From contig JBEWZL010000278.1 of NCBI GenBank assembly GCA_045837725.1, forward strand, positions 486,092-506,091: a DNA stretch of 20,000 nt, in the 5' to 3' direction. The stretch's first letter is position 1. Every line of letters begins with the position of its first letter. The notes under the pieces are model-generated. The model worked only from the letters and a program-made list of their open reading frames with translations, did not search any database and had not been told where the DNA came from. The DNA comes from Vermamoeba vermiformis. Taxonomy: Eukaryota. Below, one piece after another: positions 1 to 20,000 of the stretch. Made by a program: the position numbers and the translations under genes.

Positions 1-939
1 ATGGTACATCTCCGTGTTGTTCTGGCTTGCTCCACACCTTTTTATCTGTCCATAGCGTTAGTTAATGGACCATAGATGGCACCAGCAATATAGTTGTATT
101 ACCTAAATCTAATATATACATGTCGTTGTAATGTAACCGCGACTGGAAGTAGTTGGATCCGCCAAAGATATAAACTTTGTTTTTAATATATACAGCGCCG
201 TGGCCTGATCGCGGCGAAGGTCCTTGGCCTTGAAATTTGTTCGTGGCGTTCTCCCATTCTTTGGTTTCTGCGAGATTTGGTCAGAATTAATTACGAATTC
301 CACTTTGTGATTGTGTCCGAATCGTAATCTCTTATTGATTGAATCCAACATTAAATTTTGATAAAATGGATGGAATAATTCTTCCATCGAATTATTGTTC
401 AAAATTTGTAAAGAAAAGTGTTGTCGGATCGGCCAGAAGCGCATAAACATTGCCGGCTGAAAACTTACTCAGATTAAATATTTGGACGTCGTTGTAATAA
501 GTGCCGTCTCCATCTTCAGAACAATAGCCACCGAAGAATAAAACCAAGTGATCAGCTATTTTTGTCGCAGATCCGGCAGCACGCGCACTTGGTGGTCGAC
601 CATGAGGTTTAAATTTTAACCAGCGCACTAAATAGAAATAAAATACATTAATAAACTAATATTGCGCGACAAGGATAAAGGGCATTAGCGAAACAACAAG
701 AAAGACTCTCGCCAGATGCGCTAATGTATTGTATTGCATAATTAATAGAGCCAAAATATATATTTGCATGCATTGATGAGTAGTTTGCACGAGGGATAAT
801 AAGCATAAAAATTTAAAATGGAAATTTAAAATTACAGATGGGCCAAACCACGCCCGAACAAAAATAAGATAATTCTAATTCGGGACCTACCAGTTTTATC
901 TGCTTTTTTATTTTTTGGGTCTGCCGTCAAGTTGAACAT
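1..939 (-). CDS. Kelch-repeat (beta-propeller) protein, 5' part; continues beyond window start
   Basis: Predicted exons 939-891, 627-469 and 46-1 splice to MFNLTADPKNKKADKTVRWLKFKPHGRPPSARAAGSA...LFFGGY...YYNDVQIFNL-NKKVWSKPEQHGDVP. This shows the Kelch hallmarks W-x5-G-x2-PSAR, hydrophobic-GG, ND..(F/Y) and W. The start codon is uncertain. Confidence 0.8.
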
Positions 940-1262
940 CCAGATTTCTGTCTACTTCATGCTTGATCCAAATAATTCGCTCGAAACCTTTGTACAAAAT
1001 AAATATTGTCTATTGTCTACACAAGAAAGTGAATTCTCTGCTAGTAATCTCCCAAGTGCGGAAGAAGTCGCAAAAGCAGCGTTTTTTCAGGCCATTTTTT
1101 TGGCTGGCGATTTTGGCCCGAATTTTTTTACATGACCGTTACGCGGTTATGGCATTTATACTAGAGTGTTGGAACGATACCACGAATATTTATATTACTG
1201 GGGTTTAATCTGTGCAGGCGACAAGCGATTGTTCTTGGCAACTATATGCAAATCCTTTGTTG

Positions 1263-3820
1263 ATGTACACGAACTCGCTTCCCAACTCGCCTTACCGGCG
1301 TATTGCCCCTCCAACGTCGCCACAAACGCCCATAAATGATACATATTTAACACCAGCAAAGCCACGTACTCTATCACCCCTCACACCGAGTAAATTAAAT
1401 GGAGCGGATTTATCAGTGACGTTGTCTGAACTGCGAAACCAATTGCAAAGTAAAGAGCTGCATTACCTACAAAAAATTAAGGAATTGGAGGAGGATCTCA
1501 AATATGTCAGCGAGAAATATAACGAGCTTGTCGCAGATCCAGAACATCAGAAGTTTTTATCGGTGATCGACCAACTTCAGGTAATTAACATGCAAGTTCT
1601 CGTGCATAAATTAAAAAATAATTATTCAAATATATGGCACGTAAACTAAAACATTTTCACGGTCAGATCAAGATCTCTCAACAACACGACGATTTAAAAA
1701 TGCGTGATGATAGAATCGATGATCTACAAAGGCTAGTCGATGACCAGGGTGCGCGAATGGAAAATTTGGAGGCTAAGTTGAAAGAACAGACGTAAGTTTC
1801 AATCAATTGACTAAAATGATTTAATTCAAGAAATCGAGATATTAAAGATTCGATACTCATTAATCACATTCTATAGGCTGCTTGTTATTCAAAAATATGA
1901 GGAGTTCCTATCGACATCCAAGACATACGCGAGAGCGATTACCGAAAAAGACAAAATAATAGAAAATCTTACAGAGCGATTGAACAATATTACTAAACAA
2001 AGTAAGCTCATAAATACTTATTTTCTTGTAGTTTCGGTTATTCGGTTAGAAAAACACAAAACTTTTGAAATTTCTACGATCGGATCTATTTTAATAATAT
2101 TTAAAGATTCGCAGTGATTAATCAATGGCTAATTGATGCATATTTAAATAGAGGAGGATTCGGAGAGATTAGTCCAATCCGAAATCGAACAGTTGAAGCT
2201 TCAAGTCAAAATTAAAGATAGACAGATCGAGGCAGTTAGTATGCAATATGAAGCAGCGAAGAGTGAATATGATGAATCATTGCACTATTTTGAGCAAATG
2301 ACGCAGAGTTCTCAGAGCAATTTCGATACTCTCAGTAAGCGCATGAACGAGCAAATGGAAGAAATTCTGCTGAAAGACAAACAAGTTGAGGAGCTTAATG
2401 CGCGTGTCAAGCAATTACTTTCGCAAGGTACGTCATGATATTACTAATGGGCGTATTTATACTTATGATTCAATAGCGTACACGGCGAAAAATATGTACG
2501 AGGACTCTGTGCAAGCATTAAATGTTGAGCTCGCGTCCAAGTCCAAGCAACTCACGATCTTGCAAAGCCAAGTCGAAATTCTGAAAATAGAAGCTGCGCA
2601 AAAGCAATCCGAATACGAACTTGCATTGCATCAAGAACGACTCAAGTTAGACGTCAAAAAAGTCGAGAATTTGGAGCGCGAGAAGAACGAACTTAAAGAG
2701 GAAAACAAATCACTCTACGAGAAGTTGAAAGAGCGAGAGACGCAAAGTCAGTTGTTGGCCGTGAAAATCGATTCTGTTGAGTTACAGAAGGACAACATGA
2801 CCAAACAACTCGATGGTAAGGCTTTGATACAAAAATGTACAACGTGTTAATTCTTCAACAGAGTTGCGGCGCGAGGTCAGTCAGCTGCGCGACGAGTTGA
2901 AGCAGAAAGATGAGTTGCTGGTCGTGTACAATCAAAACAACGCGCAGTTGCAGAATGACTTGCAAGGCCTACGGCAGTCGATGACTGAAGTAAAACAGAG
3001 CCACGAGGTTGTAGTAACACCGAGGCGCGTGGTAGAGGAGGTCGTTGTCAGTGTCCCAACGCCGACTGAAGTGATGATGGATCGTCTCGTCGAGCGCCAA
3101 ACTGAAGTCAACGAACAGCCTTCTACAGTCGTAGAAATAGCCTCAGAAGAGCCTCTAAGAGCATCACAGATCGAAGAACAGCAAACAGAGCTAGAATCGA
3201 GTTCTCCCGCTGAAGTGCCTGTCGTGGAATCGTCTTCTGCGGACACGTCTGTAGTTCAGTCTCCGACGGAGCCGAGCGCAGAGACAACAAAACCAACCGA
3301 TGAAATTGGCGTTACTCGCGACGAAGTTAAGCAAGATCAGCCAGATCTTATCGAGGCTACCGCTACCAGCGAGCTTACGGAAAATGGCTCACGTGCTCAA
3401 CACAGATCCGACGACGAAAAAGATAACTCAGAAGAGTCTGTGTCCGAGAGCGAAAGCAGCGAAGAGAGTATGAGCAGCGAGAGCGAAGAGAATCCCAAAG
3501 AATTGAGGGCAAGCAACTCTAGTTCCGTTGCAAGCAGCTCGACTGGCGCCGCATCGAAGTTCAACACGAATCCGGCCAAGGCCGAACCGAAACAGCCTCC
3601 TGTCAAGGTTCAAGCTACAATTACGAAGAACTCCTCGAGGAAAGGGCCTAGCAAGCTATGCGGAGTTTTGATACTGATTTTGTGGCTGTTAGTAAGTTCG
3701 ATCGCGCTTTTTATGGTGAAACCAGAGCTTGTAAGTTCTTTCATCGATATTCCGGCGTCTTCAGAAATACTTTCAACCGTGTATAGTACCGTGTACAATT
3801 ACGTTAAATCTTACCTGTAA
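1263..3820 (+). CDS. Long coiled-coil protein with acidic/Ser-rich region and a single C-terminal transmembrane helix
   Basis: The ORF pieces join through GT-AG introns starting near 1581, 1792, 2002, 2428 and 2815. The product has a Pro/Ser-rich N-terminus, E/K/Q/L heptad-like segments, and the hydrophobic stretch LCGVLILILWLLVSSIALFMV preceded by basic residues. Stop TAA at 3818-3820. Confidence 0.8.
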
Positions 3821-3977
3821 ATAAATTAAAGCACGCAAATCTGAACCTTTTGTTTTGGTGTATCGTTGGAGCATTAACACGGTCATTGTCAAGTCTTTTA
3901 ATTAATAACTACGTTAATCAAAACCGTTGTTTTATTAGTTCGGTTAATTGGGACAGTTATTTATTTCCCGCCGCAAG

Positions 3978-6900
3978 ATGGAAGAGACACAGGGCAAAAA
4001 GAAGCGGAATAAAAGAGGCGGTGGCGTATACGAGCATGGGTTAATAACGGAATATGAGTCAGAACCATCTAAAGACAAAAAGAAAGAGCAAAAATTGGCA
4101 GAATCAACCTATAACGATCTACCAACGATTAATGTGCCAGGGAAAAACGAAGACGCGCCAAATTATATTGAAGATACGCAGACTGAATCAGAGCTGACGA
4201 AAATTGCAAATACAAAAATCTGTAAGGAATTTTAATTTTTGATATATTTTTAAAAGCGGTAGAAGGCATCGTAAATTCGGTTAAAATGTCGAAATATAGA
4301 GTCCAAAAAATCGTTCGATACTAGTTATAGCATTGCTAATTTATTATTTTGGTGCAGCACCGAGATCCACGCCCAGATCGAAAATTGATACTGAACAATT
4401 AAACAAAATATTGGTCAAAATGCCCAAATCTCAGCTCAAGGAGCTAATCACCGACGTTATTAATATTGACGATGAAATGATGATATTGATTAAAAAATAC
4501 GCCGACGCTCAGGCGAACTTGCGCATCCAACCTTTCAAGAAAGATTGGAACAAGGATTATCAAGCGATATTGAGTGAACCCGACAGCGAGAGCAAATTCA
4601 AAAAGCTTTATCATTTAGCCCACGATTTCGTTTACGCTGCCAATACGTTCGTGTCACTTTTGTATCTCCTCGTAATCTCGCTAACCTACGACTTAACAGG
4701 TACGCTAAAATTATCATCTCAGAACTGGCCTTGCCTCCTGACGAAAAAACAATAGAGGTAAGCTATAAACGATAAATTACAATGCATTCTCACACGTACT
4801 TCAGTTGATGGACATTGGAGGTATCGCAGGTGGCACGTAAGTCGAGCACTGCATCGATTATTTAAGATAATAACGTCTCGTAGTAAATTTGTGTGTCAGA
4901 ATATTCTGTTCAAGTTCGTATTGGATTTTGAATTGAAGCAAGGCCTGTGGATGTACGGAGGAGACTCTAGGAACGACGAATATGTACGACGAGCGACCGC
5001 CACTCGTGGTCAATCCATACTAACGTTGCATATATTGTAGGCGATGAAGGCTGCAGCACATGAGCTGAAAGGATTGATTGGCTATTATTCTTGCAACATT
5101 CCAGGTCTCAACTTTCCGTTGATGGCGATGATCGATTACAAAGGATTCCGTGTAATTGCAATGTCCATTCTTCCGATCAACTCAAAAACAATTAAATATG
5201 GTAAGTGTACGAAGCAGCACTGCCTAGTTAGCTAACAAGCTTAATTAGGTTCGAGTGACGCCGGAACAAATGTTCACTGCGACGTACCTGAGCTAAACGA
5301 GAAAATGGATCGTGCTGCAACGATTTTAAACTTGAAGAAGCATGTGATTGGTGCCCGTGAAGGCAGCAACATTCGGTTGAGCAGTCCCGGTGATTTGGAA
5401 GGACATTTGGGTCTCGTAAGTTATTTCAGCACGTGAACTTCGTTGACTTAGTCAACTCATATTATGTAGGACGGGCGATTCTACTTGCTAGATTTCGCAA
5501 GGACCTTACCACCTGAGGGCCCTGATGTTGAGTACGTCCACCATGCTTTAATGAATTTTACTAACGTTTGTAGTCCTAAATTCCGCGAGAGCCGACAGGT
5601 TTATTATAAGCTGCTACGACAAGAGGTAAGCAAATCACTATCAATCTGACTAATACGCATGATTTGCTAACTAGACTTGTAGTTTGTTCGTATTTGGCCA
5701 ACGCCTTTGTGTTCCGATGCATTCACGGCCTGGCAGAAAAATGATCCCGAGAAACAAGTAAGCACACGGTACCATAATGCATTGAACCTAACGTCGTTGT
5801 AGCAAAATGATTTGGAGATAATGAAGGCCACAAAATATTTGATGACACGTGCCATTCCTGATTTTGCGGACAAATTGGACAAACTGTTGCCTAATGAAAG
5901 TGCTAGCAGTCCGTCTTTCGTTATGAATAGGGCTGCTTTCGCTGCCGAATTTGCAAAGATTCACAAGCAGTTTGATTTCTCGCGGGATTTGGACCCGAAC
6001 AAAACCGCTGCAGGAAGTAGCGCGCAGTCTTTGGAGATCAATCACACGATCGAAGAAATGCATCGACATGGTATCAACATCAGACATCTTGGGCTGCTGA
6101 GGACGTTCTCAAGGTCTAAGCCCGTCAAACGATTGCTCTTATTGGAAATGGTGGCACGCGTCATCAAAGACGTTCTGAGGTCTCAAATGAGAAACATTAT
6201 GCGAGAGGTTCGAGTGTTGTCAGAAGAACCGTTCAAGCAGATTGTATTGAAGACGTTCAACTACACTCTTGGCCGCGATCCCCAATCAGCGAAGTTTTGG
6301 GCAATCGTGAAAAATCGACTGGTTCGCAAATTCAAGAAAGCCCTGGCAGACAACGAGCTTAATGTAAGTTAAAGTCTTGTTATTGATAATACTAACACCC
6401 ATAGACCGATTTGCACGATTCGATCAACATGTTCTCGCTATTTTCGCGATTGCAAGAGCTCGTTGGAGTAGAGCTTACGTCAGAAGCGAAGCAAGAGTTG
6501 CGCGATTTCCCTGATAGCTTTGAGTTCGTAAGCTCTGACGTGCTCGAAGTCTATGCCAAGGTCAAGCACTTGAACATTATCGATTATGCCGGTATGTTGT
6601 ATTACGTTCCATATAAGTATTACGTGCTAATTATAATCACAGAGGGCATGGCTCTGTCTTTTATGGCTAAGAAAACTGACGGCAAAAGAGAGCGACTACG
6701 CTTGCTGAAACTCAGTTCACAGAAGTTCGAAAGTGCTTTGCGTGCTCTTCCCGACAGCTTCATGACGCTGTATCAATGGGGTTGCGTGCTCGTAGAAGAA
6801 GCCAATATGAACGTTGCAGCGAAGGCTCAGCAGAGCTTGGAGAAGGCCTGCGAAAAGTTCCGTGAGGCCATTATTATCAACCCGAAATTTCAGGAATGTC

Positions 6901-9900
6901 AACTGCGGCTGGGTGACGCATTGATTCAACTCGCCAAGATGAAAACGACCACCGATGTTAGAAGCAGAGTAATCAAGAAGCTTTACAAACAAGCTAGCGA
7001 AGAGCTCCGCAAATCACTGGACATCAATGTAGACTTCAAAGGTTTCGAGTCGGTCTTCCAACGCATTCAAACAATGTACATTACTGCTTCGGACGACAAA
7101 GAGACTTACAAGCGAAGAAAGATGATGTTCTACGGAATTTCCAAGATCTGCAAGCACCTCTACAATCAATTGCTACAGCATCGAGAGGCTATTCTACGCG
7201 TAGATCAAACTTCCGTAGAAGCACTGGGAAGGCTCGAAGAGATGCAGAAGATTATGGACGAGCACGGAGAGACTTTGAAGGCGATTCAAGACCTTGATTT
7301 TGCAAATGTCAGCAATACGAACAACAAAGAGACTACAGCGACTAGACCGCGTTCAGGATCAACTGGAGGAGTGAATCCATTGCGTGTTTCGGCAAAAGCG
7401 AAGAATCCGTTGTACGTGCCGGGTTTTCGTGGTTCAATTGACATCTTCGGAGCGAAGGCAGCGAACAATAATTATTCGCAGCCAGTAATGAGCAAGTCAA
7501 AGTCTTTAACAGCGACAAACTCCGAAGACAAAGATTTGTACGGTGGTGATCCTCTCTACAACCAAGCAATGGAAGACGATGAATTAAGTCAACTGTTCCG
7601 AGGCGCTTACACCGAGGAATTGTCTCCAGTTCCCAGCACTAGCGGTAATGACACGCTGCCGTCACCTCGTTCAAAGTTTAGCAAAAAGCCAGGCTTACTA
7701 AAGACCAAGTCCACCTCCGCTCCAAAGATTCAGCGACACCGTAGAACTGTGTCTGATCCACTCGGCAAAGAAGATATGACTTACGAAGATCGAGTTGCTT
7801 ATTACAACAGAATAACTACGGAAGTGACTAGCATTTGGAGCGATTCACTGCTTCAATACGCCTCTATGAAGAAGTCGTTTACCTCGGCGGAATCTTTGTT
7901 CACCAAATCAGCCGACGTTTTGACTAAGCTCATCGCCATCGATGCTAAAAATGACGATGTTATTCGTAGAAACGTCGAGTATCTCAAGACTAAAGCAAAG
8001 GGTACGTGCATAGCTCGCTCTAATTCGAGGATCTAATCTCATTCTTGCAGCAAATAAAAAGCTTCACTTCGCCATCTCCGAGCTGTACAAGGTGCTCGAG
8101 AAGCAAGAAAACCATAAGAATGACGAGTCAATGCTGTACGCTTGGGGAGAGTGCTTGTTGGAATACGCGTCGTGCTTTTTCACGGAAATCGAACGGTTCA
8201 CCCAACTGCACGCCGAAGCCGGTCAGAAGTTCGAGCGATTGTTGAAGATATCTTCAACGTATTTGGATAATTATGTTATCAATTTGCTTTGCAAGCAAGA
8301 CAGGTAAGGGTCCTTATTAGTACTCTACGAAAAACAACTAACAAATGTTGTTTCAGAACGGCTCTCGAGCAATTGATCCTGCTCCTTCCTTCATGCCCTT
8401 CGTTCCTGGAAAGAATTAAAGCGTTGAGTGACAAGTTCACTGCGATTAGTTTTGAAGGCAGCTCTCAATTGACAGGTATTATTATTATATTGATTTGTTC
8501 ATGAAACCAAGCGCTAATCCGTGCATCGAAGATGATATCTTGGACCAAATCTTGCCAGTGCTCCCTCACTTGCAAGAAGTCAATTTCAGCTTCGTGAAGT
8601 CTGTCACCGATAGCAGCTTGGCGGTTATTGCCAAGAAAGCGCCGCAATTGCAAAAAATCAACCTTTCCAATTGTACAAATATCACTGACGAGGGTATTCT
8701 CGTGATGTGCAGCAATTTGAAAGAGCTTCAAGAGATCAACTTGGCAAATTCGAGCATCACTGACGAATCCGTGCAACACTTGGTGACACATTTGCCGAGT
8801 AAGTTGATGCTAGCGTATTGTTGACAGCTAACGAATGTCGTTGTAGAGCTGAAGAAGCTGGACTTGGAACGTTGCAAGATTACCAATGCAGCTCTGCGGC
8901 ACATCGCTCAGGCTCGGAGTCTAGCGTGTTTGGAAAGTTTATCGTTCAATCGCTGTTTGAAAATCGAAGACTCAGGCCTTGCTGCGTTTGAAACACGTAA
9001 GTACTGCAGATTAATTTCGCGTTGCTGGGTTAGCTAACTTAAATTCGAAGAAAAATGCCCGAGCCTGAAGAATATCGAATTGAACGGTTGCTCACAGCTC
9101 ACTGTAGAAGCAATTCGTTCTATTCTTGTGTCATTTCCGAACCTCACAAGCTTGTCCCTCGAATCGGACTACAGCATCAATGACGAGTGCGTCAGCATTA
9201 TCAGCGGCTTGACAAAGTTGGAAAAGTTAAATATGCGCAACACCAAGGTCACGAGCAAAGGCTTGGTCCACTTGACTGCTTTGCTCAACTTGACTTATTT
9301 GGATATTTCAAAGTGTCCTATTTTGCCGAAGATCAAGGAGGCCAACAAAGTGCCCGACGCCTCTTCCTCGCAAGATTTCACGCCCGAGGAGCCCGGCAAT
9401 TTCTCTAGTAAGATTGATACCGTATTGCAACGTATTTATACTAACGACGTTTTCAAGCATTGGTACACAATTTCGAGGGAATTGAACGTGAAGAGTTGAT
9501 CGAGGTTGACAAGTCGTTGGAGGCATTCATGGAAGTAGTAGGACCTCGCCTTAACACGCTGTTGATGGCACAGTGTCCTACGATACCGAATTACTACTTC
9601 TCGTTGCTGGGCCGCAAGCTAGTGGGACTGTTGCAGACTCTCGACTTATCAGAGAACCGCGAATTGACTACGGAGGCGCTCATTAGCATCACAAAGGGAT
9701 CTCCAAACTTGGAAAGTCTTACGCTTGACGCGTGTCGGTTGACGGATACCGGTGCATTTGCTATCGCAGACAACTGTCTGAGAATCAAACACTTGAACTT
9801 GTCGCGATGCAGCGTATCGGATAGCGCGTTGAGTTACTTGGGTTTGAAGTTGAACAAGTGTCAGACGTTAATCTTGGCCGGCAATTTTGCCATGACAGAT

Positions 9901-11224
9901 AAGGTAATAGCACTTCGGATAGAATTCCATTAGCTAACTCGTTGCTAGGCAATGACCTCAATCGCCAATCATATGAAGAGCTTGAGACATGTTAATGTGG
10001 GCTCTTGCAACAAAATTAAGGTAAGCCTTCGAATCCACGAGTACGTGATCTAATACACAACTGAAGGACGACGGAATAATAGACTTGCTGTACGCCATTC
10101 CTGAAGTCGAGTTCATCAACTTGGAGAACTGCAACATTTCAAATCGCACTTTACAGAAGATCGGCGCAATTTGCACGAACTTGAAGACACTTATTATTGC
10201 AAGGTGTACTACGATCAATGACGGTGGTATTGAAAACTTGGTGTCCGGCTCCAAGACGTTGCGCAAGCTAGATCTAACTGGACTCAACTTAATCGGTGAT
10301 AGAGTACGTTAATTCAACGGTGGATTGCAAAGTTTGCTAATGTTCTCGTAGGCATTGATCGCCATTGCAAAATATTTGCCGTACTTGGAGCACATTGTGT
10401 TGAAGAACTGCGACAACGTAACTGAAAAGGGTATTGCGACGTTGGAGTCGAACAAATCCTTGAAGTCGATGATATTGCCTGAAAAGGATTTCAAGTTAAT
10501 CAAGGTAGGTTGTCGCTGTTTAGGATAACGAGTATATTAACATCTATCTAGGAACTCGGAAGCGCTTTGAAAGATCCAAAAATCAACACGCTGATCTACA
10601 AACCTATTTTGATCAACTCTGCAGAAAAACGACGAAACCCGTCGGTCGGAGGTAATACACCTGTAACCAACCATTTTATCGATGTTAATTTTTGCTGTAG
10701 AAGCGGAACTGCTTGAAAAGCACGCAACCATTCACAAGCGCCGTAGACAGTTGCGAAAAGAGAGTACTGGCGAATTGCCCGAAATGCCATTACAGTTGTC
10801 AGTCTCTGTTACCTCTGACACGGGCTCTGAACTGTCAACAAGTACCAACTTGACTGATTCTGACTCCACGGCACAGAACTCTCCTCGAGCTTTTCGAATT
10901 AATTCCCCACTTCAATCGAGCAATTCTTCTGTACAGGCTCCCAACTCGCCTCTCTTGACCCCTAGATCTCCTCGCACTTACGTAGATTTCAACACAAAGT
11001 TTACGTACAAAGAACTCAGTGCTAAGGAGAAGCCAAAAGACTGTGATGCTCAGAACTTAGAGGTATGGAAATTCTGCTGTTACTTTCCAATTCTAATATT
11101 CCATCTGTAGAAATACTTGAATGAAGAGGAGTTTATCAAAGTATTTGGTACAACATCTGAAGAGTTCTACAAGTTGCCAAAGTGGCGACAAAATCAAAGG
11201 AAAAAGGACCTAAAGTTGTTTTAA
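3978..11224 (+). CDS. Clu-domain protein with TPR-like helical repeats, RNI/AMN1-type leucine-rich repeats and a C-terminal villin headpiece
   Basis: Clu-type motifs after splicing: DWNKDYQ, HDFVYAA, GIAGG.KF, KAAAHELKG, PLMAMIDYKGFR, YGSSDAG, DLEGH..DGRFYLLDFAR. TPR-like WG..L segments lie at ~6.7-7.1 and ~8.1 kb. LRRs such as LQKINLSNCTNITDEG span ~8.5-10.5 kb. The C-terminus ...NLEKYLNEEEFIKVFGTTSEEFYKLPKWRQNQRKKDLKLF* is a villin headpiece. About 20 short introns. Confidence 0.88.
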
Positions 11225-11809
11225 TTAATTGTAAATAATAGTTGTAAAATGTTTTTAATCAATTTTGTTTTGGATTATCTTCATTATGTAGCTGTGCAGC
11301 ACCTAACTGTCTCCAATTGAGTAATAATGCAGCTACTCAACATGTTGACTGTGGAATTCTGTTGGTGAGAATAAATTTGTGTTTCTTCACTATGAATAAA
11401 TTATGTGTAGTTTTAATTTTTTGCTTTCTCCTCCATGAATACACTTAAAAAATAAATAGCTCACTTTAGTGTATTTCTGAGCATAAATATTTTGTAAGGG
11501 GTTAGGGTTGATAGATTTTGGAGTCTAGTTTTTCATTGTGTGGTAGTACAGTGTATCTGTTGCTATTGGATCTAGTAGAAGGATTTAAAACCGTGTAGTA
11601 CACAATAGTCTGTTCACAGTGGTGGAATTCTTGCAGGAACATTGTCAATTTCCTGTGGGCAAACAAAAAATTCTGTGATGAAATCCTTTACTAAGTTATC
11701 ACTATGGAAATTCGCTGCACCAAACAAATAGTGGCTAAGCCTCCTTTGCTAATTATTGTATTACACTAAGAACAACAGTTGTGACTGTGCTGGTCATGAT
11801 TAAATATTG

Positions 11810-12190
11810 TTGCTGCCAAGTATGAGATTCATCAGCTGTTGGAAGGTGGCAGGTGTATTTGTTAGACTGAAGGACATGATGTTATATTTGAATGAACCCT
11901 CCTCTGTGATGAATGCAGTCTTTTCTTTGGCCTTTCTGCTAGTTCAATGTGATAGTGTGATGTTACAAGATCAAATGTTGAGAAATATTTCATATTTCAT
12001 ATTCTGTCAAATCTCTTGAGGTTGTCATCAACCAAAGGGATTGGAAAGATGTCCTTCTTTGTCACTGTGTTCAATTGTTGATAATCCACACGAAAGTGTT
12101 TTGTTCCACCCTTCTGGAACAACAGGTTTTTTTAACAAATTAAATATGGGCTGTTTTTTTTGGTCCACGTAGAGTTCATGGTTGGACCCT
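11810..12190 (-). mobile_element. Degenerate Ty3/Gypsy LTR-retrotransposon reverse transcriptase fragment
   Basis: Minus-strand translation with frameshifts reads FRVDYQQLNTVTKKDIFPIPLVDDNL..MKYFSTFDL..HYHIELAE..KEKTAFITEEGSFKYNIMSFSLTNTPATFQQLMN. This matches the Gypsy RT consensus VDYR.LN..T.KD.YPLP.ID / YFS.LDL / KTAF.T..G / MPFGL.NAPATFQR.M. It breaks off before the YxDD motif. Confidence 0.9.
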
Positions 12191-12293
12191 ATTATCAGTT
12201 GCTGATTTCCCTCTGTTGAAGAGAAATAAAGAATTTACGAGGGAAAAAGGTAATTCAATGTATTTATTTTTAACGAAATCAAGGAATGACTTG

Positions 12294-13889
12294 TTATTTG
12301 AACTTTTTGAGCAGATCAGGGCAGTCTAATGCCTCTTCAGGTAACCATTCATTGTACTGATTACTCCAACCAGACCACTTCACTAGATATTCATCACCAT
12401 GAACTCCTCTACGTTTGTCTACTAAATCTTCTACCTCATATTCTTCAGTTGATTTTACCTCTGCTGCTTTATACTTGACTTTTCCAGTTTGCAAATCTCC
12501 AGAAATAAATTTGTTGTGACATTGATCAAAATTCCATGCTAAGCATTCTGAACAGAAGCATGGTCTCTTTCAATGTTTGATTGTTCCAACTTGTTCCGAA
12601 AAGATGAAATCATAGGAAGCCTTGATGCCTTTTAAAGGAGTGCAGTCATCTTCTTCATCATCAGAATCATACTCAACCAAAAAAGTGGGGCCACCTGGAA
12701 CAGTATCAAAGTGATCTGCAAGCTCTTGGGCATTATTGATGTGAGCATCATCTTATAAAGTGAATTAGCTCTGGTAAATTAAGGAGTAACTTACTATCTA
12801 GTAAAAATAACCTAGTATTGGATTTCAAAGTTGCACCTCTGCCATCACAAGAACCTTTTCCATGGTATGCAGGATCTACAGCCCATCTGAATCGGAGATG
12901 GAACAGGTTCCAAAACTTGCATATAATGCCACGTGCTTTTGAACCATCTGCATTTTTGGTTGTCCATCGATTGAATTTGAAAGTTTCTTGTCGAATAGCC
13001 AGAGATTCTTTTGGACAACGTGAAGAACTGCAGGACTCGCACCAAAAGGCACATTGATTGCTGTGATTGCACATTTGGGGTGAGCAAAAATCACAGTTGC
13101 AACTGCAATTTCGATGCCAAATTCTGCGTTTTGCATTTAAAAGAACAGCCATACTGTGAAAATTGCTGCAATGGAAACATAGTCCACTCCGTAACGGTTT
13201 TACAACAACATAATTTGGAATCAAGGAGTAAAATGCACTGGCAGAGAAGGCAGGATAATCCTTGTGAGATAGCTGAAGCATTGTAAGTGGCTGTAACAAC
13301 AACAACTATTCAAACTTACACGGCATTCGTTAAACATTGCACAAATTGGCTTTAATCTGTAATGCTTTGGTCTTTTGATCCAAACTCCCTGCTCTTTGAC
13401 TTGAAGAGTGTTTTTCATGTCAGCAGTCTCTACAGTATTGTTGTTGATCCAAGTTATAATAGAACTCTTGAGCTGAGGTTGAATACGTGTAACAGAGTAA
13501 ATGGCACGACTGACATATGGACGCGGATGTTGGTTATTATTGATATCCTCCTGAATAGATCCTTGTAATTCTATTGCTGATTTCACACTCCGCCAATCAA
13601 CGTTGAACAGTGTAGCAAACTGGTCAATTTTGGCTTCAGGCGAAACACATGCTGCTAAAATGCCACGAAATTGACCAGATTTGTGGTGATACTGTGCGAC
13701 TTGGTGCAAGCAACAACTGATGTTGAAACACACTAGAGTTTTTAATTTGGCTGAGACAAAGTCCGATAAACTATCGGAAAAACAAGGTTGCTTGACTACA
13801 TCTGATAAACACTTTGCCCTAGCAGTAATGGGAACTGACATCAGGATGTGTGTAATTGCTTCTATTTGTTGTTTGTAATTTTTTGACAT
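12294..13889 (-). pseudogene. Sola2-like DNA transposase pseudogene with C-terminal chromodomain; internally deleted, one premature stop
   Basis: Introns at 13319-13273 and 12794-12752 (possibly also 13733-13692) join the ORFs. Motifs in order: SAFYSLIP.YV...GLCFHCSN, a Cys-rich stretch, W....YHGKGSCDGRGATLK (12842-12864), I.NA.E, KGIK.SYDF, *KRPCFCSEC, then the chromodomain EYEVEDLVDKR...EYLVKWSGWSNQYNEWLPEEALDCPDLLKKF. In-frame TGA at 12572-12570. The Sola2 assignment rests on my recall of the HGKG.CDG motif. Confidence 0.78.
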
Positions 13890-14056
13890 AGCAGCAAATC
13901 GCAGCGCGGTAACGCGTTAATAGTGACAAAAATAGAACGGAGTTGTGGTGTTCATAAATTAAAAGGTTATATTTTGGTTAATTTGCTAACGGGTCAATTC
14001 TACTGGGGCTAGTTATCGCTGGAATACCGAAATAATTTAATCGCTGACGAATCAAG

Positions 14057-14172
14057 CACCAATGCGTTGAAAATTCGGAAAAATATGTAAAGCATCCAAT
14101 CAGACGTCGTACATAAACACGTGCCTGATCACGTGCTGTTCCGAGCTTGTGATTGGTTGTGAAAAGCACGTG
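14057..14172. promoter_or_regulatory. Candidate bidirectional promoter with CCAAT boxes and three CACGTG motifs
   Basis: CCAAT near 14059 and 14096, inverted ATTGG near 14152, and CACGTG at 14118, 14130 and 14167. It lies between the transposase ATG (-) and the candidate ncRNA (+). Confidence 0.4.
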
Positions 14173-14539
14173 GATGTAGATCGCGAAGAAATTGGGAATT
14201 TATTGATTTTCATTTTGTCATTAATTTTTGACATAGACAACACATGTCACATCTACCAGTTAGTGAAGTCCTCTCTTAGGGGGATATTATTAAAAAATGG
14301 GTCGATCGTACACACGTTGAGATCCCGCTTGCAAGAATGACCGTCACAGGTACGGACATAAATATTAATACTATACATATTGCGATCCGTTGGAAAATAT
14401 TGCGCTTGTCATAAATTTCATTTCGTTTTACTAAATTTAGAACATCAACAACAACGCGCCACCGCGCTGCAACTCATATAATTTTTACTGTTTAATTGTC
14501 TAATTGGTGGCGAATAACTTTTGGCACGCTATATTTTTC

Positions 14540-16000
14540 GTTGTGGTGGCTCGATCTGTCAAACGTCAAAACAGATCATCGCATCGGGTTATCAAGGTAA
14601 ATAACCGATTTAAAAATGATACGACAGTCAAATATTGATGATTTTAGAATATTCCACGTAGCACGAGCAAACAAGTAAGCTATTAATTTAATTAAATCAT
14701 TTGAAATTCATCGCATCGAAACGCGGTAAAGCGCTACGATTCGTTAATATTATATTATGATTATTCAGTTACCATTATTAACATTAGTTAATAAAAGTAT
14801 TTTGCACGGTCATGTTTCAACACCGCCAAATCCCAAAGCTTGACAGCGAAGAATCGCAGTAAGTTACGTCTTTATTTAATACGAGTATACAAAATTAACA
14901 ATTATCTAACTGTGCAGATTGAACGGCGTGGCTGCGTATAAATAGCACGATCTGTTTCACACGTCAAACCCCTGTCCGTTTACACGTCGTCTACACTGCC
15001 TGTAAGTATTTTTTTACCATGAATGTAATAATAAACCAGCTAAATACGTTATTACGTAGTATACACGGCAGTGGTGACTGTTAATTCGACTGCCTAGATT
15101 GTTCAATGTTCCGTTCGGAACGCTACATCGCTGACATGTCACGAATCGCTTGGCGTGTTATGTAAGATCAATTATTTCGTTCAATAACATTTATTAATAG
15201 CACTAATAGAGTTGGCTGCGCCACGAAACGTTTCGCGCATCACGGATCCCTCTCTTTTTGCGTAAAACGAACGCGAGAATGTCTTGCAATCGCCGCTGTT
15301 GCTGCAGAAATAGATGGCAATACATTAAACCTTAGAAAACGGGCATTCGTAAGTTGTTATGAACGATCAATTCATTCAATTTATACACTAACACCGATCT
15401 GAGCAGCGTCTCAGCCGCGCGATCTGCGATCACGTCGCCGTTCTGAACAACCAGTCGCGTGGGACTATTGAAAGCATAAATAGATTTGAATGCTCTATTT
15501 TCATTGTAATGAAAACCTGCAAGCTGGTTCGTTCACGCGATCCGTTTCGAGTTTAGTGGCCACGAAGCCTTGCTGTAAGTAAAACCCTTGTCAAGTGATA
15601 TTTAATTGATATTAATACACTATTTAGGTAAGTAACAACTTGCTGCGGTTAGCAATTCACGTGTGAGAGTCGCGACTCGATCGAGGATGTTGCGCGATCT
15701 GAGACGGCTCAGGACGAATCTTTTTGGTAAGAATTTATTGCTAACAATGATTAAAATACAATGTTATTAATGCATTGACTTTAGCACTCGGTGCTGTCTT
15801 CGGGCGGCTGATCCAACTATGGTTCGTTGATCGCGATCCATTTCGTGTTGCGTTAATGCCACATCGCTCAGTATCATGGCCATATCGTGTGCACAACCGA
15901 CTGCTACGTCATTAGAACACCGTGCCTTTCGTGGAATTAGAATTGATGTGTGTAACTTTACCTTGCAACAGATCGAGGTGCGTGGAGTTTTGCTTATTTT
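14540..16000 (+). ncRNA. Candidate spliced, structured long non-coding RNA (7 predicted introns); ends approximate
   Basis: AT-rich GTAAG/GTAAA...AG introns at 14597-14647, 14675-14768 (or 14787), 14859-14917, 15002-15059, 15162-15209, 15349-15406, 15575-15627 and 15727-15784. The first is the weakest; the other seven have GTAAG donors. They alternate with GC/CpG-rich exons. Exons 14918-15001 and 15060-15161 have stops in all three frames. Many stems include G-U pairs, and one has a C(UUCG)G loop. Confidence 0.62.
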
Positions 16001-16016
16001 TATTTATTGTATACGC

Positions 16017-16118
16017 GAATCGGGACGCGTTAAAGCGCCCCGATTCCCAATTTCAGCCTGTAATTTGACTATTATTGGCAAATTAACAGAATCGGGGCGC
16101 GTTAAAGCGCTCCGATTT
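16017..16118. repeat. Two copies of a 30-nt hairpin motif (12-bp stem, GTTAAA loop)
   Basis: GAATCGGGACGC-GTTAAA-GCGCCCCGATTC at 16017-16046 and GAATCGGGGCGC-GTTAAA-GCGCTCCGATTT at 16089-16118. Confidence 0.9.
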
Positions 16119-16172
16119 CCTATTTTGCGTAGATTATTAAACAATTTCTAATAATTTATGGAATTGAGACAC

Positions 16173-16463
16173 TATAGTAGGCTTCTGGGTTATAAAAACC
16201 CACAGGTTATAGAGTTTAAAGAGGCCTTAAACTCGTTTTTTGTTGAACTTTTTCGCAAACATTCTTTTTATTTAAACTCATGTTCAAAATAGCTAAGTCA
16301 AACAAGTTAAATAGAATAATATAAAATGGGTCACTTTGTTTTATTATAGTAGGCTTCTGGGTTATAAAAACCCCCTGGTTATAGAGTTTAAAGTCCCTTC
16401 AAACTGTTTTTTTGTCAAACTTTTCTGCACAGATTTTAGAAATTGATAGTAGCTAAGAACAAG
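16173..16463. repeat. Diverged direct duplication, period 172 bp
   Basis: TATAGTAGGCTTCTGGGTTATAAAAACCC...GGTTATAGAGTTTAAAG begins at both 16173 and 16345. Similarity continues to TAGCTAAG at about 16290 and 16450. Confidence 0.9.
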
Positions 16464-16559
16464 AAGAGCATTCATATATGTAAAAGGGCTTGGCCATATA
16501 GGGCTAGCCCTGCAGAACCTGACAATAAATAGATATTTGAGTAGGAATTATGCGTGGTG

Positions 16560-16616
16560 ATTTTTACTTAGGAAAATTTTTACTTAGGAAAATTTTACTA
16601 AAGGAAATTTTTACTT
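16560..16616. repeat. Short tandem repeat, ~16-bp unit TTTTTACTTAGGAAAA, ~3.5 copies
   Basis: Read directly: tttttacttaggaaaa tttttacttaggaaaa ttttactaaaggaaa tttttactt. Confidence 0.9.
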
Positions 16617-16684
16617 GAGAAAAACTGATCCACCCGTGTAAGTTGGAGGATTCAAAAAAACTAAGGCTCAGTGGACAGTCTTAT

Positions 16685-16921
16685 GAAAAAATAAAGTCCT
16701 TAGGGGTCGTCTCCACGCGGAGACGATCTCGAGAAAAAACAAAGTCCTTAGGGGTCGTCTCCACGCGGAGACGATCTCGAGAAAAAACAAAGTCCTTAGG
16801 GGTCGTCTCCACGTGGAGACGATCTCGAGAAAAAACAAAGTCCGTAGGGGTCGTCTCCACGCGGAGACGATCTCGAGAAAAAACAAAGTCCGTAGGGGTC
16901 GTCTCCACGCGGAGACGATCT
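16685..16921. repeat. Tandem array of five 48-bp units, each containing a strong stem-loop
   Basis: Unit GAAAAAACAAAGTCCTTAGGGGTCGTCTCCACGCGGAGACGATCTCGA starts at 16685, 16733, 16781, 16829 and 16877. The core palindrome is TCGTCTCC-ACGC-GGAGACGA. Confidence 0.97.
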
Positions 16922-17305
16922 GGCAAAAAAACTATGGATCGGCCGTCTACATCTGACTGAAAAAACAAGTCGAACGAGTCGCTACGGCAATCTGCAGCGA
17001 TAAAAGTTAATAAATTGGATTGTATTTATTAAATAATTAATATAACCGGTACTTACCAAATAAAGAGTGGGCGAGCACGTTTTAAATCGTGGATCGGTTC
17101 TAAAATACAAGATTAGATTAATAAATAAACATAAATTAAATTTAATCTCAATGCAAACCGCCGCGAATATGTAAATGATCGGAACCAATTTGTATCCGGA
17201 TTCAAAAATAAATAAAAAATTAAAATTACACTTACTATTAGCGCCAAGTAGTGTTGCTTTCGTTATTCGTGAATAAATAATACCAAGCCGGCACGAACAT
17301 GACCT

Positions 17306-17343
17306 GTCACGTCAAGTGATTCGTCACGTGATATGTCACGTGG
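17306..17343. promoter_or_regulatory. Cluster of three GTCACGT(G) motifs upstream of the orphan gene
   Basis: GTCACGTC at 17306, GTCACGTGAT at 17323 and GTCACGTGG at 17335, about 280 bp upstream of the ATG at 17623. Confidence 0.4.
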
Positions 17344-17622
17344 GTTGTTCACGAAAAACAGAAACAAACTTTTGGTAATTTACCGTGCTAAAAACAATAG
17401 CGTGTCACCACAAGTGGCGCGTTTTGTTAAATATAATTGCGATACGAATCCAACAGATTCTATTGCAATTTAAAGTTTAGATCGTCGATCAAAAATCGGC
17501 GCATCTAAATTATCTGCTAAGCCTCCAAAAGAGGCTTAATTTTATATCTATATATCGAATCATCGCCTATAAATTCCGTTAGTAAAACGGAATATTACAA
17601 GACAAATTTAGATTCGATCAGA

Positions 17623-20000
17623 ATGGTAAATATTATTTAAAATTTCAACCTTAGTTTAGTGACACAAATAATTAAAAACAAGTTTTTATATATTGTATTT
17701 TATTTTATTAGTATTTTTACAGTGCTAATGCTTTTTATAGAACAAGTCCAAGACATCGACCTTGGATTCTATCAGAACTTACGTGACGTTCTTCGTCCTT
17801 GCTCGCAACCGTTTGGCACCAGGCGGAAGTACGGAAGCCTACGTCACCAAGTTGCACGACAGCCTGCAGTACTTTGGCACGTTTGGCCGCAGAGCAGATT
17901 TCGTCTTTTTCTACGTCCTGTTTGATTTTCATGGAATGCTGCCCTCGCTCCCAGACCGCACTCCCGTCTATCCAACGTGGTACAAGACTTACCGCCAGAC
18001 ACTCGCCGATACACTTGGAATTGCTATTGGCGCAAATCCGACATGGCAAGAATTTTCCGAGTTCATGCAAGGTTTTCCAGTGTTTCTGGAACTTGCTCAA
18101 CGAGAAATCTGCATGTGGAACGTAACGAAGAATATCGCGAACAATGTCAAAGAAGAAAACGACCGAATTCACGAAGAACACGCAAAACTTTGGAGAGCGA
18201 TGCGCTACAACCTGAAACACTGGTCGTCCCTCACAGCTTTGCGTGCGCTTCTGACATTCATTGGCTCTGCTGAATGTCAGTATGGCGTGCCGTTGTTCTC
18301 GCAGTACACTTCCTACGATACAAAGCCCGCAAACGGTAAGTCAAATTCGGATCCATTTGTAACGGTCACTAATAGTTCGTAACTTAGGTGCTCAGAGTTC
18401 TACAACAACAACAACTGTACCCGATCAATTCAAATTTGTAGAGATTGGCTTTATTCCGGGCTGCACAGGAGTAGGCTACGAGTGGTTTCATCTGCCTGAG
18501 TTCAATTCACGCCCTGGTGTATTTGGACACTACAAGCGGAGAGGAGAAGAACTTCCGCCCACTAACACCAAGAAGAGGCGTATCGAAGCCGTCCCCGAAG
18601 CCACCCCCGAAGCCGTCTCTGAACTAGAAATTGGAGGCAACAGTCCTACAGGGAGCGTTGACTTGTTCTTACTCGAGTCAAACGACAACCCTGAGCCGTC
18701 TCAAAGCCCTGTACGCAGTCCAGACTTTAACAATGAAATGCCCGTGAGTAAAAACGTATAATACACTTAATAATCGTTTAATTGATTCGTTTTAGAGTTC
18801 GCCTTTCCGTCCTCCAACTCCAGATCCGATCATTGCTACAAATACTACTGCGGTTGTTACAAACCCTGCCAAGCATCCGATTGCCGAAGCAATACGAATC
18901 AGTAAGTCACAAACTGTCAAAATTAACTCAACGGTAACATTTTTCTTCAGCTCCTACTGCTAAGGTCCGCGTACCTCGCAGCACGGGACTTACCACTGTT
19001 GGTCCTCCGGCTGTCTTTGAAGATATCCGCGGAGAGAGGCACAGCCGTCTAAAGGTGGAGGATTGCACGGTGAACCTCTATGAATTTGGTACAATCAATT
19101 TGGTCGACCAGACCGTGTGCCGTGAGCTGTACCTGAGATGCGTCAACCTGGCCCCAACTGGAGCGTCCATGACCGCGGCTGCTGTTAAATTGTAAGTATT
19201 TTAGTATTATCTAAACCGAACTAATACCAAAATCAGCATACTTCGCCAGCGAGTGCTGTATTTCGAAGACGTAGATTCAGAGCTAGTGGCGAAGTTGTGT
19301 CCTGTGTCTTGCAAGTCTGTCCAAGCCCTGTACATCAAAGACATCTCGAAGCCATTGGTGACTTACGGTTTTGGCAACCATACGTGGCAGCAGTTAAAAT
19401 TCCTTCACTTGACACTCTGGCCAGGACAGGCAGTTCAAGTCTTTCAAAAATTGGGCGAATCCGTTGGTCAAGTTCTCAACACCATCTTTACCGTGGCCCC
19501 TAATCTAATGGGAGTTCGATTGCCCATCGCAAACGAAGATTCGTCGAAAACGGCTTCCTGGGAGATCTCTCTGACAGGTGTCACTTTTCCTCCGGAATTT
19601 CTACTTTTGGAACTGGAATCACACTGCCCTGGAGTCTACATCGACTTGCGCGATTTGAATCAACTCCAGCTTCGTCATCTTTGCCTGGTTAATATCTTTG
19701 TCTCCCCACTCGAGTTTCACGAAGAGGTAGATCCTCGCTGCGTAGATCTTAAAGTTACAGGCCCGAAATTATACATTGGTGGCCGTAACTTGATTAATAC
19801 GCTTAGTATTATGCGGCACATACTGCAACATCGTCCGTAAGTCTTCCTCCGCAGTTTTGTTAAAGTCAACGCTAATTTATTTATGTAGGTTCCGCTTTCA
19901 TCCTCGTGCTCTAGTTCCTCAGCTAATCTATCCCCCCGCATTGTTTTCCATCGAATGGAGTTCTCAAGTGGGTGCTCAAGTTCATGGGAAATACTACATG
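17623..20000 (+). CDS. Intact multi-exon protein of unknown function (3' partial), with a possible NLS and a degenerate LRR-like C-terminal region
   Basis: An ATG at 17623-17625 is directly followed by intron 17626-17740. Further introns start at 18336, 18744, 18902, 19193 and 19837 and keep one open frame: MNKSKTSTLDSIRTYVTFF...TKKRRIE...Pro/Ser/Thr linker...LKFLHLTL...LRHLCLVNI...RFHPRALVPQ. Confidence 0.82.

Follow-up and report, generated by a model that had tools for sequence, protein, structure and literature searches.

Positions 13889-12137 on the minus strand of the window, by which we mean the whole 20,000-nucleotide stretch of Vermamoeba vermiformis DNA analyzed here, are probably what is left of a eukaryotic gene of the DNA-transposon type, in a copy that is decayed and non-autonomous. 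The gene belongs to a family of DDD enzymes that end in a chromodomain. Intact members of the family begin with a helical N-terminal region, followed by a Cys/His-rich cluster, an RNase H-fold core with three aspartates, the Cys knuckle (WPCxCxxC..C) and, after a linker, the chromodomain. We observed the order of the domains, the conservation of the fusion across relatives, the fold of the core and an internal deletion in the window copy. Taken alone, the locus is an unremarkable dead copy; what is of interest is the family.

Layout of the gene and its putative introns

The list of open reading frames contained three on the minus strand, at 13916-13221, 13305-12748 and 12752-12294. Between 13889 and 12294, the reading is continuous over three exons once two GT..AG gaps, of 29 and 43 nt, are removed. 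The features of the locus and of its immediate neighbour are the following.

13320-13889, minus strand: exon 1, which starts at the ATG (13889-13887) and holds the mostly helical N-terminal region of 190 codons
13291-13319, minus strand: putative intron 1, 29 nt, GTAAGT..CAG
12795-13290, minus strand: exon 2, with the Cys/His-rich cluster, the deletion junction and the remnant of the catalytic core
about 13179-13006, minus strand: Cys/His-rich cluster, inside exon 2
12918-12919, minus strand: junction of an internal deletion; in comparison with the relative P0042, the catalytic core is short of 158 codons
12841-12864, minus strand: HGKGSCDG motif, with the third conserved Asp at codon 12846-12844
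12752-12794, minus strand: putative intron 2, 43 nt, GTAAGT..AG
12297-12751, minus strand: exon 3, followed by the TAA at 12296-12294
12570-12572, minus strand: in-frame TGA within exon 3
12519-12566, minus strand: C-terminal Cys knuckle (RPCFCSEC...C), family motif (W)PCxCxxC...C
12297-12440, minus strand: HP1-like chromodomain, the last 48 codons before the TAA
12137-12293, minus strand: non-coding tail, still within the repeated unit; a further copy seen in the DNA run departs from this sequence just left of 12136
11800-12131, minus strand: frameshifted relic of a Ty3/Gypsy reverse transcriptase, a neighbour outside the element

Removal of 13319-13291 joined frame 1 to frame 2 in phase, removal of 12794-12752 did the same for frames 2 and 3, and with both gaps removed the alignment to the relatives was colinear again. 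The closest relatives, P0001 and P0042 (the latter a 90% cluster-mate of the former), end exactly at putative intron 2. Frame 3 (12752-12294) is interrupted solely by the in-frame TGA and terminates at the TAA. An earlier reading of this DNA, made from the letters and their open frames (the sequence-only reading), had proposed 12794-12752 as an intron and had described one frame that runs from HGKGSCDG through RPCFCSEC into a chromodomain and is broken by one TGA. This description was confirmed at the stated coordinates, and the putative intron is supported by the phase of the joined frames and by the restored alignment. The other gap, 13319-13291, was absent from that reading. The region encoded by exon 1 is common to the relatives P0005, P0006, P0012 and P0020 and to a metagenomic locus (L001); in a tblastn comparison, P0020 and P0012 matched the window at 13778-13311.

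Two 46-nt GT..AG segments of a host gene (10021-10066 and 10506-10551) are skipped by RNA reads of a related strain. Short introns in the element would fit this genome, and we regard those of the element as putative. The RNA runs X5-X7 contributed 7-12 reads per run, which were 90-95% alike (one read 95-99%) and all fell on the host gene; none fell on the element, which has no bearing on its expression. The plus-strand host gene at 8456-10528 is of the leucine-rich-repeat type, and its 46-nt introns are backed by reads of the strain that is 90-95% alike.

A C-terminal chromodomain of the HP1 type

The last 48 codons of the reconstructed gene matched the Pfam Chromo family (PF00385) with 50.9 bits (E = 1.5e-13), the curated cut-off being 25.1 bits. 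The best matches among solved sequences were CBX5, CBX1, CBX3 and Drosophila HP1 (E = 3e-12 to 7e-9), and a search of PDB sequences with the family profile ranked chromodomain matches likewise. The tyrosine of EYEVE and the tryptophans of KW and GW align to the Y, W and F of CBX5 and CBX1, positions that we take, from the HP1 structures, to form the aromatic cage for methyl-lysine. Judged by these alignments, the tail is a true HP1-like chromodomain. The sequence-only reading had called it a chromodomain with residues resembling an aromatic cage, which these alignments support.

The likeness to CBX5 (2rvl_A), CBX1 (1ap0_A) and Drosophila HP1 (1kna_A) comprises the aromatic triad and also the tail ..N.W.PE..LDCP.L.., which aligns as well. 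The context differs. HP1 and CBX proteins are adaptors composed of a chromodomain and a chromoshadow domain, whereas the chromodomain of the window gene is the tail of an enzyme. One relative, P0041, carried a precomputed chromo-shadow label (PF01393); we rejected this assignment, as a Pfam scan at E <= 0.01 returned two Chromo stretches instead.

The fusion in relatives

A HMMER search of 1.84 billion representative sequences with the 185-aa middle piece of the protein identified 38 relatives, all of them ORF calls from metagenome or run assemblies; a word-index search with the 185-aa piece and with longer targets gave no match. We scanned ten of the 38 with Pfam. Chromo was present at the C-terminus of three (P0003, P0025 and P0032), P0014 stopped 12 residues into a chromodomain-like start, and the remaining six were fragments that end earlier. 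A further search added the clade of P0003, with four proteins. A profile search, which added the clade of P0025, returned 13 proteins, 11 of them with a precomputed PF00385 label; the two others were P0030, which has a garbled C-terminus, and P0064, which is distant.

The alignment of sequences that reach the Cys knuckle comprised 19 proteins, the window copy and L001, a count of 21 that leaves out the fragments ending before the knuckle as well as P0030 and P0064. In all 21, the motif (W)PCxCxxC..C is followed by a linker and a chromodomain. This chromodomain is complete in 20, each with an aromatic residue at all three cage positions, and cut in the remaining one. The sequences fall into a first clade with the window copy, P0001, P0042, P0014 and L001, a second with P0025, P0032 and P0054-P0063, and a third with P0003, P0039, P0040 and P0041, in which two chromo-type stretches stand in tandem. 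Within one clade, identity over the whole protein including the chromodomain is 56-74%. Near-identical cluster members were found on separate contigs, in clusters of 8, 13 and 14 members.

According to this alignment, the chromodomain fusion is a family trait and not an accident of the locus. The sequence-only reading had reported the in-frame fusion from the window and had named a lack of the chromodomain in other members as a refutation; it is carried by every relative that extends to the knuckle. The distant protein P0064 (677 aa) matched the catalytic core with an hhalign probability of 95.4% and keeps the three acidic positions. Since it is without a chromodomain, the wider superfamily includes chromodomain-less members.

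A scan of metagenomes located two loci (L001 and L002), which proved to be one and the same locus and so provided no independent insertion sites. At L001 4557-4605 (L002 221-269), the transposase-like frame shifts by one base in an A-rich run, identically in two contigs from different samples; the cause may be a true frameshift, an error in the homopolymer or programmed frameshifting. At L002 867-1981 (minus strand), two long ORFs on the opposite strand lie directly downstream of the chromodomain gene. One of them resembles, by eye, a PD-(D/E)XK nuclease, a type of protein often paired with an AAA-ATPase-like domain.

Fold and active site of the catalytic core

Pfam scans of the pieces from the window and of relatives assigned the core to no family even at E 10, and a profile search of PDB sequences with the family returned chromodomains and no match to the core. 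An AlphaFold2 model of the relative P0025, made from a 22-sequence alignment, reached a pLDDT of 76.6 and a pTM of 0.69. In an exhaustive VIA-align search, residues about 132-322 of this model superposed on DDE cores, namely those of RSV integrase (7jn3_A; Z 11.2, rmsd 2.9, 148 aligned), Mos1 transposase (4mdb_A; Z 11.1), MMTV integrase (7usf_A; Z 11.1), Metnase (3k9j_A; Z 10.5), IstA (8b4h_A; Z 9.9) and Sleeping Beauty (5cr4_B; Z 9.4). Altogether 23 chains scored at Z >= 8; unrelated models typically peak at Z 7-8, and the P0025 scores lie above this background, not overwhelmingly so. Foldseek against the PDB with the same model listed chromodomains and weak RNase H rows only.

The three aspartates lie in the motifs R.DF.EN, S/T-D-G..QHF.N and HGKG.CD. 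They are invariant in seven of seven aligned sequences and conserved in the other clades, and in the last motif the H, G, K, G, C and D are likewise invariant in all seven. In the P0025 model, the first Asp follows strand 149-154 (strand 1), the second follows strand 233-239 (strand 4), and the third is at the start of helix 278-295. As modelled, the three occupy the positions that are canonical for a DDD/E triad. The protein upstream of the chromodomain thus appears transposase-like, with a predicted DDE/D transposase-integrase fold in the intact relative P0025. The sequence-only reading had called this part of the window gene a transposase. The call is supported for the relative, with its predicted RNase H-like fold; the window copy is without two of the three catalytic aspartates.

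The N-terminal 190 residues were modelled as helical (AlphaFold2, pLDDT 73.9). The best Z in a fold search with them was only 5.5, and the helix-turn-helix proteins KorB, Spo0J and RptR appeared among unrelated matches at Z 4.5-4.8. We claim no DNA-binding fold for the region. Features from a language model pointed to the Pfam family DUF7869 (PF25273), with a similarity of 0.88 for a piece from the window and of 0.95-0.96 for P0025, where 17 of 30 matches belonged to this family. PF25273 itself gave no match at E <= 1 in the window pieces, at E <= 10 in six relatives, or at E <= 1 in a further eight sequences, and DUF7869 was not mentioned in the full-text literature that we searched. We treat the link as a lead from feature similarity only.

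The window copy is an internally deleted relic

Comparison with P0042 revealed that the window copy is dead and internally deleted. Window positions 12996-12919 correspond to P0042 residues 2-27, and 12918-12811 to residues 186-221 by tblastn (residues 185-228 by BLASTP). The 158 codons in between, P0042 residues 28-185 or 474 bp, are missing, and with them the first two catalytic Asp motifs, so that the triad of the window copy is incomplete and the third Asp (HGKGSCDG) alone remains. With two aspartates deleted, nothing at the window locus can act as a transposase, and the 474-bp deletion together with the TGA marks the locus as a non-functional deletion derivative. The sequence-only reading had missed both the deletion and the death of this copy. 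Internal deletions are common in non-autonomous DNA transposons.

The two sides of the junction have different properties. Identity to P0042 is 19/26 upstream and 42/44 downstream, the observed/expected (o/e) ratio of CpG is 0.58 upstream and 0.22 downstream, and the contig depth in the DNA run is about 509 upstream and 659-882 downstream, the raised depth being limited to the downstream part, 12138-12938. The window copy may be a hybrid of two diverged copies, or it may have arisen by a template switch during repair.

Ends, copies and surroundings of the element

The divergence of the other copy in the DNA run left of 12136 places the 3' boundary of the element at about 12137. The raised depth of 12138-12938 (659-882, in comparison with about 510-537) goes together with breaks in the unitigs and a loose end at 12136, and depth and breaks are signs of a repeat. 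The copy number looks low: at >= 90% identity, there is room for no more than about one additional copy of the 3' part. A search for terminal inverted repeats in the window gave only 9-nt chance matches, and in L001 nothing convincing. No target-site duplication was seen, the ends of the element being undefined and independent copies to compare being absent. An 18-nt GC-rich inverted repeat (13901-13918 and 14453-14470, 89% complementary) has one arm just upstream of the ATG of the element and the other 534 nt further out; it has no match at the 3' end of the element.

About 160 bp downstream of the chromodomain, on the same strand, begins the relic of a Ty3/Gypsy reverse transcriptase. It matched the Ty3 reverse transcriptase 4ol8_A with E = 2.3e-6 and Pfam RVT_1 only with E = 0.072. 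The relic contains a single CpG (o/e 0.09). The CpG o/e ratio of the element is 0.22-0.58, that of the host genes (1-10600) is 1.23, and that of 13890-16000 is about 1.6; thus the depletion is specific to the two repeat relics. It is compatible with methylation of repeats and no proof of it. The ratio for the longer segment 13890-17600, 1.5-1.7, is above that of the host genes.

The sequence-only reading had taken the position beside a CpG-depleted Gypsy relic as fitting a preference for such targets. The relic is real and depleted, but it is a single anecdote and borders the element on one flank only. Insertion of the element into a Gypsy element is not supported: Pfam searches of the 2.8 kb upstream of the element (13917-16700) found no retroelement homology, and only one flank is a retroelement.

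Further repeats lie upstream. Segment 16143-16400 has a depth of about 8350 in the DNA run, in comparison with about 510 elsewhere, and a pair of 91-nt direct repeats (16173-16263 and 16345-16435) is found there, 172 nt apart and with 84% of their letters in common. This has the look of a repeat in many copies, either dispersed or satellite. A 29-nt inverted repeat (86% complementary, arms 42 nt apart) occupies 16018-16117, and 14713-14749 holds a third copy related to its arms; in one contig of the DNA run, the spacer of the inverted repeat consists of other letters. At 16685-16932, an open frame contains a tandem array of a 48-nt unit (5.2 copies with 96% matches), which encodes a 16-residue Arg/Ser-rich repeat.

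Alternative explanations

Instead of a mobile-element gene, the family could be a host chromatin protein domesticated from a transposase, with the window holding a pseudogenised paralogue. We consider this unlikely, although it would account for the missing terminal inverted repeats and target-site duplications, the low depth, the 56-74% identity that extends over the protein and its chromodomain within a clade, and the occurrence of L001/L002 as a single locus between ordinary-looking genes. A domesticated gene does not readily explain several diverged paralogous clusters with near-identical members on separate contigs. The window copy, moreover, has an internal deletion of the type common in non-autonomous DNA transposons plus a stop codon, and it is CpG-depleted like the adjoining retroelement relic in a region that is otherwise rich in CpG. 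Domesticated transposases often lose catalytic aspartates; in this family, all three are kept in every intact relative.

Two other explanations start from known integrases. The chromodomain might belong to the neighbouring Ty3/Gypsy (chromovirus-like) relic, its in-frame join to the upstream gene being accidental. The relic is close and on the same strand, and chromovirus integrases end in chromodomains (as stated in passages of PMC10799480). This explanation is already contradicted and retains hardly any probability: in 21 of 21 cases from other assemblies, the DDD core is succeeded by the knuckle, the linker and the chromodomain, and the proteins have no reverse transcriptase or rve domain, and the other copy in the DNA run shares 12138-12938 and diverges exactly where the reverse transcriptase relic starts. 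A chromovirus chromodomain, furthermore, comes after the reverse transcriptase and integrase, and here it comes before the reverse transcriptase. Very improbable, too, is a larger element of the self-synthesising or integrase type (Maverick/Polinton, Ginger-like) with this protein as its integrase. Retroviral integrase cores are among the best structural matches, and integrases of Mavericks and adintoviruses can carry chromodomains (passages of PMC10799480 and PMC8502044), but Mos1 and Metnase match the core no less well than integrases do, and neither rve (PF00665) nor another integrase family matched at E 10. The surroundings argue against such an element too: the 2.8 kb upstream (13917-16700) have no Pfam match, L001 is by eye without recognisable polymerase, capsid or ATPase ORFs, and viral contigs, when scanned, contained no relative.

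Relation to known systems and possible function

A decayed copy of a DNA-transposon-type gene, the reading that we prefer, shares features with several known systems. Chromovirus (Ty3/Gypsy) integrases likewise have a C-terminal chromodomain on a DDE enzyme of a mobile element, which has been proposed to guide insertions to heterochromatin (Gao et al. 2008, as cited in passages of PMC12477816 and PMC10799480). Unlike chromoviruses, the window family is without reverse transcriptase, RNase H and rve domains, and its chromodomain is closest to those of cellular HP1 and CBX proteins. The chromovirus order within one polyprotein (reverse transcriptase, RNase H, rve, chromodomain) was not found at the window locus, where the chromodomain precedes the reverse transcriptase relic. 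Maverick/Polinton elements and adintoviruses are DNA elements that also encode an integration enzyme ending in a chromodomain (reported in parts of PMC10799480 and PMC8502044). Theirs are rve-type integrases in virus-like elements of 15-20 kb, whereas the gene of the window family is compact, at about 2-2.5 kb, and has a Cys-rich cluster that is its own, the HGKG.CD motif and no rve match.

With the Tc1/mariner cores (Mos1, Metnase, Sleeping Beauty), the family shares a compact RNase H fold in which the third acidic residue lies about 40 residues past the second, with no large insertion domain. In contrast to this likeness, there is no detectable sequence similarity, and the flanking domains (Cys cluster, Cys knuckle and chromodomain) differ. 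The sequence-only reading had called the transposase Sola2-like, a label that we keep as a candidate only; the likeness to this group is that of a eukaryotic transposase with a DDD triad outside the classic Pfam families. Sola2 elements were reportedly described as DDD transposons by Bao and colleagues in 2009. The group has a DDD triad, a 4-bp target duplication and group-specific termini; three conserved aspartates are present in the relatives of the window copy.

Our search of the full-text literature, with Repbase Reports, subscription journals and supplements outside its scope, found no chromodomain on a DDD cut-and-paste transposase. In the same literature, chromodomains were described solely on retroelement and Maverick-type integrases, and chromodomain and Sola2 were never linked, their co-mentions standing apart and in unrelated content. 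GingerRoot transposases were checked for a chromodomain by the authors who described them, and had none (PMC6839031). An earlier Repbase note on such a fusion may exist. Guidance of integration by a chromodomain is a known strategy of chromoviruses and Mavericks, and its presence here in another enzyme would be a new variant of it.

As to how the enzyme may work, we infer mobility, catalysis, binding of histone marks and choice of target from the domains. The core would cut and join DNA as mariner transposases and retroviral integrases do, and the chromodomain would tether the enzyme to nucleosomes with methylated H3 lysine. The family probably docks onto silent chromatin. Such tethering could bias insertion toward silent, repeat-rich chromatin, resulting in heterochromatin-directed integration, or could help the enzyme to reach its own silenced copies. 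More tentatively, we suggest a specific history, which we regard as possible without favouring it: a compact DDD cut-and-paste family captured an HP1-type chromodomain, kept it through at least three clades and reads H3K9/K27 methylation with it. After chromoviruses and Mavericks, chromodomain-guided integration would then have arisen a third time, independently, and for the first time among classical cut-and-paste elements. Reading of H3K9/K27 marks might then allow landing in heterochromatic 'safe havens', or mobilisation of the element's own silenced copies.

Chromodomain-guided integration is a standard example of mobile elements picking 'safe' chromatin, for which LTR retrotransposons are the documented case and Maverick-type integrases a suggested one. 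If our interpretation is true, an enzyme lineage of quite another kind came to this solution as well, and the family would offer a simple system, one protein and two ends, in which a histone-mark reader biases the integration of DNA. Because the family is invisible to Pfam except for its chromodomain, its members are likely mislabelled as chromodomain or HP1-like host proteins. The fusion would also suggest a route by which such transposases seed new chromatin proteins.

Follow-up and report, generated by a model that had tools for sequence, protein, structure and literature searches.

A putative spliced non-coding gene with many short introns and no excess of RNA structure in Vermamoeba vermiformis

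The window analysed here is a 20,000-nt stretch of Vermamoeba vermiformis DNA, and the locus of interest lies in a part of it (14000-16150) where neither strand has an ORF of more than 106 aa. The neighbouring genes start or stop outside this interval, so the locus does not overlap a protein-coding gene. One neighbour, at 3978-11224, is a CLU-LRR gene (CLU-LRR-villin-headpiece) with 22 protein-supported introns, 21 of which are 41-57 nt long and 13 of which have a GTAAG donor; when its exons are joined, they give 1768 codons without a stop in the standard code. On the minus strand, an ORF encoding a chromodomain has its ATG at 13889 and is apparently head-to-head with the locus. Downstream, a full HMMER search with the exon that starts at 17741 found 14 representative homologues, and a comparison of this exon with longer proteins gave no match. 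A protein atlas search of both neighbouring exons was uninformative (best scores 0.92, to unnamed or TPR clusters, and 0.76), and two minus-strand ORFs had no match below E 0.5 among the sequences of solved structures.

The DNA that flanks the locus is heterogeneous in composition and copy number. Upstream, a CpG-rich, promoter-like region at 14096-14195 contains CACGTG at 14118, 14130 and 14167 and CCAAT or its complement ATTGG at 14096, 14152 and 14191, with a CpG o/e of 1.52 in 14001-14500; it separates the locus from the minus-strand ORF, and we infer that it could act as a promoter. The CpG o/e of the locus itself is the highest in the window, one flanking bin excepted. A second CpG-rich cluster of CACGTG is present at 17300-17345 (CpG o/e 2.11 in 17001-17500), and the segment 16170-17900 is repeated DNA, with a read depth of 100-480 versus 29. 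Another repeat, at 11.0-13.5 kb, is depleted in CpG and is possibly methylated. A palindromic element occurs at 16017-16053 and 16089-16125, and a 37-nt copy of it with 70% identity lies in candidate intron 2 of the locus (repeat family D4). The piece at 14071-14340 gave a sub-threshold match to DUF2434 only (E 0.072).

The sequence-only reading of this DNA had proposed at least seven introns of the host's style, and we find eight candidates on the plus strand, at 14597-15784, more than expected by chance and similar in size and donor to the 22 protein-verified introns of the CLU-LRR gene. They are 48-59 nt long, with one of 94 nt; seven of the eight have a GTAAG donor and all end in AG. The candidate introns are AT-rich (GC 0.22-0.34, versus 0.37-0.51 in the exons), and the exons have a CpG o/e of 1.27-1.93. 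The first candidate exon (14442-14596, with a provisional 5′ end) carries CGATCTG at 14552 and a 7-bp hairpin, GATCTGT/ACAGATC. A possible extra intron upstream of it (14350-14441, plus strand, GTACGG...TTTAG, 92 nt) is weak, with a position weight matrix (PWM) total of 1.0 and an acceptor score of -5.5. Candidate intron 1 (14597-14647, 51 nt, GC 0.25, PWM total 9.9) has a GTAAA donor and is separated by an exon of only 27 nt (14648-14674) from candidate intron 2 (14675-14768, 94 nt, total 10.3), after which the exon at 14769-14858 contains an AT-rich palindrome. Candidate introns 3 (14859-14917, 59 nt, total 13.5) and 4 (15002-15059, 58 nt, total 13.4) both have GTAAGT donors, the former also CTAAC 13 nt from its 3′ end, and they enclose the exon at 14918-15001, which has CGATCTG followed by ACGTC at 14948-14965.

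The exon at 15060-15161, which includes the stems GGCAGT/ACTGCC and GTTCC/GGAAC, is followed by candidate intron 5 (15162-15209, 48 nt, total 12.2), the exon at 15210-15348, and candidate intron 6 (15349-15406, 58 nt, total 12.2), with CTAAC 20 nt from its 3′ end. A second CAG acceptor is present 8 nt downstream of candidate intron 6, at 15414. In the exon at 15407-15574, CGATCTG is followed by ACGTC (15420-15436), and a 30-nt repeat has its first copy at 15525-15553. Candidate intron 7 (15575-15627, 53 nt) has a total of 11.1, or 4.1 with an acceptor at 15652; the acceptors at 15652 and 15685 are possible alternatives for it, because the next exon (15628-15726, with CGATCTG at 15695) opens with GTAAGT (TTTAG/GTAAGT). 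Candidate intron 8 (15727-15784, 58 nt, total 11.1) precedes the last recognisable exon (15785-15977, with a provisional 3′ end), where the 30-nt repeat recurs at 15820-15849.

The excess of splice signals is clearest for the donors. Within 14597-15784, GTAAG occurs eight times on the plus strand and not once on the minus strand, against an expectation of 1.3-1.7 (Poisson 7e-5 to 4e-4), and none of 2000 dinucleotide shuffles reached a count of 8. A simple scan for an exon-intron GC contrast of at least 0.15 returned six candidates at 14859-15784, compared with two only on the entire minus strand, and hand arithmetic from these counts gives a Poisson probability of about 1e-9; the mean contrast is 0.20 in the candidate introns versus 0.066 in the verified ones. 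The PWM totals of the candidates (9.9-13.5) fall within the leave-one-out range of the true introns (5.6-17.9). With the full PWM model at a threshold of 11, the plus strand has six matches in 1.78 kb and the minus strand two, and the whole minus strand has 17 matches in 20 kb, so that about 1.5 would be expected in 1.78 kb and the enrichment is modest. The claim that some of the introns contain CTAAC is borne out by three of them (14859, 15349 and 15727), but the motif is near the 3′ end in only two. CTAAY is found near the 3′ end in 3/8 candidate introns versus 17/22 verified introns, and the branch sites of the candidates are weaker than those of real introns. As sequence signals, the introns of the locus are real.

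The exons, as far as their sequence can tell, have no protein-coding potential. The spliced product of 959 nt contains 10, 12 and 16 stops in its three frames, and six of the nine exons are shut in all three, in agreement with the earlier statement that no continuous ORF can be formed. The codon log-likelihood ratio (LLR) is -0.17 to -0.19 in every frame, versus +0.11 to +0.24 for coding sequence. When the best frame is chosen for each exon, the score is -0.031; every one of the 500 samples drawn from each of two coding genes lies above it, and 98.4% of shuffled exons equal or exceed it. Pfam has no family for eight ORF pieces inside the locus, a search with the ORF of exon 6 (one exon frame) against 5.8 billion proteins found no relative, and local blastx and blastn against the proteins and DNA collected in this analysis gave no match. 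The exons therefore stand as non-coding, as first read: no codon bias in any frame, no Pfam family and no protein homologue found in these searches. An alternative genetic code was considered and rejected, as TAA, TAG and TGA are all present in every frame and the neighbouring gene is open over 1768 codons with the standard code.

The locus had also been read as a structured RNA, selected for folding on the strand of the splice signals, and this part of the reading is not supported. All seven of the stems it had listed, together with an 8-nt long-range complement, do stand at the positions given (two require G-U pairs), but stems of this kind are no commoner than chance: there are 114 local stems of at least 6 bp versus 107 ± 10 in shuffles, and 7 versus 12.8 when only Watson-Crick pairs are counted. 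The minimum free energy of the spliced plus strand has a z of -1.18, with 10/60 shuffles folding as well, versus -2.31 for the reverse complement, so it is the opposite strand that folds better. Over 100-nt windows the mean local z is -0.29, and coding controls give -0.35 to +0.46. By exon, for the eight scored, z is -1.14 (14442-14596), -2.75 (14769-14858), 0.08 (14918-15001), -0.99 (15060-15161), 0.00 (15210-15348), 0.40 (15407-15574), -0.32 (15628-15726) and 0.55 (15785-15977); the exon at 14769-14858 alone is unusually stable, with 3/200 shuffles folding as well. There is no excess stability over dinucleotide shuffles globally, per 100-nt window or per exon. Rfam covariance models had no match in the window at the gathering threshold; in E-value mode there were four, with E 0.33 for the best, each of them on the minus strand and scoring far short of that threshold. 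Telomerase RNA was considered as well and rejected: the sequence, on reading, has no template-like repeat, and there was no Rfam match. As the better folding of the opposite strand illustrates here, picking out short stems by eye does not show that a CpG-rich sequence of 1 kb is structured.

Short repeated motifs in the locus are oriented. CGATCTG occurs five times on the plus strand and once on the minus strand, ACGTC six times and not at all, and CGATC ten and three times, while all three are strand-symmetric in the rest of the window. The combination CGATCTG(N4-9)ACGTC has three copies versus 0.01 expected, for a pattern that was defined post hoc, from viewing the sequence. Tandem duplication of exon units was rejected as an origin of the locus: self-comparison gives only the one 30-nt repeat, and TRF reports no tandem repeat there. 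A degenerate pattern of that internal repeat had no matches in genome contigs or in viral contigs.

RNA reads from three runs with the same species label gave 0, 4 and 1 partial placements on 13500-18500 at 95% likeness, an interval that takes in the neighbouring coding exon; the strain used for these runs may be too divergent from the window for reads to be placed. Over the CLU-LRR gene, the DNA identity of metagenome relatives is only 73-79%, and a scan of metagenomes that used the neighbouring LRR exon as its anchor returned two contigs, L001 (4706 nt) and L002 (1553 nt), both of which end inside that gene.

The locus combines splice signals and a compositional contrast between exons and introns with no coding capacity and no excess structure. 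Eight convincing short introns between exons without coding ability make it probably a spliced non-coding RNA gene. We give about an even chance to the specific reading that it is an independent plus-strand unit, an intron-dense spliced lncRNA divergent from the minus-strand chromodomain ORF. A joining intron to the downstream gene would consist of 1763 nt of repeated DNA, and 21/22 verified introns are no longer than 57 nt, which sets the locus apart from that gene. It is nevertheless conceivable, if unlikely, that the locus is the multi-intron 5′ leader of this downstream plus-strand gene together with its 34-codon first coding exon, and that the intron between them (15978-17740) has been swollen by repeat insertions. 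From an ATG at 15876, the last exon is open over 34 codons as far as a phase-0 GT at 15978 (GTGCG; TGTAA occurs at 15951), the exon at 17741, which begins in phase 0 immediately after a good acceptor (4.8) and branch site (5.7), requires an upstream ATG, and, 16170-17900 being repeated DNA, a once-short intron could have been filled in. However, GTGCG is the donor of 0/22 verified introns, nine introns within one 5′ UTR would be extreme, and the downstream gene has the separate CpG-rich CACGTG cluster at 17300-17345 in front of it. Among the seven homologues read of the 14 representatives, none has the 34-residue extension encoded by 15876-15977. Where the N-terminus is intact, the protein starts 5-15 residues ahead of the conserved IRTYV/YLE..ARNR motif, as would fit M+NKSKTS from ATG/GTAAAT at 17624-17627, or an ATG at 17299 with a donor at 17317; of the others, two start inside the conserved motif and one has an apparent intron read-through. 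A small-protein mRNA would place the coding sequence within the locus itself, in a 114-codon ORF (MFRSERY...) across the exons 15060-15574 with intron-rich UTRs on both sides. This ORF is the longest in the spliced product, 114 aa from its ATG within an open stretch of 121 codons, but stretches this long arise in 17.7% of 1000 shuffles, its codon LLR (-0.04) is lower than that of any true coding window (minimum 0.065), it has no homologue and no Pfam family, and two introns would lie downstream of its stop, so we hold this explanation to be very improbable.

The intron density and exon GC (0.47-0.51) of the locus are those of a coding gene, and only 0-1 disabling changes per exon are needed in the best frame, as might be expected if an intron-rich protein gene had long ago become a pseudogene, unitary or duplicated, that is still transcribed and spliced but has lost its frame; lincRNAs, moreover, usually have few exons according to a protist survey (PMC4739763). 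We nonetheless find this origin doubtful: no residual codon signal is left, the best-frame-per-exon LLR being -0.031, under every coding sample, the Pfam search with the ORF pieces and the search with the exon-6 ORF were both empty, and there is no local protein or DNA similarity. The pattern could also be due to chance, or be a relic, in a CpG-rich regulatory region where nothing is spliced and the oriented ACGT and GATC motifs are binding sites on DNA. Motifs with an ACGT core and CACGTG are dense both at the locus and at 17-18 kb, and the excess of full PWM matches over the antisense background is only about fourfold. Against this stand the 8:0 strand ratio of GTAAG, a count that no shuffle in 2000 attained, and AT-rich segments that are sharply bounded by GT...AG and are of the size of host introns; the absence of any gene is quite improbable in our view.

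For the divergent lncRNA, we would place the transcription unit on the plus strand from ~14.2 to ~16.0 kb, with its start predicted in the CpG-rich region of CACGTG and CCAAT motifs around 14100-14200. It would comprise 9 or 10 short exons and 8 or 9 short introns of the host type, and would be spliced to a non-coding product of ~1.0-1.1 kb. Its transcription, splicing, start, end and mode of action are all predictions from sequence features. Rather than by a global fold, the RNA would act by way of short elements on its strand: CGAUCUG, present five times, and CGAUCUG(N4-9)ACGUC, present three times. Both elements are predicted to be protein-binding sites in the manner of a decoy or scaffold lncRNA. 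The act of transcription and splicing itself may have an added role, beside the CpG-depleted repeat.

Several known systems resemble the locus in part. snoRNA host genes of the GAS5/UHG type have many introns and spliced exons without a reading frame, as does the locus, but this candidate was rejected: introns of 48-94 nt are too short for a snoRNA and its flanks, and no snoRNA was found at the Rfam gathering score. The meiRNA of fission yeast and mammalian NORAD are lncRNAs that serve as decoys or scaffolds and carry short, repeated motifs for protein binding. The locus likewise repeats one short motif several times on the strand proposed to be transcribed, with no need for a global fold; its motif, however, was defined post hoc, has few copies and has no known binding protein, so the resemblance is one of possible mechanism and not of membership. 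With transcribed unitary pseudogenes the locus shares a gene-like exon-intron architecture without an open frame, and it differs from them in that no parent protein and no codon bias were detected. In the protist Creolimax fragrantissima, 692 lincRNA loci have been described, 19.1% of which have at least two exons, and the lincRNAs have fewer and longer exons and a lower GC than coding genes (PMC4739763). Like these lincRNAs, the locus is intergenic, has no coding potential, is apparently head-to-head with a neighbour and has no sequence relatives found. They are, however, mostly single-exon, whereas the locus is predicted from sequence to have 9-10 short exons with coding-like GC and a high CpG o/e; measured by the lincRNA exon pattern reported there, its architecture is atypical for a lincRNA and more gene-like (PMC4739763).

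A more far-reaching proposal, which we regard as rather unlikely, is that the locus is an amoebozoan intron-dense non-coding gene kept for splicing and for the repeated, strand-specific CGAUCUG(N4-9)ACGUC element, and that it acts either as a decoy or scaffold for proteins or by forming a transcribed boundary between the CpG-depleted 11.0-13.5 kb repeat and CpG-rich unique DNA. If true, it would represent a class of lncRNA with gene-like architecture of which none has been described in Amoebozoa in the literature searched. If the locus is expressed, it would be a clear protist lncRNA with the architecture of a protein gene: 9-10 exons, strong donors, no reading frame and no special fold. This would raise the question why a non-coding transcript retains eight introns: selection might act on splicing as such or on short motifs in the RNA, or the introns might simply be inherited from a dead gene.

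A yardstick for host introns was taken from the large + strand gene at 3978-11224, which encodes CLU, eIF3_p135 and LRR domains in this eukaryotic window. The best relative of this CLU-LRR gene is a 1921-aa transcript-derived EukProt protein (85% identity over 98% of a 543-aa query exon) whose accession names Vermamoeba vermiformis, and the window GC of ~0.41 agrees with the 41.7% given for the species in a table of PMC10980511; on these grounds we assign the DNA to an amoebozoan of this lineage. Alignment of the EukProt protein to the window, with GT...AG pairs picked so as to restore its sequence, yielded 22 protein-supported introns (the gene thus has at least 22): 21 measure 41-57 nt and one 136 nt, GC is 0.29-0.49, donors are GTAAG (13), GTACG (4) or other (5), and a strong branch site lies near the 3′ end as CTAAC in 12 and CTAAT in five. 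Exons joined over 4360-10651 give 1768 codons free of stops, against 110 and 94 stops in the off-frames. We read the C-terminal end of the protein as a villin headpiece, a domain also present in a second relative (37% identical); as read, CLU/eIF3_p135, LRR repeats and villin headpiece are fused in this single gene.

Eight candidate introns of host form lie on the + strand of the locus (~14.2-16.0 kb), at 14597-14647, 14675-14768, 14859-14917, 15002-15059, 15162-15209, 15349-15406, 15575-15627 and 15727-15784. The donor is GTAAG in seven and GTAAA in one; lengths are 48-59 nt except for a single 94-nt candidate, and GC is 0.22-0.34 versus 0.37-0.51 in the intervening exons. Within 14597-15784, the + strand has eight GTAAG and the minus strand none (1.3-1.7 expected, Poisson 7e-5 to 4e-4), and none of 2000 dinucleotide shuffles attained eight. 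A simple scan (GT[AG]AG, AT-rich body, AG at 42-109 nt) with a GC contrast, flank minus intron, of at least 0.15 found six matches in 14859-15784 versus two on the whole minus strand, an excess with Poisson ~1e-9 by our own arithmetic. A stricter model, combining donor, acceptor and branch PWMs with a length term and trained on the 22 verified introns, tempers this significance: the candidates score 9.9-13.5, compared with 5.6-17.9 (median 14.7) for true introns scored leave-one-out, and at a threshold of 11 there are six + and two minus matches in the locus (1.78 kb), 25 and seven in the CLU-LRR gene (7.2 kb), and 17 per 20 kb on the whole minus strand. The branch site is the weak point, CTAAY standing near the 3′ end in three of eight candidates versus 17 of the 22 verified introns. 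Mean GC contrast, to which the PWM model is blind, exceeds that of real introns (0.20 versus 0.066). We regard the intron pattern as genuine rather than a product of chance, and the host-style introns proposed by the sequence-only reading are upheld by the eight candidates, the 8:0 GTAAG bias, and host size and donors. At 15623-15633, the intron 7 acceptor is followed immediately by a consensus donor (TTTAG/GTAAGT), an arrangement like that of a recursive splice site or a zero-length exon.

Joining 14540-15977 gives a spliced product of 959 nt and nine exons, whose reading frame can be opened neither by choice of phase nor by reassigning stop codons: the three frames contain 10, 12 and 16 stops, with TAA, TAG and TGA in each, and six of the nine exons lack any open frame. 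The longest open stretch, 121 codons, with a 114-codon ATG ORF across 15060-15574, was matched by 17.7% of 1000 shuffles. With the CLU-LRR gene as training set, a codon model scored every frame of the locus between -0.17 and -0.19 per codon, compared with +0.24 for held-out coding sequence and +0.11 and +0.12 for the downstream + strand gene. Taking the best frame of each exon and ignoring stops, the locus reached -0.031, below all 500 length-matched samples of either coding gene (minima 0.077 and -0.005), and 98.4% of shuffled exons scored as high or higher. Pfam gave no match at E up to 1 in eight ORF pieces within the locus and only a sub-threshold DUF2434 match (E 0.072) in the upstream piece 14071-14340; the exon-6 ORF had no relatives among 5.8 billion proteins. 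With stops in every frame, closed exons and a negative codon model, the exons are non-coding, as had been claimed, and the BLASTX check for a decayed protein gene returned nothing convincing, local blastx and blastn of the locus giving E 0.17 at best.

The sequence-only reading had also proposed selection for folding. Every stem that it listed is present, but the RNA is not unusually structured relative to shuffles. Folding of the spliced + strand gave an MFE of -289.5 kcal/mol (z -1.18 against dinucleotide shuffles), equalled by 10 of 60 shuffles, and folding of its reverse complement gave -305.5 (z -2.31; one of 60), so the + strand gains no advantage from G-U pairing. In 100-nt windows mean z is -0.29 on the + and -0.31 on the minus strand (five coding controls, -0.35 to +0.46), and local values below -2 are limited to the first ~175 nt of the spliced product (exons 14540-14858). 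Per-exon z values for eight exons are -1.14, -2.75, 0.08, -0.99, 0.00, 0.40, -0.32 and 0.55, the sole low one, for 14769-14858, coming from an AT-rich palindrome. There are 114 local stems of at least 6 bp versus 107 +/- 10 in shuffles, and seven versus 12.8 when only Watson-Crick pairs are allowed. Perfectly complementary 7-mers are enriched (57 versus 38 +/- 8; equalled by three of 200 shuffles), an excess we attribute to repeated GATC-containing motifs and their complements. Rfam returned no match at gathering score across the window; in E-value mode the best E was 0.33, with every match on the minus strand. Selection for a fold thus finds no backing in this ordinary + strand z, the better-folding opposite strand and the empty Rfam search.

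The CpG o/e of the locus, 1.4-1.9, is the window's highest except for 17001-17500 (genes, 1.0-1.6), and the locus adjoins a CpG-depleted stretch at 11001-13500 (0.12-0.47, with TpG and CpA in excess) in an otherwise CpG-rich window. The minus strand of 11001-13900 carries an ORF chain (13889-13221, 13305-12748, 12569-12294) ending in a chromodomain (Pfam Chromo, E 1.5e-13), its only family match; this block resembles a repeat, methylated or foreign, or a gene derived from a TE. The ATG of the ORF chain, at 13889, is turned towards the locus, and the region between the two contains three CACGTG and several CCAAT boxes. An 18-nt inverted repeat (13901-13918 and 14453-14470, 89% complementary, 534 nt apart) flanks this promoter-like region and the locus start. 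Several motifs are strand-biased in the locus (+:minus ACGTC 6:0, CGATC 10:3, CGATCTG 5:1, GCGATC 5:1) and balanced between the strands elsewhere in the window. The window contains 10 copies of CGATCTG versus 2.2 expected, six of them within the locus; CGATCTG(N3-10)ACGTC, a pattern picked post hoc from the sequence, has three copies, all in the locus and all on the + strand (0.01 expected). A 30-nt element is found twice, at 15525-15553 and 15820-15849 (87% identity).

DNA contigs cover 13515-16096 as one piece at depth 29, and the depth of 100-480 from 16170 to ~17900 indicates repeated DNA. A palindromic element of 29-37 nt (GAATCGGG..GCGTTAAAGCGC..CCCGATTC) has inverted copies at 16017-16046 and 16089-16117, 42 nt apart, and a 70% copy at 14713-14749, within candidate intron 2. 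A 91-nt direct repeat (16173-16263 and 16345-16435, 84% identity) belongs to a dispersed family, given its depth of 360-480; a 48-nt tandem repeat at 16685-16932 (5.2 copies, each with a 20-nt palindrome inside) belongs to a high-copy family, given a word depth of ~380 versus 29 in unique DNA. Three RNA runs under the same species label, searched at 95% likeness over 13500-18500, gave 0, 4 and 1 partial reads, and a neighbouring coding exon was equally uncovered. Since metagenome relatives are only 73-79% identical in DNA within the CLU-LRR gene, a divergent strain under the same label would explain these near-blank runs. In the latter two runs the few partial reads share two bins, 17174-17340 and 17675-17841; this might point to splicing between a first exon near 17300 and the 17741 exon in the downstream gene, though their number is too small to amount to evidence.

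That gene (17741-20000, + strand) is multi-exon, of an unnamed family with a conserved N-terminal ...YV.F.VLARNR...ADF.FF.V.FDFHG.LP motif; it has no Pfam match, a search of 1.84 billion proteins gave 14 cluster representatives (full-length matches, 28-58% identity), and its DNA depth, ~2x that of the locus, suggests possible duplication. The locus could be its 5′ leader: the 17741 exon lacks an ATG and begins in phase 0 behind a good acceptor, and the last locus exon is open from ATG 15876 to GT 15978, likewise in phase 0, so the join is formally possible. We consider it quite unlikely. Among the seven relatives read of the 14 representatives, those with an intact N-terminus start 5-15 residues before the conserved motif, which suits a one-codon first exon (ATG/GTAAAT at 17624) or ATG 17299 with a donor at 17317 rather than 34 extra residues; moreover, the GTGCG donor occurs in none of the 22 verified introns, the joining intron would span 1763 nt of repeats, and 17300-17345 contains another CpG-rich CACGTG cluster. 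A pseudogene of an intron-rich protein gene is also improbable. Locus architecture and exon GC do resemble those of genes, no exon's best frame requires more than one disabling change, and Creolimax lincRNAs, according to PMC4739763, are chiefly single-exon and lower in GC. However, Pfam, the exon-6 ORF search, local blast and the codon tests detected neither codon signal nor parent protein, and eight near-consensus donors are not expected in an ancient dead gene unless splicing is still selected. The transcript of a spliced pseudogene would also count as an lncRNA.

We give about an even chance to the most probable reading, an independent, divergently transcribed, intron-dense spliced non-coding RNA. 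Any function would more probably depend on short motifs of the RNA strand, or on the acts of transcription and splicing, than on a global fold. The predicted RNA would most likely belong to the spliced lncRNAs, a known kind, among which its exon number would be unusual.
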